64,000 bases of DNA, taken from Bdellovibrionales bacterium RIFOXYD12_FULL_39_22. GTDB taxonomy: Bacteria > Bdellovibrionota > Bacteriovoracia > Bacteriovoracales > Bacteriovoracaceae. Below, piece by piece: positions 1-64,000 of this stretch (position 1 is the first letter of the stretch; each line of letters starts with the position of its first letter). A program made the position numbers and the translations under genes. The notes beneath the pieces were generated by a model. It was not told the DNA's origin, ran no database searches, and saw only the letters and a list, made by a program, of their open reading frames with translations. The stretch covers positions 1 through 64,000 of the forward strand of contig MEQL01000035.1 of NCBI GenBank assembly GCA_001770205.1. Reading direction: 5' to 3'.

Positions 1-211
1 TGTAAATTATGAAGATAAAAAATGAGTCTGTCATTGGGGCCCCGCGTCTACGGCCCTGCGTCAAAAAAAATCAGCAAAAGATGTGGGTTAAGCTAAGGAT
101 GGTATTGTCGAAATATCAAAATGGAACTCGGTTACAGGATATCGACGACACATTGTTAATAGTTCCTTGTTTGTTGTTTAAAGTATTATTTTTTTAAGTA
201 GATTTGTCATA

Positions 212-353
212 GTAACAGGTTCTTCTACCATGGGGAAGTGACATGTTACTGCTAGAAAAAATGGCCTTAGTCCAACGGATGCTCTACGAATGCTTTTCAA
301 TGGAAAAATCCCGCCATTTATGAAAAAAACATAGAATCACGCTGACCAGTTAC
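212..353 (+). mobile_element. IS66-family (ISBst12-like) remnant: transposase C-terminus plus right terminal repeat
   Basis: 242..334 translates HVTARKNGLSPTDALRMLFNGKIPPFMKKT*, resembling the IS66 transposase tail (STxRKxG...ALRxLFxGK.P.F). It is followed by GCTGACCAGTTAC (341-353; revcomp GTAACTGGTC), an IS66-type GTAA..TTAC end. A possible left end GTAACAGGTT lies at 212. Confidence 0.6.
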
Positions 354-508
354 ACAAAATGTAACGTCGAACACGTTTGGTAATTTGGTTGGTTTTTGTT
401 TTGATCCTGGGATTGGAGCTAATCCAACTTTTTTTTGTGGAGTTTCTAGCGCCCCTGTAGAATAACGTATAATATTTATACTAAACGCCTTTGAGATTTC
501 AAGTGTGT

Positions 509-3232
509 TCAGATTGGTATAATAGGTTGGGAAGCAGAGATCTCGATTGTTTTAGAGTAGGCCATCTCCAGTCTCTCTTTAATTTCTTGAATTTTTAACA
601 TGGCATGAATGGGCGTCATATTAAGAATGTCTAGCTCTTTTATCTCAGATTCCATTTTTAAAAGATAATCAGGAACTTTTATCGGAGCTGATTTAGGTAG
701 TTGTTTTGTGTTTTTTTGCAAGACGTTTTCTTCTTCTTGCTCAAAAAGATCAAGCTGGCGAACGTTGGCCTTGGCCTCTAAATCGTCCAAAATTTCCTGA
801 GAACGGGCGAGAATATTTTTGGGCAGTCCGGCCAGTTTTGCCACATAGATACCGTAGCTTTGTGCGGCCGCTTGTTCAATCAGTCGATATAAAAATTGCA
901 CATTGCCACCGCTATGAACTGTTTCCACGGTTAGATTTTTTGCTTCAGGCGTTTTATCAATTAGATCAATTAACTCGTGATAGTGAGTGGCAAAAAGGGT
1001 GAGGGCCTTGGTGTTATGAATAAGATGCTCTACTAATGCCCAAGCAATGCTTAGTCCATCAAAGGTAGAAGTGCCTCGGCCGACCTCGTCCAAAATAATT
1101 AGTGAACGCTTGGAAGCATGTCGCAAAATTTCAGAGGTCTCTGTCATTTCCATCATGAAGGTAGACTGCCCGTTTACGATGTTATCACTGGCCCCTAGTC
1201 GACTAAACAGGTAATCGCAAACTCCAAGTGTTGCAGTTTTGGCCGGAACAAAAGATCCTATTTGTGCTAAAAATTGAATGATGGCCACTTCGCGCATAAC
1301 GGTAGTTTTTCCGGCCATATTAGGGCCAGTGATTAGGCCAAAATATTTACTCTCATTTAGCGATAGATCGTGGGTGACGAAGCGATCACGCAGAAGAGAT
1401 TTTATAAGAGGATGCCATGCCCCACGAATTTCAATTTTCTTTTCAGTTGGTATGAGAGTTGGGCAGACAAAATTTTCTTGCAGTGCCAACCAAGCGAAGG
1501 ATTGAAAGAGATCGATAGTGGATAGATCAGAGGCCAAGTTTAAAATGGCCGTCGCATTATTTTTAACATCCTCACTGAGTTTTTGAAATATTTCTCGCTC
1601 TAATTTTTCCAGATTAAATCTGGCCGAAGTTATTTCTCGCTCAAAGGAGGTTAGTTCATCTGTTGTGTAACGTTCGGCATTGACCAGTGTCTGTGTGCGT
1701 CTAAAATAGCTGGGTACTTTGTCACTATGAGAGCGAGTTACTTCAATAAAAAAACCAGTAATGTTGTTGGACTTAATACGTAGTTTGGAAATATTGCTTT
1801 CTGTTTTATACTTTTCCTCAAGTTTTTCTAATTCAGCAGTGTTGCCATTGCAAAGTAGTGCCAGTCGATCGCGCGCTTCATTCTTGCCAGGGCGAATAAG
1901 ATTGCCTTTTTCAATAGAGGCACCAATTTCGTCGTTGATTAGTTGTAAAATATTATCAGCAATGCTTTGCAAAGAGGATAGGGCGGTGGCCTCTAAGGGG
2001 GAAAAAACTCCTTCCGGGATTTTTTCCTTGATGTGCTGACGTATTTTTTCATAGATGTTAATTGTTGCGGCCAAATTTAAAAGATCAGAGGGGGTTATTT
2101 TGCCTGTAGAAGCTTTGGCCATAATGCGTTCAATATCTCGCACTTCTTTTAATTTTTCGCGAATGTTCTCCAAACGATCAAGATCTGCTTGGAAAAATTT
2201 AATCATCTTTTGTCGATTTAAAATTTCCGTTAAATTCTTTAGTGGAGTTAGAAAAATATTTTTAAGATATCTGGCACCCATGGCCGTTTTGGTGCGATCA
2301 CAAAATCCTAAAATAGAATTTTTATACTCGCTAGAGCGATTACTAACTATTTCCAACCCGCCCAGCGTGTGAATTGTTACCCCCATATTTTTATCATCAC
2401 TAATTAAGCGAAAAGGTTTGATATGCACCAGTGCACTGAGATTTTGCGTGGAGCAGACGTAGTAGGAGAGGGCGGCAATAGAGGCCAAAGATGCTTCATA
2501 TTTTTGTAGAGTCTTATCGAATTTATAGGAGGGGATTAAACGTTCGACATATAGTCCAGAATATTTAATGTCAAAGTATTCTTGGCCGATATAGGTATGA
2601 AGAATTTTTAGATTACCTAGTAATTTTTCAACCTCAGGAAAAGTTTCCCATTGGCCAAAGTAAGAGATAAATTCTTTTGGGTTAATCAGCTCAATTTTTA
2701 GTAGAAGATCTGATCTGTTTTTTAAAATATATCCAGCAAAATTTCCAGTCGTAAAGTCAAGATAGGTGAGCACAAAACTATTTTTGCTAGAATCAAAAAA
2801 GGCACTAGCGATAAAGCGCTGTTCAAAGTTATTTCCTTTTTCTTTATCTAAAGAGTAGGGAAGTCCGGGAGTTACAATTTGGGTGACGGCCCGTTTTACA
2901 ATTCCTTGCGCTTCTTTAGGATTTTCTGTTTGTTCACAAATGGCCACCTTGATGCCCAAGGCCGTGATGCGATCGATGTAGGCCTCCGCTGCATGATGAG
3001 GGATGCCAGACATCGGAATGGGAGTCTCTCCTAATTTCCCGCGATGGGTAAGCGTAATATTTAAAATTTGGGCGGCCTCTTTGGCATCTTCAAAAAAGAG
3101 TTCATAAAAATCACCCATGCGAAAAAGTAGCAGCATATCAGGGTAATTTTTTTTTATCTGATAATATTGATCCATCATGGGGGTGAGCTTTATGCCAGAT
3201 TCAAGAAGTTTTTCAATTGTGCTTTGGGCCAT
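509..3232 (-). CDS. mutS: DNA mismatch repair protein MutS
   Basis: TPMMDQY, FRMGDFYELF, Walker A TGPNMAGKTT, STFMMEM, DEVGRGTS, ATHYHEL, QLDLF clamp-binding motif. Confidence 0.98.
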   Translation of the reverse strand: MAQSTIEKLLESGIKLTPMMDQYYQIKKNYPDMLLLFRMGDFYELFFEDAKEAAQILNITLTHRGKLGETPIPMSGIPHHAAEAYIDRITALGIKVAICEQTENPKEAQGIVKRAVTQIVTPGLPYSLDKEKGNNFEQRFIASAFFDSSKNSFVLTYLDFTTGNFAGYILKNRSDLLLKIELINPKEFISYFGQWETFPEVEKLLGNLKILHTYIGQEYFDIKYSGLYVERLIPSYKFDKTLQKYEASLASIAALSYYVCSTQNLSALVHIKPFRLISDDKNMGVTIHTLGGLEIVSNRSSEYKNSILGFCDRTKTAMGARYLKNIFLTPLKNLTEILNRQKMIKFFQADLDRLENIREKLKEVRDIERIMAKASTGKITPSDLLNLAATINIYEKIRQHIKEKIPEGVFSPLEATALSSLQSIADNILQLINDEIGASIEKGNLIRPGKNEARDRLALLCNGNTAELEKLEEKYKTESNISKLRIKSNNITGFFIEVTRSHSDKVPSYFRRTQTLVNAERYTTDELTSFEREITSARFNLEKLEREIFQKLSEDVKNNATAILNLASDLSTIDLFQSFAWLALQENFVCPTLIPTEKKIEIRGAWHPLIKSLLRDRFVTHDLSLNESKYFGLITGPNMAGKTTVMREVAIIQFLAQIGSFVPAKTATLGVCDYLFSRLGASDNIVNGQSTFMMEMTETSEILRHASKRSLIILDEVGRGTSTFDGLSIAWALVEHLIHNTKALTLFATHYHELIDLIDKTPEAKNLTVETVHSGGNVQFLYRLIEQAAAQSYGIYVAKLAGLPKNILARSQEILDDLEAKANVRQLDLFEQEEENVLQKNTKQLPKSAPIKVPDYLLKMESEIKELDILNMTPIHAMLKIQEIKERLEMAYSKTIEISASQPIIPI

Positions 3233-3394
3233 GTGAAGACCTTCTATTAGTTAGCGTCATTAATGCAATTTAGTGGAGCAAAATGATTAGCATGGCCGCC
3301 ACCTATTTTAAAGAAAGAATCTCATCTTTTCTTAATGAATTTTTCACAGAAGCAGTGACAAGCAAAGGGGGAGGGAATACAATTTGGGGACGTT

Positions 3395-4390
3395 ATGTTT
3401 GTAAGCGGCCTAAAACAATCCTTAGTAATTTATCTTTTTTTGTTCATCTGCGCATACTCTTTTTATTTTGCTAATTTTGCGGATTGGTCCGAGATCGAGG
3501 TAAGTAGTAAAAAGGCCATGAATAGAAGTTACGATCAATTTAACGATAGCTATTTTTCTGAGATAGATTACTACATTTTGGACAAGAGTTCCCCTCACCT
3601 ACAGCTAAACTCTTCTGAGCTTATTTTTGATAATGTCAACAACAAGACCATTGCCCTTTTACCAATTGGTATCGTTTACTCCAAGGCCGGAACCCCTACG
3701 CACTATAGAGGGATTAAGGGCATATATTTGCAAAATGGAGAGGAGCTATCCTTAGAAGAGAGTGTTTTTATTAATTCAAAAAATTCCAACATAAGGGCCA
3801 GTGAAGTGGTCTATAACATGAAAGAAGAAAAAATCACCGCCACTAACGAAGTGAAAAGTGATTCGCAGATGGAAAAAACCAAAGATATAGTGTTTGTAGA
3901 TTCTGATCATGCCACTTATTGGCCAAAGTTGGAAAAACTCATCTATGATGGAAATGTAAGTGGCCGAATTCAGCGAAAAAAAGTTTATGAAGAGAATGTC
4001 TATTTTAAATCTAACAGGATAACGCTAAGTGGCCCAGACTCTTTGATAAATCTAGATGGGGATGTATATCTAAAAAAACAAGAGGTTGAGGCCTGGGGAA
4101 GACGCGGTGAAATTTTTCTAGAAAACTATAATAAAAAACTCAAGTATTTTGTGCTTTACGACGATATTAAACTAGAAGAGACATTGACAGTTGGAAAGGA
4201 TACTCTACTCACTCGTAAGGCCTTCGGAGAGAAGCTTGAAGGCATAATGAGTGAGGGGCTTCTTTTTCTTACTGGTTATCCACGCGTTTTTCAAGGCAAG
4301 GATGTCATAAAGGGAAACAGGATTATTCTTCGACAGAATAATCAAATTGTAGAGGTTGATGATGCCAATACAAATTTCCATGTTAAGTGA
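3395..4390 (+). CDS. LPS export periplasmic protein, probable LptC-LptA fusion (OstA beta-jellyroll)
   Basis: N-terminal TM helix, beta-rich repeats and an LptA-like C-terminus (LTGYPRVFQGKDVIKGNRI); directly upstream of lptB. Confidence 0.8.
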   Translation: MFVSGLKQSLVIYLFLFICAYSFYFANFADWSEIEVSSKKAMNRSYDQFNDSYFSEIDYYILDKSSPHLQLNSSELIFDNVNNKTIALLPIGIVYSKAGTPTHYRGIKGIYLQNGEELSLEESVFINSKNSNIRASEVVYNMKEEKITATNEVKSDSQMEKTKDIVFVDSDHATYWPKLEKLIYDGNVSGRIQRKKVYEENVYFKSNRITLSGPDSLINLDGDVYLKKQEVEAWGRRGEIFLENYNKKLKYFVLYDDIKLEETLTVGKDTLLTRKAFGEKLEGIMSEGLLFLTGYPRVFQGKDVIKGNRIILRQNNQIVEVDDANTNFHVK

Positions 4391-4416
4391 TTGTTATTAG
4401 GAAGAGGTAAGTAGCA

Positions 4417-5142
4417 ATGGTACATTTTCTAGAAGCAAGCAATCTGCACAAAAAATATGCTGGCCGCGCGGTGGTTCGCGATGTTGGGGTACGAGTAGAA
4501 CAGGGGGAGATTGTAGGGCTTTTAGGCCCTAATGGTGCAGGGAAGACTACTTCTTTTTACATGATTGTTGGTTTAATTAAGGCCGATAACGGCCATATTG
4601 AACTTTCAGGAGAAGATATTACCGACTATCCAATACACAAGCGTGCATTAAAGGGAGTTGGCTATCTTCCACAAGAGGCCTCAGTATTTCGTGATCTTAC
4701 AGTGGAAGAAAATATTTTTGCTGTTTTAGAAAACAGATCGTTACCAGGTGAGAAGAAAAAAAATCTACTTAATTCACTAATCAAAGATTTTGGATTAGGC
4801 CACATTCGACACTCTAAAGGGGCCGCGCTGTCTGGTGGAGAACGCCGGAGAGTAGAGATTGCAAGAACCTTAGCTCTCGAGCCAAAGTTTGTGTTGCTAG
4901 ATGAGCCCTTTGCGGGAGTTGATCCGCTGGCGGTAAGTGACATTCAAGATATTATTGTGGGCCTAAAAGAACGCAATATTGGTGTTTTGATCACGGATCA
5001 TAATGTTCGAGAAACGCTAGGTATTGTGGCCCGCGCGTATATTATGAGCAGCGGAGAGTTGTTGGTTAGTGGAACGCCGGAAGAGATAATTAAAAGTGAG
5101 AAGGCGCGAAAATTTTATTTGGGTGAAGAATTTAAAATGTAG
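4417..5142 (+). CDS. lptB: LPS export ABC transporter ATPase LptB
   Basis: GPNGAGKTT, YLPQEASVFR, LSGGERRRVEIAR, DEPFAGVDP, ITDHNVRETL; lies before rpoN. Confidence 0.97.
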   Translation: MVHFLEASNLHKKYAGRAVVRDVGVRVEQGEIVGLLGPNGAGKTTSFYMIVGLIKADNGHIELSGEDITDYPIHKRALKGVGYLPQEASVFRDLTVEENIFAVLENRSLPGEKKKNLLNSLIKDFGLGHIRHSKGAALSGGERRRVEIARTLALEPKFVLLDEPFAGVDPLAVSDIQDIIVGLKERNIGVLITDHNVRETLGIVARAYIMSSGELLVSGTPEEIIKSEKARKFYLGEEFKM

Positions 5143-5160
5143 GAGCAAAGGTAGTCTATC

Positions 5161-6624
5161 ATGGCCATAAAGTTATCACAGAGTTTGAAGCAAACGCAGA
5201 ACTTGATGATGACCCCGCAGTTGCAGCAAGCTATTAAGTTATTGACGCTTACTCACCTAGAGATGACTAACGTTATTGCCGAAGAGATGGTGGAAAATCC
5301 GCTACTAGAAGAACTAGATGGCGGCCAAACGGCAGAAAACAAGAGTGAGGATGAATATCGTTCAGAGAATATCGAGCAACAAAATCAAGAAGCAGTAACA
5401 GAAAATTTTGATGAGAGGCCCATGGTTTCTCAGGACGATTTTGATTGGAATAATTATATTGATGCTTCCGAATCTAACACCTATGTTCCTGTTCACCAAA
5501 AGACTGACCTTGATGATGTTCCAAATTATGAAAATATAATTTCAAAGGGAGAGACTTTGGCCGAGCATTTGGAGTGGCAGCTTCGAATGGAGAGTTTGAC
5601 AAAAGCGGAATTAGATTTGGCCGAAGAGATAATTCACAACATAAATGATGATGGTTATTTGGAGTACTCCTTTGAAGAGATCATTGCAAAATCTACATTG
5701 AAACGAGATCATGCGTTTGAAATTTTAAATATAATTCAAAGACTCGATCCGGTAGGTTGTGGCTCGGCCAATCTGACAGAATGTTTGTTGGTGCAAGCAA
5801 AAATAATGGAGGAGCGCTCTCCTCTTCTTGAGACTTTGATAAAAAATCATTTGAGTGATTTACAAAATAAAGATTACAAAAAGATTGCCAAAACCACAGG
5901 TGCCTCTATCGATGCTATCAAAGATACGGCCATGCTTTTACACAATTTCCATCCCCGGCCCGGCAGGTTAGTGGCCGCGGAGGATACTCTTTATGTGGTG
6001 CCGGATATATATGTTCATGAGGTAGGTGGAGTTTTTGTGGTTAAGGTAAACGATGAAGGAGTGCCTCGGCTTAAAATATCTGGCCTATATAAGTCGATGC
6101 TAAAGGCCAGTGGTAGTGGAAATGGAGAAGCACAGGAGTATGTTAAAGATAAGTTGCGCTCGGCCATGTGGTTAATTAAGTCGATTCAAAATAGACAACG
6201 AACCATTGTTAAAGTTTCTGAGGCGATTGTAAGACAGCAGCAGGATTTTTTTAAAAAGGGCCCGGAGTTTTTAAAACCAATGATTTTAAAAAATATTGCT
6301 AATGAAATAGGGATGCATGAATCAACGGTTTCACGAGTTACAACAAATAAGTATATGCATACACCAATCGGATTATTTGAGTTGAAATATTTTTTCAATA
6401 CTGGAGTTGGTGGTGGGAAAAATGGTGGAGTAGATGTCTCTAGCGAGGTTTTGCGTTCAAAAATAAAATCTTTTATTGAAAATGAAAATCCCAAACGTCC
6501 GTTATCTGATCAAAAGATTGCGGAAATATTAAGTAAAGATGATGTTCAAATTGCACGTAGGACCGTGACAAAATATCGGGAGATGATGGGGATTGAATCA
6601 TCTGCCAAAAGAAAGGCAACCTAG
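5161..6624 (+). CDS. rpoN: RNA polymerase sigma-54 factor
   Basis: MTPQLQQAIKLL region I, HESTVSRVTTNKY, RpoN box ARRTVTKYRE. Confidence 0.98.
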   Translation: MAIKLSQSLKQTQNLMMTPQLQQAIKLLTLTHLEMTNVIAEEMVENPLLEELDGGQTAENKSEDEYRSENIEQQNQEAVTENFDERPMVSQDDFDWNNYIDASESNTYVPVHQKTDLDDVPNYENIISKGETLAEHLEWQLRMESLTKAELDLAEEIIHNINDDGYLEYSFEEIIAKSTLKRDHAFEILNIIQRLDPVGCGSANLTECLLVQAKIMEERSPLLETLIKNHLSDLQNKDYKKIAKTTGASIDAIKDTAMLLHNFHPRPGRLVAAEDTLYVVPDIYVHEVGGVFVVKVNDEGVPRLKISGLYKSMLKASGSGNGEAQEYVKDKLRSAMWLIKSIQNRQRTIVKVSEAIVRQQQDFFKKGPEFLKPMILKNIANEIGMHESTVSRVTTNKYMHTPIGLFELKYFFNTGVGGGKNGGVDVSSEVLRSKIKSFIENENPKRPLSDQKIAEILSKDDVQIARRTVTKYREMMGIESSAKRKAT

Positions 6625-6723
6625 TTAAGGTTGAAGAAGGAGGTGATAGATAGAGAGTGAATAGCTTGATGGCATTTTGTGCTATTTTATTATCAATGTT
6701 TTTAAACCCTAGAGGGAACTATT

Positions 6724-7107
6724 ATGAATGTGACGATTACGTTTAAGCACATGGAGCATACTCCAGCATTAGATGAAAGAATTAGGGAAAAAAGCAAAAA
6801 ATTAGAGCGCTACTTCCATGGTAATTCTAATGTTAAGTGGACTTGCTATACTAAAGAAGGGAAACATTTTTCGGAGGTAGATGTCAGTGGTGCAAGATTT
6901 TCGTATCATGCCTCTGCTGGTTCGGATAATTTATATAAGTCTTTCGATTTAGTTATTGGCAAGATCGAACGACAAGTTGAGAAAAAACAACAAATCGGCA
7001 AAGATCACATCCATCATCACGCAGAAAAAAACAAAGAAGTGGTTATTTTAGATCCAGATATGGCCTGGACAGATCATGATGAAGATAATTTGGGGGATGC
7101 TGGATAG
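6724..7107 (+). CDS. hpf: Ribosome hibernation promoting factor (HPF/RaiA)
   Basis: MNVTITFKHMEHTPAL..., NLYKSFDLVIGKIERQ; canonical position after rpoN. Confidence 0.9.
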   Translation: MNVTITFKHMEHTPALDERIREKSKKLERYFHGNSNVKWTCYTKEGKHFSEVDVSGARFSYHASAGSDNLYKSFDLVIGKIERQVEKKQQIGKDHIHHHAEKNKEVVILDPDMAWTDHDEDNLGDAG

Positions 7108-7225
7108 CTTGTGTGGAAGTGCGCGCCCAAAAATAACTTCACATTCTTATCGGCCTAATTTCATAGTTTCACCTTTATCACAAATTTTTTTGGCAGGATG
7201 AAAAATGCAGAAGTAGCTGACTTGA

Positions 7226-8023
7226 TTATTTAACCACTTTTATTTTAAATGGTTGAACGCTGAAGAGGTTGCCAGATTGCCAGATAAGAATCTTAATGAC
7301 ATCTTCCTTTGCCTCAGGCCCCGCATAATAATAGAGCTTATTATTTTTGCTATCTATGGCCGAATGCGCATTACTCACCCCCAATTCAAGGCCGGATAAC
7401 GCAAGGCCATAAGTCTCAACGGACCAACTGAGTTTGCTGCCGGCGTGAACGATGGCTGGCCCCTTAAAATCCTTCAGATTCACCGCAGGCCTTGGCAGGG
7501 CGTCAGAAAGATTAATTGCTTTATGTCGGGCCATGATTGCATGTTCAATGAACATGATAATTGCTTTCTTTATATTGAATTCAATTTTTCCGGAGATATG
7601 AAATACGGCATTTTTTCGTCTATATAATATTCCACCGCTCTGAGGATTCTGGCCTGTCCATGCATTATAGTGATCGCCAATGGATTGGTCGGACACATTA
7701 GGACCGACGGAGGCCATTATTTTTTGATTTTCAACTTTTTGAATTGCCAGATCTATGCTTTCGTATACTGCAACCTGGATGAAAAGTGTTGCGGCAGAAG
7801 GGAGGTTTTTGTATTGATAGGTTGCGCCAAATTCAGTAAGCGCTTTGGCCGGTGCAGCTAAAGTTGAATCATACTCATGGATCAATGGTACTAAATCGAT
7901 AGAAGATATCAGTTTGCCGTTCATGTTTTTTCCCCATTCAGTTGCAAAAGTAACCGGGTGAAGTAGGTTAATCATTAAAAAGCATATAATTGCTGCTAAC
8001 CGGTTCAATGTGGACATTTCCAT
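7226..8023 (-). CDS. Hypothetical exported protein
   Basis: Long ORF with a signal-peptide-like segment (NRLAAIICFLMINLLHPVTFA) after Met at 8023/8017; start uncertain (ORF track gives 8113). Confidence 0.65.
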   Translation of the reverse strand: MEMSTLNRLAAIICFLMINLLHPVTFATEWGKNMNGKLISSIDLVPLIHEYDSTLAAPAKALTEFGATYQYKNLPSAATLFIQVAVYESIDLAIQKVENQKIMASVGPNVSDQSIGDHYNAWTGQNPQSGGILYRRKNAVFHISGKIEFNIKKAIIMFIEHAIMARHKAINLSDALPRPAVNLKDFKGPAIVHAGSKLSWSVETYGLALSGLELGVSNAHSAIDSKNNKLYYYAGPEAKEDVIKILIWQSGNLFSVQPFKIKVVK

Positions 8024-8280
8024 GATGCTGGGGGAACCCGCCGGTCGATTAGCAGGAGGTCGGGTGGGGCCAGTCCGAGAACCATCCGGGGCCGTTTCAT
8101 TAAAAGTTATCATTGACTCTGTTGTTCCATATTTGGCCGGTAACTGTCTAGTTCATTTTTTCACAGATCCTTAGTGGCAGATGCCGAAGCTGGTGTGGAG
8201 TGCGTTAAGGTTATTCCCGACTTTGACAGAATCCGGCCTTTATTTCGTTATATTGTACCCTCGCGGTGAACCTATTGTAG

Positions 8281-8311
8281 AAGAAGGGCCATGTGTTTTG
8301 GCCCTTCTTTT
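8281..8311. terminator. Intrinsic terminator-like hairpin
   Basis: AAGAAGGGCCA-tgtgttt-TGGCCCTTCTT, a perfect 11-bp stem ending in a T-run on the + strand. Confidence 0.7.
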
Positions 8312-8404
8312 GTCTCAATTTTTAAAATCAAGTGGCCCTCATTAATCTAGAGCGTGGGGTGGTGAGTCCGAGTGGCATCACAGAGTATCGGGGTGATCAT
8401 ACTT

Positions 8405-8782
8405 CTAGTGAAATATACAAATATTATCGATAGAAAGAGTTGAGTGGCTGTAATATATTGGTTTACCGTTATATTTATTAAATCGAATAAAAAGTTTTTC
8501 TGAAAAATTCTCTAAAAGAAAAAAAACTGAATCTTCTTTTTCAATAAAAACATTTTTTTCATTTAAAATGAATTCATTTTGGGAAGAATTTACTGAAACA
8601 AAATACACACTTTCCCTACTTAAAATATCAGGGTTAATTAGCAAATAACATTCTTCGTTGGGGCCAGAGTAGCCGATATGTGGCTGTGTGGTATCAAAAG
8701 CATAAGCATGGACTGATTCTGCAATTATAATTAACAACATTAAAAAAATCTTCATCATTTTCTTCTTAAATAAATTTTTCAT
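8405..8782 (-). CDS. Small hypothetical exported protein
   Basis: AGGAG Shine-Dalgarno (SD) before ATG; signal peptide ending VHA/AYA; very AT-rich. Confidence 0.65.
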   Translation of the reverse strand: MKNLFKKKMMKIFLMLLIIIAESVHAYAFDTTQPHIGYSGPNEECYLLINPDILSRESVYFVSVNSSQNEFILNEKNVFIEKEDSVFFLLENFSEKLFIRFNKYNGKPIYYSHSTLSIDNICIFH

Positions 8783-8821
8783 AATTATCTCCTATTTCGT
8801 AAAATAAACACACTATTGTGT

Positions 8822-11800
8822 TTAATGTTGAGTGATAGACCAGGTTTGAGCAGTTATTTTATTCCCTTTATTATCAAATTCAAGAAAGCTGTACTTACCA
8901 TAGTGAGATAGTTTCTTTCCAATGTTGTTTTCGGCGGGAATTTCTTCATCTGGAGAGATGACTAAAAGGACAGGAAAAGTGTTTATGGTTAAGTTTAAGA
9001 CGATAAAATTGTTTTTACTTAAGCGATATGTTTTATTGTCATCGTCGATAAAGATGGCATTGTCGGCCAGTTTTATGCGAGGCTCTTCCGCCAGAAGATT
9101 TGTGATATCTGCGTTCATAATATCTCGAGCAGAGACAAAAAGCATGGTCGGGCGCACAATATTTTGGGAAAGATTCCCGGAAAAAGTTAAATGTTCTAGC
9201 TTATCTTCAGCACTACTTTCTGGAAGTAATTTAATTACTTCGCTAAGTTGCTCATTAACCTCTTCTTCATTAGGCAAAAAAGAGTAGAAATGTTTATTAG
9301 TTTTTCCGTAGAACATAAATAAAGTGGCCGGATTTTCTTTTTGTTCTAGCTTTCTCATTAGTTGAAAATCAGGATCTAGTAACACATCTGCCACCGGTTT
9401 TACTTCATGAAAGATTACTTTTCCGGCCAAAGTGCTCAGATGCACATTTTGCATACGATAGCTTTTGTCGGAGAAAATAATTTTCAGCGGCACCAGAAGA
9501 TCATACGGAGAATCATTTTTTTGAGTAAGAATTACTTCAACAATGGAAGACGTTATCTTTTTTTCTAGCGAAAGATTGGCAATATCGGTTCGCTCAATCC
9601 ATTGATTAAAAAACTCCATTAGAGGTTGTTGAGAGCTGTTTTCAAAGGATGGCCGAAGGTCGTGATAAGAGAGTGCGCTATAAGATTTTTTGTTGATAAT
9701 GTTAGTAAGTCCGCCAATAAATGCATTCGTTCCAATTTTATTTTCTAGCATGTGAAAAAACATCATTGCCTTGCCATAACCGATGGCCCGTGAGGCCGGA
9801 GAAAAGCGTCCTTGGAATTTAGAAAGAGGAAATACGTTCTCATCTGTTACCAGATTTTGGTAATCGCGTAAAACGCCTAAGCGATATTCTTTGCCTTTTT
9901 CTGGGGCGCTTAGTTGAGAGTATAAATAATCGGCCTCGTAAGTAGTTAGTCCTTCACACCAATTTCCTTCATCGAATTTAACATAAACAGAATTGCCCCA
10001 AAAGTTGTGTGCGAATTCGTGGCCTAATGAAATTTCGGTAATGAAAGAGTAGGGAATAATGTTGCGATCAAGCAGGGTATAAGACGCCATACCGTATCCA
10101 GTAGAGAAAAAATTACTCACTACGGAAAACTTGGAAAAAGGATAGCTGCCATATCGGTTAAGATATAGATCAAAGTATTTTTTTAATTTTTCCATATAGC
10201 TGGAGACATGCTGTGCTAGCTCGGGGTGGAAGTAGGTTTGTAAACGAACGCCCCGATGCATAATTTCCTCTATTTGATATTCTCCAGCGATTAAATGGAC
10301 TGATTCTGAAGGAAAGTTAATATCCCAGAAATCGATGTTTGATTGAGATCCTTCAATTAGATTGCGATGGATGCCAGTGGTAATAGTGTGCCACTTTGTT
10401 GGAACAGAGGCCATGATTTTAAATGTTTCGTTAGCAGATTCGACGTAAGGGTACCAATATCCGGCCGGTGATAGGTAAATCCCTTGTGGGCCGACTACGA
10501 TAGGATTTTCCTGTGATTGGCCAAAATGGTTATCTCCCTCGCCAGCGGTGGCATTGGGATCGACGGAGACGGAATAGGAAATTGTAAGTTTTCCATGATC
10601 TTCGTTATAGTTTGGCCTTATTTCCAAAGAGTTGTCCTTAGTGATCGTTTGAAATTCAACTAGCTGACTGTCTAGTTTAAGTGAGATATTTTGGGCAAGG
10701 GAGGTTATCTTTAAAAGTTCTGGAAGTTGATTAAATCCCAAAGTATCGGAGAGAATGTAGTGGCCATCTTTGGGAGACAGTTCGATTTGAATATTGTGCG
10801 CTACTGATTGAACAAAGGGATTTGGTGCATATTCGGGCCGAGAAGGAGCAAAAGTTTGTTCGGAACTAAGAAGAGAAGTAATAGGGCGTTTTATGAAATT
10901 AAAAAGTTTAATTATTCCATTTTCGTTAATAAGTCCGGCGTGATCCGAGATGGTATGCCACTCTTTTACTTTTCCCGAGGTTATATCTACGCTCGGAATT
11001 TGAATTTGATGCAGTGGGAAATGGTCACTTCCTTTGAAATAGGCAAATTCTAGCATTTTACTAAATTGGATATCACTGAGATCAAAGCTTTCAATGAAGT
11101 GAGTAAGATCCGGATTGGCCAATTCTCCTAGGAGGTAGAATTTCTGGCCATTGCTCCTGCCAACTCCATCAAAATTTAAATTGGCGACAATCTTGGAGGT
11201 CAGCTTATTAGTAAGCAGGGCCTGGGCAAAATGGGTTGACCCTTTTAATCCCCACTCTTCTCCGGAAAAAAAAGCAAAAATTATTCCAGTTTCAAATTTA
11301 TTCTTTCGATATTCTCCAGCGTAATATTGCGCTAATTCCATTAGCAGGGCCACACCAGAAGCGTTATCATCCGCTCCCGGATGCAAATCATTATTGATAT
11401 TTACTCCGAATCCATCTAAGTGGGCCGAAAGAATAATATTGCGATCACTTTTGCCGGGAAGGTGCATGATTAAGTTATTTCCGGCCATGCGTTTTTCATT
11501 CAGCGAGATTTTTATTTTTAAGGGGTGCGCGAAATGTATCAGCGAAGAGGGTATGGCCTGGGCCTGATCTATTAGAGAACTTATGGCCTGCTTGGTTATG
11601 TAAACGGCGGCGATGTTGTTATCAGAATAAGTATTTCCGGAAGAGAAAGATGAGGAACGAAGCTGAGATAAAACTAAATTCTCTTGTAATTCGTTGAGAT
11701 CGCCAAATCTATTGGAAACAGTGGAGTCAAGATATCCTGCCCAGAGGGTATCGTTTGATTTAACGCTATTTTTTTTTGCCACTACTAAAATAGCACTGGG

Positions 11801-12340
11801 ACTAAAAACTTTGATGCGATTGACGATCTCACTTAATGATAGATTTTGTTCAATAATTTTTTCGTTACACTCATTTTCAAAAAGAATGGCCAGTCGATTG
11901 GTAGACTGTTTGGCGGAAATTTCAAGCTCTTCACAAGAGACAATGTAAGCGCTGTCAAAGATTCGCTCTGTGGAGCTACTCGAATTAGAGAAGGGAAGAT
12001 AATCATCTCCCAGCGAAAGAGAGCGCTCGCCAATCGCAAGAGTGGTCTCTGTTGCGTTTAATTTCGTTATACTCAAATCAAACTTGCTAACAAATCCATC
12101 TTGTAAGGCGGCAAAGGGAACTAATTGTCCACTTCGTAGTAAATTTTTTCTGATGTAATCGATAGTGAGTAATTCTCCCTCCGTGGCCGCTAGGCGGCCT
12201 TGATATTTTTCAGAGGATAGTTCTTGAATATGCTTTAGAAAAATTCCGGCCTCTTGGGGAACTGCCAAGAGATTTGGGATGGCCCAAAGAATTAGTATTG
12301 TGCCCAGGAGAAGTTTGGTGATTAATCTAATTTTAGTCAT
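8822..12340 (-). CDS. Exported M28 (with PA-like insert) + M1 aminopeptidase fusion
   Basis: M28 motifs SAHLD, GADDNASG, FSGEEWGL, SDH, WHTISD; M1 motifs GYGM, HEFAH..CEGLT, GYGK. Start moved to MTKIRL, which has an AGAGGAG SD. Confidence 0.88.
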   Translation of the reverse strand: MTKIRLITKLLLGTILILWAIPNLLAVPQEAGIFLKHIQELSSEKYQGRLAATEGELLTIDYIRKNLLRSGQLVPFAALQDGFVSKFDLSITKLNATETTLAIGERSLSLGDDYLPFSNSSSSTERIFDSAYIVSCEELEISAKQSTNRLAILFENECNEKIIEQNLSLSEIVNRIKVFSPSAILVVAKKNSVKSNDTLWAGYLDSTVSNRFGDLNELQENLVLSQLRSSSFSSGNTYSDNNIAAVYITKQAISSLIDQAQAIPSSLIHFAHPLKIKISLNEKRMAGNNLIMHLPGKSDRNIILSAHLDGFGVNINNDLHPGADDNASGVALLMELAQYYAGEYRKNKFETGIIFAFFSGEEWGLKGSTHFAQALLTNKLTSKIVANLNFDGVGRSNGQKFYLLGELANPDLTHFIESFDLSDIQFSKMLEFAYFKGSDHFPLHQIQIPSVDITSGKVKEWHTISDHAGLINENGIIKLFNFIKRPITSLLSSEQTFAPSRPEYAPNPFVQSVAHNIQIELSPKDGHYILSDTLGFNQLPELLKITSLAQNISLKLDSQLVEFQTITKDNSLEIRPNYNEDHGKLTISYSVSVDPNATAGEGDNHFGQSQENPIVVGPQGIYLSPAGYWYPYVESANETFKIMASVPTKWHTITTGIHRNLIEGSQSNIDFWDINFPSESVHLIAGEYQIEEIMHRGVRLQTYFHPELAQHVSSYMEKLKKYFDLYLNRYGSYPFSKFSVVSNFFSTGYGMASYTLLDRNIIPYSFITEISLGHEFAHNFWGNSVYVKFDEGNWCEGLTTYEADYLYSQLSAPEKGKEYRLGVLRDYQNLVTDENVFPLSKFQGRFSPASRAIGYGKAMMFFHMLENKIGTNAFIGGLTNIINKKSYSALSYHDLRPSFENSSQQPLMEFFNQWIERTDIANLSLEKKITSSIVEVILTQKNDSPYDLLVPLKIIFSDKSYRMQNVHLSTLAGKVIFHEVKPVADVLLDPDFQLMRKLEQKENPATLFMFYGKTNKHFYSFLPNEEEVNEQLSEVIKLLPESSAEDKLEHLTFSGNLSQNIVRPTMLFVSARDIMNADITNLLAEEPRIKLADNAIFIDDDNKTYRLSKNNFIVLNLTINTFPVLLVISPDEEIPAENNIGKKLSHYGKYSFLEFDNKGNKITAQTWSITQH

Positions 12341-12368
12341 AGTAAAGACTCCTCTATAATATTTTCTG

Positions 12369-13220
12369 CTAGCGAGCAGTTTCAACTTTGTTTTTATCGT
12401 AATTAAATTGTGATCCCATGGTGCTGTGAGGAATAGTGTATATTAGCAGGAGGATCACAGCGGCAATAATCATACTTCGATTGTTTGTTCGGCGAAAATT
12501 CATAAACAGAGCGATGGCCCAAAAAATTGCGGAGATTAAAACTTTATTGTCAGTTAGATCCCATCCAAAGGGGATACCGGCCCAATATTCTCCAAAGGCA
12601 TATTTTTGTACAATCGGCCCCAAAACAAGTCCTCCTAAAAAAAGCGTGCTGACTGTATACCAAATTAGTTTGCGAACGCTTTTGGCCTTGTAGACGGCCT
12701 CAAATCCCGTTAATGTTGAAAAGAGCATGGCCAGGAACATAAAAACAATATGCGGAATAAGAATTGAAAGAGGAACATCTCCTTTAAAACGGATAAAGAT
12801 CGGATTGTCTACACTCCCAAAATTTTCCGCTTTGTCGTTGTTAGTGAAAACAATATAATACTGCAGCTTTCCGGCAGGAGGTTGGTTGGGGAGTTGTGTG
12901 ATAAATTGCTTGTTGGCAGCATCATAGGAAAATGCTTGTTCGCTCCAAGCGTCGTTGGTGGGGAAGCGTTTAAAAAATATTTTAGCACTCTTTTTTTCGT
13001 CGTTAAAGGCGGGAATGGTAATCGGAGCGTTGGTAGTTCCGCCATGACTTCTTAGTAATTTAATCTTTACTTTCTGGCCGCTATCTTGGTAGGAGAAGCG
13101 TTGTGGATAAGTTGGGCCGGTTCCTCGTTGGTAGATTACCGCCAAAAGGGTTAACAAAATAGTTAACGGTACGGTCCTGGAAAATTTTTGCTTATATTTA
13201 TACGTTACGGAATCTGACAT
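12369..13220 (-). CDS. Conserved hypothetical multi-pass membrane protein
   Basis: N-terminal TM, periplasmic domain (GPTYP, QPPAGKLQY), then about 4 TM helices (LGPIVQKYAFG, WDLTDNK). Confidence 0.8.
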   Translation of the reverse strand: MSDSVTYKYKQKFSRTVPLTILLTLLAVIYQRGTGPTYPQRFSYQDSGQKVKIKLLRSHGGTTNAPITIPAFNDEKKSAKIFFKRFPTNDAWSEQAFSYDAANKQFITQLPNQPPAGKLQYYIVFTNNDKAENFGSVDNPIFIRFKGDVPLSILIPHIVFMFLAMLFSTLTGFEAVYKAKSVRKLIWYTVSTLFLGGLVLGPIVQKYAFGEYWAGIPFGWDLTDNKVLISAIFWAIALFMNFRRTNNRSMIIAAVILLLIYTIPHSTMGSQFNYDKNKVETAR

Positions 13221-13263
13221 ATGGCCTACTAACAAAAGTGCACATTATTTAGAGGAGCAGATA

Positions 13264-14106
13264 ATGGATAATTTATCAAAAAGAGTCAAAGTAATTTTAT
13301 CGCTAAGCAGCTTTTTCATGCTTTGGGTAAATGCAGAGGGAAGTGAGGCCAGCTCGACCACCACCTATGAACATAAGGCCCGTCCCTGGGAGGTTGAATT
13401 TGTAAATACTTTTGAACTTAATCGTGATCGGGAATCCTATGAAGTTAACGGTTTTTTCAATAAATTAGATAGTAGTTTTTTGCACTCGCTAACATCTTAT
13501 GATCAAGTTCGTCTTTTTGGCACGCTAATGTATCAAAACATTGAGGGTACACCTACCAAGTCCTCTTTGGATTTTATAGAGGCAATGTATCGAAGAAAAT
13601 CTATTTTAAAGGAGCAAGATCATTTTTTTAATTTGGATTTGGAACTAAAAAGTTATTACTCAACCGATGACGATTTTCGAGAAATGAGTTCTCAAAATGG
13701 CGCATTTATCCCGCAACTTGTTTTTAGTAAGAATTTTACCCACCGATTTTCACTTGAAAGTAAGTTACGACACATGTTCTATTTTAAACGGAACAACGAT
13801 CCCACTACTTTGGATGAGGAATTTAGAATCTATCTATCCCCTTCTTACTATGTTCCGCCAGGTATAATTTTCAACACCCTCTTTACGTATAAGCACACTC
13901 ATAGAGTTGGAGATACTCCCAGGTTGCCGCAAGATTTTGATCGCTTGAAAGTAATGCCATCGGTAATGGTGATGCTTAATCGCAGTGCCATGTTACAGTT
14001 TTATGCTGATACTGAAATTGCCAAGTCCTATGATCATCGCTTGATAAATCAGCACTGGAGAGATGCGATGACCTATGGAGCGGCCATCTACTTTACGCTT
14101 TTATAG
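13264..14106 (+). CDS. Putative outer-membrane beta-barrel protein
   Basis: Signal peptide, alternating aromatic/hydrophobic strands, C-terminal YGAAIYFTLL; GAGGAG SD. Confidence 0.6.
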   Translation: MDNLSKRVKVILSLSSFFMLWVNAEGSEASSTTTYEHKARPWEVEFVNTFELNRDRESYEVNGFFNKLDSSFLHSLTSYDQVRLFGTLMYQNIEGTPTKSSLDFIEAMYRRKSILKEQDHFFNLDLELKSYYSTDDDFREMSSQNGAFIPQLVFSKNFTHRFSLESKLRHMFYFKRNNDPTTLDEEFRIYLSPSYYVPPGIIFNTLFTYKHTHRVGDTPRLPQDFDRLKVMPSVMVMLNRSAMLQFYADTEIAKSYDHRLINQHWRDAMTYGAAIYFTLL

Positions 14107-14213
14107 ATCTATTTTTTCAGGCAGCGAAATATTCCCTTGAAATTCAAAAGAACTACACTTAGAATTATCTAAGCTAATATTATTGTCGCATAGTCACAAT
14201 CAAGGAGAGTAAC

Positions 14214-14462
14214 ATGGCAGATAATGATCTTAAGGCCGAGATCGAGCGATTAAAGGCCGAAAACTTACAGCTAAAGGCCAAGCGGAAAAGTGGTGGAGAT
14301 ATTTCCTTTAAAGTTAGTGCTAAAGGGGCCGTTTCCGTCTATGGATTAGGCCGTTTTCCGGTTACTCTCTACAAAGAGCAATGGGATAGATTACTAGTTA
14401 AAATTGATGAGCTAAAAGAGTTTATTACTGAGCATGAATCAGAGCTGACCACCAAAGGTTAG
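14214..14462 (+). CDS. Small conserved protein, coiled coil + KVSxKGxVSVYGLGRFPVTLYxEQW domain
   Basis: AAGGAG SD; motif recognised from a widespread uncharacterised small-protein family. Confidence 0.85.
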   Translation: MADNDLKAEIERLKAENLQLKAKRKSGGDISFKVSAKGAVSVYGLGRFPVTLYKEQWDRLLVKIDELKEFITEHESELTTKG

Positions 14463-14475
14463 AAACAGGCATTAA

Positions 14476-14910
14476 ATGCTCAAACAACTTACTTCCGAAA
14501 ATTTAGATCGCGTGGCCCGGGATGAAAAGGGTATCTATCTTATTAAGTTTACCAGTACTACCTGCGCTCCTTGTCGCACGATGGCCCCGGTGGTGGAATC
14601 TTTCAAGCAACATAATCCGCAAATTGGAGTTTATGAAGTGGATACAGGGGCATCTCCGGAGTTGGCGGCCCATTTTCAAATTAGAGGCGTACCAACAATT
14701 CTTTTTTGTCGTGGACGAGAGATCTTATATTCATTTTCGGGAGTGCGCTCAGAGGCCGACTTACACTATATGGCCACACATATGGATGATCCCTACTTTA
14801 AAGAACATGGAGAGTTTGAAGTAAAACCTGCCAAACAGAGTTGGTGGTTTGCTGGCTCGATTATTGGGATCGTTATATTTTTTGTATTACTCTATATCTT
14901 TGCGTCGTAG
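14476..14910 (+). CDS. Thioredoxin-family protein with C-terminal membrane anchor
   Basis: CAPC active site, IRGVPT cis-Pro loop, hydrophobic C-terminal helix. Confidence 0.88.
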   Translation: MLKQLTSENLDRVARDEKGIYLIKFTSTTCAPCRTMAPVVESFKQHNPQIGVYEVDTGASPELAAHFQIRGVPTILFCRGREILYSFSGVRSEADLHYMATHMDDPYFKEHGEFEVKPAKQSWWFAGSIIGIVIFFVLLYIFAS

Positions 14911-14973
14911 CGAGATGAAACATTCCGCCAAATGGCCATAAAAAACTAATTATTTAGCGAAAACAGATATGGC

Positions 14974-16626
14974 CTATTTAAGATGGCCATAAAAAATATC
15001 CAAGATTTCAATGCGTGGACGAATGAAGGTTGCAATAGTTATATGCAGAAGTGAGGCCGGAATTTTTTGTTCTAATTGATAAAATTTACGCAGTTTTTGG
15101 TTTTTTATCGCTGATAAAAAATCAATAGTGCTGGATTCTCCAACCATTCGTTCTAGACGAGCAATAAAAAGTAGGCAATGGTCGTTCAAGTAGTCGGGGA
15201 GTTTGTCCTTTTGATTAATAAAATCTTCCAAAATTAGTTTGCGCGTTTTGGTATGATTCTCTTTAATAAAACGAAACACATTAAAATAAAAGTGAGAGAT
15301 AATCCCTTCTGGATATTCCTTGAGATAGTCAGTGGCCATCTGAATTTGATGAAAGGCATTGTGAAAATCTTGGGCATCAAAATATTTTTGTGCCAAACTC
15401 ATGGCCCGCACACCATCTTTGAAGTTTTTATCAGTTGGTGAGTTGTTAGAAATGATGCGTTCATGTTGGGAAATATCATTAATCCCTTGGGCCGAAAAAA
15501 TATTGGTAAACTCATGATGTCGGCCCGGATAATATTTAGGTGCGGGGCCTTGAATGAATAGTGCTTTTTCTTTTTGGGGGTTGAATGTCAAGGCCGCCAC
15601 TGTGGAAAAAGTGGCGGGATCCAAATTCCACTCTTGGGCGCTATTATCTTTTTTTTGAGTAGGGGTAGTGGCAATTTCTAGTAGTGCCTCCTCTGTCCAA
15701 GTATTCTTTTTTTTAAAAACTTCAAGTTGTTTTAAGGCCATCTTTTGGCGCATTTGAGAATAATTTTCTTTACCAAGCGGAATGTAATTAGAAAATTCTT
15801 GCTCTTGTCCTTCAATGAAATTGCAAAAATATTTTATTTCGCGAGATTTTAGATTAATGATTTGGTGATGCCTTTCTTTGCCGATGTAGTTAAAAACTAA
15901 AATTTCACCATTTTTAAAACTCATGTAAATACCCCATGAGCTGATAGACTCATGGCGATTTAAATATTTTAAGGCCGTTTCCATATTTTCGGCCTCTTGT
16001 AGTAATCCGTAGATAATTTCAAAAATAGGGGTGCCATGCAGATTAAAGGTGTTGGAAAATTTTTGATGTAAGGCAAGTGTTATTCCTTTACTTGTCATGG
16101 CGTTGAGGGAGGGATAACAAAGGCCGGCGGTGCCAAAGGAGAAAATTTTTGGCCCACCATCACTTTCTAAAATAGTAGCACGTTCATAGAGATCAAAACT
16201 TCCAACTAGTGGAAAATCTAAAATGCGTAGATGGATTGGTTGATTATCTTCGTTGAGCATAAAGTAGCTAGAACATCCTAACAGCGTAGCAGGTAGCGAA
16301 GGGAACCAGGCGGAGATGCCGGAAATGATATCTGGCAGCAGATAGGCAAAAGCTATCTCCTCAAATGGAGCGCCTACACCACTAGAATATGCCTCAACTT
16401 TTTTGATGAAAGCAGGAAATTGTCGTTTGCCCAGCTTTAAAATTAACTGGATGGCCCCAAACAATATTTTGTCCACTGATTTCCAAGGGGTATTGGCCAG
16501 TGATTTTATCTGTATCAGGGAGTGGTTAAAATTATTTTTATCTTGCACTCCAAGTTTGTAAAAGTTTTCCTCGATAGTTCCGATAAAGTGATTGAGCGGT
16601 ATATTGTTGTGAGTCTCTGGCGACAT
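14974..16626 (-). CDS. C45-family autoproteolytic Ntn-hydrolase/acyltransferase with helical C-terminus
   Basis: G|CSS nucleophile site, HLRILDFP, NAMTSKGITLALH. Confidence 0.72.
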   Translation of the reverse strand: MSPETHNNIPLNHFIGTIEENFYKLGVQDKNNFNHSLIQIKSLANTPWKSVDKILFGAIQLILKLGKRQFPAFIKKVEAYSSGVGAPFEEIAFAYLLPDIISGISAWFPSLPATLLGCSSYFMLNEDNQPIHLRILDFPLVGSFDLYERATILESDGGPKIFSFGTAGLCYPSLNAMTSKGITLALHQKFSNTFNLHGTPIFEIIYGLLQEAENMETALKYLNRHESISSWGIYMSFKNGEILVFNYIGKERHHQIINLKSREIKYFCNFIEGQEQEFSNYIPLGKENYSQMRQKMALKQLEVFKKKNTWTEEALLEIATTPTQKKDNSAQEWNLDPATFSTVAALTFNPQKEKALFIQGPAPKYYPGRHHEFTNIFSAQGINDISQHERIISNNSPTDKNFKDGVRAMSLAQKYFDAQDFHNAFHQIQMATDYLKEYPEGIISHFYFNVFRFIKENHTKTRKLILEDFINQKDKLPDYLNDHCLLFIARLERMVGESSTIDFLSAIKNQKLRKFYQLEQKIPASLLHITIATFIRPRIEILDIFYGHLK

Positions 16627-16645
16627 AGTATCCTTGGAGTTTGAT

Positions 16646-16888
16646 ATGGCAGATAGTGTAACTTATTTGTTAGACGGGAACAACGAAACTGTAATCTTGG
16701 CGTGTTTGATTTTAGCGACCGTGCGCATTTATTTGGAAGTTATAAGATTTGATTTCGCCAAGCTACCAATTTCGAGGGTAATGGCCGAGCGACTTGGTCA
16801 AGACAGAATTAAAACAATTCACCGCACGGGACTATATTTGAGTATTGGGTACATCGTCTTATTCTCTCCACAATATCTAATCGGTTGA
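16646..16888 (+). CDS. Small two-TM membrane protein
   Basis: GGAG SD at 16636; two hydrophobic helices. Confidence 0.7.
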   Translation: MADSVTYLLDGNNETVILACLILATVRIYLEVIRFDFAKLPISRVMAERLGQDRIKTIHRTGLYLSIGYIVLFSPQYLIG

Positions 16889-16978
16889 CGAATCAGTTAG
16901 TGACAGCAATGGCCATGTTCGATAGAAATGTTATGGCCGGATGGACAAAGAAGGATAATATGCGATAGGTAAGAAGGT

Positions 16979-18148
16979 TTATGCCTTCATGACTTTAAAG
17001 TACAAGATGCCATCTTCATATTTTTGGTCAATTTTTTTATTATTTACCAAATTATCAACACTAAATCTTTTAGTTATTAGCTCAGAACGCTTGGATTCAT
17101 TTGTGACACCATCTGGTTCTTCTAGTTTTTCGTTATATCGCCTAGCAATGGTAAGCGTAATATTTTTTTCATTTGCGTTAAGTGAAACGCTCTCCTTTTC
17201 ATACTCAGGAATTTCTAGTGAAATAATATAGCTTTTGGCATGTTCCTGAATATGTGGATCTAATTTTGTCATTTGATAAAAGTCATTTTCCATTTTATCA
17301 ACGAGATTTGCTTTATAAGCACTATTTTTTTCAACCAAATTATCTATTTCTCCTTTAAATTGTTTTTGCAATCGTGCAATAACGGCCTGTTGGTTAGTGA
17401 TCAGATCTTTGTATTTTTTGTTATGAGCTTCAGCACTTTGTTGCATTAGATTTTGAAAATATTGCTTAGAGGTATTCATATGAAAATTATGATTAGCTTC
17501 TAACGCTTGGAATTGTTTGTTTTGCTCTCCGATTAATTTGTTGATATTCATTTTGTGTTCAATGCTAGCGTTAGAGCTTCTCATTTGGTAATCACTATTG
17601 GCCTGTTCTAACTTGTCTGAAAACGCTCTCTCCGCATCATTGAGTTTATTTTTATTTTCAGAAATTCGTTTATTCATCAGACCTCGAGTGTCTCTGGTGT
17701 GGGCCTGAATTTGACTATTGGCCTTGTTGGTAATGTTGCCCATGCCCATTTGTGTTTCAAAATCTAGATCTTGTAGATAGTTTTGGTTGCGAGCGTGTTC
17801 TTCTTCTAGAGAGAGTGAAAACTCATTTTCCACGGCCTGCAATCGATCTTGTTGATTGGCCTTTAACATCAATTGTTCTTGTTCTAGACGATTATTTGTT
17901 TCTTTAACGTTAGCACTATATTCTCCGATTCTCTGTTGATACTCATCTGCAATTTGAATAAGGTGTTTTTGGTTATTGTCCCGGGCCTTGACTGCTTGTA
18001 TATCTCCTTCGGTCTTAATTCCCTCTGTGCGCAAATCGTAGTGTTGATCTAGATCTTTTAAATCTTGCTCCCGGCGGGCAATTTTGGCCCTTATCTTGTT
18101 TTCTATTGCCTGTAAATTGCGATTAACTTCATTGTTTTCTACTTTCAT
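16979..18148 (-). CDS. Coiled-coil protein with C-terminal Hsp20/alpha-crystallin-like domain
   Basis: About 290 aa of Q/N/E/K-rich heptads, then YIISLEIPEYEKESVSL...KYEDGILYFKVMK. Confidence 0.75.
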   Translation of the reverse strand: MKVENNEVNRNLQAIENKIRAKIARREQDLKDLDQHYDLRTEGIKTEGDIQAVKARDNNQKHLIQIADEYQQRIGEYSANVKETNNRLEQEQLMLKANQQDRLQAVENEFSLSLEEEHARNQNYLQDLDFETQMGMGNITNKANSQIQAHTRDTRGLMNKRISENKNKLNDAERAFSDKLEQANSDYQMRSSNASIEHKMNINKLIGEQNKQFQALEANHNFHMNTSKQYFQNLMQQSAEAHNKKYKDLITNQQAVIARLQKQFKGEIDNLVEKNSAYKANLVDKMENDFYQMTKLDPHIQEHAKSYIISLEIPEYEKESVSLNANEKNITLTIARRYNEKLEEPDGVTNESKRSELITKRFSVDNLVNNKKIDQKYEDGILYFKVMKA

Positions 18149-18164
18149 AGTTATACGTCCAAAG

Positions 18165-18491
18165 TTAAGGCCCAATGCTTGTATTATTTATTTGTTCTGC
18201 ATTAGTCAGTGGATCTGAACAATGTGGTTGCATTTTTCCAGTATATCCCGGACACATCCAAGAACGAAGTAACTCTATTTTGATAGATAATTCTCCCCCA
18301 TGATAAGTCTGATAAGCGATTGGATCGAGGGTTGAGGTTATAGTATATCCATTAGGATCGCGATTAGTTTTTTGCGCTTGCGAAAGATAGTATTGGTAAA
18401 CGCGATATTCGGCAAAGGCGGATGAGGATAAAACGATAAGTATCATCACTAACGCCAGAGAAAAGATAAATGTTTGATTGCTATTTTTCAT
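18165..18491 (-). CDS. Small exported hypothetical protein
   Basis: Signal peptide (AFA|EYRVY), STLDP motif, WMCPG..C. Confidence 0.75.
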   Translation of the reverse strand: MKNSNQTFIFSLALVMILIVLSSSAFAEYRVYQYYLSQAQKTNRDPNGYTITSTLDPIAYQTYHGGELSIKIELLRSWMCPGYTGKMQPHCSDPLTNAEQINNTSIGP

Positions 18492-18506
18492 ATTTACTAC
18501 ATTATC

Positions 18507-18812
18507 CTATTGTAGGCTAGGCGTTCCAATGCGCACTCTGTTTTCCAGCATGTATAAAAATGTTTGGATAAAAATTTTTTTATCATCGTCGCTAAGACGA
18601 GATAGTACGGCCTGTTTTTTTTCAATACTTTTAAAGCGTGCAATGCGCTGGATAATTCTTTCAGTTATAATTTTGTTCTTGGTTGGTATGGAGGATAGTT
18701 TGTCATCACAAGTAACTTCGGTCCATGATTTATTTAAAACAGGGAAGTGGCCGGCGATTGTTAATTTAATAAGAGATGTCAGGGCGTTTTCGTCGTTGTC
18801 ATTTACCTTCAC
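18507..18812 (-). CDS. Small hypothetical protein
   Basis: GTG start at 18812 with GAGGA SD; co-oriented with downstream genes. Confidence 0.65.
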   Translation of the reverse strand: MKVNDNDENALTSLIKLTIAGHFPVLNKSWTEVTCDDKLSSIPTKNKIITERIIQRIARFKSIEKKQAVLSRLSDDDKKIFIQTFLYMLENRVRIGTPSLQ

Positions 18813-19003
18813 GGCCAGGATCCTCGCATTCAAAAGTAATAGAAGCGTCCTCTTCTTAATAATATATAGTATAATAAATTGATCGCACTTATTAGACGGT
18901 AGCTTTTTCCGGCCATATTTGAGCAAAATGTTTTAGTATATATTTACTTGGAGTCTTGGTTCGCTTCGGGGTATAATAAGGTGGCATTTTACAGGAGGTA
19001 GAA

Positions 19004-19972
19004 ATGTTTATTTCCAAAACAGCTAGGACTTTTTCCTTTATACTAGGCCTGGTTTTAACCAACTCGTTTGCTCTAACAGATTATTCCGATGTTTCAACTT
19101 CTTCCTCCGGTGGTGGAATGATGGGAGGAAATGCTCCCAGAATAATCTCAGCACCGCGCTCTACGCAAAATATCTCGAATGTATCACAAGGAAGTGTAGA
19201 GAGAGGTAGTAAATTGGCATTGGGTTTTTCTTTGGCCGGAAAATACGAAGCACTTAGCTTAGATCGCCGTTTAGGGGATGGGCCCGTTAGTATTTATACG
19301 CTGGAGGGCCATCTAGATACTGCTGCCAATTTATTTCTGGATTTATCCTATTCGGCAATTGCTAGTGGAACAACCCATATTGCCCCGGAAGGAGCGACGC
19401 TACAACCGGCAAACGCCAAAGTAATGGTCGGCCTAAACTGGCTCAAGTTAGGATCTGCTAGCGATATGGCCACATTTAATATTTTAGGGGGAGCTAACTT
19501 TGCTCCATCGGAATCTGATTTTACTTCTTCGCGCCTAGATAAAGTAGTTGGACTACAAACAGGGAAGAGGTTTTATAGTTTTATTTTAGATCTGGGCTAC
19601 GAGTTAACGCTAACCGAAGACGCAGACCAACTGGGAGAGGTTGATGTTGGAAATATTCAGAAATTTTACGGAAAGTTAGGTTGGATAGTTTCTTCGGACA
19701 TAGCTTTTCAACTAGAGGCCACAACGATCAGTATTAGCAGCAGCGATAATTTTACTCGTAATGCTTTATATCGTCTTACTTCGGATGTCGATTTTGGGTA
19801 TCTCTCTCCCAAATTAAATTTGGGACTGGGAAGACTGGTAGAGTTGGAATTGGGAGCGCTGTTTAGGCTTAAGCGGGCCGCCCAGATAGGGAAACTTTTG
19901 GATGCACATTTGTGGGATACTCATGGGGTATATGGAGATGGTATCTATTCTGCTCTAATTGTCTCAATATAA
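19004..19972 (+). CDS. Exported protein, probable outer-membrane beta-barrel
   Basis: AGGAGG SD, signal peptide (SFA), Ser/Gly linker, amphipathic strands. Confidence 0.65.
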   Translation: MFISKTARTFSFILGLVLTNSFALTDYSDVSTSSSGGGMMGGNAPRIISAPRSTQNISNVSQGSVERGSKLALGFSLAGKYEALSLDRRLGDGPVSIYTLEGHLDTAANLFLDLSYSAIASGTTHIAPEGATLQPANAKVMVGLNWLKLGSASDMATFNILGGANFAPSESDFTSSRLDKVVGLQTGKRFYSFILDLGYELTLTEDADQLGEVDVGNIQKFYGKLGWIVSSDIAFQLEATTISISSSDNFTRNALYRLTSDVDFGYLSPKLNLGLGRLVELELGALFRLKRAAQIGKLLDAHLWDTHGVYGDGIYSALIVSI

Positions 19973-19982
19973 CGTAGTGATT

Positions 19983-20897
19983 ATGACACACGATATTGCA
20001 ACTCCTTTATATTTTTGTAACAACTGTAAAAAAGTTTTTGATTCTTCAGATTCACTTTTTTTAGTGGAAGATAACTCTACTCGCGCTTTTTGTTCTGATG
20101 TTTGTATTGAGAAATTTTTTGCTCCGCTTGTGGAATTCTATGAAAAAAAGGTTCGTTCCCTGCGCACCATTGAGGGAGTTGAGAGTGAATTGTGTCTAGA
20201 TTATGTAAATAAGCGCGATAAAATGGGGCAACTATTAGTCACTCCAGATGAAATATATCTTCAAGAAAATACTCTTAAGGAAAAAATATATATATTTATA
20301 AAAAAATTTATCGATGATTCAAGTGGTGGAAGTGAAGAAGTTTTACCAATATATTTAATTATTTATTCATTAGTTTTTGAAATGAGTCCCTCCTTTATTA
20401 TTATGGCAACAGCAACTAGTTCTGATAAGTTATTGCAGCGACTAAAAATAGGAAGGAAGTTAGAGGATATCTCAGATTTTACTGCCAAGGCCAGAAGTAG
20501 TACTACAAAAGTAATGCAAATCGATACGGAGGTAATAACTTTGCTAGAGAGCAAAAGATCCTCTCTTTTGGCAAATCTCCTTTCCCGGCGGGTGGCCACG
20601 GATATCGCATTCGAAAAATTTCATGAGTATGAAAAATTTTATCAGGATACCTTGAATAATCCGGATGAGATCTACTCTTTTCAAGATAAAGATGGCGGAA
20701 ATATTTTCTCTTATATTAAGGCCCATGAAGAGAAGCGGCGCTCTTTTTATTACATCGTTCTATGTGTCAAATCCTCCCTCCGTGATTCCTCTGAAGAACA
20801 AGGAATATTTCCAGTACTTTCTTTTCCGACAACCGATGTTGCGCTATATAGTTATTACAGGTCTGGCGAAAAGATCAGTGGTGGATTTAAAAACTAA
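19983..20897 (+). CDS. Zn-finger + tandem PBECR2-like nuclease-fold protein
   Basis: CNNC...FCSDVC N-terminus; two repeats of (L/T)LxxPDEIY...(F/Y)IK. Confidence 0.6.
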   Translation: MTHDIATPLYFCNNCKKVFDSSDSLFLVEDNSTRAFCSDVCIEKFFAPLVEFYEKKVRSLRTIEGVESELCLDYVNKRDKMGQLLVTPDEIYLQENTLKEKIYIFIKKFIDDSSGGSEEVLPIYLIIYSLVFEMSPSFIIMATATSSDKLLQRLKIGRKLEDISDFTAKARSSTTKVMQIDTEVITLLESKRSSLLANLLSRRVATDIAFEKFHEYEKFYQDTLNNPDEIYSFQDKDGGNIFSYIKAHEEKRRSFYYIVLCVKSSLRDSSEEQGIFPVLSFPTTDVALYSYYRSGEKISGGFKN

Positions 20898-20900
20898 GCC

Positions 20901-21593
20901 TCAGTAAAAAGTGTAAAAGACAAAGGCCCCGACGGCATTAAAGGCCTGACAATAAGAGGTGTCTCCGTAGTGAGTTGCCATCCAATTAGAACAGAATAGA
21001 TAGGCGTCAGGAGACAGAAGAGATTGGTAGGGGTAACCAAATGGTGGGCCATAGTTGTGCGCTTCATCCTTCATCATCATTACGCTATTTGGGGTGATAT
21101 TGGTGTAATTAATTCGATTGATGTTTAAAGATAGTGAATAGATCGTTTTGGCATTATAGATAAAAAGACAACGTGGCTCTCCAATGTAAAAAGATCCACT
21201 TTGATTTCCGTAGGTAGGAATTAAGCAGAGTCGATTGGCGGTAATAGGGGTTTGTACTTGAATGTATAGTTTTTTTGCATCCGTCGTGCTTTGACACAAA
21301 GTGAATTTTCCAACGTGAGCATTATATGATTTATAACCAGAATTGCCATCAGTAGAAAAAGTACAAGTAGAGGGGATATCGGTTGGAATAGTTCCCGTGG
21401 TACTGGTAGAAGTTTCGGATGGCACTGGAGTAGGTGTTGATTCGATGAGGGTGGTATCGTTGATTCCATCAGTAAAGGGGTTTGTGTTTTCAGTACTTCC
21501 ACCGCTAAAAGCAACTCTTCTGTCGCGCGGAGGATTGCAGCTGATAAGTGTCAGTAAAAATGCAGAAAAAAGCAAAGTTATAACTATTTTCAT
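20901..21593 (-). CDS. Cys-containing lipoprotein with Thr/Ser/Pro linker
   Basis: Lipobox LISC, T/S/P-rich tether, six Cys in the folded domain. Confidence 0.8.
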   Translation of the reverse strand: MKIVITLLFSAFLLTLISCNPPRDRRVAFSGGSTENTNPFTDGINDTTLIESTPTPVPSETSTSTTGTIPTDIPSTCTFSTDGNSGYKSYNAHVGKFTLCQSTTDAKKLYIQVQTPITANRLCLIPTYGNQSGSFYIGEPRCLFIYNAKTIYSLSLNINRINYTNITPNSVMMMKDEAHNYGPPFGYPYQSLLSPDAYLFCSNWMATHYGDTSYCQAFNAVGAFVFYTFY

Positions 21594-21636
21594 ATAAGGG
21601 CCCTTTTTATCTTGTTAACCCTGTTATCGTTTTTAC

Positions 21637-21663
21637 ATTTCGGATTAATTAAGATTAATATTA
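21637..21663 (-). promoter_or_regulatory. Putative sigma28 (FliA)-like promoter
   Basis: TAAT-N15-TCCGAAAT versus consensus TAAA-N15-GCCGATAA; same -10 box as at 46351. Confidence 0.45.
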
Positions 21664-21725
21664 AATAATTATTAGAAGAAGATCCAACTTAAAGCAGATT
21701 GTCACATTGTTTTGGTCTGGTATTT

Positions 21726-23030
21726 ATGAAAAAGTTTATTCTCTCTGCCTTGCTTATTTTATTTATTATTATGTTAGGGCCCTATATTTTGTATTTTAAA
21801 ATTGTTCGGGACGGCATTGAAAGCGATTATTTAACAATTAGAAGTGCGGCCATCGGATTGGCAATTGACCAAAAACTTTTTGAGAGTGCAACATTGCCTG
21901 AAGAGTTAGATTATATTAAATCTTTATGGCGGCCATTTCATTTTATCAATTACTCGGTGTTGCTTCCAGTTGCTCATCCAGAAATTTCGCTTGTTCCAAT
22001 AGTAAAAAAAGCTTCGGGAGAGCGATATCTTAATTTGGGTTTTATCTTTACCGATGTTCGTAATAAAAAACTATTTTCATTTCAAACTAAAGGGCAAAGT
22101 TTTTTTGAAACTTTTTTAGATAAGCATAAATTATTCAATTTGCCACTATTTAGAAATTATATAATGGCAAAAGATACAGAAGAAATTTGGAATGATCTTT
22201 TCACTAAGGACTTGGCCTTAGCGGCCCAAGAGAAGGGAGAGCAAGGTAGTCCTTCTTTGCTTGCGCGAATAACAAAGTTATGGGGAAACTCTTATCGAGA
22301 GTTAGTATATGATTTATTCATCTATAACTTGCGAATAAATATATTTCCCAGTGGGATAAAAAAGATTTTATACTTTCCATTAAAAAAGTTAGCGGCCATA
22401 GAAATATGGGCGGGTAAGAAAATTGATTCTTTCATGAAGACTGAAGAAATATTTATCTTAGTTGATAAAACATTGCTGAGATTAACTATTGAAACTGATC
22501 AATCAAATTCCCAGGGTGGCAATTTGCGAAATATTTTTTTAGTTAATTTGGCCTACAAAGAGGAAGCGGAAAATTCTTTTGGCCTTCTTTATGATGAATT
22601 TCGTGGACTACCCATTGATATGCGCAAGGATCAGGTGGGAATGATTTATTTAATGTCTGCCTGGTCGCACAATTTGTTGGAAAAAAAAGTCTTGCAGGAG
22701 ATAATTTTTTATTTGGAGAAGGGGCGTGGTAATTTTATGCAACTAGATCCATTTTATCAATATGCTTACGAAGTCTACGGAGATACTCTTTCTTCAGTGG
22801 CCAATAAGATTGATGATGCGGATGTATCTTTGAAAAAGAAAATTTTAGAAGAACTAGACAAAGAGACATCGCAAGAAAAAAAACAAGAGCTATTAAATTA
22901 TCAAGGGAACTTTGATAGTTCGGCAGAGAAGGTGGAGTTTTATTTGAGAAAGGCCAAAGGTGAAAGTGCTCCATCTGACAACAATGAAGATAAAGATTCT
23001 TTAGAAGAAAATACGCTTTATGGGAACTGA
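21726..23030 (+). CDS. Hypothetical membrane-anchored protein
   Basis: MKK + hydrophobic N-terminal helix; long ORF; no motif recognised. Confidence 0.75.
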   Translation: MKKFILSALLILFIIMLGPYILYFKIVRDGIESDYLTIRSAAIGLAIDQKLFESATLPEELDYIKSLWRPFHFINYSVLLPVAHPEISLVPIVKKASGERYLNLGFIFTDVRNKKLFSFQTKGQSFFETFLDKHKLFNLPLFRNYIMAKDTEEIWNDLFTKDLALAAQEKGEQGSPSLLARITKLWGNSYRELVYDLFIYNLRINIFPSGIKKILYFPLKKLAAIEIWAGKKIDSFMKTEEIFILVDKTLLRLTIETDQSNSQGGNLRNIFLVNLAYKEEAENSFGLLYDEFRGLPIDMRKDQVGMIYLMSAWSHNLLEKKVLQEIIFYLEKGRGNFMQLDPFYQYAYEVYGDTLSSVANKIDDADVSLKKKILEELDKETSQEKKQELLNYQGNFDSSAEKVEFYLRKAKGESAPSDNNEDKDSLEENTLYGN

Positions 23031-23154
23031 TTTTTTTATTATCCAGTAACACTTCGACACCAATAGACCTTAATGAAATCATTTGTACACTACCAATTTA
23101 GGGTGTGCTGTAGTCCAATTGTTTATAATTGCTATTGCCGGACAACGAGAATCA

Positions 23155-23171
23155 TTGGCATTGATAGTGCA
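23155..23171 (+). promoter_or_regulatory. Putative sigma54 -24/-12 promoter
   Basis: TTGGCATTGATAGTGCA: GG at 23157-58 and GC at 23169-70, exact 10-nt spacing. Confidence 0.55.
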
Positions 23172-23196
23172 TTCCAATGCTGCGATCCTTTTTTGA

Positions 23197-23736
23197 ATGG
23201 AGGTTTTGGTGGCATTTAAGCACTATGTAAAATTTTTATTGTTAATAATAATTTCTTTGGCAGGCGCAACTCCCATTATGGCCGTGGAGAGTGAACTAGT
23301 ATCTATAACTAGTGACGTTGATAGTAGTGTTACTAAAATTTTGTTAGAGTTTGATGAAGATAGCGAGGAAATAATAAAAATTATTCAAAGAGAGGATCTC
23401 CAAAAGAGAGATAAAATAGCGAAGGCAAAAGAATGGTGTGTGGATGAACTGTTAAGTGATCATGGCGTAGTATTAAAAAAGGCATCAGGTAGAGATATTA
23501 TTGCCTTAAAGAGTAACAATATTTCCTTTATAGATGGAGGTAGTCTTATTCTAAGTTACTTATACAGTGGTATTTCTGGAGAGCATAAGCAGATAGATTT
23601 GGAGATCGCTAAAGTAGAAGATGAACAGTGGGCACTATTTAATCGTGATGGATCTAAGATTGAGCACATGCACTTTGTGGCCAATAAGAAAATTTTTGTT
23701 GGTGTTATTGGTATTAAGCAAGTTATTTTAAAATAG
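23197..23736 (+). CDS. Hypothetical exported protein
   Basis: Signal peptide; GGAGG at the 5' end suggests an alternative GTG start at 23209. Confidence 0.75.
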   Translation: MEVLVAFKHYVKFLLLIIISLAGATPIMAVESELVSITSDVDSSVTKILLEFDEDSEEIIKIIQREDLQKRDKIAKAKEWCVDELLSDHGVVLKKASGRDIIALKSNNISFIDGGSLILSYLYSGISGEHKQIDLEIAKVEDEQWALFNRDGSKIEHMHFVANKKIFVGVIGIKQVILK

Positions 23737-23836
23737 AGTTATCTCAATAAAATGGCAATAAATTCCAGTTGATTCGTATTTAGGATTTAGGTAATCTTAA
23801 ATCTTAAGATTATATTAATATCCAATAGGTATATAA

Positions 23837-25609
23837 GTGATTGATCAAAGTTTAATCCGAGATTTTATTATGCAGACGGAAAGCATGCGGATCTCTCTTG
23901 GTAAAATAGTTGAGCAATTAGGTTTGAATATAGAGCGGCCAAAACTATTTGAGCAATTTGGTCAGCAAATAGATGCGATATACGGGGTATTAAGCATGAT
24001 AAATGTGCCCATTTTTGCTGAGTATACTTTGAAGATGAAAGAAATGTGTTACAAGTGTAGTCGTAGCGATAGTGAAAAAGGGCGCAAGAAAAGCTTAGAA
24101 TTAATGAAAGCTGGAGTTTCTTTCTTGGGCGTTTTAGTTGAAAAAATTTCTAATCCAGAAGAATTAGAGAAGATTAATTTTCAAGTTAACCTTGATTTAA
24201 AAAAAATAGAGCGAACCACCATCCAATATTTTAATAATATCAAAATGGGCAGTATCCAATATGAAGAGGATACACTTTCTATTCTTATTTTTGAAAAAAA
24301 AGGTGGAATTAAGTCAACGGTTGAAGAGGCAAAAAAGAAATATTACCCGGCACCAATATTTGCTAATGCTCCAGGAGGATATCGCAAAGAGTTAGCACGA
24401 AATAATTTAAAAATTGCAGGAATTGTCATTGATACAGAGTTAAGCAGTAATATCTGGCTAAGTCTCATTGAGCAGGCGCATATGTTTCGTCCGGGAGTGC
24501 CGATTTTATTAATCAACCAAGATAAAGATATTTTCGAAGAAATTAATAAAGGGAAATTAAATATTCAAGGAGTAATTACTCGGCCCAAGGACTTTCAAAA
24601 GTTGATTGATATATTCAAAAATAAAGAGGGGCAAGCAGAGATAGTTTCCGTAGAAGGAAAAAATGTCGTGGACAATGCTGAGGAATTTATTGATGTTTTG
24701 GCAGTTAATTTTACCATGGGGTATTCCGTTCCTTTTTCTGTTTATCTTCGTCTAGATAATGGGCGTCATCTAAAAATTGTCAGGAGAGGTGATAGCATAG
24801 ATGAGGAACAACTTTTGCGGCATCAGAGCAAGGGGATTGCTAAGTATTACGTGGAAAAGAAAGAGTTCAATTCTTATTTGGATTATTGTAGAGAGGAGGT
24901 TAGCAGAATTTTTTCCGATTCCTCTTTAGAAATAAATAAACGAAAAAATCGTTTTTTGGAGATTGCCGAGGAAACTCATAATTTTTTGCAGACAACTAAG
25001 TTAGGGCCAGAGCATCTGAAAGTTGCTGAAGTTTTTACAGAACAATCAGGGAATTTAATTGCTGAGCTGGCCAAGGATAATAAAAATTTAAAGCAGTTTA
25101 TACTCGATTTAGAAATGCAAGAGCATGCTGTTTCGGTGGCCTTAATGTGTGGTGTTTTGTTGAAAGAGATTGATGCTGCCGGCGAAATATATAATGAAAT
25201 TAGTCTGGCCGCGTTTTTGCACGATATAGCGTTGATAAATGAATCTTCGATTGTTAAAAGCGAAGATGTTCGTTTTATGGATGAAAATGAGCGGGCAATT
25301 TTTTTGGGCCATCCAAGTAAAAGTGCGGCAGTGGCCAAGGAATTAGGCTTAAAACCGGCCATTGTAGAAGCTATTGCTCAGCATCATATGCGATTAGATG
25401 ATAGTGGATTTCCTAAGTTAAAAAAAGGGACGGCCAATAAAGTTAATCGTATTGCTGAATTAATTGGTTTGGCAGAAGATTTTTTACTTTTGCTCAAATT
25501 ATCAAAAGAGGATAACAATATTGATCCATTTGCCAAAATGAGCTATGAGTTATCTCAAAAATTCTCGATAACGATTCAAAAAGCATATAGAAAAGTTTTT
25601 GCTATTTAG
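23837..25609 (+). CDS. HPt-like / REC-like / HD-GYP-like signalling protein
   Basis: C-terminal EHAVSVA, FLHDIA, HP, QHHMRLDDSGFP; N-terminal helical bundle and a degenerate receiver-like region. Confidence 0.75.
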   Translation: MIDQSLIRDFIMQTESMRISLGKIVEQLGLNIERPKLFEQFGQQIDAIYGVLSMINVPIFAEYTLKMKEMCYKCSRSDSEKGRKKSLELMKAGVSFLGVLVEKISNPEELEKINFQVNLDLKKIERTTIQYFNNIKMGSIQYEEDTLSILIFEKKGGIKSTVEEAKKKYYPAPIFANAPGGYRKELARNNLKIAGIVIDTELSSNIWLSLIEQAHMFRPGVPILLINQDKDIFEEINKGKLNIQGVITRPKDFQKLIDIFKNKEGQAEIVSVEGKNVVDNAEEFIDVLAVNFTMGYSVPFSVYLRLDNGRHLKIVRRGDSIDEEQLLRHQSKGIAKYYVEKKEFNSYLDYCREEVSRIFSDSSLEINKRKNRFLEIAEETHNFLQTTKLGPEHLKVAEVFTEQSGNLIAELAKDNKNLKQFILDLEMQEHAVSVALMCGVLLKEIDAAGEIYNEISLAAFLHDIALINESSIVKSEDVRFMDENERAIFLGHPSKSAAVAKELGLKPAIVEAIAQHHMRLDDSGFPKLKKGTANKVNRIAELIGLAEDFLLLLKLSKEDNNIDPFAKMSYELSQKFSITIQKAYRKVFAI

Positions 25610-25623
25610 CGAGACCATTGACA

Positions 25624-27498
25624 TCAACTAAAAACAGAAATCAAGTGATAGGCCAGTGATGCCATTATGGTCGCCATGGTGGCCGTATAGAAAACAGTAA
25701 AAATTGGCCATCGCCAGGAGTTTGTTTCTTTTTTTATTACTGCTAATACCGATAAGCATGGAATGTATAGCATAATAAAAACTATCATAGCTACTGCTCG
25801 TGCTATATTCCATTCCGAGGATTGTGATAGTTTTTCACTGATGGAGAATGATTCTTCTTTGCTGCTTTCATGTTTGATTGAATAAGTCGTGGAAAGAGTG
25901 CTGATGATTACCTCTTTGGCGGCCACCCCGGCCATTAGTGCTACATTCGTTTTCCAATCAGAACCGAACAAATATTTTGTGGCAGGATCGATGGCCGAAC
26001 CGATTTGTCCTGCCCAGGTCTGCTTAAGAGCAATTTCCTCTGTTTGTTGATCAAGGTTAACTTTGGGATAGTTGATAAGCACCCAAAAAATTAAAGTTGC
26101 CACTAAAATGGTTGTGCCGGCCTTCTGTATATACATCAAGGTTTTTTGCCACATGGCCATTAGTAATCCTCGTATCGTGGGAAGACGATAAGGAGGGAGT
26201 TCAATTATAAAGGGTTCAGTTGCGCCATGAAGTATTGTCAGACGAAGGAGTCCGGCCAAAGCTAGGGCAATTCCCCAGCTAAACAGGGAAATAGCTATCA
26301 TCGCCAGTGCTTGATTTGCTGGGAAAAAAGCGGCAATGAACATACCATAGACAGGTAGTTTACCACCACAATTCATAAAAGGAACGGTGAGCATCACTGC
26401 AAGTTTTTCTCTATCATTGCGAAGAGTCCGAGTTGCCATAATTCCTGGAACAGCACACCCTCCAGCAATTCCTCCTGCGATTATATAGGATAAAATTGCG
26501 CTTCCATGCAAACCAAAAACTTTAAAGATGCGATCAAGCATAAAAGAGATTCGACTTAAATATCCACTTTCTTCAATAATGCCAATAAGCACAAACATAA
26601 GAGCAATGAGTGGTGTAAAAGACAGCACGCCGCCCACACCATTTAATACCCCATCAATGAGCGCAGATTTTATTAGGCCATCTGCTAGATGAAGCTCTAG
26701 ATAATTTTGTAAAGCAAATAGTATACTATCAATTCCCTCGGTGGCCAAAGCACTTAAAGAAAAGATTAACTGATAGATTGGCCAAAGAATCATGATAAAA
26801 AGTAGTGGTCCCCACAAGCGATGAGTGGCAAATTCATCGATTTTTTCGGATAATCTGCGATCGAGAGAAGTGGTGCGCTTAACACATTTTTCAACGAGAG
26901 AAAAAATGTAGTTATATTGGGCCTGGCCTTTGCTGTCCTCATTAGCTGGCCCAGCATTGTTCCCAGTAGCTATCTCAAAAGCAGAAGATATAAAGGCATT
27001 AGGTATTTTATTTTCCTTGAAACTTTTAATGGCAGTGGTTAGTTGTCCAATTCCAACCTTGCTTTTAGCTGCACATGGAATAACGGGAACCTTTAGTTCT
27101 TCAGATAACTTTTTATAATCGATAAAAATTTTATCTGCTAGAGCGACATCCGACATATTCATCGCTATGATGGTTGGTATTTTTAATTCTAGTAGTTGAA
27201 TAGTTAAATATAAATTGCGCTCAAGATTTGAGGCATCAACAACGTTGATGATAAGATCAGGCCTTTGATCTATCAAGTAGCTTCTTGTAATCACCTCATC
27301 TTGTGAATAAGTTGATAGGCCATAAATTCCTGGAAGGTCAATTATCATATCTATCGCGACATCAGCAGATTTTAGTTTTCCCACTTTTTTTTCAACTGTC
27401 ACCCCAGGATAATTACCTACATGCTCATGTGAGTTAGTGAGAGCATTAAAGATAGTAGTTTTTCCTGCGTTGGGATTACCAACAAGTGCGATATTCAT
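25624..27498 (-). CDS. feoB: Ferrous iron transporter FeoB
   Basis: GNPNAGKTT, NYPGVTVEKK, DLPG, NMSD, EESGYLSR, PFMNCGGKLP, ELPPYRLP, YIPC. Confidence 0.97.
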   Translation of the reverse strand: MNIALVGNPNAGKTTIFNALTNSHEHVGNYPGVTVEKKVGKLKSADVAIDMIIDLPGIYGLSTYSQDEVITRSYLIDQRPDLIINVVDASNLERNLYLTIQLLELKIPTIIAMNMSDVALADKIFIDYKKLSEELKVPVIPCAAKSKVGIGQLTTAIKSFKENKIPNAFISSAFEIATGNNAGPANEDSKGQAQYNYIFSLVEKCVKRTTSLDRRLSEKIDEFATHRLWGPLLFIMILWPIYQLIFSLSALATEGIDSILFALQNYLELHLADGLIKSALIDGVLNGVGGVLSFTPLIALMFVLIGIIEESGYLSRISFMLDRIFKVFGLHGSAILSYIIAGGIAGGCAVPGIMATRTLRNDREKLAVMLTVPFMNCGGKLPVYGMFIAAFFPANQALAMIAISLFSWGIALALAGLLRLTILHGATEPFIIELPPYRLPTIRGLLMAMWQKTLMYIQKAGTTILVATLIFWVLINYPKVNLDQQTEEIALKQTWAGQIGSAIDPATKYLFGSDWKTNVALMAGVAAKEVIISTLSTTYSIKHESSKEESFSISEKLSQSSEWNIARAVAMIVFIMLYIPCLSVLAVIKKETNSWRWPIFTVFYTATMATIMASLAYHLISVFS

Positions 27499-27500
27499 AA

Positions 27501-27731
27501 CTATGCCATACGAACCATAATTTTTTTAGCATCATCTTTTCTAATCATCACAGAGTGGTTACGTAGACGAATTTCCATGGGATCTCCCAATGGGGCGGCC
27601 TTACGAAAAATTATTTCCATTCCAGGAATTAGGCCAATGTCTCGAGCACGCCTAGCGAAAGGTCCACTTTCGACAAATGAATCTATTATTGCTAATTGGC
27701 CTTGTTCTAAATTTGCCATAGGTATAGTCAT
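27501..27731 (-). CDS. feoA: FeoA
   Basis: RARDIGLIPG..APLGDPMEIRLR; AAGGAG SD; adjacent to feoB. Confidence 0.92.
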   Translation of the reverse strand: MTIPMANLEQGQLAIIDSFVESGPFARRARDIGLIPGMEIIFRKAAPLGDPMEIRLRNHSVMIRKDDAKKIMVRMA

Positions 27732-27741
27732 AAAATTCTCC

Positions 27742-28038
27742 TTAGCTGCAGTTACAAATTTTGCTATTGTCACTTTTGCAAAGACAGCAAAGATCACATG
27801 CTGATTTTTTTTGAAAGGAATTCTTTAAAGGTCTCGTACCGATCAGCGCGGCATCTGATATTTTTATTTCTGCAATCTTACCTTCATTTATGCTGATTAA
27901 AATTCTATCTAAACTTTTTTTTACAATCTTTAATTTATCACCACTTTTTATGCTTGTATCACCTTGACTAAAATCACTATCTGACAAAATTGGCACGTTG
28001 ATATCGCAAAAAATAAGTGGAACTTTTCCATTTGTCAT
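27742..28038 (-). CDS. Degenerate FeoA/SH3-like protein with Cys-rich tail
   Basis: IKSGDKLKIVKK...ILISINEGKIAEI..DAALI resembles FeoA; C-terminus CDLCCLC...CNCS. Confidence 0.6.
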   Translation of the reverse strand: MTNGKVPLIFCDINVPILSDSDFSQGDTSIKSGDKLKIVKKSLDRILISINEGKIAEIKISDAALIGTRPLKNSFQKKSACDLCCLCKSDNSKICNCS

Positions 28039-28057
28039 ATTTGACTTCCTTGTCTCT

Positions 28058-28086
28058 ATTATACGCCACTTTGTTGGTTGGGTCAA
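28058..28086 (-). promoter_or_regulatory. Sigma70-type promoter of the feo operon
   Basis: TTGACC-N17-TATAAT on the minus strand, 19 nt upstream of the ATG at 28038. Confidence 0.75.
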
Positions 28087-28214
28087 ACAGTGATTTGCTG
28101 ACACAAACATTGTCTTGCCAATTCAAACATTTATCCTTGTCATAGAAATATGTTTACGGATTGCCGGCAATAAGTAACCATAATTGCACAAAAATAGAAC
28201 ATAGGGGCGCAGAA

Positions 28215-30005
28215 ATGACTAATAACTATGATAATCGCTGTCGTGATTTGAACACCACCTTGGCAGATTTTGCAAAAAAAGTTGGGCAATTAAGTGGTCA
28301 AGCGCGAGAGAATTTTGAAAACCAGGTAGCGAAAATTACGGGAATGGATACCCTTAATGTAAAGTATTTTTTGGCACTTTACGCTAAATACCAAGCAAAA
28401 GAGATTCTTGATGATAAGTTTTCTAATGCTCATCCTACCGCCATTGCTCCTGCTGAGATTTTAAATATCTTGCCACTGCAGCATTATGAAGATCTTTTAA
28501 AAAATAATAAAAAGGACTTTGCGGCCAAAAGTTTATTGTGGATTAAAAAAATGCAGGCCGGAACTGGTTCTTCCATAAAACGTTCCACTTATTTGGCGCT
28601 TAAAAAAAAGATAGCAGAATCATCAGTGGTGATAGGAGGAAAAGGGAACGATCTTTTTGTGCCGGGATTGGGTGATGGCATGGTGAGTTTAGCGGAAGCG
28701 CAAATTATGCAGGCCATTTATGATATGCAATCTAATAAATATGCAGGCATTATTTTACACGACATTATAAGCAGTGAGACAGAAAAATCTATTAATGAAA
28801 TTTGGCAAAGAAAGTCGTTGGCCGATGCTACGCAAAACTATAGAGAGCTAATTTTAAAAATTCCAGGATTGCAAAGCGGAATGCGTAGTTATCAATATCA
28901 CATTCCAACGATAGATGAAAAAGGAGAGCTTTCTTTTAATAGACGGTCCCCGGGAGGGCATGCCCTATTTGGAGTGGAAGCACTACTGGCCGCCGCTTGT
29001 CCAGAACAATTGCCGAAAGTTGGGCCGGGACAGTATTTGCTTAGTGTAATTGGTAATGGAGAAGATTTAAGCAGCACACCAGATGAATATATGGCCCATT
29101 GGATGGTGGAAAATAAAATTCCTATTGCCATGGTTACTACAACAAAAACTGAAATTGATCTAAAGGGAGGGCAGATTGCGATTGTTTCGGCCAGTGAAAA
29201 TGAAAATGCTTATGTTACAATCATTGAACGGGCCCAAGCAGAAAGTGCCGGACAGGGAGAGTTATTTGAACGACTGGGGTTACGAGCGGGAGATCGAGAG
29301 GCATTTTTTAATACAAATATGATTTTGTTAAATTATCATGAACTTTCTCCTCGCTTGGAAAAATTAAGAAAGGAAGTTGGAGAGATAGAATTTTTGAAAA
29401 TAATATCTCCTGATTTAATTAAAAATATTAAAAAGCAAGTTGATCATGATGGTGTTGAGCGGAAGTATATTCAATTAGAAGGTGCCATGGGATCGTCGAT
29501 GCTTAATCTCGATCGCTACTGGCGAAGAAGATTTGGCCACCCGTTAGTGCATATTTTAAATGTGGGAGTGCAAGATCGTTCCAGATTTTTTTCTCCGATA
29601 AAAACGGCATTTGATTTTTTTCTGCAGTTTTACTCCGACCGCTTTTCTTTTGATAAAAAGAGCTATCGCCTTATCAACAACGCTCCATCATCTTTGCCGG
29701 ATGTTTCTCTCTCCGGGAAAGTTTATAATGAGGTTCAATCATTATTGGATAATTTTGCGCAAAGTGAAATTTTACATTTAAAAAAACTCAAGGTTGTTGG
29801 TGATGTTTCGCTTGCGGATTTAGTTTTAAAAGGCAAGGTGGAGATAGAATCACAAAAAGAAGGCCTGGTTAATTTGGCCATGGAACTCAGCCTAGGCCTG
29901 GAATGTAAGTGTATTTTGGGAAGGCAGAATAATAAATTTATCTTAGAGAATGTAAAGATTACGATTAGTCGTAATGGCGAAATTGGGTTATGTGACAATA
30001 GTTAG
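28215..30005 (+). CDS. UTP--glucose-1-phosphate uridylyltransferase, eukaryote-type (UDPGP family)
   Basis: KKMQAGTGSS (cf. KLNGGLGTS), PGGH, KGG, FNTN, QLEGAMG, RSRFFSPIKT, beta-helix-like C-terminus. Confidence 0.8.
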   Translation: MTNNYDNRCRDLNTTLADFAKKVGQLSGQARENFENQVAKITGMDTLNVKYFLALYAKYQAKEILDDKFSNAHPTAIAPAEILNILPLQHYEDLLKNNKKDFAAKSLLWIKKMQAGTGSSIKRSTYLALKKKIAESSVVIGGKGNDLFVPGLGDGMVSLAEAQIMQAIYDMQSNKYAGIILHDIISSETEKSINEIWQRKSLADATQNYRELILKIPGLQSGMRSYQYHIPTIDEKGELSFNRRSPGGHALFGVEALLAAACPEQLPKVGPGQYLLSVIGNGEDLSSTPDEYMAHWMVENKIPIAMVTTTKTEIDLKGGQIAIVSASENENAYVTIIERAQAESAGQGELFERLGLRAGDREAFFNTNMILLNYHELSPRLEKLRKEVGEIEFLKIISPDLIKNIKKQVDHDGVERKYIQLEGAMGSSMLNLDRYWRRRFGHPLVHILNVGVQDRSRFFSPIKTAFDFFLQFYSDRFSFDKKSYRLINNAPSSLPDVSLSGKVYNEVQSLLDNFAQSEILHLKKLKVVGDVSLADLVLKGKVEIESQKEGLVNLAMELSLGLECKCILGRQNNKFILENVKITISRNGEIGLCDNS

Positions 30006-30008
30006 CAG

Positions 30009-31217
30009 CTAATGTTTTTCAATGGTATTCTTGATAACCTGGAGTTGCGTTTTCTCAATGATATGTGCAAGTGTGTCCGGTGAATTTTCTGCCGCCAATT
30101 TCTTATAGTTTATTGTCTGTAGGTTTTTTGCCAATTTTTTCCAGATATCTTCTTGTGGATACTCCTTGCGTGTTTTTCCTAGAGTGTCTAGACGACAGCA
30201 AGATAAAAAATTAAAAAACATCTCATCATTTTTTAAAGCGTTAAAGTGCTTAAGGGTAGTGAGAATTGTTTGAGGTGTTTGCTCTAAAACTTTGTGACAA
30301 ATTTGATGGTAGCGAGTGACAGAAGTGGCCAGTTTTTTCCAGTCAAAAGGAGTTTTAAGGCGATTACAAAATTGTTCAACGATGGCCACTCCATTTATGT
30401 CATGATTGTAGTGCTTGGGGAGAATATCTTTGGGGGTTATGGCCTTGCCAAAATCGTGAGTTAGAACAGCAAAGCGAACGATGTCGCGATCGGTCTCAAC
30501 GGCACTATTTTCAAGACAGAGCATAGTGTGTGTAAAAGCACAACCTTCTGGGTGATGTTTGGGAGATTGTGGCACATCGATTAAATTAAAAATTTCTGGG
30601 AATATCACTTCCAGGGCATGACACTGGCGTAGCGTTTGAAAAAAATTCTGAGGGGCACTGCTATTGAGGGCCTTTTTTAGTTCCATGAAAATGCGCTCCC
30701 CACTTAGGGATTTTAACTCATTTGAGCGAGAAATATTTTGCATAAGCGCCAGTGTCGTCGGATCAATGGTGAAGCCAGGAAGGCCCGCTTGAAAACGGGC
30801 CACTCGCAAAACACGTAGCGGATCTTCAACAAAATGTTCGGAGATGTGCTTTAGCTTTTGTCTGGCCAAATCTATCTTGCCGTCGTAAGGATCAAAGATT
30901 TCACCACTTGCTTCGTCCATCGCAATGGCGTTGATTGTTAGATCGCGTCTAATTAAATCTTCCTCTAAGGTAATATCGGAAGAAAAATCAAAAGCAAAAG
31001 AAGTGTGTCCGCTGGCAATTTTTTTTTCTCGACGTGCCAGAGCATATTCATGGCCACTGATTGGATGGATAAAAACAGGAAAACTGTTTCCCACTTGACG
31101 ATATCCCAGTGCTAACATTTCTGCGGGATTGGCCCCGACTACAACATAATCTCGATCTTTAATTGGAAGGCCCAGTAGGTGATCGCGAACAGCTCCGCCG
31201 ACAAGATATATTTTCAT
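30009..31217 (-). CDS. cca: Multifunctional CCA-adding tRNA nucleotidyltransferase with HD domain
   Basis: YLVGGAVRD, DRDY, RRDLTINA, EDPLRVLRVARF, HHPEG, HDFGK. Confidence 0.95.
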   Translation of the reverse strand: MKIYLVGGAVRDHLLGLPIKDRDYVVVGANPAEMLALGYRQVGNSFPVFIHPISGHEYALARREKKIASGHTSFAFDFSSDITLEEDLIRRDLTINAIAMDEASGEIFDPYDGKIDLARQKLKHISEHFVEDPLRVLRVARFQAGLPGFTIDPTTLALMQNISRSNELKSLSGERIFMELKKALNSSAPQNFFQTLRQCHALEVIFPEIFNLIDVPQSPKHHPEGCAFTHTMLCLENSAVETDRDIVRFAVLTHDFGKAITPKDILPKHYNHDINGVAIVEQFCNRLKTPFDWKKLATSVTRYHQICHKVLEQTPQTILTTLKHFNALKNDEMFFNFLSCCRLDTLGKTRKEYPQEDIWKKLAKNLQTINYKKLAAENSPDTLAHIIEKTQLQVIKNTIEKH

Positions 31218-31222
31218 AGCTA

Positions 31223-31645
31223 TTACTCAATAAGAATCAGAGGGTGATTAGTAAAAGCAGTGTCACCTACCTGCATATATATTTTGCTAATTATGCCATC
31301 TCTGTGGGCCACGATGACATTTTCCATCTTCATAACTTCTAGAATTAAAATTTTATCCCCGATGTTAATGTGGTCACCCTCTTTAACGAATATGGCCGTA
31401 ACTTTGCCAGGTATTTGTGCCATCAGTGGCCCTGCAGGGGGAGGTGGCGGCGGGCGTTTGGAGATTTTTTTAGGCGGAGAACTTATCGTGGGCAAAGAAA
31501 AGTTAAGTGGAGATAATTCAGAAATAGCATTGATATTAACAGTTATGGGGCGGCCATTTAATTCAATGACGGCCTCTTTCGCATCAGCACTTTTAATTAT
31601 TACTTCGTATTGTTTATCATTAATGGTGAAGCGATATAGTCTCAT
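31223..31645 (-). CDS. Biotin carboxyl carrier protein
   Basis: EVMKMEN biotinylation motif, Pro-rich linker. Confidence 0.9.
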   Translation of the reverse strand: MRLYRFTINDKQYEVIIKSADAKEAVIELNGRPITVNINAISELSPLNFSLPTISSPPKKISKRPPPPPPAGPLMAQIPGKVTAIFVKEGDHINIGDKILILEVMKMENVIVAHRDGIISKIYMQVGDTAFTNHPLILIE

Positions 31646-31665
31646 CGTTTGAACGATTCCTTGTA

Positions 31666-31950
31666 TTAATGCTTTTGCATATAAAATTTGTGGCGCAAAG
31701 TTATCGCATGTAGTTTTCCGGCCAGTTCCCATGGTGATTGACTTTTAATCATCTGGGCCGCCTGGGCATTGCTATCCAAATGTAGTGCACAAGCAACTGC
31801 CACTAATTCTTCATCATTAAGCGGGGGACTACTTCGGTGGTGTTTTATTTTTATGACACTTCCGGTAGTGAGGTGTCGTAAGCGTTTGAAAATAAAAAAA
31901 ATAAAAACAGATAATGCCAGCATCCAGAGGGATACAGCGAAAGTAAACAT
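31666..31950 (-). CDS. OadG/MmdD-like small membrane-anchored subunit
   Basis: N-terminal TM, EELVAVACALH, SPWELAGK; lies between the carboxyltransferase and BCCP genes. Confidence 0.7.
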   Translation of the reverse strand: MFTFAVSLWMLALSVFIFFIFKRLRHLTTGSVIKIKHHRSSPPLNDEELVAVACALHLDSNAQAAQMIKSQSPWELAGKLHAITLRHKFYMQKH

Positions 31951-31981
31951 ATAACAAAACTCCCCAGGTTAATAAAAAAAG

Positions 31982-33556
31982 CTATAGGGGAATGTTACCA
32001 TGTTTTTTTGCCGGATTTGAATCTTTTTTATTCTGTAGCATTATTAAAGCGCGGATTATTTTATAGCGCGTGGCGGCCGGTTCGATGATATCGTCCACAT
32101 AACCACGCTCGGCAGCTCTAAATGGATTTAAAAAGGCCTCGGTATATTCTTGTTCTTTTTCTTCGATAAATTTACTTTCAATTCCATGTTCTTTTGCTTC
32201 TTTTGCGTAAAGAATTTCTCCGGCGCCCTTGGCACCCATAACTGCTATTTCCGCTGTTGGCCAAGCATAATTAATGTCCCCGCGTAAATGTTTGGAGGAC
32301 ATGACACAGTAGGCACCGCCATAATTTTTACGAGTAATGATGGTTATTTTAGGAACGGTTGCTTCCGCATAAGCATACATTAGTTTTGCCCCGTGCCTGA
32401 TTACCCCCATATACTCTTGAGCAGTGCCAGGTAAAAAGCCTGGTACGTCAACAAAGGAGACAATAGGAATATTAAAACAGTCACAGAAGCGAATAAAACG
32501 GGCAGATTTTACAGAGGCATTGCAATCTAAAACACCGGCCAATATTTTTGGTTGGTTGGCCACAATACCTACACTGCGTCCACCATAACGGGCAAAGCCG
32601 ATGACAATGTTGTCGGCAAAATCGGATTGGATTTCAAAAAAATCTCCTTCATCTGCGGTTGCAAAGATAACATCTTTTATGTCATATGGCCGTGAGGCCA
32701 CTTCTGGAACGATAGAGTTTAAACTTTTTTCTGCGCGATCTATCGGATCATTACAGATTATAGTTGCGGGATTTTCCATGTTGTTTTGTGGGACGTAAGA
32801 GAGCAATCGTTTAATGTAATCGATGGCGTCATGCTCGGAGTCTGCCGCATAGTGGGCCACTCCCGATTTAGTGGTGTGCATGGTCGCGCCACCGAGTTCT
32901 TCAGTGGTAACGTCCTCGTGTGTTACCGATTTTACAACTTTGGGCCCGGTTAAAAACATGTAGCTTGTGTTTTTTGCCATGATGGTGAAATCAGTTAGGG
33001 CCGGAGAGTATACTGCACCTCCAGCACAGGGGCCGAAAATGGCCGATATTTGCGGTACTACTCCGGAGGCCATGACATTTCGGAAAAAGATATTGGCATA
33101 TCCGGCCAAACTTTCAATTCCTTCTTGTATGCGTGCGCCGCCGGAATCATTTAATCCAATGAATGGTGCGCCATTTTTCATGGCCATGTCGAGAAGTTTA
33201 CAAATTTTTTCTGAGTTGGTTTCAGAAAGAGATCCGCCGGAGACTGTAAAATCTTGGGAGTAAACGTAGACTGCTCGGCCATTTATGGTCCCAAAGCCGG
33301 TTACCACGCCGTCTCCTGGGTTGGTGTTTTTTTCCATTCCAAAATTGTGACAGCGATGGATTTTAAAGGGATCAACTTCTTCAAAGCTTCCAGGATCAAG
33401 CAGAAGAGCTAGTCGCTCTCGGGCAGTCATTTTTCCTTGTTCATGTTGTTTTTCTATTCGCTTGGGGCCTCCGCCGATAATGGATTTTTGGCGGAGATCG
33501 TTAATTTGTTGCATGCGTTGTTCAAAGTTTACCGTGTTGGCCGTAGGTGTGCTCAT
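31982..33556 (-). CDS. Acyl-CoA carboxyltransferase (PccB/MmdA-type)
   Basis: [56 protein letters not shown]. Confidence 0.95.
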
Positions 33557-33745
33557 GAAGTATCCTTGTTAAATGATAGAGCGATATTTGAAAACGGGCT
33601 AATCTAATATCGCTTTTTTCTTAAAGTCAATTTACAATTTTTCGATCCTCTGTAAAAAAAATATTGACGGGACAAATTTACAACTAAAAAAAATACTTCT
33701 AACATCGTCCGATAAGCATTTAAGTGGTCAACACGAGGAGTATTT

Positions 33746-34240
33746 GTGGATGAAGTGATCAATGAAAATTTTTGGAGAAGATGTGGTAGTTGTAAGAAGG
33801 AAATTAAGTATGGAGCATTTTATCAAGCGTGCAGCGTTTCTAGTTGTCGGAAATTAATATTTTGCTCAGTAACTTGCTGGGATGTTCATGTTCCCGTGAT
33901 GAATCATAAAAGTGCTTACGCTGAAGAGCGAGTGGCGCCCCAAAAGCAGCAATTGCTTGCCCAATCCATATCTCAAGGGGCCGCTTTGACAACTGAACGG
34001 GCCGCCCGTCGAATATTAATTCAGACACCGAAAGTGCCAAATGAGCAAGAGGCAAATGCGGATGATATTTTAATTGTTGCTTCAAAGCTAAAATCTTTTG
34101 TTAAGTCAAAATATGATATGAATACCTCTGCAAGCGTTTTTGAGCGCTTATCAGATATTGTAAGAAGAACAACTGCTGATGCATGTGAGCGAGCGGGCGC
34201 AGATGGCCGAAAAACAGTAATGGATAGAGACTTTGAATAG
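33746..34240 (+). CDS. Bacterial histone: N-terminal ZZ-type zinc finger + C-terminal histone fold
   Basis: Eight candidate Zn ligands (C13, C16, C29, C34, C40, C44, H48, H54). aa 107-164 ILIVASKLKSFVK..MNTSA..LS......A.ADGRKTVMDRD matches the Bdellovibrio Bd0055-type histone fold, with the RKTVxxxD L2 signature. Confidence 0.88.
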   Translation: MDEVINENFWRRCGSCKKEIKYGAFYQACSVSSCRKLIFCSVTCWDVHVPVMNHKSAYAEERVAPQKQQLLAQSISQGAALTTERAARRILIQTPKVPNEQEANADDILIVASKLKSFVKSKYDMNTSASVFERLSDIVRRTTADACERAGADGRKTVMDRDFE

Positions 34241-35108
34241 ACGTATTACCATAATAAAATTTTGTGGCCATGGGGAAGAGCTGAAAGTTTTCTTGCACAA
34301 AAACAAGGATGGACTTTTTTTTATCCCTCAATTTGCCGGTGAACAAAGCTTGATAGAGGTGCTGCATTTTAGATCAGAAAATGAGCTACCGGCAACTGAA
34401 GGGGGCGGAGATTTTTATCCTTTGCTGACAGTTGAGCGACTGGTTCCTACGCAGGGAGGTGCTCTAACGGAGGCCTTGTCACAGTTTTGGCCTTTTTTAA
34501 AAAATTTCTCCCCTGTTCTTGCCAATGTTGAAATTCCTCGACAGTTTTTATCACGTGATCTGCGGGATAAGCTAATTACAGGCCAGGAGGAGATTGTCTT
34601 TTTTGGCGGGGCCTTCAATCCTCTTCATAATGGACATTTGGAGTGCTTGCGGCAATCCCCCAATAAAAATGTGGTGGTTATACCGGATAAAAATCCGTGG
34701 AAGGAGGAATCTGGCCGGACAGCTGAAAAAGATCATGGCTGTGCTTGGCAAGCTTATCTAAATTTAAGCGAAAAACTTAAGACTACCTCCGGTGTTTATC
34801 CTGGATTTATTGGGAAGAAAGAATCTAACCCCACGGTCTCCTGGATAGATAATGTGGTTGCAAAGCGCAGAGCACTTTTGATTGGGGATGATAATTTTAT
34901 GAACTTTGAGCGCTGGACTGGTTATAAGAAAGTTTTACGCAGCATACAGGCACTTTATGTAGTGCCGCGTTTATTTAAACATGAAGAATTGGTGCAAAAA
35001 CGATCAATGCTTTTACAAGAAAATGGCCCAATTAAAATTGATATTTTACAAGAACATTCTTACCAGCAACTTTCATCCTCGGCCCTTCGCCGCAATGAGG
35101 TTAGTTGA
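34233..35108 (+). CDS. NadD-like HIGH-motif nucleotidyltransferase with N-terminal extension
   Basis: FFGGAFNPLHNGH, LLIGDDNF, LSSSALR; TTG start overlaps the histone stop. Confidence 0.8.
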   Translation: MNRRITIIKFCGHGEELKVFLHKNKDGLFFIPQFAGEQSLIEVLHFRSENELPATEGGGDFYPLLTVERLVPTQGGALTEALSQFWPFLKNFSPVLANVEIPRQFLSRDLRDKLITGQEEIVFFGGAFNPLHNGHLECLRQSPNKNVVVIPDKNPWKEESGRTAEKDHGCAWQAYLNLSEKLKTTSGVYPGFIGKKESNPTVSWIDNVVAKRRALLIGDDNFMNFERWTGYKKVLRSIQALYVVPRLFKHEELVQKRSMLLQENGPIKIDILQEHSYQQLSSSALRRNEVS

Positions 35109-35153
35109 CATATAAGTTGACGAAGGTTGTTCTCCTTGCGACTATTAACAGTG

Positions 35154-36461
35154 ATGAGAATTGTCTATTTTTTCGTTTTTTATTTTTTCATTTTTAATCT
35201 TTTGGCAACGCCAAAAGTGTCTATATATGATCCGGATACGGATGATGAAAAAAAAGAACAACGCGTATATACTTCGGTGTCAGATAATGATGGTGATCAT
35301 CAAGCTTTGACGGTGATTGTCTCTTCTTCTGCTGGCTCCAGTTCCTCCGCACCAGTGGAGGTTTTTATCCCCATCAATGAACATAGCGCTGATTATGGAG
35401 ATGAGGATCGAGCAGATTATACCGCTCTCTCGCAACCAGAGCAGATGCCTAATTTTTCCACTGGAGGACATGTTCATCTAACTTTGACGGTGTTAAATGA
35501 TGCAGGGGCGGACCGTTATTTTCGAGCGCTGGTAAAAAATGATACGAACTATGTTCCTTTTGAATTACATTCCCATGTTGATGCTACGATAGATAATGAT
35601 GAGCATAATAGACTTTATGATATCGATTTCTCTCTTGATTCGGGAGATGCGGGAGCTATTTGCAATATTTCTCCGCAGTGCGAAGTTAGAAATGGGACTC
35701 AATATAAAGATGTCTATTTTGTTTTGGCCAGTAGTTTAGATACTGAGTATAGCGCTTCGGAGCTTCCGGCCAATGGAGTCTATTTTAGATTTCGTTTTAG
35801 CAATCAGTTAAATGCGGCCACGGTCACTTTAACTGATTTGCAAGCTTACGATGAGCAACTAAAATTAATCTACAGCGGCCCACTGGTTACCAATTTTTAT
35901 AAAACTTTTTTATATAGATATGACGATACTAGTTCAGAGGGTAGTGGTACTACTCAGTTTTCCACAATAGGTGCCGGAGAGATAGTCTCTTACCATTCGG
36001 CCAATACTAGCGGAGCGATTTTTATAAGAAACTTGATAAATGATACTGATTATAATTTTGCTCTTGGATTTATCGACAAGTATCAATTTGTAAATGGAGT
36101 CTCTAATTCCAAAATTGCGCGTCCTGAAAATATTGAAGAATTTTTGAACAAAAAGGCCTGCTTTTTTCTATCAGCGGGATTTAAGCAAGATCATTATGTT
36201 TTAGAATATTTTAGAAAATTTAGAGATGAATCACTTCTAACGAATTCACTCGGCCAGCGCTTTGTTTCTTGGTATTATTCGTTTGCTCCACACTACGCTA
36301 AAATAATTTGGGATAGTCCCTTTTTGAGTTTCTTAGTAAGAGCGTTGGGTTTTGTGGCATATTTTTTTAGCAGGTTTTTTATTGGTATTGTGATCGCGGG
36401 ATTCTTGATTATTTCAATCTACAATGTTTATCGCCGCCGCCGCCTGCATAGTACTTTCTAA
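35154..36461 (+). CDS. Exported protein with CFI-box-CTERM-like domain, TM helix and basic tail
   Basis: KACFFLSAGF...FRKFRDESLL...GQRFVSWYY..AP..A..I, then TM and RRRR. Confidence 0.78.
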   Translation: MRIVYFFVFYFFIFNLLATPKVSIYDPDTDDEKKEQRVYTSVSDNDGDHQALTVIVSSSAGSSSSAPVEVFIPINEHSADYGDEDRADYTALSQPEQMPNFSTGGHVHLTLTVLNDAGADRYFRALVKNDTNYVPFELHSHVDATIDNDEHNRLYDIDFSLDSGDAGAICNISPQCEVRNGTQYKDVYFVLASSLDTEYSASELPANGVYFRFRFSNQLNAATVTLTDLQAYDEQLKLIYSGPLVTNFYKTFLYRYDDTSSEGSGTTQFSTIGAGEIVSYHSANTSGAIFIRNLINDTDYNFALGFIDKYQFVNGVSNSKIARPENIEEFLNKKACFFLSAGFKQDHYVLEYFRKFRDESLLTNSLGQRFVSWYYSFAPHYAKIIWDSPFLSFLVRALGFVAYFFSRFFIGIVIAGFLIISIYNVYRRRRLHSTF

Positions 36462-36554
36462 AAATTTATTCTTGATTATTGGATGTTAAAAGAGAGTGTG
36501 TTATGCTAGCATTTTTATTTGATTTCGATTTACTACAAAACTGAGAAGTGAAAT

Positions 36555-36926
36555 ATGAATCATAAAGATTACGTCGTTTTGATCGTCGATGATGAGCCAG
36601 ATATTTTGGATTTGATGCAAGAAGAATTTGCAGATGCTGGTTTTCAAACTAAAACAGCAGTTTGTGGCAATGCTGCCATTGATATTTTACGCAAAGAGCA
36701 GATTGATGTTGTGGTGTCAGATTACAAGATGCCTAACGGTAATGGGATGAGTGTTTTGTTGGAAGTAAACAAATTACCCAAAGATAAACGGCCTCACTTC
36801 TTTTTTATCTCTGGGCAGGCGGACATTAGCGTTCAAGAGGCCTTGGACTTAGGGGCAAAAAAGTTTTTCACAAAACCCTTTGATTTCGGAGTCCTATTAA
36901 AAGAAATTACAGCGATAGTGAAATAG
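36555..36926 (+). CDS. Single-domain response regulator
   Basis: VDDE, SDYKMPNGNG, ISG, KPF. Confidence 0.93.
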   Translation: MNHKDYVVLIVDDEPDILDLMQEEFADAGFQTKTAVCGNAAIDILRKEQIDVVVSDYKMPNGNGMSVLLEVNKLPKDKRPHFFFISGQADISVQEALDLGAKKFFTKPFDFGVLLKEITAIVK

Positions 36927-36981
36927 ATAAAAAGGTAACGATAATTTTACGCCTACAAATAAAAATTAAGAGGGTTTTGTT

Positions 36982-37704
36982 ATGGCCGGCCATAGTCAGT
37001 TTAAGAACATTCAACATCGAAAAAATGCTCAAGATGCCAAGAAAGGAAAAGTTTTTACTAAACTAATCAAAGAGATTGCCGTGGCGGTTAGAGAAGGGGG
37101 AGGGCCTGACATAGATTCTAATCCACGTTTAAGGACGGCGTTGCAAAATGCTCGTGGAGCAAACATGCCGAAAGATGTTTTTGAGCGGGCGGTGAAAAAG
37201 GCCGCGGGAGATGGCGAGGCGGCAATGGAGACAATTAATTTTGAGGCCTACGGGCCAGAGGGGTCCGCCATTATGGTCGAAGCGGCCACGGATAATAATA
37301 CTCGCACAGTAGCAAATATTCGCTCTTATTTTAATAAACATGGTGGGAATTTAGGAAAAGAGGGGTGCTTGCAATTTATTTTCACTAGGAAAGGTGTTTT
37401 TACTTTAGAAAAAATTTTAAAAATTAGTGAAGATGATTTTATGTTGGAAATAATTGATAGTGGTGCGGAAGATGTAGAGATTGGAGAGGAGTTTATTAAT
37501 ATAATTTGTGAAAAGGATCGATTTGGAGATGTGTCAAAGAAACTTTCTGAGATGAAGTTAGAGCCGAAAGAATCGGGATTACAGTGGATGCCAAATGATA
37601 CAAAGAAGATTAGCGAAAAGGCCCAGGCCGCGGTGGCCAAATTAATAGATGTGCTTGAAGAAGATGATGATGTGTTAAAAGTTTATCATAATGTCGAGTT
37701 ATAA
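36982..37704 (+). CDS. yebC: YebC/PmpR family protein
   Basis: MAGHSQF.NIQHRK, NPRLR, TDNNTRT, DDDVLKVYHN. Confidence 0.96.
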   Translation: MAGHSQFKNIQHRKNAQDAKKGKVFTKLIKEIAVAVREGGGPDIDSNPRLRTALQNARGANMPKDVFERAVKKAAGDGEAAMETINFEAYGPEGSAIMVEAATDNNTRTVANIRSYFNKHGGNLGKEGCLQFIFTRKGVFTLEKILKISEDDFMLEIIDSGAEDVEIGEEFINIICEKDRFGDVSKKLSEMKLEPKESGLQWMPNDTKKISEKAQAAVAKLIDVLEEDDDVLKVYHNVEL

Positions 37705-37725
37705 ACTCAACCAAGGGGATCTTTT

Positions 37726-38601
37726 GTGGATAGAAAAGTAGTTATGCTAACAAAAGATAGGTTGAGTGCCCAAGATGTGCAAAAGCGCATGCTAGAAATG
37801 CACAAAGTTTCAGTTGAAATTTTTGTAGATGTTGCTGACCTTTTAGATGGGATATCTTCAGGTAAATTGGGAGAGGATTGTTACTATTTAGACGATACTA
37901 TAAAAGACAGAGATATAAGAACGTTGCTTGATTTTATCCAAAGAAGTGGGCTTAGTGGTAAGGTTTTGTTGTTTGTGGCCGCTAATGATGCGGATTATTT
38001 TACTAAGCTGCTTGAGGCATATCCAAAGCTGGGACTCACCTTGATTAATATGCCTGCCTCGGAAAAAGAGATTGTTACTCGTCTCCAACAGAAATTGCAA
38101 TATGATAAGTCGGTAAAAAAACCTGATACTAAATACAGTCTTAATACCTCTTTTATGAAAGTTATTTTGGATTGTACTGAGCAGGCGCTTTCTGAGATGT
38201 TGGGAGATGCTTCTATCTCACATGAGAAACCGCAACTTAGTTATGAATTTAAAGAGAATGAGGAAATTAAATTGCGCGCTCAAATTACTATCAACTCCAA
38301 TTTATTTCGCGGTTCATACTTTATGTCCTTTCCCGAGAAGACCTATTTGAATATGTATGAAAAAGTGGTTGGTGAAAAATATAACACCATCGAAGAGGCC
38401 AATTACGATTTAGTTAAAGAGTTAGCAAATATTATATATGGGCGTGCGAAGAGTATTTTAAATGCAGATGAAAAGAATTTAAGTGTTGCTATTCCATCTC
38501 ACTACAACGTTATGGTTGAGTCTACTGATATCGTTATTATCATTCCATATCGCAGTCGTTTTGGATCTTTTTTTGTTAAAATTGCTCCCAATTTATTTTA
38601 A
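37726..38601 (+). CDS. Degenerate REC domain + CheX-like phosphatase domain
   Basis: C-terminal KELANIIYGRAK (ExxN), VAIP, FGSF. Confidence 0.75.
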   Translation: MDRKVVMLTKDRLSAQDVQKRMLEMHKVSVEIFVDVADLLDGISSGKLGEDCYYLDDTIKDRDIRTLLDFIQRSGLSGKVLLFVAANDADYFTKLLEAYPKLGLTLINMPASEKEIVTRLQQKLQYDKSVKKPDTKYSLNTSFMKVILDCTEQALSEMLGDASISHEKPQLSYEFKENEEIKLRAQITINSNLFRGSYFMSFPEKTYLNMYEKVVGEKYNTIEEANYDLVKELANIIYGRAKSILNADEKNLSVAIPSHYNVMVESTDIVIIIPYRSRFGSFFVKIAPNLF

Positions 38602-38609
38602 GAGTTTTT

Positions 38610-41519
38610 ATGGAAAAAATAGTTGGCCTTGGCAAATGGGCCGTTATTGATATTGAAACGACCGGAATTAGTTCGTTAGAAGATTCCATTATTGACATAG
38701 GTTTTTTAGAGTTTGAGGGTACCAAGTTGGCCAGGAAGTTTAATTCGCTGGTGCAATATGATGGAGAACTCTCATATTTTATCCAAAAATTAACTGGGAT
38801 TAAAAAAAAGATGTTGCGCCAAGCGCCGACGCTTAAATCATTACTTCCAGATATTGAAGAATTGTTCGGATATAATTTAGTTGCGCACAATGCTGATTTT
38901 GAGCGCAGTTTTTTGCGGCCATTTTTTGATAAAATTGACGATGGATCTACTCGCGAACAATTTCAAGATAGCTTATATTTTTTAGCACTACTTTTTCCAG
39001 AGAAGAGTTCGCTGAATTTAGAGAGTTTTATTATTGATTTTAATATTGCCGAGAAAGAGCAGCATCGTGCATATAGCGACGCAATTGATCTTTTGAAAGT
39101 AATGTTGACGGCCGTTGGGGTTGTGATGAAACGGCCCGTGCAATATGCCACCTTGAGAAGTCAGTTTATTGCCTATGGCCTTGCGCAGGAATGGTTTTTT
39201 TCTTTTTTGACAATGGGAGAGGATGCTCTTTACCAAATTGCCGACGCAATTGATTATAATTTGACAGAAAGTGTTGAACATTTTTTAGAAAAAGAGCGAA
39301 ATTTGCAAAATTCAAAGAATGTTCACTTGGCCACTGGTAGTGTTGATAAGGCCTTTAGCGGAGAGAATATCAAAAAAATTCTACAAGACAGTGATAATAT
39401 TTCCCAGACTTTGCCAGGATATAAGTTTCGCCAGGCGCAAGTAGATTTTGCTTTAAGAGTTGGGCAATCCTTTAAAAATAAAGTGCATGCGATCATTCAG
39501 GCCCCCACTGGTACTGGAAAGACATTGGGGTATTTATTGCCGGCCATGCTTTTTTCTAAGTCAGAAAAAAAACAGGTGCTAGTTGTCACTGGGACAAAAA
39601 CCCTGCAGCGTCAGGCGCAAACCAAAGATGTTCCGGCCGCTTTGGATATCTTGCAAATAAAAGAGAGAGAGTTTAGAAGTTCTTTTTTGATTGGTGCCAG
39701 CAACCATCTTTGTGAATTGGCATTTCGCCAACAGCAAAATGATGGCGATATGTTAAAGGCCACTCGTCCCTTCGAGGAGAGATTCACTGATCTTTATTTT
39801 GAGATGGTTTTTTTCTATAATCAACATGCGGGAGATGATAATTTTATAGCTGTCGATGATCTGCCTTACTTGTTTAAGAAAAAAATATTGCCTTTTAAAA
39901 AGCGGACAGATGAGTTAGCGGTAGATTATCGTACTTGCGCAGGAAAAAACTGTGTTTATCGACAGGCGTGCTCGTATTTAAATGGATTGATAAATGCACA
40001 AGATGCGGATTTAATTATTAGTAATCATGCGATGATGTTTTCTTGGCCCAAATCGTTACCAATGCCAGAGTATGTTGTTGTGGATGAGGCGCATAAATTA
40101 GAAAAAGAAACCACCAGCGCTTTTATGATTGATGTAACCTCTGAAAAGTTTCATCAACTTTTAGAATCCATAACGCATAATTATGGAATTGGTTCGCTTT
40201 ATTACTTGATTGCAAACAGCAAAGAATTTCAAGATGATGCCACGGCCATAATTGAGAAAATAAGAAATTCACTGGCCGATTTGGCCCCGATGATCAAAGG
40301 GGGAGTTGAAGAATTAACGGAGTCTGTAGAATTATATTTTAAGAAATTACCAAAATATACAGAGCTATATTGGAATGAAGTACCAATGTTTACCAAGGAG
40401 AGTTCCAACGATAATTTATCAGTTGCCATTTTGGGACAACTTGATCGGCTGCAATCATACTTAAAAGGAGTGGAGTTTATTTTCTCTCCTTACAGCAGTC
40501 AGTTCCAATTTGAGAATTTTGATAGTGATGAAAAAAAAATGGCCTATGCCAAGTTTGAAGTTTTTATAGAACAGGTACATGATTTAATGGTGGGCCTAGA
40601 GCATGGACTTAATGCCAAAGAGGGATATTGCAACAGTTTAAAGTATCACCAAGAATTTGGTGTAGCGCTAGAGAGTGCTCCTATCAACGTGGGGAAAATT
40701 ATCAGTGAGCAAGTGTTAGCGCGTTCTGCTGCGGCCGTTTTTACCTCGGCAACCCTCGGAAATGTTGATGGTACTAGCGGAGGAAAGGGAATTGAATGGG
40801 CCACTGGTTATCTTTATGCAGATCCGGCCAAGAGATTTAAAACTGGACTTTTTTTGCCTCCTGTTTTTGACTATAAAAACCGGACAAAGATTTTCTTATG
40901 CGACGATGTTCCATCTATTCACGATAATAGTTTCGTCTCCAAGACTTTAAAAGAGGCCATTGAGATTATCAATGCGTTGGAAGGAAGGTCGTTAATTCTT
41001 TTTTCTTCGAAGGCACGTTTTGAAGTGGCGCGTGAAATTTTAATTGGAGAGTTTGAGGGCAAGATTCCTATTTTTATTCAGGGAATGGGCAATAACGTCG
41101 TAGATGATTTTAAAAAGGCACCTATGGGGGTTTTGCTGGGAATGGAAGTATTTGGAGAAGGGATTGATATTCCTGGGATGGCATTGCAGTTTGTTTTTGT
41201 CGATAAGATTCCCGATCTGCGTATGGATCATGTGATCAATGTGCGGAGAGAATTTTATGAGCGCGAAATTGGCAATGAATTTGTTGATTACTATTTAAGT
41301 GGGCGTACTCGATCGCTACAACAAAAACTTGGACGACTTTTGCGAACGGAGAGTGATTTAGGGGCGGCCATGATTGTAGATTCTCGTGCCAAAAACTGGA
41401 AAGGTCGAACTATGGAGCAATTTATCTCCTTGATGCGTCCATACCATATTCAAAGAAAAAATATAAAAGATGCCAAGGTTGAGATTATAGAATTTATTAC
41501 AAAGATCAATCAGGCCTGA
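38610..41519 (+). CDS. dinG: DEDDh exonuclease-DinG helicase fusion
   Basis: DIETTG, HNADFE, HRAYSDA; APTGTGKT, DEAH, TSATL, EGIDIPG, QKLGRLLR; four Fe-S-type Cys. Confidence 0.9.
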   Translation: MEKIVGLGKWAVIDIETTGISSLEDSIIDIGFLEFEGTKLARKFNSLVQYDGELSYFIQKLTGIKKKMLRQAPTLKSLLPDIEELFGYNLVAHNADFERSFLRPFFDKIDDGSTREQFQDSLYFLALLFPEKSSLNLESFIIDFNIAEKEQHRAYSDAIDLLKVMLTAVGVVMKRPVQYATLRSQFIAYGLAQEWFFSFLTMGEDALYQIADAIDYNLTESVEHFLEKERNLQNSKNVHLATGSVDKAFSGENIKKILQDSDNISQTLPGYKFRQAQVDFALRVGQSFKNKVHAIIQAPTGTGKTLGYLLPAMLFSKSEKKQVLVVTGTKTLQRQAQTKDVPAALDILQIKEREFRSSFLIGASNHLCELAFRQQQNDGDMLKATRPFEERFTDLYFEMVFFYNQHAGDDNFIAVDDLPYLFKKKILPFKKRTDELAVDYRTCAGKNCVYRQACSYLNGLINAQDADLIISNHAMMFSWPKSLPMPEYVVVDEAHKLEKETTSAFMIDVTSEKFHQLLESITHNYGIGSLYYLIANSKEFQDDATAIIEKIRNSLADLAPMIKGGVEELTESVELYFKKLPKYTELYWNEVPMFTKESSNDNLSVAILGQLDRLQSYLKGVEFIFSPYSSQFQFENFDSDEKKMAYAKFEVFIEQVHDLMVGLEHGLNAKEGYCNSLKYHQEFGVALESAPINVGKIISEQVLARSAAAVFTSATLGNVDGTSGGKGIEWATGYLYADPAKRFKTGLFLPPVFDYKNRTKIFLCDDVPSIHDNSFVSKTLKEAIEIINALEGRSLILFSSKARFEVAREILIGEFEGKIPIFIQGMGNNVVDDFKKAPMGVLLGMEVFGEGIDIPGMALQFVFVDKIPDLRMDHVINVRREFYEREIGNEFVDYYLSGRTRSLQQKLGRLLRTESDLGAAMIVDSRAKNWKGRTMEQFISLMRPYHIQRKNIKDAKVEIIEFITKINQA

Positions 41520-42286
41520 GTATCGAGATGATTTAGATATTTGATCTTGATTTGATTCTCACTTTGGCCGGTAACTAGATATGGCATTGCCATGTGTTTG
41601 CTGAGAAAAATTTTTATTGATTCTTTTTCTTTTTTTTCTTTCTTGGATTTTTTTATTTTTCCATCGTCCATATCAAACTCATAAAATTTGTAGTAATCAC
41701 CGGTAAGACTTTTTCCATCAATTTCTATGTTTTCGGAGGCCGGCGCCAATTTTTCCAATGAAAATGTCTTAGAAATAATTGGGCCGCTATATTCCCATTG
41801 ATTTTTACTGATGAAGGAGACGTAGTCATTTTTGCTGGTGGCATCAAATTTTTTTGATAAAATAAATAAAAAGCTGGTGGCCGCGCACGGGGCGCCAATG
41901 TGAAAGCGCGGGGGAGTAGAAACTTCACAAACTTGATCGCGGCCTCGTTTGATGAAAGAATATTTTAACAGGTTAGTTTTATTATTGGCCTCAAATAGTT
42001 CGGTAACGCGTTCTCGTCCAAGTGCTTTGGTTATTTCTACTTTCCGTGGAATGTAATCTTTTCCAATAGTGTAGTCAGTTTTTATGGTAAAAAGCTCTCC
42101 AGTAGCAATACGAGTATGGAATTCTGATTTGAAAGTAAACGTAAGTTCCTTGTTGTCGCGGATGACGTCAAAAGATTCTTCTGCGTATATTTTTTCTCCG
42201 TTGTAGTAGTTGTATCCACCGCGATATATTTTATCAACGCTAGCGGTGAGAGTTAGTTCAATATTGTCATCATCTTTTTCGGCCAT
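41510..42286 (-). CDS. Hypothetical beta-rich protein
   Basis: 258-aa ORF filling the gap; no motif recognised. Confidence 0.75.
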   Translation of the reverse strand: MAEKDDDNIELTLTASVDKIYRGGYNYYNGEKIYAEESFDVIRDNKELTFTFKSEFHTRIATGELFTIKTDYTIGKDYIPRKVEITKALGRERVTELFEANNKTNLLKYSFIKRGRDQVCEVSTPPRFHIGAPCAATSFLFILSKKFDATSKNDYVSFISKNQWEYSGPIISKTFSLEKLAPASENIEIDGKSLTGDYYKFYEFDMDDGKIKKSKKEKKEKESIKIFLSKHMAMPYLVTGQSENQIKIKYLNHLDTQA

Positions 42287-42373
42287 ATAACATTTTAGCG
42301 TTGAATGCTTGAAAACTCAAATTGAACGGGGCATAATTGGCCAATAATATATTGCAATATGGGGGATTATAAA

Positions 42374-42859
42374 ATGGCCCAATGTTCTTGTGGTAAAAAT
42401 AGTTCATATGAAAAGTGTTGTTATCTCTACATTTCGGGAAAGCAGACGGCCCCTACTGCGGAAGCAACTATGCGCGCCAGATACTCGGCATTTGCTAATG
42501 GTGAATTAGATTATTTGAAGAAGACCTACAATCCAGAAAAGTTACATGAATACAATGAAGAAGAGATAAAGCGTTGGGCATTAGAATCTGCATGGAAAGG
42601 ATTGGAGATTGTTAACAGCGAAGGCGGCAGTGTTGCTGACGAAAATGGTCAAGTAGAATTTGTTGCGAAATATGAGGCCCGGGGGCAGGAATACTCGCAC
42701 CACGAATTGAGTACCTTTAAAAAAATTGATGGAAGTTGGTTTTTTATGGACGGTAAAATTTTTACAGAGTCTTATCGTCGTACTACTCCTAAAGTCGGCC
42801 GGAATGATCCCTGTTTTTGCGGCAGCGGTAAAAAACATAAGAAATGTTGCATGAAATAA
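42374..42859 (+). CDS. ychJ: YchJ / SEC-C motif protein
   Basis: [45 protein letters not shown]. Confidence 0.92.
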
Positions 42860-42876
42860 TGGTAGAGGAATTAATT

Positions 42877-43398
42877 ATGGATACAAAAGATAATTTTTCA
42901 CAACGCCTCATAGAGTTGGAGGATGTCGTTGATGATGGAGTTATTGAAAACCAGTTTTTAACTTTTAAAATTGGCGATGAGATTTACGGAGTGGGGATTG
43001 TTTTTGTTGTTGAAATAATAGAGATGATAAAAATTACTCCGATTCCCGAGATGCAGGAGTGCATAAAGGGAGTGATAAATTTAAGAGGTAAAGTTATTCC
43101 CATTATGGATATCCGTTTACGTTTTGCTATGGAAGAGCGTGCTTATGATTCACGGACCTGTATCATTGTTGTTAAAATTGAAGAGTTAGAGATTGGCCTT
43201 ATTGTTGACACGGTTTCTGAGGTGATTGATATCCCTGCTGATCATATTCAGCCACCACCACAAATCAATCGAAAAAGTGAGAAGAGATTTGTTATGGGAA
43301 TGGGACGGATTGCCGATAATGTGGCCATCTTATTGGATGTGCAGAAGATGTTGTTTGATGATGAACTTGAGAAACTAAAAGATGTTAACTCTCTTTAG
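42877..43398 (+). CDS. cheW: Chemotaxis coupling protein CheW
   Basis: QFLTF, IKGVINLRGKVIPIMD, GLIVDTVSEV. Confidence 0.95.
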   Translation: MDTKDNFSQRLIELEDVVDDGVIENQFLTFKIGDEIYGVGIVFVVEIIEMIKITPIPEMQECIKGVINLRGKVIPIMDIRLRFAMEERAYDSRTCIIVVKIEELEIGLIVDTVSEVIDIPADHIQPPPQINRKSEKRFVMGMGRIADNVAILLDVQKMLFDDELEKLKDVNSL

Positions 43399-43427
43399 AA
43401 GTTAGTCAATTATTTTTGCTATGATCT

Positions 43428-44288
43428 ATGTTGGATTGTTATGGAGTATTTATTTTTGATGCCATCTATACCATCACGGATGAAGAGTTCACCAAAATAA
43501 GAGATTTGATTTACTCTAAGGTTGGAATAAATTTAACTGAAATCAAAAAACAGCTTCTTGTTGTCCGCTTGCAAAAAATATTGCGCCGTTTGCAGATGTC
43601 CAATTTTTCAGAATACTATGATTATGTAATCGGGGATACAAGTGGGGAGGCCTTGAGTGAGTTAGTGACACTGATATCGACTAACTATACTTACTTTTAT
43701 CGAGAGGAAAAACATTTTGATTTTTTTAAAAATGTTTTGATGCCAGAATTGCAGAAAAAAATGCAGCGAGTTGGTGAGTCGCAAATTAGAGTTTGGTGTG
43801 CAGGATGTTCTACCGGGGAAGAGGCCTATCTTTTGGCCATTTTGATGAGAGAGTACTTCGGGCCTGAATATTCAAAATGGGATGCAGGAGTATTGGCCAC
43901 AGATATTTCGACCAGAGTCTTGGAGATTGCCCAGTCCGGAATATATGGAATGGAGTCTTTAAAAAAGTTGCCCAAATATATTAGTAATGCTTATTTTCGG
44001 ACGATTGATGAGGATCAAGTGACGGTGATTGATGCTGTAAAAAATGATGTACTTTTTAGACGTTATAATTTGATGAATGAAAATCCACCCTTTAAGAAAA
44101 AGTTTCATACAATTTTTTGCAGAAACGTCATGATTTATTTTGATTACGAAACTAAAAACAAATTAGTTGATAGATTTGCCACCCTACTAGTGTCTGGAGG
44201 GTATTTCTTCATTGGACATTCTGAAACGATTGGGAAAGAACATCCAGATTTAGAATATATTATGCCCGCCGTCTATAGGCGAAGGTAG
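43428..44288 (+). CDS. cheR: Chemotaxis methyltransferase CheR
   Basis: TNYTYFYRE, VWCAGCSTGEEAY, ATDIS, IFCRNVMIYF, IGHSE. Confidence 0.96.
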   Translation: MLDCYGVFIFDAIYTITDEEFTKIRDLIYSKVGINLTEIKKQLLVVRLQKILRRLQMSNFSEYYDYVIGDTSGEALSELVTLISTNYTYFYREEKHFDFFKNVLMPELQKKMQRVGESQIRVWCAGCSTGEEAYLLAILMREYFGPEYSKWDAGVLATDISTRVLEIAQSGIYGMESLKKLPKYISNAYFRTIDEDQVTVIDAVKNDVLFRRYNLMNENPPFKKKFHTIFCRNVMIYFDYETKNKLVDRFATLLVSGGYFFIGHSETIGKEHPDLEYIMPAVYRRR

Positions 44289-44392
44289 AAAAAATTAAAA
44301 CAGAGGAAAGAAGTGCCGGATGTATTTATGAAGGCCTTGGTAGAGATAGAATTAGTGATAGCATGGATTGTTGAATGGAGAAAGTGTATTAG

Positions 44393-44878
44393 ATGGCAAA
44401 ATTAATTGTAGGGGTTGGTGATTGTATTGCCTCTAAAGATCCGAGTGATGAGATTAAGACTTATGCGCTGGGCTCTTGTGTTGCTTTGATATTGTTAGAT
44501 CCGCAACTGCGGGCGGGGGCCATGGCCCATATCGCGTTACCAGAATCAAATATAAACTTGGCCAGAAGCAAGGAGCGGCCTGGTTATTTTGCAGATACTG
44601 CTATTCCATATCTCTTTAATCTGATGAGTCGTCTAGGCTCAATTCCCCATAAAAAGTATATCATTAAGCTAATTGGTGGTGCCAACGTAGTAAAAGATGA
44701 AGATCGTTTTGTCATTGGGGAAAGAAATATAACTGCTGTAAAAAAAATATTGTGGAATATGAATTACGCCATAACAGCAGAAGATGTGGGTAAAAATTTT
44801 AGTCGAACGGTAGCACTTGATATGAAAAATGGGAAAATAACAATTACCTCTTCTGATGGCAAGAGTTGGAGTATATAG
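44393..44878 (+). CDS. cheD: Chemoreceptor glutamine deamidase CheD
   Basis: TYALGSCVA, AHIALP, FADTAI, GGA, IGERN, EDVG. Confidence 0.93.
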   Translation: MAKLIVGVGDCIASKDPSDEIKTYALGSCVALILLDPQLRAGAMAHIALPESNINLARSKERPGYFADTAIPYLFNLMSRLGSIPHKKYIIKLIGGANVVKDEDRFVIGERNITAVKKILWNMNYAITAEDVGKNFSRTVALDMKNGKITITSSDGKSWSI

Positions 44879-44879
44879 T

Positions 44880-45296
44880 ATGTTTACTACCATGATTATA
44901 GATGATTCACTCACCTCTAGAATGTATATAAAAAAATGTCTCAGTATGTTACTTGATGGCGAGCTTAAATTTATAGAGGCCGAAAATGGAGAAGAGGCCT
45001 TGCGAAAAATGGAAGAGCAGGATATTGATTTGATAATTTCAGACGTTAGTATGCCAGTTATGACTGGCTTTACCTTTTTGCGCAATATTAAAAGCAATGC
45101 TAATTTTGAAGATGTTCCGGTTATCTTTGTTACTAGCTTGGCCAATGAAGGCCGCGCGGAGAACCTTATGGCATTGGGTGCTGCAGCGGTTATAAAAAAA
45201 CCAGTAGAACCATCTAGTTTGCGAGTTGTGCTTTCCAAATTATATGATTCGCAAGAAGGGAAAACAGATGATGGAAATGGCGGAGCATGGGAGTAG
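44880..45296 (+). CDS. CheY-like response regulator
   Basis: IIDDS, SDVSMP, VTS, KKP. Confidence 0.9.
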   Translation: MFTTMIIDDSLTSRMYIKKCLSMLLDGELKFIEAENGEEALRKMEEQDIDLIISDVSMPVMTGFTFLRNIKSNANFEDVPVIFVTSLANEGRAENLMALGAAAVIKKPVEPSSLRVVLSKLYDSQEGKTDDGNGGAWE

Positions 45297-45302
45297 AAAA
45301 AT

Positions 45303-45764
45303 ATGGTAGATAGCAAGACAATTTATGAAGCGGTGGATGAAGCAGTTATTTCTTCGTTAGCATCAATGGGATTTATAAATGCTAAGGCCGAAGAGGCCAA
45401 TTGGACGGAAATAAAAGAAGCGATGGCGTATAAGATAAAAGTATTAATGCCTTTTTTAGATGAAATTGTTGTCATTATGCCTAGATCATTGGCCTTAGAA
45501 ATAGTTGGAAATATTTTTGGAGATGCTTTTAATCCGGATAACACAAGTTTAGTTGCTGACGGCCTGGCGGAATATTTAAACGTAATGGCCGGAGCAGTAT
45601 TTCAAAAGGCAACACCTAAAATGTTATTTGAACTGGGAATTCCACAGGCCGTAACTTTAGATAAAATAAATCTGGCCGGACATGAAATGCAGACATACGT
45701 AACAACAAATAATCAAGTTATGTGCGTTGCACACAAATTAAAAAATTTTAAACCAAAAAATTAG
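45303..45764 (+). CDS. CheX/CheC-like phosphatase
   Basis: DGLAEYLNVMAG (ExxN), FELGIP; follows the CheY-like gene. Confidence 0.72.
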   Translation: MVDSKTIYEAVDEAVISSLASMGFINAKAEEANWTEIKEAMAYKIKVLMPFLDEIVVIMPRSLALEIVGNIFGDAFNPDNTSLVADGLAEYLNVMAGAVFQKATPKMLFELGIPQAVTLDKINLAGHEMQTYVTTNNQVMCVAHKLKNFKPKN

Positions 45765-45781
45765 TTTGTAGGGAGCTAAAA

Positions 45782-46018
45782 CTACTGTAAAATTTTTTTA
45801 AGTTTTGCAAATCGCTCTTCATATTTAGCATGAAATTTTTCAGCAATTTTATCTAGGCCGGCATTGCCTTGGCCTAAGAGTTCAATGTCTTCACTGCTTA
45901 ATATATCGGCAAAATTATGCTTGATCATATCAATCATTGAAGATTTAAATTCTGCTTCTGTTGCTGTCGGAATTGAAAAGAGAAACTTTTCTTTAATGGA
46001 TGCGTTTTCAAGATTCAT
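45782..46018 (-). CDS. Small hypothetical protein
   Basis: ATG at 46018 with GGAAGGGAG SD; 78 aa, helical. Confidence 0.6.
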   Translation of the reverse strand: MNLENASIKEKFLFSIPTATEAEFKSSMIDMIKHNFADILSSEDIELLGQGNAGLDKIAEKFHAKYEERFAKLKKILQ

Positions 46019-46331
46019 AGTGCTACTCCCTTCCATAGTAATAGTTATTCTGAAGTGTCGAACATATTGTTCAACGCTAGTATCATCAAAATGATAATAT
46101 CGCTCAACCATGATGTAAAACTTTTTGGCGCAAAAGGTCATGATGTTTGAAAATGTAAGAGTAGCTGAGTCAGTGCATTGGAATTGCAAATTGCCAACTT
46201 TTTAAGAGGGACATTGGATTGAGATATTACTAATTGGTCAGCTAACTGATTAAAATCACATAATCCTATAAAACCTGCAAAAACGTAGGCGATCTCGTAG
46301 TACTATTGCTCTATGTTTGCCCTTATAGGGC

Positions 46332-46358
46332 TAACAATTTTTTATAGTCTTCCGAAAT
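46332..46358 (+). promoter_or_regulatory. Putative sigma28 (FliA)-like promoter
   Basis: TAAC-N15-TCCGAAAT, 31 nt before the ATG at 46390. Confidence 0.45.
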
Positions 46359-46389
46359 GGTTAAGTAGCAAGAGGTAGAGGATTAGCAG

Positions 46390-48285
46390 ATGAAGATTTA
46401 TTTGGTTTTATTTTTTACGTATCTATTGGCCAGTGGCTGTATTTCACAACCCTCCGGCCGCCTTCTTGATACTGAAAAAGGGAGCGATGAAATCTCCACC
46501 AACAGTGGGGGCGGTAGCGTTAATGATGGACAGGGGGCCGCCAATAATGGGGAGACCGGAGGAGAAATTGCCCAAGATGAAGTGGAAGATCTTTACCCTA
46601 ATGGAAAGACTGAGCTGCGCCATTTTATTGATCCCTTCGATGGAACATATAAAACCAAAATAACTGTTCCCAAAAATTTCTCTGGTTTTATGTATATTTC
46701 CGGCCTGAATATTCAGTCGCTCTCTAGCAAAATTTTAGGTGTTCGCTTTAAATTTGGCCGTGATCTGGCGCCGATAGAAGTTAGTGGAGTGACAGTAGGA
46801 AGGGGAGAAGGGATCACACCTACCACAGATATTGAAGTGTTAATCTTGGATATGAATGATCGGCCATTTGAAAAGGTTCGCCTACTTTACGATCTTTATG
46901 ACTACAAAAGTTATTCTGCAGGAGAGGCGTCAACAACCGATCCGCGAGATGATAAACTTTACTGTCGAGGCCTGCGCAAACAGTATGATCCAACCTTTAT
47001 TGAAACAAATTGCTCAAGTTCAACTTCCAAGTGCCTCTACTCCTATGCCAAGATTTTAGATGCAGGATTGTATCGTACCGCCTCTTCGATTTTTTTATCT
47101 CCAACAGATCCGGAGGTTGATACTGTTGGATCTGGCTATAATTTGATGTCCTCCACTGATTTTTTAAAACGATGTTTGCCAGATAATATTATGTGGAGCA
47201 ACTTATATAAAGTTTTAGGGAGCAGCAGTTCCTTGGCGGGAGATATCACCTATGCTTCCGGACTGGGGGGGATTACCAGCGTTGGTGGTTATAACTATGG
47301 CAGTTACAGTTATCGTGGGCCATATCGGATGAATGCCCTTTCGGAGTGGGAAATTTTAGGTGATGCCATATATGGTACATTTGGTATTTTCAAAGCAAGA
47401 ATGGGGGGGGCGGCCCTTGCGGCCTGTAGTAGTAGCAGTGCTAATTGTGCTACTGGCGGATATCAATCTCGCCTGTTTCCGATGGTAGGGAAGATGAGTT
47501 TGTCTAGCAACGTTGAGCATTTTTCTTCCACAGAAGTGGATTCTACGGCCGGTGCTGGACGAGAGTTGACCTCACTAATTTCCGCGGGAGATACCGATTA
47601 TATGGATGGCTGTAATTTGCGGGTTAGTAATTTTGATGTAGATACTTTAGAGGGGATTTCGTCATGTAACGTAATTGCTACGGTGGAGGTTTACACCAAG
47701 GATGCTAAAAGCGGACAAGAGACGATATTGGCCAGTTCTGACCAGATAAAATTGCAATTAATCCGTCCGAGTCAAACAGATAGTGTTGGCCGAGAAGTTC
47801 TTTATTCGGCGCTTAAGAGTTGCTCTTCTAGCAATGCTTGTGGATCGGAGGAGTGTTGCTATAATAATCGTTGCTGGACCAAAGATTTGGTTTCTCAATG
47901 TTTAGAGGATACACACAGCGAAGGCAACTATGCTGTGGGCCAAAGTTGTACTTCTGATTATCAATGTGCAAGCTTGTGTTGTGATCAATCGCTGGGTACT
48001 TGTCGGCCACATATCGCAAATGTTGATGAACAGGTACTTTGCTCGAAATCACCTGGCCAGCAGTGCATTTCCAAAGAGTGGTGTAGGAAGGATAGTGTTT
48101 CAACTTGCAAGGTTTACATTACAGGAACATCTCCCACAACTGGCCAGACAACTTGTGCGCTTAGGTGCTATCCTGTGCCTACTTTTGGAGATTGTATTAA
48201 CGGAATCTGTGTCACTCCGGAAATCCCGGCCATTCCATCATATGATCCCAATGATTGTTCTAATGCTATTCCCTTGCCTAGATAA
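46390..48285 (+). CDS. Large lipoprotein with Cys-rich C-terminal modules
   Basis: Lipobox LASGC; 20 Cys in the last ~155 aa. Confidence 0.85.
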   Translation: MKIYLVLFFTYLLASGCISQPSGRLLDTEKGSDEISTNSGGGSVNDGQGAANNGETGGEIAQDEVEDLYPNGKTELRHFIDPFDGTYKTKITVPKNFSGFMYISGLNIQSLSSKILGVRFKFGRDLAPIEVSGVTVGRGEGITPTTDIEVLILDMNDRPFEKVRLLYDLYDYKSYSAGEASTTDPRDDKLYCRGLRKQYDPTFIETNCSSSTSKCLYSYAKILDAGLYRTASSIFLSPTDPEVDTVGSGYNLMSSTDFLKRCLPDNIMWSNLYKVLGSSSSLAGDITYASGLGGITSVGGYNYGSYSYRGPYRMNALSEWEILGDAIYGTFGIFKARMGGAALAACSSSSANCATGGYQSRLFPMVGKMSLSSNVEHFSSTEVDSTAGAGRELTSLISAGDTDYMDGCNLRVSNFDVDTLEGISSCNVIATVEVYTKDAKSGQETILASSDQIKLQLIRPSQTDSVGREVLYSALKSCSSSNACGSEECCYNNRCWTKDLVSQCLEDTHSEGNYAVGQSCTSDYQCASLCCDQSLGTCRPHIANVDEQVLCSKSPGQQCISKEWCRKDSVSTCKVYITGTSPTTGQTTCALRCYPVPTFGDCINGICVTPEIPAIPSYDPNDCSNAIPLPR

Positions 48286-48300
48286 AGTGGAGGATTTTTC

Positions 48301-49026
48301 ATGAATTATGGCCCGCGAACGATGATGGTGCCACCATTATCAAAAATTAATAAAGTTATTATTATAGTTGTTGCGATTTTTTTTGTCATAAATAGTGTGT
48401 TGAAAAATTTCTCAATCTTTGTCTTAGAACAATATTTGGGGTTAAATATCAACTCTTTTTTGGAAGGCCATATATACCAGTTGTTAACTTATCCGATTAT
48501 TTCTCAAGAGGGCCTACTGGCCTTTGTTTTTAATTTGATGATTCTTTGGTTTATTGGCTCACCCTTAGAGAGCTCATGGGGAGTTAGACGCTATTTGGGT
48601 TTTATTTTCACCACGGTAATTGGTAGTGGCATGGTCTATTTGCTGCTGGCGTATGCTCTATTACCAAAAGGGTATTTGTTGGGTAGTGTTACCGATATTA
48701 TGGGGTTAACCAATGCGCTTTTAATTGCTTCGGCCATTATCAATCCTAATCAGCTTTTTTATTTTATGTTCTTTTTTCCTATGCCGGCCAAATATTTTTG
48801 CCTGCTTATTGTGGCCATTCAGCTATATATTGGCATTCTAACTGCCGGAGCGGTAACTGCCTGGGTTAGCTTGGCATCAATGTTTTTCGGGGTTTTTTAT
48901 ATGTGGTTAGTGGCCAATAAATTTTTTGGAATTGGAGAGAAAAGGAAGAGTAAAGCTGCCAAGGATAGAGCAAAATTACAGTTAGTGCGAGGTGAGCGTG
49001 ATAATAATCCTCGGTATTGGAACTGA
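48301..49026 (+). CDS. Rhomboid-superfamily membrane protein, probably catalytically inactive
   Basis: YQLLTYP, FNLMILWFIGSPLESSWG, FPMPAKY; lacks GxSG and the TM6 His. Confidence 0.78.
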   Translation: MNYGPRTMMVPPLSKINKVIIIVVAIFFVINSVLKNFSIFVLEQYLGLNINSFLEGHIYQLLTYPIISQEGLLAFVFNLMILWFIGSPLESSWGVRRYLGFIFTTVIGSGMVYLLLAYALLPKGYLLGSVTDIMGLTNALLIASAIINPNQLFYFMFFFPMPAKYFCLLIVAIQLYIGILTAGAVTAWVSLASMFFGVFYMWLVANKFFGIGEKRKSKAAKDRAKLQLVRGERDNNPRYWN

Positions 49027-49116
49027 TACTGGCAGTATGGCCTTGACCGTTTGTCTAAACAGTGATAATAATTTGCCTCTGATCAGATCTAATTTTGTCG
49101 AAAAGGGGAGTATTAC

Positions 49117-49299
49117 ATGAGATTGAACAAGGCCTTGGAAGATAAATTAATGGATGTTAGACTTCGCGATAAATTGATTGCAGATGGAAAGATCTCAAAG
49201 GCACAGGTGGAGCAATACATAAAGAGTCTTAAGGACTGTTCAGAAACAATGACCTATACAGACAAAGTCAAAAAAGATAGCAAGAAAGATCAAGAGTAG
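49117..49299 (+). CDS. Small conserved protein (DVRL...GKISK...Y.KSL.D)
   Basis: GGGGAG SD; motif recognised from small deltaproteobacterial/Bdellovibrionota proteins. Confidence 0.75.
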   Translation: MRLNKALEDKLMDVRLRDKLIADGKISKAQVEQYIKSLKDCSETMTYTDKVKKDSKKDQE

Positions 49300-49313
49300 T
49301 TTTTTTAGTTAAA

Positions 49314-49775
49314 TTATTGGATTACAAAATCAGTAAAGAGAATCTTCTTTATCAGGTTGATTTGCAGCTTGTTGTTAACCGTTCGTTTAATACGATCTTC
49401 TAAAAGGATTTTTCCAGAGATGGTGTTTAGCTCATCAGGTGCCATAGCACCTGCAGTTTTTATGATAGTATCGCGAATAAAGGCGGCATTTTTTTCAATA
49501 ATCGGAATAGTTTCAACCTTGAAGGGAACGAGTTGGGCGGTGAGGTCGAGATAGCGCAGTCTTTCGGGGGGAGAGTTTAAATTTATAACCAATTTTTTTA
49601 CTTGGAAGGTTTCAGTAACTACCACTTTGGCCGTATCGTTTTTCAATGCCTCTAACTCACTTTCATTAGAGGGAGTTGGCCGTTCATAGAAGGAGTTAAG
49701 ATAGATAAAAAATCCCAAAGTGGCCGCTGTTGCCGCCACACTAAGCATTCCTAAAATATTATTTAAACTAAACAT
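49314..49775 (-). CDS. fliL: Flagellar basal body-associated FliL family protein
   Basis: N-terminal TM, LVINL, RYL, IRDTII, ILFTDFVIQ. Confidence 0.88.
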   Translation of the reverse strand: MFSLNNILGMLSVAATAATLGFFIYLNSFYERPTPSNESELEALKNDTAKVVVTETFQVKKLVINLNSPPERLRYLDLTAQLVPFKVETIPIIEKNAAFIRDTIIKTAGAMAPDELNTISGKILLEDRIKRTVNNKLQINLIKKILFTDFVIQ

Positions 49776-49840
49776 AACCTTTGAATATTTTATCACTGTA
49801 TTGGCCCAGCAAGCAACGGCAAATTTAGTTGGCAATTAGA

Positions 49841-50689
49841 TTAACGGTAGGTAAGTTTTTCTCCATCGAAGGTAGGGGAGACAGAAAAGTTAAAGGTTTT
49901 CTTGGAGACTTTTTCTAGGTATTGGTGGTCGACCTCATGGTTCATATGGATTAATCTGGCCTGTGCGGGAGCAATGGCCTTAATAAAGGCAAAGCATTTA
50001 TCTACGTTTAGATGGGTTTTATGTGGACGAACTTGTAAACAGTCAATTATTACCAGATCAAGTTGCATGGCCTTTAGTTTTTTTATTATTTGAGGATGAA
50101 TGTCACTGCAATCGGGCAAATAGGCAAATTTGGAATGGATAATGGCCAAGCTTTCAGTATAAGCATGAGGAAGCAGACAAAATTTAAAACGATTCCCGGC
50201 AATAGTTTTTGACGAGAGATTTTGCTGCGAGGCCTCAATATTATTAAGCGATAAATTGGGGATTCCTCCTCCAACAATTGGACGAAGAGATGAGAAGATT
50301 TTTTCTGTTTGAAAAATATATGGAAAGCGATTTTTAATATCTTCGGCCGTATTTTGGGAAGTATAGATGGGGATTTTGTTTTTTTCTTGTGTGTAGCAAA
50401 ACTGCCTTAGATCATCTATTCCGTGAATATGGTCTGCGTGTGAGTGCGTGATAAAGACAGAATCAATTCTATCAAGTTTATATTTTATTGCCTGATAGCG
50501 TAAATCAGTGGTGGTGTCGATGAGGAATTTTACACCATTGTTGCTGGCGATAAAAAGACTAGTTCGTAATCTTTTATCTTTTTTGTTCCGCGAAGTGCAA
50601 ACTTTGCAGAGACAATTTATCATGGGAATGCCAGTGCTGGTTCCTGAACCTAAAACGAGAAGATGATTTTTTTTTGCTTGTGTGGACAT
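49841..50689 (-). CDS. MBL-fold metallohydrolase (PhnP-like)
   Basis: LGSGTSTGIP..C.C..C, RLRTS, THSHADHIHGIDDLR, HMNH. Confidence 0.9.
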   Translation of the reverse strand: MSTQAKKNHLLVLGSGTSTGIPMINCLCKVCTSRNKKDKRLRTSLFIASNNGVKFLIDTTTDLRYQAIKYKLDRIDSVFITHSHADHIHGIDDLRQFCYTQEKNKIPIYTSQNTAEDIKNRFPYIFQTEKIFSSLRPIVGGGIPNLSLNNIEASQQNLSSKTIAGNRFKFCLLPHAYTESLAIIHSKFAYLPDCSDIHPQIIKKLKAMQLDLVIIDCLQVRPHKTHLNVDKCFAFIKAIAPAQARLIHMNHEVDHQYLEKVSKKTFNFSVSPTFDGEKLTYR

Positions 50690-50764
50690 ATTATAATCAT
50701 TATCATTGTCGTTGTTCTTTAAATATTAATTAATATCACCATTTTATCATCTAGGCCGGTTCCA

Positions 50765-52174
50765 ATGCACCAAAAAACTATTTTGCCTCTGATTATCTTT
50801 TTTTATTTTTTTATCTCATCTTGCGCCAATGTGGCCGATTCTCCAAACCTTCCTATAAGTGACACTGCTTTAAATTCCTCCCCTTCGGTCTCGGGGGAGG
50901 TGAAAAAGGAGACAGCATTAAATCTTACAGCAAAAAAGGTTATTTTTAAAAATGGCCTGACGGTCTTATTGTATGAAAATCATCAACTACCAATTTGTGC
51001 TTATTATACTTTCTTTGAAGTGGGAGGACGACATGAGAAGGAAGGCATGTTTGGGGGAACTCATTTTCTTGAACACATGATGTTTAAGAAAAAAGATTTT
51101 GCCGTTACGATTGAAAGTAGTGGTGGCTCCACCAACGCCTATACCTCCAGTGATTTTACCGTATATCATCAGGAGATCCCAGTTTCTATTTTACCTCAAG
51201 TGATTAAAATGGAGGCAGACCGGATGAATAATCTAACTTTGATTCCGGATCAGTTTGAGTCGGAGCGAAATGTTATTTTAGATGAGAAGTTAAGAGATGA
51301 TGATCAACCAGAGACTAAGTTGTATCACAAGATGATGGAATTTGCCTTTAGAAATACCCCCTATGCCAATCCGGTCATCGGCACTATGGAAAGTATAAAA
51401 AATATTACGATTGATAGCATGCGGAAATATTTTAAAACCTATTATACTCCCAATAATGCAGTTTTGGTCATTGTGGGGGATATAGACACTGATAAAACTT
51501 TGGATTTAGTTCGTGCCAGTTATGAGAATATTGCTATCTCTCCCCAACTAAAAGAGATTAAAGAAGAGATGGAAAAAGATGAACTATATCAACATCAGTG
51601 GAGTGATAATCGAGAGGCACTGTTGGCCGGAAACTCGCCCACTCCGATGTTTAAATTAGTCTTTAAAGGAGAGCCTGTTGGAACAAGGAAGGGAATGGTT
51701 GGTGATTTATTGGCCGCTATTTTAGGTGATGGGCAGAGCTCTTATTTATATCAAAAGTATGTGGCCTCTAAAAAACCTCTTTTAGAAGGAGTGGGAGCAC
51801 ATAACTATACGCTGAGAAAAAATGGTATTTTCTACATTGATGGACAATTGTTAGATGGAGTCTCTCAAAAGGAGATTAAACGACAACTGTTGCGTGGAAT
51901 GAAGGAGATGTGTGATAGTGGAATTACAGAGAGAAGCGTGCAGAAGGCCAAAAATCAATACCTATTGAATTACTATGGAGCATTACAAACTAATGACGGA
52001 GTTGCTCATTTTTTAGGAAACTATGAGAGCTTTTTTGAAGATTATAATTATTTTAAAAAAGAGCTAGAGATTTATAACTCGATTGGATTAAGTGAGATAA
52101 AAGGCGAATGTTTTAATTTGTTAGCAAATGGGGAGAGTATTTTCCTATCGGTGTGGCAAAAAAACAAACAATAG
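50765..52174 (+). CDS. M16B zinc peptidase, catalytic subunit (lipoprotein)
   Basis: HFLEHMMF, NAYTS, YYTPNNA; lipobox ISSC. Confidence 0.92.
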   Translation: MHQKTILPLIIFFYFFISSCANVADSPNLPISDTALNSSPSVSGEVKKETALNLTAKKVIFKNGLTVLLYENHQLPICAYYTFFEVGGRHEKEGMFGGTHFLEHMMFKKKDFAVTIESSGGSTNAYTSSDFTVYHQEIPVSILPQVIKMEADRMNNLTLIPDQFESERNVILDEKLRDDDQPETKLYHKMMEFAFRNTPYANPVIGTMESIKNITIDSMRKYFKTYYTPNNAVLVIVGDIDTDKTLDLVRASYENIAISPQLKEIKEEMEKDELYQHQWSDNREALLAGNSPTPMFKLVFKGEPVGTRKGMVGDLLAAILGDGQSSYLYQKYVASKKPLLEGVGAHNYTLRKNGIFYIDGQLLDGVSQKEIKRQLLRGMKEMCDSGITERSVQKAKNQYLLNYYGALQTNDGVAHFLGNYESFFEDYNYFKKELEIYNSIGLSEIKGECFNLLANGESIFLSVWQKNKQ

Positions 52175-52203
52175 TTGAGCGTGTTTTTGGAAGGGGAAAG
52201 GTT

Positions 52204-53583
52204 ATGATGGGGAGAATTATTACATTGTGGAGTGTTCTTTTTTTTGCATGGGGAGCTTCCTGGGCACAGACAGAAGAGAGAATAAAAAGATTAGATTGGA
52301 ATGGAATAGAGGTTGTTTGGATTGAAGATAATCGTCTACCACTTTATAACGTAGTTTTTTATTTTGCAGATGGAGCGCTTAGCGATCAAGTGGAGGGGCG
52401 TGGCATGGTTCCGTCCACGGAGATGATGTTTTCTTTATTGGATAGAGGAACAAATAGCTACTCTTTCAAAGAGATCAGCGATAATTTGGAATTTTATGGA
52501 ACGAACTATCGCCCTTATGTAACTCATGAGTATTCGACCTATAGTTATTCAGGACTAATGAAAGATATTATCCCGGCCAGTAAGATGATTTGCCATCTGT
52601 TTAGAGATGCCACTTATCCGCGGGATGAAGTGGATAATGCGAAGCAGTTGGCCATTAGTGGAAAAAATAATATGGTGCGAGCACCAGATGCATTGGCGTC
52701 TCGAGTTTTTCGAGAACTATCGCTAAGTGGATCATCCTATAATTATCCGTTTGATGGCAAAATAAAGGATATAAAAAAGATAGATCGTGATGAATTACAA
52801 ACGAAACTTAAATATTTTAATCAGAAAGTATACAAAAAAATATATATAGCTGGCCCTTCAGATATTTTGCAAATAAAAAACATCATAAATGATGAATGTG
52901 GTTGGCAAGGAAGAGGCGGCCGGTTTATTCGAAGTGGGAACTACAGGCAAAGCAAAAGAGAAAAATCAGAATATTATTTTATTCCAGTAAAAGGAGCAAC
53001 GGCGGCCTATGTGCGAATAGGTTCACTTTTTGGGAAAGAAAATTTTTTTGAACTTGCCCCGCTGGAGTTGTCTTCGACCTTTTTAGGAGGAGGATTTACT
53101 TCTAAACTGATGCAGGAAATTAGAGTAAAACGAGGACTTTCTTACGGAATATCTGCTTTTGCCGCCCGTCAAAAAGATTATGGACGAGTAGGGATCGTTG
53201 TTTCGACGGACAATGCTAAAATACCAGAACTTTTTTCTTCACTTAAAGATGTTTTTGCAGAAGTTTTGCAAGGTAAATTTTCTGAGCGAGAGTTTAAGGC
53301 CGCGAGAGGGTATTTGATGGGTAGCTATGCTTTTCGTTTTGAACAAAGCAGTGCCTATATAAATCAATTGCTATATCTAGATCATATTGGCGCAGATGCG
53401 TCCTTAGTGTATCAGTTTCCAGCAATGACAAAAAAGACAACAAAAAAAGAGATGGTTGAAGTTTTAAAGAAGCTCTTTAGTTTAAATCAGCAGGTGATTG
53501 TTGTATTGGGTGATCCTTCATTGTCTACGATATTAAAACCGATTGGTGATTTTAAGGCCGTTGATTTTAATGATTTTTTATAG
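52204..53583 (+). CDS. M16B peptidase, non-catalytic partner subunit
   Basis: No HxxEH; LGGGFTSKLMQEIRVKRGLSY (R/Y pair). Confidence 0.9.
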   Translation: MMGRIITLWSVLFFAWGASWAQTEERIKRLDWNGIEVVWIEDNRLPLYNVVFYFADGALSDQVEGRGMVPSTEMMFSLLDRGTNSYSFKEISDNLEFYGTNYRPYVTHEYSTYSYSGLMKDIIPASKMICHLFRDATYPRDEVDNAKQLAISGKNNMVRAPDALASRVFRELSLSGSSYNYPFDGKIKDIKKIDRDELQTKLKYFNQKVYKKIYIAGPSDILQIKNIINDECGWQGRGGRFIRSGNYRQSKREKSEYYFIPVKGATAAYVRIGSLFGKENFFELAPLELSSTFLGGGFTSKLMQEIRVKRGLSYGISAFAARQKDYGRVGIVVSTDNAKIPELFSSLKDVFAEVLQGKFSEREFKAARGYLMGSYAFRFEQSSAYINQLLYLDHIGADASLVYQFPAMTKKTTKKEMVEVLKKLFSLNQQVIVVLGDPSLSTILKPIGDFKAVDFNDFL

Positions 53584-53938
53584 AGCTATTGGCATCTGTA
53601 GTATGTCCGGTAAAATTCACAGACGATCCTGGCATGATCAATAGATTTCGACATTGAATTTCTCCAGTAACTTGTGCGGAAGGATAGATAATTACTTTGC
53701 CGGAAGAGACAATAGTTCCTTCAAATTGCCCATAGATTTCTAGGTTATGGCAATTTATTTTTCCAATAAAGACCCCCAGACGCTCTATATACAGCGTCGC
53801 GCTACTGAGCATGAAAAGTTCTCCTTCCAAATGGGAGGCCAAATGGGTGGGGCCACTCATTTCAAAGGAACCGATTAGTTTAGAGTTTTTAGCAAAATAA
53901 GAGAAGTTTTGAGAGGCAAGGTTGATTATATCTTCCAT
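53567..53938 (-). CDS. Bactofilin (polymer-forming cytoskeletal protein)
   Basis: Beta-helix repeats: GKINCHNLEIYGQFEGTI..GKVIIYPSAQVTGEI...LLIMPGS..NF.G. Confidence 0.88.
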   Translation of the reverse strand: MEDIINLASQNFSYFAKNSKLIGSFEMSGPTHLASHLEGELFMLSSATLYIERLGVFIGKINCHNLEIYGQFEGTIVSSGKVIIYPSAQVTGEIQCRNLLIMPGSSVNFTGHTTDANSSIKNH

Positions 53939-53954
53939 ATATAGTTTTTTAAAC

Positions 53955-54680
53955 CTATAGGTTATGAGGAATATTTTTATCTAGTAGGATTTCTCCTAAT
54001 CTTGAATATATCAAAACTTTAATTATTAGAGATTTTGTTTCAGGAGCAAGTGGAAAAGAGGCGGTAACCGGCCGTAGTTTCTCCATGGCAAAGGGTTCTC
54101 CTTTATTGAATTTAATTTCAAAATTATCTGGTGAGATGATTTGAGGAGGGTAAAAGCTGATGCCACTATAGTCGCTAATAGCTAAAATAATAAAGCCAGA
54201 AAGCTTCCTTGCATCATCTGTTATATTGGCCAGCAGGAAGTTTAAACTTAGCTTGCCATTTTCGGCCACTACTTTTAGATCATTGATCGCACATAGTTTT
54301 TGATCAGGAGAGTAGCTATTTTGAGGAACAGCACTAAATAGCTGCATTGGAGTATAGTTCCCGGAACTAGGAGTAGCAGCAGTAGCAAATTTTTCTTCCA
54401 GCTGTGCGGCATCTTGCTTGAGCTCTTTAATCTGCTTGGTTAATTGCAAATTCTCTTTGGATAAAGATTCTACAAGTCTGGGGGTTTTTCGCTCTGAATA
54501 GATAGAGCTTCCTTTTATATAAACTAGTAGGAATAAAACACTGAGTATTGCCAATATGGAGATGGCCGGCATTATGACAAAAATAAAGCGCAGCAGTTTT
54601 TTGCTAATATTAAAATATTTCGGAGAGTTATTCTCTTCATATAGTAATAGCGATAGTTGATCAGCTTTTTTGATTTTCAT
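53955..54680 (-). CDS. Bitopic membrane protein with periplasmic coiled coil
   Basis: Short cytoplasmic beta-hairpin, TM helix, coiled coil, beta-rich C-terminal domain. Confidence 0.78.
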   Translation of the reverse strand: MKIKKADQLSLLLYEENNSPKYFNISKKLLRFIFVIMPAISILAILSVLFLLVYIKGSSIYSERKTPRLVESLSKENLQLTKQIKELKQDAAQLEEKFATAATPSSGNYTPMQLFSAVPQNSYSPDQKLCAINDLKVVAENGKLSLNFLLANITDDARKLSGFIILAISDYSGISFYPPQIISPDNFEIKFNKGEPFAMEKLRPVTASFPLAPETKSLIIKVLIYSRLGEILLDKNIPHNL

Positions 54681-55711
54681 TGGGTGGCAGTATCGGGATT
54701 AGTTCCGTCCTCTTTTTTAGAAAAAAAGCGAGAAGATGGAGTAAAGGCCATGGGGCCATTATCATCTGGTAATTTACTCCATATTTCCTTAACTATTTTC
54801 CAGTTAAATAGATCGTCTCGCTTTAGGTACAAAGTTTTTTTTCCGCTATCTTCTATGGTTGCCGATTTATATATTTGAGTGAAGTTAACAATGGAGTAGT
54901 TGGGCGCATTAAAAATAGCAACATCTTTTAGAGAAATTTCTGGCCTTCCGCTTGCCGAGAAAACGGCCCGCTTATATTCTCTAAATTGCTTGAAATTACC
55001 TCGATAGTCGTCAAAAAATTCTTCAGGGTGATAGCTAGAAATATATCCATCGAGATCTTCATTTTGCCACGAGGTTAACCAATTCTCTACTAGGCCTTCA
55101 ATTTCTGCTTTTTTTGCGCTCCAGCTGCTTTTTTCAAAATAACTAAAGTCGTGAGTTATGATTAAGTAGGTTTTGTTGAGCTCGATATGTTGTGATAGAT
55201 CGACCAGGTCTTTATTGGCCATTACAATGCATCCGCGAGAATCTAGGCCTTTTTCTATGCGTGTTTCATCGTTAGTCGAATGTATCCAAATCCCCCCTCC
55301 AGTTTTGTTTTGTCGACTATCCATTGGGTTGGGGTAGTTAAGTACAAAGGCGCCGCCGCCATATATTTTGCCGTTTTCTCCATATCTTTTTAAAAGCTCC
55401 TGATTAGGAATAAAATCAGTCAATTGATAAATCCCTTCTGGAGTTCGATGATCACCCATCAGTTTTTTGTCTCCGGCAATTTTACCAGTAGCGATTTGGT
55501 AGTTTTTAATTAATCTTGGAGCACCATTATTATTTTCAAAAAGGTATAATGAATGAGTCGACTTTTCTGCTACAAGAATATGGTGGGTATAAAATGGATC
55601 TAGTTGAAAAATTGATGCCGGAAGGAAGTCGCTTGATTGAGCAAGTTGAGTGGCATGTGAAGGCCAAAAAACAAAGGCCGAGAAAAAAAGAATGGTAATA
55701 TAGTTTTTCAG
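54677..55711 (-). CDS. L,D-transpeptidase/carboxypeptidase (YkuD) + NTF2-like domain (Csd6/Pgp2/Bd1075 type)
   Basis: GDHRTPEGIY, LNYPN, GGGIWIHS...SRGC; C-terminal W..SW...D.DGY.S.Y...F.Q.Y.S....D.GKKTLYL....WKIVKE. The CTG start is inferred. Confidence 0.88.
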   Translation of the reverse strand: MKNYITILFFSAFVFWPSHATQLAQSSDFLPASIFQLDPFYTHHILVAEKSTHSLYLFENNNGAPRLIKNYQIATGKIAGDKKLMGDHRTPEGIYQLTDFIPNQELLKRYGENGKIYGGGAFVLNYPNPMDSRQNKTGGGIWIHSTNDETRIEKGLDSRGCIVMANKDLVDLSQHIELNKTYLIITHDFSYFEKSSWSAKKAEIEGLVENWLTSWQNEDLDGYISSYHPEEFFDDYRGNFKQFREYKRAVFSASGRPEISLKDVAIFNAPNYSIVNFTQIYKSATIEDSGKKTLYLKRDDLFNWKIVKEIWSKLPDDNGPMAFTPSSRFFSKKEDGTNPDTATQ

Positions 55712-55901
55712 ATTAACTCCTAATTTCACTAACTGTAGTTGCCAAGAGCATTTACACAAATATAACCAATATAAATTCTAATACAAAACTAGTCTGATAA
55801 GCAAACAATATTAACAGCTAAACAGTTGCGAAAATTGGACATCTTTGCCTGCGCTATCGGCCAATAGAATCGTTTGATAGTATTATTATTAGGAGAACTA
55901 T

Positions 55902-56654
55902 TTGATGTTTATATTGGCCCTTACGCGCGATGAATTATTACAGAAACTATTTTCCTCTTTCAACAAAGAGGAGATAAAAATTTTGTTAGTAGAGACTACC
56001 AAAGCGGTGAAAGATAATTTGGCGGCAGCAGATATTCTCTTTTTAGATTTAGATTTTGATAGTGCAATTGTTTCGAAAGTAAGAGAGCAATGTGTCGGGC
56101 AAGGTAATTTGAAGACGATCACCTGTTCAGTTGATGCAAAAAATTGTGAATCATTTAGAAAAGAGCAGTGCAAAAATCCAATTTACGATGGCCATTTACA
56201 GAAGCCTCTAAACGCAGAAATTGTTCTTGGAGTGATTTCTGATTTTAAGCAGTCGCAAAATGCGGTGGCGTTGGCACGGAAGAGCAATGATGAGCGCGAT
56301 CTTAAGAGTGAATTTATTAATACTAATTCATTGAATTTTGATCTCGAGGCATCGGAGAAAACAAAAACGGCCACCTCCCCCAAAGGAGGTCCCGCCAAAA
56401 AAGTTAATGGCGAAGAAGATTTCGGAGCACTCTCACTAGGAGATGCCACTTTGTTTGGTATTGAAAAAAAAGTTGAGGAGCGATCGAAAGCTTCTTCTGT
56501 GACAAAAGAGGCCAGTGTAGTTAAAAAAATGCCAACACTGCCAGTAAAAAATAAAGTCGAGAAGGAAGATAAAAAAGATATGGGAATGGCCAAGGGAAAG
56601 GAAGATTTAAGTTTTGTAAATATGGATATTGATAATTTAAAGCTAGATAAGTAA
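55902..56654 (+). CDS. Degenerate receiver-like domain + Lys-rich disordered tail
   Basis: AADILFLDLD, HLQKPL; lacks the N-terminal acidic pair; AGGAG SD. Confidence 0.65.
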   Translation: MMFILALTRDELLQKLFSSFNKEEIKILLVETTKAVKDNLAAADILFLDLDFDSAIVSKVREQCVGQGNLKTITCSVDAKNCESFRKEQCKNPIYDGHLQKPLNAEIVLGVISDFKQSQNAVALARKSNDERDLKSEFINTNSLNFDLEASEKTKTATSPKGGPAKKVNGEEDFGALSLGDATLFGIEKKVEERSKASSVTKEASVVKKMPTLPVKNKVEKEDKKDMGMAKGKEDLSFVNMDIDNLKLDK

Positions 56655-56667
56655 GTGGAGATCGTTT

Positions 56668-58005
56668 ATGGATAAAAAAGATGAAGAACATACGTCGCAG
56701 ATTGAGGATTTAAACAAAGATGAGATGTTTGCAGATATCTCACTTGATTCAGAAGAAGAGGATGCGCCAACAGTGCAACTGGAGGATATAAAGACATCAG
56801 AGGCATTTGCGGATATCGAAATTGAGCAAGAAGAAGTTGTTTTAGATGATGATGAGGATGATCGTCCAACTGTGCTTTTAAATGATATTCAGACCCAGGG
56901 TAAGTTTTCAGATAAGGCAGATCTTGGCACTTCGCTTGCCGCAACAAAATCAGAGGATGATGATTATGAAGAAGATGATGAGGATGATCGTCCAACGGTT
57001 TTATTGGAAGATTTAAATATACAGGATGCCTTCGCTGATCTTTCAGTGGCAGAAGATGAACAGATTGCTCCAATAGCTACCAAAAAAGTAAAAGCACCTC
57101 ATTTACCAACGCCACCAGCTCCTGAAAAATTTACGGCCATTGAGGATAAACAAGCGGAGGATATTTTTTCAGAACTTCGCACCGATAGTAATGTGCCGCC
57201 AGCATCAGCTACTGTCCAGGCCACAACCTTAGATTCAGAAAAAGAGGTAGATAATATTTTTGATTTGCGGCCATCAGTCAAGGCCGCAGAGGAAACCACA
57301 GTCGAGAAAGTAGTGTCAATTGAGCCTTCTATTTTTGAGGGGGTTGTTGAAGAAAAAATTGCTTCGGTAAATGTAGATGAGAAGGAGTTGGAAGCGCCAG
57401 ATCAGTTGCGTGTGCAAACGACTATTCGTCAATTACGAGAAGAGCGCAATGGCCTGTATAAGGAAATTGCATCATTAAAGCAGCTCAAGGCACTTTTGGA
57501 TCAAGAAAATCTAGGATTGCGCTCAGAGCTTGATGAAACCAAAATTGAGCTATCATTTATAAAAAAGAGGGCCATGCAAGAGATTGATTCTGCCAAAAAT
57601 CAACTTAAGGTTTATGAAGATAGATTGTTATTATCTGAGGATAAAAATAAAAAATATAAGCAGGAATTAGAGAAAGTTGGCCAGCGTTTACGCGTAGATT
57701 ATAATCAAGTGAAGCATCGAGAGCAGGAGTTAGAAAATCAGCTAGAACTGATGAGATTAGATGCGCATGCACAGATAGAGGTTAGAGATAAAAAAATTTT
57801 AGAATTGCAGCGCAAAATTGATACGCTGGAATTTAATATGGAGAATATTATTATCCAGGACCAACGCTCTCGAGAAGAGAAAGCAAAAATGGAAGAAAGG
57901 TTAAATGGGATCATGCTTTCACTAAAAAGTTCGGTTTCTCAAATAGAAAATGAGGTTGATTTTACAAGTGGAATAAAAGCTCGTTCAGAAAAGAGGTTAC
58001 GGTGA
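56668..58005 (+). CDS. Acidic repeat + long coiled-coil protein
   Basis: Three D/E-rich PTVxL repeats, then about 190 aa of heptads. Confidence 0.85.
   Translation: MDKKDEEHTSQIEDLNKDEMFADISLDSEEEDAPTVQLEDIKTSEAFADIEIEQEEVVLDDDEDDRPTVLLNDIQTQGKFSDKADLGTSLAATKSEDDDYEEDDEDDRPTVLLEDLNIQDAFADLSVAEDEQIAPIATKKVKAPHLPTPPAPEKFTAIEDKQAEDIFSELRTDSNVPPASATVQATTLDSEKEVDNIFDLRPSVKAAEETTVEKVVSIEPSIFEGVVEEKIASVNVDEKELEAPDQLRVQTTIRQLREERNGLYKEIASLKQLKALLDQENLGLRSELDETKIELSFIKKRAMQEIDSAKNQLKVYEDRLLLSEDKNKKYKQELEKVGQRLRVDYNQVKHREQELENQLELMRLDAHAQIEVRDKKILELQRKIDTLEFNMENIIIQDQRSREEKAKMEERLNGIMLSLKSSVSQIENEVDFTSGIKARSEKRLR
56848..56996 (+). repeat. Intragenic direct repeat (23 nt exact, 126-nt period)
   Basis: GATGATGAGGATGATCGTCCAAC at 56848-56870 and 56974-56996, encoding DDEDDRPT. 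Confidence 0.85.
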
Positions 58006-59051
58006 TAGAGAGTAAAAGATCCAAATATGACTTGATAAAGTTATTGAATTTTTTTAGTCAATATCGAGCATGGGAGATTGATAGTGAGTTATTTGAGGAC
58101 GTTAATAAGTTTTTATTTGAGCTGTTTAAGGCCAAGGCGCTATTGGTTATTTCGTATCCATACAAAGATTTAGGTGCAAGTAAAAAAAGTTCAGATGTTT
58201 CCCGCGTGATTTGGAAGAAAAATGAGGCAGACATTAAAATTTTTGGCGGGCAACTGGCAGAGATAATTAATTCTTATCAGTTGCTAGAAACGCCCAAAGA
58301 TATTCTGGTCGGCCGAAAGCGTATTGTTGTAGAATCTGACGTCCCTGAAAATTTATATTCCTTATATCTCGGTGATAATGATCGGCAGCGTTTTCTTATT
58401 ACGTTTGCCTGTGAACAAGAAATTATTTGCCAGGATATTTTGGTAGAGTATTTTATAAAGTTCATAAAAAATGCTTTTGAAAGTATTCAAAAATGGAAAT
58501 TGGTTGATCAGAATTCACGCTTGGCCAATATTGATGATGTAACTGGCCTTTATAATCAGCGAAAACTACAAAAGGATTTAGAAACTGCTATCGATCGTTA
58601 TAATGCTTCAGGATCGGGTTTTGCAATTTTATTTTTAGATATTGACCATTTCAAAGACGTTAATGATGGCCATGGGCATTTGGTTGGATCTCGTTTGTTG
58701 GCCGATTTGGCGGTTATTTTGAAAAGAATTTTACGAGAGTCTGATCTAATTTATCGTTATGGCGGAGATGAGTTTGTAATTATTGTTCCATCCGCCACCA
58801 CCGTTGACGGTAAGATTATTGGAGATCGATTGTTAGCGGGAATTATCGATAATGTTTTTAAAGTTCATGACCATAAAGAATTTAGGATTTCTGTTTCTAT
58901 TGGTGTCGCAAACTATCCAGATGATGCTAAAACCAAAGAGGATGTTCTCACCATCGCCGATCAAATGATGTATTATGCAAAAGCTCGTGGCCGCGGTAGA
59001 GTTTGCTATGCAGGAGATTTATTGGATAAACCTGGTAAGTTAGGAGCATAA
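58002..59051 (+). CDS. Diguanylate cyclase (GGDEF)
   Basis: DDVTGLYN, DIDHFKDVND.HGHL.G, RESD I-site, RYGGDEF, SIG. Confidence 0.94.
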   Translation: MIESKRSKYDLIKLLNFFSQYRAWEIDSELFEDVNKFLFELFKAKALLVISYPYKDLGASKKSSDVSRVIWKKNEADIKIFGGQLAEIINSYQLLETPKDILVGRKRIVVESDVPENLYSLYLGDNDRQRFLITFACEQEIICQDILVEYFIKFIKNAFESIQKWKLVDQNSRLANIDDVTGLYNQRKLQKDLETAIDRYNASGSGFAILFLDIDHFKDVNDGHGHLVGSRLLADLAVILKRILRESDLIYRYGGDEFVIIVPSATTVDGKIIGDRLLAGIIDNVFKVHDHKEFRISVSIGVANYPDDAKTKEDVLTIADQMMYYAKARGRGRVCYAGDLLDKPGKLGA

Positions 59052-59053
59052 AG

Positions 59054-60139
59054 GTGTTAATCCTGGTGGTTAGTGATTTTCATCTTGGTAAAGGCCAATT
59101 TCTAAAAAATGGGCAGCTCAATATTTTGGAAGATTTTAATGAAGATGATCGCTTTTGTGAGTTTTTAGAATACTATAGTTCTGGAACTAATTATTGGGCC
59201 AATGTTCATTTGGTTCTCAACGGAGATATTTTAAATTTAATTCAAATAGATATTGATGGAGTATTCTCTCATATTATCGATGAAGAGTTTACCGTTAAAT
59301 CATTAGCGAAAGTGGCCAATGGGCATAAGGCCTTTTTTGCGGCCTTAAAATCATTTTTATCTAAACCCAATAAAAAAATCTCATACATTATTGGGAATCA
59401 TGATTTGGGAATGGCCTTTTTGGCCGCGCAAAAAAAATTTCAGGAACTATTAGAAGGAAATGTTGATTTCAGTTTTTCTCTTTCTTACGAAGGAATTCAC
59501 ATCGAGCATGGCCATCGCTTTGAAGTAATCAATGCTTGTTCGGAAGATCAAGTTTTTATAGAAGGGCCACATGGTAAGAAAATATTAAACTTACCGTGGG
59601 GATCACTTTTTTGCATATCACTTCTGCCAAAGTTGAAAAAACAGCGCCCCTACATTGACAAGGTTAGGCCAATGTCTGGCTATATTAAATGGGTTTCACT
59701 ACATGATCCAATTTATTTTATAAAAGTTTTTTGGATTTTGTTAAAATATTTTGTAACTACGAGAGTAGCAAATTACACTAGACAGAATAGAAATTTTAAA
59801 ACGACGATGAAGATACTAAATCAAATCACGATTTACCCTCAGTTTGGTCGACGGGCAAAGTCTATTTTAAATCATAATCCGTTGCTACACACCGTAATCA
59901 TGGGACACACCCATCTCTTTGAATGGAGAAAATTTCCTGAGAATAAATTATATTTTAATTCTGGCTCTTGGAATCCTATTCCATCGATAGATGCGGCCAT
60001 GCATCAAAGTTTGCGAAAGTTGACTTTTGTGGAGATTGATTTTAATTCTAAAACAAAAACTATCAGAGGTGCTTCTCTAAAAGATTGGCAGGGAAGATGG
60101 CGGCCCTATCGTGACGAAGTTTCAATGAGTTTTACTTAA
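59054..60139 (+). CDS. Calcineurin-like metallophosphoesterase (LpxH-like)
   Basis: SDFHLG, NGD, GNHD, EHGH, GHTH, NSGSW. Confidence 0.88.
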   Translation: MLILVVSDFHLGKGQFLKNGQLNILEDFNEDDRFCEFLEYYSSGTNYWANVHLVLNGDILNLIQIDIDGVFSHIIDEEFTVKSLAKVANGHKAFFAALKSFLSKPNKKISYIIGNHDLGMAFLAAQKKFQELLEGNVDFSFSLSYEGIHIEHGHRFEVINACSEDQVFIEGPHGKKILNLPWGSLFCISLLPKLKKQRPYIDKVRPMSGYIKWVSLHDPIYFIKVFWILLKYFVTTRVANYTRQNRNFKTTMKILNQITIYPQFGRRAKSILNHNPLLHTVIMGHTHLFEWRKFPENKLYFNSGSWNPIPSIDAAMHQSLRKLTFVEIDFNSKTKTIRGASLKDWQGRWRPYRDEVSMSFT

Positions 60140-61345
60140 AAGTTCGTCAATGCTTTTGATATGCTTGTCTGGCATTTTTACGTTGAGCATGGCCGACTTT
60201 ATATCCTTCAGTCCATTTCCCGTAATTAAAATTATCACCGAGTCATTTTTACTGATGCTATCCTTCACTCGCAAAAAGCCTGCAAATGATGTAGCTGCTG
60301 CTGGTTCGGCAAAGATGCCAGAGTTTTGTGCTAAATAAGATTGTGCTTGCAAAATTTCCTCATCAGAAACAGTAACTGTCTGTCCTTTGAACTCTTTTAA
60401 ATATTTTAGAGTGCGCCACCCATTGCGAGGAATATCGACTGAAATAGAGTCGGCAATGGTGTTGGCAGAAATTTTAGAAAAATGTCCCGAGGCCCATGCT
60501 CGATTAATGGCATCAGATCCAGTAGCTTGTACGCAGTGAATGGTTGGCATTTTTTTACTTAAACCTAATGCTATTAAGTCGGCAAAACCTTTGTAAACTC
60601 CAGTTATAATAACGCCATCACCAGTTGGTACAAAAACATGATCAGGAACGTTGGAGTCTAGCTGATTGAAAATTTCCAAGGAGACTGTTTTTTTTCCTTC
60701 TATAGTGAGAGGATTGTAGGCAGTGTTGCGCGAGAGGATTTTTTTGCGTTTAGAATATTCAAGAGAAATATCGAAGGCAAAATCATAATTACCATCTACA
60801 GTAATAACGTTGGCACCATACTTTATAGATTGTACAATTTTTGCGGGAGGAGCGCTTTTTGGGAGAAATAAAGTTATTTTTTGTCCGGCCGCAGCGCCCA
60901 CGCCAGACATCGAGGAGCCCGCATTGCCAGTGGAGGCAAGAGTAATTTCATTAATTTTATGTTTGTTAGCAAAAGCAGAGACTAAAAAAGAGGCCCGATC
61001 TTTAAATGATCCAGTGGGGTTGAGGGAATCATCTTTAATGAAAAGATTTTTAAATTCCAGGTGTTGTTTTAGAAGTGGTGGCCGCCAGAGGGGAGTATTG
61101 CCAACAGGCATGGGCAAAAAAAATTCTTGTTCTACTGGGAGAAAGTCAAAGATATTTGCGCTACTTTTAATTTTCTTATCGATAACAACATCTAAAATAC
61201 CCCGTGGGGGCTGGTCTGCGCTCTGTGGTATGACAGAGCAATTTGGACAAAGCATAAGTTCTGGAGTGATGGGATATTGGCCATCGCACACAGAGCATCG
61301 GTAGTGAAAGTTTTGTTTTGTTGCTTGTTCCGTGTGAGTCGACAT
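60122..61345 (-). CDS. Threonine-synthase-like PLP enzyme with N-terminal CxxC..CxxC
   Basis: NPTGSFKDRAS, ASTGNAG, EGKKT, VPTGDG, AEPAAA, TGNGLKD. Confidence 0.85.
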   Translation of the reverse strand: MSTHTEQATKQNFHYRCSVCDGQYPITPELMLCPNCSVIPQSADQPPRGILDVVIDKKIKSSANIFDFLPVEQEFFLPMPVGNTPLWRPPLLKQHLEFKNLFIKDDSLNPTGSFKDRASFLVSAFANKHKINEITLASTGNAGSSMSGVGAAAGQKITLFLPKSAPPAKIVQSIKYGANVITVDGNYDFAFDISLEYSKRKKILSRNTAYNPLTIEGKKTVSLEIFNQLDSNVPDHVFVPTGDGVIITGVYKGFADLIALGLSKKMPTIHCVQATGSDAINRAWASGHFSKISANTIADSISVDIPRNGWRTLKYLKEFKGQTVTVSDEEILQAQSYLAQNSGIFAEPAAATSFAGFLRVKDSISKNDSVIILITGNGLKDIKSAMLNVKMPDKHIKSIDELLSKTH

Positions 61346-61609
61346 AGAGGTTTAGCATATAAGGTTCATATGAAAACATCAATAATATCTTTTATATATT
61401 CAGGGCCTCCCGGCCTCGATGAAAATTTTGTGCAAAAGTTGCAACCAAAGACATGCGATAATAGATTACGGAATTAACAAAATGGAAAAGTACTTTGCCA
61501 GGCAAGGTAGTGCAGGCCAGATACCCTTGAGCTAACCTCGCCTGCGCTTATTAAATTTTGAATACCATGACAATTACCAAAGCAAAACAGTCAGAGATAA
61601 GAAATAGTA

Positions 61610-61629
61610 GCTGTTTTTATGAAAACAGC
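61610..61629. promoter_or_regulatory. Perfect inverted repeat in divergent intergenic region
   Basis: GCTGTTTT-TATG-AAAACAGC. Confidence 0.4.
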
Positions 61630-61798
61630 GCGAAAAATATTTTGAACAAACTAACTTTTGAGAGGGAAGATTAATCAACCGAGAATTGCTGGCGTAACAA
61701 CTTGAAGGTTGATTAAGCTCTCTTTTGGTAATAGAATTTTTGGTCTGCATTACATTGAGAAATAGTTATGACTACTATGATGACAAGGAAGGAGTTGT

Positions 61799-62896
61799 AT
61801 GAAGAAAGTATTGCGCGTTTTTGCGTTAGGAGGAAATGAAATTTCTCCAACTGGCGCTCAAGATCCAAAAACCAAAAAGCTGATTAATCCAGATTTGCCC
61901 AGTCAATGGCAAAGAACTTTTAAGACCAGTAAATTACTTGCAGAGATCATCGCTGCTCGGCCAGAAAATTATTACGTAATAACTCATGGTAATGGCCCAC
62001 AAGTCGGAAATATTTTATTGCGCTCGGAGTATTCGCGGCCCATCTTGCACACTATCCCTCTTGATGTTTGTGGCGCCGATTCTCAGGGGGGAATTGGTTA
62101 TATGATTGGGCAGATTACCCAAAATGCACTGCGGGCCTTGGGAGTAAATCGTTTAGTGGCCGAAACGCTAAATCAAGTAGTGGTACGGGCGGACGATCCG
62201 GCATTTTCGAATCCTACCAAATATATTGGCCCGGCAATGGGCAAGGAGGAGGCAGAAAAACGTGCATACGAAGATGGCTGGAAAGTTAAGATGTATAAAA
62301 AAAATGAGGACGGAGTAGAGGTTTATCGACGGGTAGTCCCCTCTCCCAAACCAGTAGATATCGTGGAATTGGATTTAATCGATTCCAATTTAAGAAATGG
62401 TATTGTCCCTATTGCGGTAGGCGGAGGAGGCATTCCAGTTAAGGAAGTTCCTGTGGAAAATCGACGTGGTAAAAAAGTCTCGGTGGCCAACTACAATATT
62501 GAATATGAAAGCACTTCGGAAAAAAGCTTGCCAGTTTATACTGGAGTTGAAGCGGTGATCGATAAGGATTTGGCCTCAGCACTTTTAGGAATAAAGCTTA
62601 AAGCAAAGGCCCAAGCACGAGGTGAAGATATCGATGCAGAATTTACTATTTTTACTGACGTGGACGGCGCAAAATTGGATTATCAAAAACCAACGCAAAA
62701 AGATTTGCGTCTTTTAACGGTAGCTCAGGCCGAAGAGTTGCTTCGAAGCGGCGCTTTTCCGGATGGAAGTATGGGGCCTAAAATTGAGGCGGCCATAATG
62801 TTCGTGAAAGGTGGTGGCAATAAGGCATACATCACCCGAGTGGATCTTTTTGAACAAACATTAAAACAAAATAGTGGCACGACAATTGTTCCATAA
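61799..62896 (+). CDS. arcC: Carbamate kinase (ArcC/YqeA)
   Basis: ALGGN, THGNGPQVG, NPTKYIGP, RRVVPSPKP, GGGGIPV, EAVIDKD, GSMGPKIEAA. Confidence 0.95.
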   Translation: MKKVLRVFALGGNEISPTGAQDPKTKKLINPDLPSQWQRTFKTSKLLAEIIAARPENYYVITHGNGPQVGNILLRSEYSRPILHTIPLDVCGADSQGGIGYMIGQITQNALRALGVNRLVAETLNQVVVRADDPAFSNPTKYIGPAMGKEEAEKRAYEDGWKVKMYKKNEDGVEVYRRVVPSPKPVDIVELDLIDSNLRNGIVPIAVGGGGIPVKEVPVENRRGKKVSVANYNIEYESTSEKSLPVYTGVEAVIDKDLASALLGIKLKAKAQARGEDIDAEFTIFTDVDGAKLDYQKPTQKDLRLLTVAQAEELLRSGAFPDGSMGPKIEAAIMFVKGGGNKAYITRVDLFEQTLKQNSGTTIVP

Positions 62897-62913
62897 ATTT
62901 CAGGAGAAGGAAA

Positions 62914-64000
62914 ATGAGCGAACTAAATCAGTTGATCGAAAACATTGAATTATTAAAACCATCTAATCTGCACAAGAAAGATTTTTTACTTACGTGGGAG
63001 AAGAGTGTCGATGACCTAAAACAAGTGCTAGCAGTCGCAGATGCTTTGAAATTTTTACATAAGCATAATATCAATACTCGCTGCTTTGAATCCGGACTGG
63101 CCGTATCTCTTTTTCGTGATAACTCTACGCGCACACGTTTCTCTTTTGCATCAGCAGTAAACTTGTTAGGCCTGGAGATGCAAGATTTGGAAGAGGGAAA
63201 ATCTCAAATAGCACACGGAGAGACGGTGCGCGAGACTGCCAATATGATTTCCTTTTTGACAGAGGTTATTGGGATTCGGGATGATATGTTTTTGGGGGCC
63301 GGTAATCGTTATATGAAAGAAGTTGGTGCTGCACTGGATGATGGATTTGCCAATGGGGTTTTAAATCAACGTCCGACGGTGGTAAATCTTCAATGTGATG
63401 TCGATCATCCTACGCAGTCAATGGCCGATCTGTGTTGGCTGCAAGAGCATTTTGGTTCACTAGAAAATTTAAAAGGAAAAAAAGTGGCAATGACCTGGGC
63501 CTACTCACCTAGCTATGGAAAACCGCTTTCTGTTCCGCAAGGAATAATTGGACTTTTAACCCGTTTTGGCATGGATGTAACACTTGCTCATCCCGAAGGA
63601 TATGGACTTATTCCCGAGGTAGTCGATTTGGCCGGAAAAAATGCGCGCGAAGGTGGAGGTAGTTTCCGCGTGGCCAACACGATGGAAGATGCGTTTAAGG
63701 GGGCGGATATTGTTTATCCAAAAAGTTGGGCACCATATGCTGTTATGGGAAGACGCACAGAGCTTTTGTCCAAACAAGATCATAACGGACTTAAGGATTT
63801 AGAGAAAAACTGTCTGGCGCAAAACGCTAATTTTAAAAATTGGGAGTGCAACGAAAAAATGATGAAGCTGACGAAAAATGGAAACGCGCTGTATATGCAC
63901 TGCCTACCAGCGGACATTTCAGGAGTTTCTTGTAAAGAGGGAGAAGTGGCCGCGTCAGTATTTGAAAAATATAGAGTGGCCACTTACAAAGAGGCCGGAT
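62914..64000 (+). CDS. ygeW: Knotted carbamoyltransferase YgeW (runs off the window end; absent from the ORF track)
   Basis: Hand translation gives DFLLTWEK, FRDNSTRTRFSF, HGETVRETANMISF, DHPTQSMAD, AYSPSYGKPLSVPQG, YPKSWAP, HCLPADI. Confidence 0.93.
   Translation, partial: MSELNQLIENIELLKPSNLHKKDFLLTWEKSVDDLKQVLAVADALKFLHKHNINTRCFESGLAVSLFRDNSTRTRFSFASAVNLLGLEMQDLEEGKSQIAHGETVRETANMISFLTEVIGIRDDMFLGAGNRYMKEVGAALDDGFANGVLNQRPTVVNLQCDVDHPTQSMADLCWLQEHFGSLENLKGKKVAMTWAYSPSYGKPLSVPQGIIGLLTRFGMDVTLAHPEGYGLIPEVVDLAGKNAREGGGSFRVANTMEDAFKGADIVYPKSWAPYAVMGRRTELLSKQDHNGLKDLEKNCLAQNANFKNWECNEKMMKLTKNGNALYMHCLPADISGVSCKEGEVAASVFEKYRVATYKEAG

What the first reader, a model, noticed from the sequence alone, without database searches (positions are those of the whole stretch)
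33746..34240. Bacterial histone fused to a ZZ-type zinc finger
Residues 107-164 (34064-34240) closely follow the Bdellovibrio histone Bd0055 pattern as I recall it (VLVVTSKVKKLIK..MNTSAE....LS........A.ADGRKTVMARD). Residues 13-54 supply eight Cys/His ligands, joined by a ~50-aa flexible linker. This matches the little-studied second Bdellovibrio histone type (Bd3044-like). In eukaryotes ZZ domains read protein N-termini, including histone H3, so a reader-plus-histone in one chain hints at regulated bacterial chromatin. Its function is inference.
Basis: partly seen in the sequence, partly recalled or inferred. Interest (0 to 1): 0.85.

Follow-up and report, generated by a model that had tools for sequence, protein, structure and literature searches.

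The report
Zinc-finger bacterial histone, known family
This gene encodes a small DNA-binding histone with a zinc finger at its front end, a member of the "ZZ histone" family of predatory bacteria that was described by computer analysis in 2024 but has never been tested at the bench.

Summary
ORF 33746-34240 (+, GTG start, GAGGAG ribosome site) encodes 164 aa. Residues 107-163 align without gaps to Bdellovibrio histone HBb/Bd0055 (E 3.6e-9; model rmsd 0.9 A). Residues 13-54 carry eight Cys/His that are invariant in 59 of 59 aligned homologues.

Schwab et al. 2024 (PMC11390915) defined "ZZ histones" with this architecture. They raised the H3-tail-reader idea and judged it unlikely.

- This genome (94.6% complete) has no other detectable histone fold. 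The same holds for 11 of 39 ZZ-histone genomes in its family, one of them a single-contig genome. The finger therefore cannot be a reader of a partner histone here.
- "ZZ" is only a fold-level label. Solved ZZ domains are the best structural matches (Z 4.2-5.0), yet 0 of 59 members hit Pfam ZZ, and the weak sequence hits are to FCS/MYND-type fingers.
- The finger plus linker also occurs without any histone fold in 18 of 301 sampled genomes of the phylum.

Most likely mechanism: an HBb-like dimer that bends DNA, carrying two tethered zinc fingers of unknown ligand. Verdict: a new member of a known, untested family; modest interest.

The parts
33677..33705 (+). Promoter-like site (TTTACA, 17 nt, TAACAT) about 40 nt upstream of the start codon
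   Evidence: Consensus scan only, 9 of 12 matches. Not evidence of function.
33735..33740 (+). Shine-Dalgarno-like GAGGAG, 5 nt before the GTG start
   Evidence: Read directly from the sequence.
33746..34240 (+). ZZ-histone gene, 164 aa plus stop
   Evidence: ORF list and translation. Full-length homologues at 50-72% identity.
33773..33940 (+). N-terminal two-zinc cross-brace finger domain (residues 10-65). Ligands are C13, C16, C29, C34, C40, C44, H48 and H54, followed by the conserved A59-E-E61...P65 strand
   Evidence: The eight ligands are invariant in 59 of 59 sequences. AF2 pLDDT is above 95 in the full-length model. The best solved folds are ZZ domains at Z 4.2-5.0. The split into a C4 and a C2H2 site follows Schwab 2024 and was not measured here.
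33941..34063 (+). Linker (residues 66-106): predicted helix 67-79, then a low-confidence stretch
   Evidence: AF2 pLDDT is 60-65 for residues 80-105. Linker length is 14-70 aa (median 40) across 59 homologues.
34007..34021 (+). Conserved basic-hydrophobic linker motif R88-R-I-L-I92 (family consensus PRRxxV)
   Evidence: Alignment consensus. R89 is conserved in 73% of the sequences. A similar ILRR-type motif ends 10 of 10 inspected finger-only proteins. Its function is unknown.
34064..34237 (+). C-terminal alpha3-truncated histone fold (residues 107-164) of the HBb / bacterial-dimer type, with R155-x-T157-xxxx-D162
   Evidence: PDB sequence search. Foldseek to 9ezz, 8fvx and 8cmp gives TM 0.86-0.92, rmsd 0.9-1.0 A and 45% identity. 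The homodimer model scores 0.88 against 0.00 for the controls.
34233..35108 (+). Downstream NadD-like adenylyltransferase gene. It overlaps the histone stop by 8 nt and is probably co-transcribed
   Evidence: PF01467 and TIGR00482 match below the curated cut-off. It is the best TIGR00482 match in the genome. No terminator-like site lies between the genes. The adjacency recurs in 6 of 38 ZZ-histone loci and near 6 of 6 finger-less loci.

Best explanation
The gene encodes a ZZ histone, the Bd3044 class of Bdellovibrionota. Shown by computation: the C-terminal 58 residues are an alpha3-truncated histone fold of the HBb (Bd0055) type. Inferred: two such folds pair in the usual antiparallel handshake. 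The dimer then binds the DNA backbone at the minor groove without sequence preference and bends it, as shown experimentally for HBb. Each dimer carries two N-terminal fingers on flexible tethers of about 40 residues. Each finger probably holds two zinc ions in a cross-brace: C13/C16 with C40/C44, and C29/C34 with H48/H54. My working guess is that the finger is a docking module for a non-histone partner, protein or nucleic acid, which the histone dimer holds on DNA. That would make this a low-copy architectural adaptor, not a bulk packaging protein. In this genome it is the only histone-fold protein, alongside two HU/IHF-family genes. Rough odds: family identity 0.95; DNA binding and bending by the dimer 0.7; the docking role of the finger 0.3.
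For: Histone part:
- Ungapped alignment to HBb, E 3.6e-9.
- The model superposes on HBb-DNA structures at rmsd 0.9 A, TM 0.90, 45% identity.
- Of the ten HBb residues that Hu et al. 2024 rank as the main DNA contacts (passages read), nine are identical here: N126, R161, S113, T157, S128, K114, K116, K156, K120. T8 is A112.
- The RD clamp is kept (R155, D162, D153).
- A homodimer of residues 104-164 scores ipSAE 0.88 against a best control of 0.00. The runs agree in at least 98% of contacts and pLDDT is 93. That mark was reached by 20 of 30 proteins solved as pairs and 1 of 23 solved as single chains. HBb dimers are solved, so this pass may reflect likeness only.

Finger part:
- The eight ligands are invariant in 59 of 59 sequences.
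- AF2 pLDDT is above 95.
- ZZ domains fill most of the top ranks of the exhaustive fold search: Rsc8 Z 5.0, Nbr1 4.9, Ada2 4.7, BIG 4.5, HERC2 4.2, p62 4.2.

Family: 581 homologues. The architecture and ligand scheme match the published description.

Independence from other histones:
- No second histone fold in G000.
- 11 of 39 ZZ-histone genomes in the family sample have only this one match.
- 5 of 5 of those re-checked at E<=1 still do, including a single-contig genome.

Autonomy of the finger: finger-plus-linker proteins without a histone fold occur in 18 of 301 sampled genomes of the phylum. In 10 of 10 inspected, no histone gene lies within 2 kb.
Against: - Nothing here is experimental. 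There are no zinc, DNA-binding or expression data for this protein or any ZZ histone. Searches found only computational descriptions.
- The B. bacteriovorus member is reported as weakly expressed, so a global chromatin role is doubtful.
- HBb dimer-interface L38 is T142 here, and DNA contact T8 is A112.
- The finger's partner is a guess. No conserved operon partner exists beyond a lineage-limited NadD-like neighbour (13 of 45 loci including this one).
- Fold matches are weak: Z<=5.0, all Foldseek E>=0.2. FCS/TRASH (3.9), HIT (3.7) and MYND (3.3) fingers lie within 1-2 Z units.
- The genome is 94.6% complete, so a 60-aa singlet histone gene could sit in a gap.
Confidence: 0.6

Rival explanations
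1. Reader-plus-histone. The finger reads the N-terminus or tail of another histone, as eukaryotic ZZ domains read H3, giving regulated bacterial chromatin.
For: The best structural matches are ZZ domains that bind protein N-termini: p62, HERC2, ZZZ3, BIG, KCMF1. In the family sample, 28 of 39 ZZ-histone genomes do carry further histone-fold genes.
Against: No other histone fold was found in this genome with four different searches. None was found in 5 of 5 re-checked relatives, one of them a single-contig genome. Schwab et al. 2024 report that the pocket residues are not conserved and that only half of ZZ-histone proteomes have a second histone. The finger also exists without a histone fold. 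None of the 59 members hits Pfam ZZ.
Confidence: 0.07
2. Second nucleic-acid-binding head. The fingers themselves bind DNA or RNA, so a dimer has four nucleic-acid contacts and bridges or loops DNA instead of only bending it.
For: The finger domain is net basic (+2 here, median +4 in 59 homologues), with conserved K17 and K18 beside the first zinc knuckle. The linker carries a conserved basic motif, R88-R89. Sub-threshold sequence hits are to FCS-type fingers; from my own recall, some of these bind nucleic acid. Finger-only proteins end in a basic ILRR-type motif.
Against: No nucleic-acid-binding structure stands out among the fold matches; ribosomal zinc ribbons appear only at Z 3.2-4.3. No test was run.
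Confidence: 0.25
3. Metal or redox switch. The Cys-rich finger senses zinc or oxidants and alters DNA binding by the histone dimer.
For: There are six Cys and two His ligands. The first site has the spacing C-x2-C...C-x3-C. Language-model neighbours include 'TRASH domain' clusters (score 0.87, lead only) and a NosL copper-chaperone fold.
Against: The finger and the histone fold are joined by a variable 14-70 aa linker, which argues against tight allosteric coupling. All these matches are below the reliable range.
Confidence: 0.08

Closest known systems
ZZ histones (Schwab et al. 2024, Nat Commun 15:7950, PMC11390915), including the B. bacteriovorus HD100 member, which I infer to be Bd3044
   Same: The architecture is the same: an N-terminal two-zinc finger (a C4 and a C2H2 site), a linker, and a C-terminal bacterial-dimer-like alpha3 histone fold with RxTxxxxD. 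The phylum is the same. The ligand spacing matches the published example D0LYE7 for C1-C2, C2-C3, C3-C4 and H-H.
   Different: This protein has the short finger variant, 4 residues fewer between C34 and C40: 42 residues from the first to the last ligand (regex span) against 46 in most representatives. The third ligand pair is C-x3-C throughout my alignment, whereas the paper lists C51/C53. Here it is the only histone-fold gene in the genome. I did not align it directly to D0LYE7 or Bd3044, because no tool returned those sequences by name.
HBb / Bd0055, bacterial dimer histone (PDB 8cmp, 8fvx, 9ezz, 9f0e)
   Same: 45% identity over 57-58 residues, rmsd 0.9-1.0 A. Nine of ten main DNA-contact residues and the RD clamp are kept. 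It is predicted to form the same homodimer.
   Different: HBb is a free singlet of about 60 aa, abundant and probably essential. This protein has a 106-residue N-terminal extension with a zinc finger, and its B. bacteriovorus counterpart is weakly expressed.
Eukaryotic ZZ domains (p62/SQSTM1, HERC2, p300, ZZZ3, Ada2, Rsc8; Pfam PF00569)
   Same: Both are two-zinc cross-brace folds. ZZ domains fill most of the top ranks of the exhaustive structure search (Z 4.2-5.0, 49-60 aligned residues).
   Different: There is no sequence-level membership: 0 of 59 family members hit PF00569 at E<=1, and a finger profile finds no PDB chain at E<=10. The spacing of pairs 2-4 (C-x4-C, C-x3-C, H-x5-H) differs from the usual ZZ C-x2-C / H-x2-3-H, which I recall and did not test. 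The N-terminus-binding pocket is reported as not conserved.
FCS / MYM / TRASH, MYND and HIT fingers
   Same: The conserved F39-C40-S41-x-x-C44 motif and the C-x2-C...C-x3-C first site. Weak Pfam hits: zf-FLZ in 9 of 59, zf-MYND in 6 of 59, zf-FCS in 2 of 59. Fold matches: TRASH 2das Z 3.9, HIT 2n94 Z 3.7, MYND 4a24 Z 3.3.
   Different: All hits are below the curated cut-offs. These folds rank below ZZ domains. FCS/TRASH fingers bind one metal, whereas this one has eight conserved ligands.

Membership tests
ZZ histones (Schwab et al. 2024) | N-terminal finger with eight conserved zinc ligands (C4 + C2H2) | tested here: met
   C13 C16 C29 C34 C40 C44 H48 H54 are invariant in 59 of 59 aligned homologues. 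Which ligand goes to which site is taken from the paper.
ZZ histones (Schwab et al. 2024) | C-terminal bacterial-dimer-like alpha3-truncated histone fold with RxTxxxxD | tested here: met
   HBb match E 3.6e-9. Foldseek TM 0.90, rmsd 0.9 A. R155-K-T157-V-M-D-R-D162 is read.
ZZ histones (Schwab et al. 2024) | Full-length homology to other members in Bdellovibrionota and Myxococcota | tested here: met
   581 hits, with source names such as Bacteriovorax sp. and Bacteriovoracaceae. 107 full-length matches in 301 sampled genomes of the phylum. Direct alignment to D0LYE7 or Bd3044 was not done.
ZZ histones (Schwab et al. 2024) | Actual binding of two zinc ions | not testable with these tools
   Needs metal analysis of purified protein.
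Bacterial dimer histones (HBb / Bd0055 type) | Histone-fold homodimer | tested here: met
   Model only: ipSAE 0.88 against a best control of 0.00, contacts agree in at least 98%, pLDDT 93. The mark was reached by 20 of 30 solved pairs and 1 of 23 single chains. HBb dimers are solved, so the pass may come from likeness.
Bacterial dimer histones (HBb / Bd0055 type) | Conserved DNA-contact residues of HBb | tested here: met
   9 of 10 are identical; T8 is A112 (alignment, residue list).
Bacterial dimer histones (HBb / Bd0055 type) | Free-standing singlet of about 60 aa | tested here: not met
   164 aa with a 106-residue N-terminal extension. It is therefore filed under ZZ histones, not bacterial dimers.
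Eukaryotic ZZ domain (Pfam PF00569) | Match to the family profile | tested here: not met
   No PF00569 hit for this protein at E<=10, nor for any of 59 homologues at E<=1.
Eukaryotic ZZ domain (Pfam PF00569) | ZZ fold (two-zinc cross-brace) as the nearest solved structure | tested here: inconclusive
   ZZ domains rank first (Z 5.0-4.2), but TRASH 3.9, HIT 3.7 and MYND 3.3 are close. All Foldseek E-values are 0.2 or higher.
Eukaryotic ZZ domain (Pfam PF00569) | Acidic pocket that binds a free protein N-terminus | not tested
Schwab et al. report the pocket as not conserved.
FCS / MYND-type fingers (PF04570, PF06467, PF01753) | Match to a family profile above its cut-off | tested here: not met
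   Only sub-threshold hits: zf-FLZ in 9 of 59 (best E 0.014), zf-MYND in 6 of 59 (0.1), zf-FCS in 2 of 59 (0.41).

The most novel reading that the evidence does not exclude
The zinc finger with its linker is an autonomous module of Bdellovibrionota. It occurs alone in some lineages, ending in a basic ILRR-type motif, and ZZ histones are fusions that park this module on DNA. In lineages such as this one, where the ZZ histone is the only histone-fold protein, it would be the cell's sole histone. Its built-in partner-binding or metal-sensing head would then give a minimal form of regulated histone-based chromatin that needs no second histone.
Probability: 0.15. Interest if true: 0.6.

Novelty: new member of a known kind. 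Interest (0 to 1): 0.3.

Why it matters
Bacterial histones were recognised only recently, and HBb is the one well-studied case in this phylum. The zinc-finger class is widespread here: 107 full-length matches in 301 sampled genomes of the phylum. Yet the papers I could search hold no experimental data on it. This window adds no new kind of protein. It does give a clean natural test case: a genome in which the zinc-finger histone has no histone partner. That rules out the attractive 'histone-tail reader' idea for this lineage and redirects the question to what the finger binds. The finger-only relatives offer a way to study the finger apart from the histone.

Tried and rejected
- A sequence profile of the finger (alignment A2) against all PDB chains gave 0 hits at E<=10, so no solved relative is detectable by sequence.
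- Pfam and NCBIfam scans of the protein gave nothing above cut-off: Rhodanese_C E 0.025, archaea_histone E 0.034.
- Search for a singlet histone in the own genome. Tried: tblastn-type search with the histone domain, PF00808 (best other hit 17.3 bits, below cut-off, inside a 294-aa ORF), PF09123 (none), and an HMM of 120 singlet histones against all six-frame ORFs of 35 aa or more (next hit E 0.058). None was found. The assembly is 94.6% complete, so absence is not proven.
- Conserved operon partner. Clustering the neighbours of 45 loci gave only the NadD-like gene (13 of 45) and lineage-local genes, so I draw no functional inference from context.
- A split-gene explanation for the finger-only proteins is rejected: no histone-fold ORF lies within 2 kb in 10 of 10 loci.
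- Expression: no RNA holder is listed among 9 runs holding the stretch.
- ESM Atlas neighbours scored 0.86-0.87 (TRASH, zf-FCS, DUF3330), below the reliable range. I used them as leads only.
- Earlier notes of this scan by place and by sequence returned nothing.
- Supplementary figures of Schwab et al. (HMM logos, pocket comparison, distribution) were not opened. They may bear on the ligand numbering and on whether finger-only proteins were noted.

Full report
**Observation.** The window holds an ORF at 33746..34240 on the + strand, 164 codons plus stop. It starts at GTG, preceded by GAGGAG with a 5-nt spacer, and a promoter-like site lies at 33677-33705 (consensus match only). The window has about 39% G+C. 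The product has exactly eight Cys/His between residues 13 and 54: C13, C16, C29, C34, C40, C44, H48 and H54. Its C-terminal stretch, 107-163, aligns without a gap to the solved Bdellovibrio bacteriovorus histone HBb/Bd0055 (8cmp E 3.6e-9, 8fvx E 4.7e-9). Weaker matches are the Leptospira histone HLp (9qt0, 5e-4) and the archaeal HTkC (9f2c, 2e-3) (names).

**Is it more than chance?** The protein has 581 relatives at E<=1e-3 in the word-indexed search. Most are full-length, 150-170 aa and 50-72% identical, and the few source names are Bacteriovorax or Bacteriovoracaceae. The exhaustive search finds 578 cluster representatives. In an alignment of 59 full-length members, the only invariant columns are the eight ligands plus R155 and T157 of the histone loop. 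Finger and histone fold are conserved to a similar degree, while the linker varies from 14 to 70 residues.

**Structure.**
- AF2 with that alignment gives mean pLDDT 87.3. The finger (about residues 10-70) is above 95, the histone fold 90-97, and residues 80-105 are at 60-65.
- The histone part superposes on HBb and HBb-DNA structures with TM 0.86-0.92, rmsd 0.9-1.0 A and 45% identity.
- The ungapped alignment gives query residue = HBb residue + 104. Of the ten residues that Hu et al. 2024 rank as the main DNA contacts of HBb (passages read), nine are identical here. T8 is A112.
- The R51/D58/D49 clamp is R155/D162/D153.
- Interface residues L31, I35, L38, V11 and I59 correspond to L135, V139, T142, L115 and F163.
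- A homodimer of residues 104-164 scores ipSAE 0.88 (three runs: 0.87, 0.88, 0.88) against a best control of 0.00. Contacts agree in at least 98% and pLDDT is 93. That mark was reached by 20 of 30 proteins solved as pairs and 1 of 23 solved as single chains. HBb dimers are in the PDB, so this pass shows likeness rather than independent proof.

**What kind of finger?**
- By sequence it belongs to no curated family. This protein gives no Pfam ZZ hit at E<=10, and none of the 59 members does at E<=1.
- The weak hits across the 59 members are Rhodanese_C (11), zf-FLZ/FCS (9), zf-MYND (6) and zf-FCS (2). This fits the conserved F39-C40-S41-x-x-C44 motif.
- A profile of the finger finds no PDB chain at E<=10.
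- By structure, Foldseek puts p62, HERC2 and BIG ZZ domains first, but only at E 0.2-0.9, with MYND, TRASH and HIT fingers just behind.
- The exhaustive VIA search puts ZZ domains at ranks 1-8 (Rsc8 Z 5.0, Nbr1 4.9, Ada2 4.7, BIG 4.5, p300 4.4), with HERC2 and p62 at 4.2. TRASH scores 3.9, HIT 3.7 and MYND 3.3.
- The ESM Atlas gives the same mixture below its reliable range.
- "ZZ-type" is therefore a fair fold-level label for a two-zinc cross-brace finger, but not family membership.

**Literature.** The architecture is already published.
- Schwab et al. 2024 (PMC11390915; passages read) define "ZZ histones": an N-terminal ZZ-type finger with a C4 and a C2H2 site, plus a bacterial-dimer-like histone.
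  - They compare the finger with HERC2, p300 and ZZZ3 and raise the H3-tail-reader idea.
  - They then discount that idea, because the pocket residues are not conserved and only half of the proteomes with a ZZ histone have a second histone.
  - They report very low expression of the B. bacteriovorus member.
- Hocher et al. 2023 (passages) describe Bd3044 as the longer, less conserved second histone, present in 37% of Bdellovibrionota genomes.
- Hu et al. 2025 (passages) list ZZ histones as one of five alpha3 subfamilies, and HBb and Bd3044 as the two histones of B. bacteriovorus.
- That Bd3044 is the ZZ histone is my inference from these three papers.
- A 2025 preprint reports that bd3044 transcripts peak late in the growth phase (passage).
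- Full-text searches for "ZZ histone" and variants found four papers, three listed, all from the same two works. I found no experimental study of the class.

*1. No histone partner in this genome.* The genome (G000, 62 contigs, 94.6% complete) has no other detectable histone fold. Tried:
- a search with the histone domain;
- PF00808, whose only other hit is 17.3 bits, below cut-off;
- PF09123;
- an HMM built from 120 singlet histones (found) against all six-frame ORFs, which recovers only this gene at 9.7e-29, the next hit being E 0.058.

The genome does have two HU/IHF-family genes. In a sample of 101 genomes of the same family, 39 carry a full-length ZZ histone, and 11 of those 39 show no further histone-fold match at E<=1e-3 (my tally). 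Five of the eleven were re-searched at E<=1 and still show only the ZZ histone, including a single-contig genome that is 99% complete. The other 28 also have singlets or doublets; the doublets are the known Bacteriovorax type (Marinov et al. 2025, passages). A histone-tail reader and a heterodimer with a Bd0055 ortholog are therefore not available explanations in this lineage.

*2. A short finger variant.* Four residues are missing between C34 and C40, so the first-to-last-ligand stretch is 42 residues against 46 in most representatives (regex spans). The third ligand pair is C-x3-C in all 59 aligned members.

*3. The finger also occurs without a histone fold.* In a sample of 301 genomes of the phylum, 126 have a match at E<=1e-30:
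- 107 are full-length;
- one is cut by a contig end;
- 18 cover only the finger and linker, 15 of them in one family.

I inspected 10 of the 18. All encode the finger, the conserved WAEE...AP strand and a linker, and end in a basic-hydrophobic motif such as ILRR. None has a histone-fold ORF within 2 kb, and none of the seven I scanned has a Pfam family. A related motif, R88-R-I-L-I92 (consensus PRRxxV), sits in the linker of the ZZ histones.

*4. Finger-less forms in the same locus.* Six genomes of the family carry linker-plus-histone genes without the finger. All six lie near the same NadD-like gene that follows the ZZ histone here.

**Context.** The gene diverges from a carboxyltransferase / biotin-carrier operon. 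Its stop is overlapped by 8 nt by a NadD-like adenylyltransferase gene, which is the best TIGR00482 match in the genome. No terminator-like site lies between the two genes. This adjacency is seen in 6 of 38 other full-length loci and near 6 of 6 finger-less loci. No other neighbour recurs widely. I read it as inherited synteny and probable co-transcription, not as a functional link.

**Mechanism.**
- Shown by computation: an HBb-type fold, an HBb-like dimer model, retained DNA-contact residues, and eight conserved metal ligands in a confident cross-brace model.
- Inferred from HBb experiments: non-specific minor-groove backbone binding and DNA bending.
- Guessed: the two tethered fingers dock a non-histone partner.

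The rivals are direct nucleic-acid binding by the mildly basic finger, a metal/redox switch, and the histone-tail reader. The last is the least likely here.

**Verdict.** This is a new member of a known, experimentally untouched family. Interest is modest. It rises only if the finger-only relatives and the histone-partner-free genomes lead to the finger's ligand.

Noticed in passing
window 34233-35108 (+): NadD-like adenylyltransferase with an extra N-terminal region of about 120 aa. Its TTG start overlaps the histone stop by 8 nt. It is the best TIGR00482 match in the genome but scores 47 bits against a cut-off of 112. In relative L009 the equivalent N-terminal region carries what looks by eye like a Nudix box (GGFIEKDE...REL.EETGL), which would suggest a Nudix-NadD fusion that has decayed here. 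The Nudix reading was not tested with a profile.
   Followed up: partly
loci L055-L064 (e.g. L056:1941-2354:-), genomes of another family of the phylum: A family of small proteins of about 105-130 aa. Each consists of the same zinc finger and linker and ends in a basic ILRR-type motif, with no histone fold in the gene or within 2 kb and no Pfam family. Found in 18 of 301 sampled genomes of the phylum.
   Followed up: partly
family genomes, e.g. G013:C3:915506-915790, G086:C1:393954-394187 (L042-L047): Linker-plus-histone genes that lack the zinc finger, in six genomes, all near the same NadD-like gene. They look like ZZ histones that lost the finger.
   Followed up: partly
proteins P0242, P0244, P0253, P0254, P0266, P0281, P0297: Representatives of 216-274 aa with the finger and two GRKT-type histone-loop motifs. 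They may be zinc-finger histone doublets. This was judged from a motif count only.
   Followed up: no
protein P0374 (241 aa; alignment): The same finger at the N-terminus, followed by a C-terminal part that looks by eye like a type II secretion pseudopilin (DPWGKEY motif). It could be a different fusion partner for the finger or an assembly artefact. Not tested.
   Followed up: no
window 35127-36461 (+): A 444-aa ORF with hydrophobic ends and no Pfam match. It is conserved next to the NadD-like gene in three relatives (L022, L045, L046).
   Followed up: no
family genomes (e.g. G033:C30:15445-15831, G018:C9:79335-79766): Many relatives carry tandem histone folds in one ORF of about 135-190 aa. 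These are the histone doublets already described for Bacteriovorax (Marinov et al. 2025).
   Followed up: partly
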